Positions 1 to 7,917 of a stretch of 7,917 nt of DNA are shown piece after piece; within the stretch, counting starts at the first letter, position 1; every line of letters starts with the position of its first letter. The DNA is from a virus (lineage: Duplodnaviria > Heunggongvirae > Uroviricota > Caudoviricetes): IMG/VR virus record IMGVR_UViG_2548876948_000002, one strand, 5' to 3'. The position numbers and the translations under genes are program-made. The notes beneath the pieces were generated by a model. The model had not been told where the DNA came from. It worked only from the letters and a program-made list of their open reading frames with translations, and ran no database searches.

Positions 1-11
1 ACCCCCTGAAA

Positions 12-27
12 AGAAAGGAAACGACAG
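12..27. promoter_or_regulatory. cosB R2-like terminase small-subunit (gpNu1) binding element
   Basis: Sequence AGAAAGGAAACGACAG at 12-27 is the exact reverse complement of 53-68. Position just upstream of nu1 matches the R2/R1 arrangement of lambda cosB (established knowledge). cosN, R3 and the IHF site would lie upstream of the window. Confidence 0.7.
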
Positions 28-52
28 GTGCTGAAAACGAACTTTTGGGCCT

Positions 53-68
53 CTGTCGTTTCCTTTCT
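53..68. promoter_or_regulatory. cosB R1-like gpNu1 binding element (inverted copy of R2)
   Basis: CTGTCGTTTCCTTTCT at 53-68 is a perfect 16-bp inverted repeat of 12-27, and lies 25 bp upstream of the nu1 start codon. Confidence 0.7.
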
Positions 69-92
69 CTGTTTTTGGCCGTGGAATGAACA

Positions 93-612
93 ATGGAAGT
101 CAACAAAAAGCAGCTGGCTGACATTTTTGGTGCGAGTATCCGTACCATTCAGAACTGGCAGGAACAGGGAATGCCCGTTCTGCGAGGCGGTGGCAAGGGT
201 AATGAGGTGCTTTATGACTCTGCCGCCGTCATAAAATGGTATGCCGAAAGGGATGCTGAAATTGAGAACGAAAAGCTGCGCCGGGAAGTTGAAGAACTGC
301 GGCAGGCCAGCGAGACAGATCTCCAGCCAGGGACTATTGAGTACGAACGCCATCGACTTACGCGTGCGCAGGCCGACGCACAGGAGCTGAAAAATGCCAG
401 AGACTCCGCTGAAGTGGTGGAAACCGCATTCTGTACTTTCGTGCTGTCGCGGATCGCAGGTGAAATTGCCAGTATTCTCGACGGGATCCCCCTGTCGGTG
501 CAGCGGCGTTTTCCGGAACTGGAAAACCGACATGTTGATTTCCTGAAACGGGATATCATCAAAGCCATGAACAAAGCAGCCGCGCTGGATGAACTGATAC
601 CGGGGTTGCTGA

Positions 613-638
<26 letters not shown>
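93..638 (+). CDS. nu1: Terminase small subunit gpNu1
   Basis: 181-aa ORF from ATG 93 to TAA 636-638. The N-terminus MEVNKKQLADIFGASIRTIQNWQEQGMPV is the gpNu1 winged-HTH DNA-binding region. Length matches lambda gpNu1 (181 aa). Confidence 0.96.
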
Positions 639-5559
<4,921 letters not shown>

Positions 5560-5568
5560 GGGATGTTT

Positions 5569-5901
5569 ATGACGAGCAAAGAAACCTTTACCCATTACCA
5601 GCCGCTGGGCAACAGTGACCCGGCACATACGGCAACCGCGCCCGGCGGATTGAGTGCGAAAGCGCCTGCAATGACCCCGCTGATGCCGGACACCTCCACC
5701 CGTAAGCTGGTTGCGTGGGATGGCACCACCGACGGTGCTGCCGTTGGCATTCTGGCGGTTGATGCTGACCAGACCAGCACCACGCTGACGTTCTACAAGT
5801 CCGGCACGTTCCGTTATGAGGATGTGCTCTGGCCGGAGGCTGCCAGCGACGAGACGAAAAAACGGACCGCGTTTGCCGGAACGGCAATCAGCATCGTTTA
5901 A
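5569..5901 (+). CDS. D: Head decoration protein gpD
   Basis: 110-aa product [27 protein letters not shown] ... AGTAISIV, ending at TAA 5899-5901. An AAGGGA Shine-Dalgarno-like motif sits at 5558-5563. The ATG at 5563 (MFM...) is too close to that motif, so 5569 is preferred. Confidence 0.9.
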
Positions 5902-5918
5902 CTTTACCCTTCATCACT

Positions 5919-5943
5919 AAAGGCCGCCTGTGCGGCTTTTTTT
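5919..5943 (+). terminator. Intrinsic-terminator-like hairpin in the D-E intergenic region
   Basis: GCCGC (5923-5927), loop CTGT, GCGGC (5932-5936), followed by a run of seven T (5937-5943). It is flanked upstream by AAAG, which could extend the stem with A-U pairs. Confidence 0.5.
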
Positions 5944-5956
5944 ACGGGATTTTTTT

Positions 5957-6982
5957 ATGTCGATGTACACAACCGCCCAGCTGCTGGCGGCAAATGAGCA
6001 GAAATTTAAGTTTGATCCGCTGTTTCTGCGTCTCTTTTTCCGTGAGAGCTATCCCTTCACTACGGAGAAAGTCTATCTCTCACAAATTCCGGGACTGGTA
6101 AACATGGCGCTGTACGTTTCGCCGATTGTTTCCGGTGAGGTTATCCGTTCCCGTGGCGGCTCCACCTCTGAATTTACGCCGGGATATGTCAAACCCAAGC
6201 ATGAAGTGAATCCGCAGATGACCCTGCGTCGCCTGCCGGATGAAGATCCGCAGAATCTGGCGGACCCGGCTTACCGCCGCCGTCGCATCATCCTGCAGAA
6301 CATGCGTGACGAAGAGCTGGCCATTGCTCAGGTCGAAGAGATGCAGGCAGTTTCTGCCGTGCTCAAGGGCAAATACACCATGACCGGTGAAGCCTTCGAT
6401 CCGGTTGAGGTGGATATGGGCCGCAGTGCGGCGAACAACATCACGCAGTCCGGCGGCACGGAGTGGAGCAAGCGTGACAAGTCCACGTATGACCCGACCG
6501 ACGATATCGAAGCCTACGCGCTGAACGCCAGCGGCGTGGTGAATATCATCGTGTTTGATCCGAAAGGCTGGGCGCTGTTCCGTTCCTTCAAAGCCGTCAG
6601 GGAGAAGCTGGATACCCGTCGCGGCTCTCATTCCGAGCTGGAGACAGCGGTGAAAGACCTGGGTAAAGCGGTGTCCTATAAGGGGATGTATGGCGATGTG
6701 GCCATCGTCGTGTATTCCGGACAGTACGTGGAAAACGGCGTCAAAAAGAACTTCCTGCCGGACAACACGATGGTACTGGGGAACACTCAGGCACGCGGTC
6801 TGCGCACCTATGGCTGCATTCAGGATGCGGACGCATTGAGTGAGGGTATTAATGCGTCTCCCCGTTATCCGAAAAACTGGAAGACATCCGGCGATCCGGC
6901 GCGAGAGTTCACCATGATTCAGTCAGCACCGCTGATGCTGCTGGCTGATCCTGATGATTTCGTGTCCGTTCAACTGGCGTAA
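5957..6982 (+). CDS. E: Major capsid protein gpE (HK97-fold)
   Basis: 341-aa ORF MSMYTTAQLLAANEQKFKFDPLFLRLFFRESYPFTTEKVYLSQIPGLVNMALYVSPIVSGE ... FVSVQLA, matching lambda gpE in length and sequence. The track's upstream GTG at 5930 lies inside the terminator hairpin and is rejected. Confidence 0.95.
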   Translation: MSMYTTAQLLAANEQKFKFDPLFLRLFFRESYPFTTEKVYLSQIPGLVNMALYVSPIVSGEVIRSRGGSTSEFTPGYVKPKHEVNPQMTLRRLPDEDPQNLADPAYRRRRIILQNMRDEELAIAQVEEMQAVSAVLKGKYTMTGEAFDPVEVDMGRSAANNITQSGGTEWSKRDKSTYDPTDDIEAYALNASGVVNIIVFDPKGWALFRSFKAVREKLDTRRGSHSELETAVKDLGKAVSYKGMYGDVAIVVYSGQYVENGVKKNFLPDNTMVLGNTQARGLRTYGCIQDADALSEGINASPRYPKNWKTSGDPAREFTMIQSAPLMLLADPDDFVSVQLA

Positions 6983-6984
6983 TC

Positions 6985-7010
6985 ATGGCCCTTCGGGGCC
7001 ATTTTCTCTC
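6985..7010 (+). promoter_or_regulatory. Stable stem-loop with TTCG tetraloop, then T-rich tract, in the E-FI intergenic region
   Basis: ATGGCCC (6985-6991), TTCG (6992-6995), GGGCCAT (6996-7002): a perfect 7-bp stem with a UUCG-type tetraloop, followed by TTTTCTCTC. It sits 3 nt after the E stop and 22 nt before the FI start. Confidence 0.45.
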
Positions 7011-7023
7011 TGTGGAGGAGTCC

Positions 7024-7419
7024 ATGACGAAAGATGAACTGATTGCCCGTCTCCGGTCGCTGGGTGAGCAACTGAACCGTGATGTCAGCCTGACGGGGAC
7101 GAAAGAAGAACTGGCACTCCGTGTGGCAGAGCTGGAAGAGGAGCTTGATGACACGGATGACGCTGCCGGTCAGGACACATCTGTCAGCCGGGAAAATGTG
7201 CTGACCGGGCATGAAAATGAGGTGGTATCAGCGCAGCCGGATACCGTGACTGATACGGCTGATCTGGTCACGGTTGTGGCACTGGTGACGCTGCATACCG
7301 ATGCACTTCACGCCACGCGGGATGAGGCTGTGGCATTTGTGCTGCCGGGAACGGCGTTCCGTGTCTCTGCCGGTGTGGCAGCTGAAATGACAGAGCGCGG
7401 CCTGGCCAGAATGCAATAA
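7024..7419 (+). CDS. FI: DNA-packaging accessory protein gpFI
   Basis: ATG at 7024 preceded by Shine-Dalgarno GGAGGAG at 7014-7020. The product MTKDELIARLRSLGEQLNRDVSLTGTKEELALRVAEL ... MTERGLARMQ is 131 aa; lambda gpFI is 132 aa from memory. The track's start at 6985 is inside the hairpin stem and is rejected. Confidence 0.9.
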   Translation: MTKDELIARLRSLGEQLNRDVSLTGTKEELALRVAELEEELDDTDDAAGQDTSVSRENVLTGHENEVVSAQPDTVTDTADLVTVVALVTLHTDALHATRDEAVAFVLPGTAFRVSAGVAAEMTERGLARMQ

Positions 7420-7430
7420 CGGGAGGCGCT

Positions 7431-7784
7431 GTGGCTGATTTCGATAACCTGTTCGATGCTGCCATTGCCCGCGCCGATGAAACGATACGCGGGTACATGG
7501 GAACGTCAGCCACCATGACATCCGGTGAGCAGTCCGGCGCAGTAATACGTGGTGTTTTTGATGACCCTGAAAATATCAGCTATGCCGGACAGGGCGTGCG
7601 CGTTGAAGGCTCCAGCCCGTCCCTGTTTGTCCGGACTGATGATGTGCGGCAACTGCGGCGTGGAGACACGCTGACCATCGGTGAGGAAAACTTCTGGATA
7701 GACCGGGTTTCGCCGGATGATGGTGGAAGCTGTCATCTCTGGCTTGGGCGGGGCGTATCGCCTGCCGTTAACCGTCGCCGCTGA
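7431..7784 (+). CDS. FII: Head completion / head-tail connector protein gpFII
   Basis: GTG start at 7431 with GGGAGG at 7421-7426. The 117-aa product (M)ADFDNLFDAAIARADETIRGYMGTSATMTSGEQSG ... PAVNRRR matches lambda gpFII length. Confidence 0.9.
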   Translation: MADFDNLFDAAIARADETIRGYMGTSATMTSGEQSGAVIRGVFDDPENISYAGQGVRVEGSSPSLFVRTDDVRQLRRGDTLTIGEENFWIDRVSPDDGGSCHLWLGRGVSPAVNRRR

Positions 7785-7795
7785 AAGGGGGATGT

Positions 7796-7917
7796 ATGGC
7801 CATAAAAGGTCTTGAGCAGGCCGTTGAAAACCTCAGCCGTATCAGCAAAACGGCGGTGCCTGGTGCCGCCGCAATGGCCATTAACCGCGTTGCTTCATCC
7901 GCGATATCGCAGTCGGC
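7796..7917 (+). CDS. Z: Tail assembly protein gpZ, 5' partial (continues beyond window)
   Basis: ATG at 7796 preceded by AAAGGGGGA. The translation MAIKGLEQAVENLSRISKTAVPGAAAMAINRVASSAISQS matches the lambda gpZ N-terminus. It is truncated by the window end. Confidence 0.8.
   Translation, partial: MAIKGLEQAVENLSRISKTAVPGAAAMAINRVASSAISQS

Follow-up and report, generated by a model that had tools for sequence, protein, structure and literature searches.

A conserved terminator-type hairpin between genes D and E in the late operon of a lambda-like phage

The lambda late operon, in which the genes for the head decoration protein (D) and the major capsid protein (E) are neighbours, is transcribed by RNA polymerase modified by the antiterminator Q. 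According to PMC9388147, Q-loaded polymerase is termination-deficient and Q narrows its RNA exit channel. A GC-rich hairpin followed directly by a run of T residues, located between D and E, raises the question of what a structure with the architecture of an intrinsic terminator does at a place where read-through is needed for phage growth. Starting from Q antitermination, an earlier note on this DNA had preferred an RNA processing or stability element, or an element that affects translation, over a true transcription stop.

Position, structure and non-randomness of the D-E hairpin

The stretch of DNA that was analyzed (7,917 nucleotides; the window) represents the left arm of a lambda-like phage, from Nu1 to FII/Z, and is collinear with lambda, whose coordinates equal those of the window plus 178. 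This collinearity (Nu1-FII) places the D-E junction downstream of the pR'/qut position in a genome type that encodes Q. The premise of the earlier note was right. Identity over positions 5400-6400, which run from the end of C/Nu3 through D into the first part of E, was 98.4% to lambda (J02459) and 99.8% to the best match, phage ev099. These identities indicate that the window is derived from a relative of lambda rather than from lambda itself. Despite the 98.4% identity of the surrounding 1 kb, the sequence of the D-E spacer is the same as in lambda.

On the plus strand, gene D (5569-5901 in the list of open reading frames; 5747-6079 in lambda) ends with a TAA codon at 5899-5901 and is separated from the ATG of E at 5957 by a spacer of 55 nt (5902-5956). 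After 17 nt of variable sequence (5902-5918), the complete element AAAG-GCCGC-CUGU-GCGGC-U7 occupies positions 5919-5943, which are exactly the extended hairpin and the T-run. It consists of an A-rich 5' flank (AAAG, 5919-5922), the 5' arm of the core stem (GCCGC, 5923-5927), a tetraloop (CUGU, 5928-5931), the 3' arm (GCGGC, 5932-5936), and a directly abutting U7 tract (5937-5943) of the type found in terminator tails. The five G-C pairs of the core can be extended to up to nine pairs, since in the predicted folds the flank optionally pairs with the first four U residues (G5922-U5937, and three A-U pairs of 5919-5921 with 5938-5940). The translation-initiation leader of E (5944-5956) starts with a weak Shine-Dalgarno (SD)-like sequence, ACGGGA (5944-5949), and continues with a second U7 run (5950-5956), so that the ATG is located 14 nt past the last T of the first run. 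Stem, loop, T-run, spacer length, and the distance and weak SD of E had all been described correctly before. Gene E (5957-6982) encodes a protein with 96.8% amino acid identity to lambda E (6135-7157). The list of open reading frames begins E at a GTG at 5930, within the hairpin loop (350 aa), which is a mechanical extension; the true start is the ATG at 5957 (341 aa), matching lambda.

Folding of the region yielded a stable hairpin. The 31-nt hairpin segment had a minimum free energy of -12.2 kcal/mol (z = -3.3; 1 of 200 shuffled sequences was as stable), the core stem of five G-C pairs had approximately -8 kcal/mol, and the whole 55-nt spacer reached -14.5 kcal/mol (z = -2.8). In a context of 180 nt, pair probabilities of the stem were 0.87-0.99. 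A strict motif, defined as a perfect all-G/C stem of 5 bp with a loop of 3-8 nt followed by at least six T residues, occurred once on the two strands of the 7.9-kb window, at the D-E site, with an expectation of 0.003 per dinucleotide shuffle (6 of 2000 shuffles contained any). A generic terminator scan found nine sites in the window where 6.6 were expected, a chance-level result that is uninformative. The D-E site was not among the features returned by the generic promoter/terminator scan of the window, apparently because its stem-extension rule counts four of the seven T residues as stem, which leaves too short a tail. A scan of the whole window with the Rfam covariance models (E ≤ 1) assigned no family to the D-E site and gave only two sub-threshold chance matches, at 4981-5079.

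Short GC palindromes and T-runs do arise at random, as the generic scan illustrates; a chance palindrome that lacks a function can nevertheless be practically dismissed, given the expectation for the strict motif, a stem and U-run that are fixed where neutral sites are 48% identical, and the recurrence of the design in distant lineages. A terminator for leftward transcription was likewise rejected: in that direction only CUUU comes after the hairpin (minus strand), and the A-rich flank is not conserved.

Further hairpins were observed in the late operon. Just 3' of E lies a companion 7-bp hairpin (AUGGCCC-UUCG-GGGCCAU, 6985-7002) with an interrupted U-rich tail, in a spacer with a minimum free energy of -17.4 kcal/mol (z = -2.3). 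The records of phages N15 and HK225 carry a putative terminator at the orthologous position, and the hairpin is conserved in several N15-like prophages. A second small hairpin follows at approximately 7003-7020; it pairs UUUCUCU with the SD of FI (GGAGGAG; start at 7024) and could gate FI translation. In lambda, the I-J spacer (15462-15504) contains AAACCGCC-UGCG-GGCGG-UUUUGUCAUUU followed by the SD of J (GGAG), the same layout as at D-E, and the L-K spacer (14128-14275, 148 nt) folds with -67.6 kcal/mol (z = -3.6). Lambda V, with a spacer of only 15 nt, has no such hairpin. A relaxed scan of the entire lambda genome, which recovered tR2, t0, and the J-lom and lom-stf terminators, identified the D-E site as the sole strong canonical intergenic terminator on the late strand between Nu1 and J. 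The record of N15 lists putative terminators on the same strand after the D homologue and after genes 8 (E homologue), 13 (V homologue), 20, 24, and 26 (within 5980-22113), gene 20 being located directly upstream of the J homologue, and four further ones in the late leader and lysis part (within 41229-45584).

Conservation among close relatives and recurrence in distant phages

Selection on the element was assessed in an alignment of 21 D-E spacers from lambda, N15-like prophages (hosts: Kluyvera, Klebsiella, Citrobacter, Enterobacter, Trabulsiella, Buttiauxella, Pluralibacter, Phytobacter, and Dryocola), Erwinia, and metagenome-assembled genomes (MAGs) of an Aeromonadaceae member and a Marinobacterium. 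As a neutral yardstick, the E genes were 80% identical overall and 48% identical at shared fourfold-degenerate sites (19-20 of the aligned relatives). Among 20 relatives, pairwise identity was 0.96 for the 5' arm of the stem, 1.00 for the 3' arm, and 0.95 for the T-run. The corresponding values were 0.30 for the loop, of which fourteen sequences are visible in the alignment, 0.52 for the upstream spacer, close to the 0.48 of fourfold-degenerate sites, and 0.53 for the A-rich 5' flank. The SD-like ACGGGA was almost invariant. These comparisons indicate that the D-E stem and its U-run are under strong purifying selection.

Standard base pairs were present in 96.8% of the pair cells of the aligned stems. 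The outer flank pairs stay A-U, G-U, or G-C across the aligned relatives, with compensatory changes from A-U to G-C at two outer pairs in two Trabulsiella prophages, and one stem pair tolerates a C-to-U wobble. Because the four inner pairs never vary in the alignable group, the covariation signal is weak, and the argument for selection therefore rests on differential conservation and on the non-alignable analogues described below.

A search of viral contigs with gpE recovered only relatives of at least 97% identity, which are usable for polymorphism and not for covariation. Among 86 lambda-type copies there was no substitution in either arm of the stem, one loop variant (CTTT), and a T-run length of 6-8, while the 17-nt upstream spacer occurred in eight sequence variants. 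Of 5426 complete E. coli genomes, 3200 contain the 140-nt D-E junction, which can occur as many as five times in one genome. In addition, copies of lambda E with approximately 94-99% identity were encountered on short, low-coverage contigs assigned to unrelated taxa such as Neobacillus, Kitasatospora, Bradyrhizobium, Prevotella, and Corynebacterium (L096-L111, L128, L134, L137-L152, and others); these almost certainly reflect contamination of assemblies with lambda DNA.

Beyond the alignable group, a different hairpin with a directly abutting U-run was found at the same place between D and E, down to an E identity of 33%. Phages of the 569R10 type and L133 (E 56-59% identical) carry CCGCC-UCCG-GGCGG-U7, with the loop UGAU in a relative; two marine gammaproteobacterial prophages (L156 and L159; E 41-43%) have long stems followed by U6-7; L160 (E 39%) has GUCGC/GCGGC and U7; an alphaproteobacterial MAG (L167; E 34%) has GGCCC/GGGCC followed by UUUUCCUUU; and Vibrio phage K242 and its relatives (E 33%) have GAGCC-UUUAU-GGCUC-U6, with a loop variant in L172. 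In every lineage with the element, the U-run is on the strand of the late transcript and the end of the hairpin lies 19-28 nt from the ATG of E, whereas, among the canonical cases, the core stem starts 18-54 nt and the hairpin at least 17 nt past the D stop codon. When spacers were scored for an enforced G-C closing pair, a hairpin ΔG of at most -7, and at least five T residues in the next eight, 11 of the 17 temperate-type lineages were positive versus 0.7-17% of shuffled spacers, a difference to which, owing to shared ancestry, no formal probability can be attached.

Two side observations concern the 569R10-type hairpins. The record of phage vB_EcoM-569R10 (ON470596.1) is only 19.9 kb long and includes a complete lambda-type block of protease, decoration, capsid, and FI genes together with its own terminator-type D-E hairpin; it may represent a satellite-like or partial element. 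In lambda, the minus strand between xis and ea8.5 (29112-29125) carries a leftward terminator-like CCGCCUGAUGGCGG plus U6 that is identical in sequence to the D-E hairpin of the 569R10-type prophage L186, probably a convergence on a minimal GC tetraloop hairpin.

The element was absent from the D-E spacers of all eight Casjensviridae inspected (Siskin, Suzuki, Bacata, AVP3, MA11, phiAxp-2, RcPescado, and Saba), as well as from those of KLER1-1 and PPF1; spacer lengths in these phages were 9-60 nt. The three Casjensviridae spacers that were folded (Suzuki, Bacata, and RcPescado) were less structured than their shuffled counterparts (z = +0.6 to +1.5) and look as though folding were disfavoured there. 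In D2-type lambdoid phages and Serratia phage BZS1, a significant hairpin occupies the D-E place and is not followed by a canonical U-tract; z-scores of the D-E spacer hairpins of D2-type phages, BZS1, and L135 ranged from -2.1 to -3.5.

Termination and its alternatives

The best explanation, which we put at slightly less than an even chance, is that the D-E hairpin acts as a genuine intrinsic terminator, one of several in the late operon, which stops polymerase that lacks Q, is read through by polymerase that carries it, and has secondary effects at the RNA level. In an unmodified RNA polymerase that has reached the U7 tract, the GC stem would fold inside the RNA exit channel and cause release of the transcript immediately upstream of E. 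Polymerase loaded with Q at pR' would be prevented from forming the hairpin by its narrowed exit channel and would read through, so that D and E would be co-transcribed in the lytic cycle; since exit-channel hairpins would not form, the element should be no effective stop in that phase. The site would thus serve as a licence check: E would be reached only by Q-modified transcription, and any polymerase that strays or leaks through, as in a lysogen, would be stopped. Once the polymerase has passed, the hairpin would fold behind it, probably shielding D-containing RNA from 3' exonucleases and probably also forming a boundary that keeps the A/U-rich ribosome-binding site of E unpaired.

Several features of the locus are those expected of an intrinsic terminator. 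The GC-rich core stem of 5 bp, extendable to nine pairs, falls within the customary range of approximately 5-14 bp, its 4-nt loop is within the usual 3-8 nt, and the abutting U7 corresponds to the typical tract of approximately 7-8 nt. The element is non-coding, points in the direction of transcription, and begins 17 nt past the stop codon of D, a distance sufficient for folding free of a ribosome that terminates there. Selection acts on just those parts that a terminator requires, the stem and the abutting U-run, a combination characteristic of termination and not of an exonuclease barrier. An exonuclease barrier would not need the U-run, yet this tract is as conserved as the stem; its retention in lineages with a strong SD likewise suggests that it is not merely a translational crutch. 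The preference of the earlier note for an RNA-level or translational element over a true stop was not borne out, because selection keeps the stem together with the directly abutting U-run (95% identity versus 48% at neutral sites). The distribution also points to termination, in that temperate phages that encode Q possess the element and a virulent family does not; such a family, if devoid of antitermination, could not tolerate it. A Q-type antiterminator is annotated in all three element-bearing genomes that were checked, namely lambda, N15 (gene 40), and K242, an N15-like plasmid prophage of Vibrio with an annotated Q-like gene; this association rests on three genomes and tracks phylogeny.

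Other points weigh against a terminator. With a core of five G-C pairs, its efficiency may be modest. The hairpins of D2-type phages and BZS1, in which the U-tract is missing, suggest that a hairpin is valuable here apart from termination. Moreover, a checkpoint between D and E leaves a lysogen exposed to the lysis genes located upstream.

The alternative that survives best, although we consider it rather unlikely, is that the hairpin serves only as a punctuation element at the RNA level, for stability or processing, and that its capacity to terminate is incidental. Cleavage in the downstream U-rich stretch would leave the hairpin as a block to 3'-to-5' exonucleases that stabilizes D-containing RNA; cleavage upstream would place it at the 5' end, where together with the E-FI hairpin it would bracket a stable E message. 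Intercistronic hairpins such as the REP element in malE-malF can stabilize upstream mRNA, and the D-E hairpin resembles that case as a stable hairpin just 3' of a cistron in a polycistronic RNA; it differs in having no REP consensus and in its conserved U-tract, which a stabilizer would not need. An RNA-level role is consistent with the significant D-E hairpins that lack a U-tract in D2-type phages and BZS1, with that of L135, with the two hairpins that flank E in lambda, N15, HK225, 569R10, and several prophages, and with N15, in which annotated stem-loops come after the homologues of D, E, and V, the three virion genes of greatest abundance. It would also explain a terminator-like structure that Q-modified polymerase should ignore (PMC9388147) in the sole phase in which D and E are needed. 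On the other side stand the conservation of the abutting U7, the occurrence in lambda of the same design after the low-copy gene I and before the low-copy gene J, and the lack of such a hairpin at lambda V, whose spacer measures 15 nt. Casjensviridae, furthermore, would gain equally from a stabilizer, yet their D-E spacers are unstructured.

A broader version of the RNA-level reading regards the D-E, E-FI, and I-J hairpins as processing punctuation rather than as fail-safe terminators. They would cut the approximately 26-kb late transcript made by Q read-through into discrete stable segments, and segment stability, in addition to translation initiation, would determine the dosage of capsid protein across lambda-type phages. 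The conserved U-run would then provide the entry point of an endonuclease, and the hairpins would form protective caps at the 3' end of the D segment and at the 5' and 3' ends of the E segment. We judge this version unlikely.

There is only a small chance that the hairpin primarily belongs to the translation-initiation region of E, insulating the leader while the U-runs offer an unstructured, S1-friendly platform that offsets the weak SD of the most highly translated late gene. The weak SD between two U7 runs fits such a role, as does a hairpin-to-ATG distance that stays within 19-28 nt where the distance to the D stop codon varies from 17 to 54 nt. In silico disruption of the 5' arm lowered the unpaired probability from 0.39 to 0.23 for the SD and from 0.68 to 0.53 for the AUG, and a compensatory change restored these values to 0.37 and 0.64, respectively. 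The predicted effect on accessibility was small, however, and the U-tract is kept next to a strong SD (GGAG or AGGA) in K242, L156, L159, and 569R10. The RNAalifold consensus contained the hairpin only, with no conserved pairing of the SD or AUG and no conserved structure that includes or competes with them, and the same design precedes the low-abundance gene J. A weak CCC:GGG pairing that would sequester the SD in the single-sequence fold was rejected, being absent from this consensus and not kept in relatives.

Partial attenuation during lytic growth, in which Q-modified polymerase would sometimes stop and thereby trim E and downstream genes relative to D and upstream genes, appears improbable. 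Its canonical terminator architecture would suit the element to such a role. A virion requires D and E at a ratio close to one to one, with approximately 415-420 copies of each; with low-copy genes located upstream of D, no stoichiometric logic for such trimming is evident. Q-loaded complexes are, moreover, described as termination-deficient in PMC9388147. In favour of attenuation, partial termination is listed as a possible role of intra-operon terminators in the phage L paper (10.1101/2020.10.05.325894).

A very improbable reading makes the hairpin the 3' module of an Hfq-binding small RNA from the 3' region of D. A GC hairpin with at least six U residues is the usual form of such a module, and the text of a lambda RIL-seq preprint provides a precedent in lambda, where tL2a doubles as the 3' end of the small RNA LPR1. 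For lambda infection, the same text names only three phage small RNAs bound by Hfq (LPR1, LPR2, and 6S), none of them at D-E. Hairpin and U-tail are present at the locus; a conserved upstream seed is absent, the region in question having the near-neutral identity of 0.52, and read-through by Q-modified polymerase would not generate an end with a U-tail.

Counterparts in known systems and implications

The D-E hairpin is already known and is, by its motif, an ordinary member of the class of Rho-independent terminators. GenBank records of phages HK629 and 434, in which the hairpin is identical, label the orthologous site as a 'rho-independent terminator', the record of N15 has a 'putative rho-indep. 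transcription terminator' (stem_loop 5980-6004), and that of HK225 a terminator. The N15 and HK225 elements differ from that of the window by one change in the stem and one in the loop, at the same position and with the same T7 run. The lambda reference records (J02459 and NC_001416) do not annotate the element. No experimental basis for the HK629, 434, N15, and HK225 annotations was found in the literature searched, and full-text searches turned up neither a map of RNA ends for the late operon of lambda, nor Term-seq or in vitro termination data for the site, nor a discussion of the D-E hairpin; papers on epsilon34, YA3, Pseudomonas ONT-cappable-seq, and lambda (DNA Research) contained nothing relevant to it. 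What our comparisons add is the strong purifying selection and the recurrence of the design with unrelated sequences.

Classical lambda terminators (tR2 between ren and ninB, t0 of oop, and lom-stf) share with the D-E element the GC-rich stem, the short loop, and the directly adjoining U-run, as well as the orientation with transcription. The core stem at D-E is shorter, with five G-C and four weak pairs versus seven to eight G-C-rich pairs and, unlike the classical sites, it lies inside an essential, co-expressed operon, between two genes whose products are required together, and has to be read through for phage growth. T-phi of phage T7, which follows the major capsid gene 10 and acts as a partial stop for T7 RNA polymerase, is comparable as a terminator hairpin that adjoins the major capsid gene in a long late transcription unit. 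It is located downstream of the capsid gene, whereas the lambda element is located upstream and faces antiterminated host polymerase. The closest parallel in context comes from P22-like phages, for which the phage L genome paper (10.1101/2020.10.05.325894) describes terminators within the late operon whose roles 'are not known' and for which its authors propose either partial termination or a block to non-antiterminated transcription. Those sites are, like the D-E site, predicted, within a Q/gp23-antiterminated late operon, and next to the procapsid gene module; they differ in belonging to a non-homologous head module and in being located at the end of the procapsid module.

For lambda-like phages, the fixation of stem and U-run where neutral sites approach saturation, together with the recurrence of the design, indicates that one terminator-type element inside the late operon is functional rather than incidental. 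With ten stem bases and seven U residues, it offers a small and clean target for studying the role of terminators inside antiterminated late operons. Lambda constructs for D display or expression that include the D-E junction would carry a predicted terminator for unmodified polymerase, and the element is widespread in E. coli genomes and present in the best-studied phage.

Follow-up and report, generated by a model that had tools for sequence, protein, structure and literature searches.

The major capsid gene E of this lambda-type phage is followed by a 7-bp stem-loop, counterparts of which occupy the same place in every homologous spacer compared, and which is under selection as an RNA structure of the + strand. 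As preferred reading, to which we give a probability of roughly 40%, we propose a terminator-type hairpin that is overridden by Q and would shield the 3' end of the E-containing mRNA, while terminating only polymerase that lacks Q. The stem-loop as such is neither new nor surprising, as it is already known and annotated as terminator-like in relatives.

The window, i.e. the entire stretch of 7,917 nt that was analysed, shares 97-98% nucleotide identity with phage lambda (NC_001416), and Pfam matches together with this identity place it at the left end of a lambda-type genome. The junction between E and FI is 93-97.5% identical to many lambda-like phages, and stem plus loop of the E-FI hairpin are identical to lambda 7163-7180. 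The genes and elements referred to below are the following, the genes being assigned by Pfam matches and lambda identity:

93-638: Nu1
613-2538: A
2535-4259: W fused to B
up to 5559: C/Nu3
5563-5901: D
5919..5943, + strand: sister hairpin between D and E, AAAGGCCGC-CTGT-GCGGCTTT followed by a T-run; -12.2 kcal/mol
5957..6982, + strand: gene E, major capsid protein, with start codon ATG at 5957 and stop codon TAA at 6980-6982; Pfam Phage_cap_E, E = 3.5e-71; equals lambda E 6135-7160
6985..7002, + strand: E-FI hairpin with 5' arm ATGGCCC (6985-6991), loop TTCG (6992-6995) and 3' arm GGGCCAT (6996-7002)
7003..7011, + strand: tract TTTCTCTCT, rich in U and C, that separates the hairpin from the FI Shine-Dalgarno sequence
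7014-7020, + strand: FI Shine-Dalgarno sequence GGAGGAG
7012..7025, + strand: weak second hairpin GUGGA-GGAG-UCCAU, present in MFE and centroid structures
7024..7419, + strand: gene FI, DNA packaging chaperone; Pfam Packaging_FI, E = 3.6e-52; lambda FI is 7202-7600
7431-7784: FII

The spacer separating E from FI comprises 41 nt, and the hairpin begins 2 nt past the E stop codon. RNAfold returned the 7-bp hairpin in the MFE as well as in the centroid structures, in a 56-nt and in a 201-nt context, and the hairpin alone has a folding energy of -12.3 kcal/mol. The closing pair is C-G, which gives C6991-UUCG-G6996 the form of the extra-stable cUUCGg tetraloop. Sequence and RNAfold thus bear out the earlier note, which had described a real hairpin in the E-FI spacer with a perfect 7-bp stem closed by TTCG. 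The G+C-rich stem and the short loop are of the kind found in intrinsic terminators, whose stems measure ~5-12 bp. A consensus scan likewise called the hairpin terminator-like (7 pairs, 5 of them G-C, a loop of 4 and the tail TTTCTCTCTG); this simple scan misses lambda's bona fide tR' and also the D-E hairpin of the window, and its calls were given little weight. No Rfam 15 family reached its gathering score over the E-FI hairpin; the sole overlapping match was PhotoRC-I at chance level (14.2 bits versus a gathering score of 45, E = 7.3).

Taken singly, the E-FI hairpin is not beyond chance. The window contains 5 perfect hairpins with a stem of at least 7 bp versus 3.6 +/- 2.4 in dinucleotide shuffles, the 56-nt fold has a z-score of -0.70, and, when the 41-nt spacer was shuffled, 8 of 40 sequences folded equally well. 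As such single-sequence statistics failed to separate the hairpin from chance, we relied on comparative evidence. To this end, 80 close relatives were taken from IMG/VR, and 71 further loci came from one-genome-per-species bacterial contigs, found via alignment of diverse E proteins; the spacers of N15, phi80, HK225, phage 21 and lambda were added. A stable hairpin between the capsid stop codon and the FI Shine-Dalgarno sequence was present in 25 of 25 distinct homologous spacers, whose E proteins are 56-99% identical, with energies ranging from -8 to -24 kcal/mol. In two of these loci (L119 and L122) an ATG lies inside the hairpin loop, and hairpins were counted on the full 51-nt spacer. The best hairpin averaged -14.0 kcal/mol over the 25 spacers as compared to -7.9 kcal/mol in shuffled spacers and -6.7 kcal/mol in E coding segments of the same length. 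Of 1000 shuffles, only 48 reached the observed values; for the coding segments the figure was 33 of 1000. Position and conservation together exceed chance.

The pattern of substitutions indicates what is being kept. Among the 80 close relatives, 1 of the 14 stem columns is variable versus 12 of the 27 columns in the remainder of the spacer (one-sided Fisher p = 0.015), and of the third codon positions towards the end of E, 22 of 60 vary. The sole variable stem column carries an A-to-G exchange at 6985 (12 loci), giving a G·U pair. In spacers of the lambda/N15/phi80 group there is essentially no change in the five inner pairs, GGCCC/GGGCC, and the two outer pairs covary, the first being A-U, G·U or G-C and the second U-A or C-G; a covariation score as high was obtained with 1 of 500 shuffles. 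Four loci of the phage 21 group exhibit GCCTCCG in place of GCCCCCG, again yielding a G·U pair. Because the G·U variants would be A·C mismatches on the opposite strand, the object of selection is the RNA of the + strand.

These observations already disfavour the view that the hairpin is a functionless by-product of mosaic evolution, i.e. a relic operon end, a recombination joint or a DNA palindrome such as an IS target. DNA similarity between the lambda-type and the phi80/HK225-type genomes does stop exactly at the E stop codon, and in phage PhiR70_1 an IS4 element resides within the hairpin, flanked by a 12-bp duplication of GGCCCTTCGGGG. However, purifying selection acts on the stem columns, the compensatory and wobble changes point specifically to RNA of the + strand, and distant relatives have independently come to carry different hairpins at this position, all of which makes lack of function highly improbable. 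PhiR70_1 (host E. coli C) is deposited as a complete genome, and for this reason an intact hairpin is probably not essential.

The stems of distant relatives, comprising phage 21, Providencia, Serratia, Buttiauxella and Aeromonadaceae-type loci, are unrelated in sequence. Examples are:

Phage 21: stem-loop CGGGGGC-GAAAT-GCCCCCG
E. coli prophage: stem CGGGAGC/GCTCCCG
Providencia: stem-loop CGGCGGG-GAAA-CCCGCCG
Serratia: stem-loop AGGGGC-TACG-GCCCCT
Trabulsiella guamensis: stem of 11 bp

Selection thus favours a stem at the E-FI position and not a particular sequence. The loop is not conserved either. Close relatives also have TTAG (8 loci) or TTCT (1 locus), and distant relatives have TGTT, TTTC, ATTC, TGTC, TCCG, TGCG, GTCC, GAAA, GCAA or TACG as well as loops of 5-7 nt, though extra-stable UNCG and GNRA tetraloops are frequent among relatives. 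The weight that the earlier note had placed on UUCG could therefore not be upheld, as the tetraloop itself is not what selection maintains. Specific recognition of the invariant GGCCC/GGGCC core was considered and rejected as well: the same 14-mer, GGCCCTTCGGGGCC, is found amid unrelated flanks in at least 120 unrelated viral contigs, and in half of these contigs at least 5 T are present in the next 8 nt. The element has the appearance of a generic terminator hairpin rather than of a specific recognition site.

The sequence following the stem is less uniform. A T-rich tract had been reported there, and a U/C-rich stretch is indeed present at 7003-7011, but it is interrupted in this phage and a U-tract is absent in several relatives. 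The tail UUUCUCUCU has 5 U among its first 8 nt, of which 3 are contiguous (4 with the closing U), whereas ~7-9 uninterrupted nt are the norm for intrinsic terminators, and 3 of the 9 columns of the tract vary among close relatives. In a hand count of the 25 spacers, the number of T among the 8 nt that follow the core stem ranged from 1 to 7, with at least 4 in 17 of 25 relatives and at least 6 in 11 of 25. The T-richest tails (7 of 8; L104, L112, L150) and the poorest ones (1-2 of 8; L124, L129, L132) mark the extremes. The tract is an imperfect terminator U-tract, which may at the same time contribute to the region where FI translation is initiated.

With a U-rich tail behind a G+C-rich stem, the hairpin has the form of an intrinsic terminator and might accordingly be a leaky one, at which some polymerases, even when loaded with Q, stop at ~7005-7011, leaving less mRNA for FI and the genes downstream than for E. 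Such transcriptional attenuation would set stoichiometry, like T7 T-phi after gene 10. The T counts in most tails, the occurrence of the 14-nt core ahead of T-rich tails in unrelated viral contigs and the label that annotators gave to the N15 and HK225 counterparts, i.e. rho-independent terminator, are in agreement with this reading, and partial termination is also among the roles suggested by the authors of the phage L genome paper. On the other hand, the U-tract of this phage contains an interruption and that of L124, L129 and L132 is missing, and all tail genes, for which substantial expression is needed, are located downstream. In addition, late transcription proceeds from pR' and is carried out by Q-loaded polymerase, in which the Q nozzle prevents formation of terminator hairpins; this polymerase is topologically locked on and processive over distances of tens of thousands of nt (PMC9388147). 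Resistance to processive antitermination is reported only for unusually long stems, according to the passage of PMC11512511 that cites Miguel-Arribas 2023, and the stem considered here has 7 bp.

The hairpin between D and E bears on the same question. Its GCCGC/GCGGC core is lengthened by additional A-U pairs, with a T7 run behind them, so that a canonical terminator-like element with a better U-tract directly precedes E, the gene needing the highest expression. A stable hairpin upstream of E was found in 24 of the 25 spacers, the exception being L126 with a weak structure of -6.5 kcal/mol. With hairpins both upstream and downstream, E is bracketed by two such elements. Since the stronger terminator-like hairpin with its T7 run precedes E, elements of this type are presumably read through in the late operon. 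The proposal of the earlier note that the hairpin lowers downstream FI expression is thus unlikely to describe its main effect if termination is the means: the nozzle of the Q-loaded polymerase prevents terminator hairpins, and the better terminator-like hairpin is followed by E, which is nevertheless the most abundant head protein. For these reasons we regard leaky termination as an unlikely explanation, albeit one to be kept in mind.

Alternatively, the hairpin could be a safeguard terminator that matters only for polymerase without Q, arising from spurious or read-in transcription in lysogens or during early infection, and that has no effect on late mRNA. Its terminator-like form would suit this role, which has been proposed explicitly for intra-operon terminators of P22-like phages in the phage L paper, and an analogous insulating terminator is described for Tn916 (PMC11658703). 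Similar hairpins are also found along the late operon of lambda: each of its spacers of 40-65 nt (D-E, E-FI, I-J, J-lom and lom-orf401) contains a terminator-like hairpin, while the remaining late genes abut or overlap. No such hairpin follows V, the major tail gene, in lambda; the V-G spacer measures 15 nt. Yet there seems to be little to insulate against, as a consensus scan detected 0 promoter-like sites in the window versus 3.5 expected. Moreover, those hairpins of relatives that lack a U-tract cannot terminate, and the bracketing of E specifically, in nearly every relative, would be left unexplained. We consider a pure safeguard function decidedly unlikely.

The hairpin also affects where FI is thought to begin. 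The list of open reading frames includes 6985..7419, which starts with the ATG within the stem. The true FI start is 7024, because positions 1-131 of the Packaging_FI model align with residues 2-128 of the protein starting at 7024, because 7024 corresponds to lambda FI 7202, and because base 6985 is G (GTG) in 12 of the 80 close relatives. The Pfam alignment, the match to lambda and the G in relatives confirm that the ORF track mistook the in-stem ATG for the start of FI, as the earlier note had stated. A genuine N-terminal extension of FI from 6985 was rejected: there is no Shine-Dalgarno sequence upstream, the 12 close relatives have GTG instead, and in other relatives the equivalent frame has no start codon or contains an in-frame stop codon. 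The FI start is placed too early, at an in-stem ATG or GTG, by ORF callers and in the GenBank record of phi80 at least. The practical value of recognizing the stem-loop, which accounts for the 41-nt gap between E and FI, therefore lies in annotation.

We further considered that the hairpin serves translation of FI, either by shielding the FI ribosome-binding site from the many ribosomes that finish at the E stop codon, whose re-initiation or scanning it would block, or, in concert with pyrimidines or anti-SD segments beside it, as part of a structure that limits FI initiation. The distance from the end of the hairpin to the FI ATG is fairly constant with 17-24 nt in 15 of 25 spacers; in 6 other spacers, figures of 8-10 nt refer to an extended outer helix in which the Shine-Dalgarno region takes part, and are not comparable. 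The strong GGAGGAG is partly buried in the weak second hairpin, which covers the Shine-Dalgarno sequence and extends two bases into the FI start codon, and each of the five substitutions that the 80 relatives show in this segment (7012..7025) either affects the loop or is compatible with wobble pairing, so that pairing is kept. It is possible that this second hairpin dampens FI translation; in N15-type spacers it is not conserved in its lambda-type form. In spacers of the N15/phi80 type, a post-stop UCC(A) can pair with UGGA(G) of FI, forming a helix around the hairpin (L001, L102, L103, L111). Translation initiation is also reported to control the ratios of lambda late-gene products (Sampson et al. 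1988). However, these extra helices are short (3-5 bp), group-specific and devoid of clear covariation, a like hairpin is present after D, where downstream E needs maximal translation, and the core is a generic terminator hairpin that occurs in unrelated contexts. A role primarily in FI translation thus appears quite improbable to us.

PNPase and RNase II are hindered by stable stem-loops at RNA 3' ends, and the E-FI hairpin, a stable and conserved stem-loop directly downstream of a cistron, has the structure expected of such a decay barrier. According to our preferred reading, the element would be an ordinary stem-loop of the intrinsic-terminator type, one of a set that fills nearly all sizeable spacers of lambdoid late operons. 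During lytic growth, the hairpin could not form in the extended exit channel of the Q-loaded RNA polymerase, resulting in read-through, and would fold later in the free mRNA. Following a downstream cut of the long late transcript, the folded hairpin would stop 3'-to-5' exonucleases. As a consequence, the E segment, and likewise D with its own hairpin, would outlive the segment comprising FI and beyond, and this stability effect would add to the translational control behind the high E:FI ratio. For polymerase without Q, the same element would be a modest terminator.

Protection of the 3' end of the E transcript is plausible and fits all results. The analysis establishes the structure, + strand polarity, selection and position of the element; read-through, the decay-barrier effect and its size are our inference. 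The variable U-tract, absent in L124, L129 and L132, fits a decay barrier, because the barrier needs the hairpin and not the U-tract. Other observations count against it. In lambda, a hairpin of this kind is missing after V, another gene with abundant expression; most relatives (17 of 25) have a U-rich tract, for which a pure decay barrier would have no need; and the IS4 element sits inside the hairpin of the complete PhiR70_1 genome. Furthermore, Sampson et al. 1988 (PNAS 85:5439) reportedly attributed the ratios of lambda late-gene expression mainly to translation initiation, an account that would leave little for a stability effect to explain.

A more speculative idea starts from the Q-dependent terminators of Yin et al. 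2022, who proposed a hypothetical class consisting of a hairpin, a spacer and a U-tract of 7-9 nt. If the hairpins bracketing E belonged to this class, the Q nozzle would delay folding by a few nt, so that a displaced or extended U/C-rich tract instead of an adjacent U-run would be in register, and a fraction of the Q-loaded polymerases would specifically halt after E. Some tails are loosely compatible with such an arrangement, namely TG-TTTC in lambda, TG-TTTTT in lambda-type variants and TGTC-TTTTTT in phage 21. In the window, a U-run of 7-9 nt was not found downstream of the E-FI hairpin, and we rate this idea as extremely improbable. In a milder version, the two hairpins may delimit a discrete, unusually stable monocistronic E mRNA from the 26-kb late transcript.

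Homologous elements are on record in two relatives. In N15 (stem_loop 7053-7073) and HK225 (terminator 7009-7028), the hairpin is located at the same place, after the capsid stop codon and before the FI Shine-Dalgarno sequence, and has the same GGCCC/GGGCC core with G-C as outer pair. As predictions, the N15 record lists the stem-loops on either side of the capsid gene as 'putative rho-indep. transcription terminator' and the HK225 record lists both hairpins flanking the capsid gene as 'rho-independent terminator'. The earlier note had missed this annotation. The tail of the lambda hairpin, TGTTTCTCT, is two bases apart from TTTCTCTCT in the window. N15 and phi80 differ by the loops ATTC and TGTC, by 13-14 extra nt between stop codon and stem, and by a shorter U-tract. 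In the accessible literature, we found neither an experimental test of the lambda E-FI element nor a transcriptome, whether of 3' ends or of long reads, that covers the lambda late operon; searches for in vitro transcription results at the element and for transcript ends, half-lives or coverage at the E/FI boundary likewise returned nothing. An Hfq-binding sRNA derived from the 3' end of the E transcript was also considered as a candidate and rejected, as none is named at E-FI among the lambda sRNAs in the main text of the RIL-seq study. The sRNAs named there are PreS/LPR1, located between ea10 and ral, as well as LPR2 and 6S, which lie close together in the late operon; Table S2, as described there, covers E. 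coli genes only.

The E-FI hairpin represents one case of a general habit of tailed phages, i.e. terminator-like hairpins placed after the major capsid gene in antiterminated late operons. The comparative pattern, in which the hairpin is constant, the stem sequence free, the U-tract optional and E bracketed, eases the design of a clean experimental test.

In its proposed action, the element resembles intercistronic hairpins of bacterial operons. The malE-malF REP sequence (Newbury et al. 1987) and the hairpins of the Rhodobacter puf operon (Klug and colleagues) reportedly cause differential stability of mRNA segments, and the likeness is that of a hairpin 3' of a highly expressed cistron that blocks 3' exonucleases. 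The E-FI element is not a REP (no Rfam match), it is a much smaller single hairpin, and its effect is putative.

In its position, it is reminiscent of T-phi of phage T7, a stem-loop terminator after gene 10, which encodes the major capsid protein; T-phi acts on T7 RNA polymerase and ends a large share of the transcripts, and the downstream genes are expressed by read-through. In both cases, a stem-loop of terminator form is found right after the most-needed structural gene within a long late unit. Here, however, transcription is carried out by host polymerase with Q, which suppresses hairpin-dependent termination, and the sequences are unrelated. Another parallel is provided by the P22-like phage L, in whose genome paper a terminator was predicted after the procapsid module, inside a late operon with a single promoter. 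Its authors stated that the roles of intra-operon terminators are not known and suggested partial termination or blocking of non-antiterminated transcription. Both phages thus have a terminator-like hairpin after the capsid assembly genes of an antiterminated late operon; the phage L element, also a prediction only, belongs to an unrelated capsid gene family and has an unrelated sequence. Finally, tR', the terminator of 6S RNA in lambda, is an intrinsic terminator of the very same late unit that is read through by Q-loaded polymerase. It differs in having a long composite stem and the tract ATTTTTTAT, and it stops unmodified polymerase efficiently, as compared to the 7-bp stem and the interrupted U-tract of the E-FI hairpin.

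The hairpin between E and FI (6985-7002 in the window) is interrupted in Escherichia phage PhiR70_1 (PV340577.1) by the insertion sequence IS4, which encodes the transposase InsG. The insertion is flanked by a target duplication of 12 bp, GGCCCTTCGGGG, and was located in the fetched PhiR70_1 locus L155 as follows:

L155 59-75 and 1496-1520, IS4 insertion in the E-FI hairpin, with IS4 oriented as the late genes

As a result of the insertion, the truncated stem stays with E, while a 5-bp hairpin is re-formed ahead of FI. The record, whose host is E. coli C, was deposited as a "complete genome", and PhiR70_1 represents a natural mutant in which the role of the E-FI hairpin can be tested.

Two further hairpins of the window lie close to the starts of E and FI:

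5919-5943, canonical terminator-like hairpin followed by a T7 run, in the D-E spacer directly upstream of E
7012-7025, weak second hairpin GUGGA-GGAG-UCCAU at the start of FI

Of the 25 relatives examined, 24 have a stable hairpin at the D-E position, and the Shine-Dalgarno sequence of E in the window is weak (ACGGGA) and flanked by U-runs. The hairpin at 5919-5943 was absent from the output of the simple terminator scan of the window. The same scan also failed to report the bona fide terminator tR' of lambda (positions 225-285 of locus L238, i.e. lambda 44500-44900), a long composite stem CCCGAAAC...GTTTCGGG followed by ATTTTTTAT, and its negatives are therefore untrustworthy. The weak hairpin at 7012-7025 sequesters the FI start codon at its first two bases and, in part, the strong Shine-Dalgarno sequence preceding it. 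Among the 80 close relatives, five substitutions were detected within this hairpin, each of which falls in the loop or is compatible with wobble pairing. In N15-type spacers, UCC(A) immediately following the E stop codon is able to pair instead with UGGA(G) of FI.

The start of FI is annotated differently in the phi80 record (locus L002, JX871397.1; 1793-2245), where the homologue begins at a GTG that forms the hairpin's first base pair; the ATG chosen in N15 and HK225 lies 36 nt further downstream. This GTG is a probable mis-call, of the same kind as that made by the ORF track in the window.

Comparison with lambda revealed that 80 nt (lambda about 2804-2873) are missing from the window, apparently through deletion between 10-nt direct repeats (junction 2696-2705). 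Consequently, W has lost its 3' end and B its 5' end, and the two are fused into a single ORF of 574 aa (2535-4259), in which Pfam detects gpW at residues 1-60 and the portal domain at 73-441. Since the 80 nt are present in every top match listed, in the 12 phage records as well as in the 8 complete genomes of E. coli, a defective prophage or an odd assembly is the probable source of the window.

Genome-contig matches also included short, low-coverage contigs with 94-99% identity to lambda E in dozens of unrelated bacterial assemblies, among them Pseudoxanthomonas, Bradyrhizobium, Paenibacillus, Akkermansia, Enterococcus and Corynebacterium (fetched loci L086-L101, L105, L118, L123, L125, L131, L134-L142, L144-L146, L148-L149 and L151-L153). 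These almost certainly reflect contamination of sequencing libraries with lambda DNA, or its use as spike-in.

In lambda itself, sizeable spacers coincide with hairpins across the late operon, and terminator-like hairpins with T-runs are located at the following positions of the lambda locus L154:

15453-15497, I-J spacer
18920-18935, J-lom spacer
19598-19641, lom-orf401 spacer
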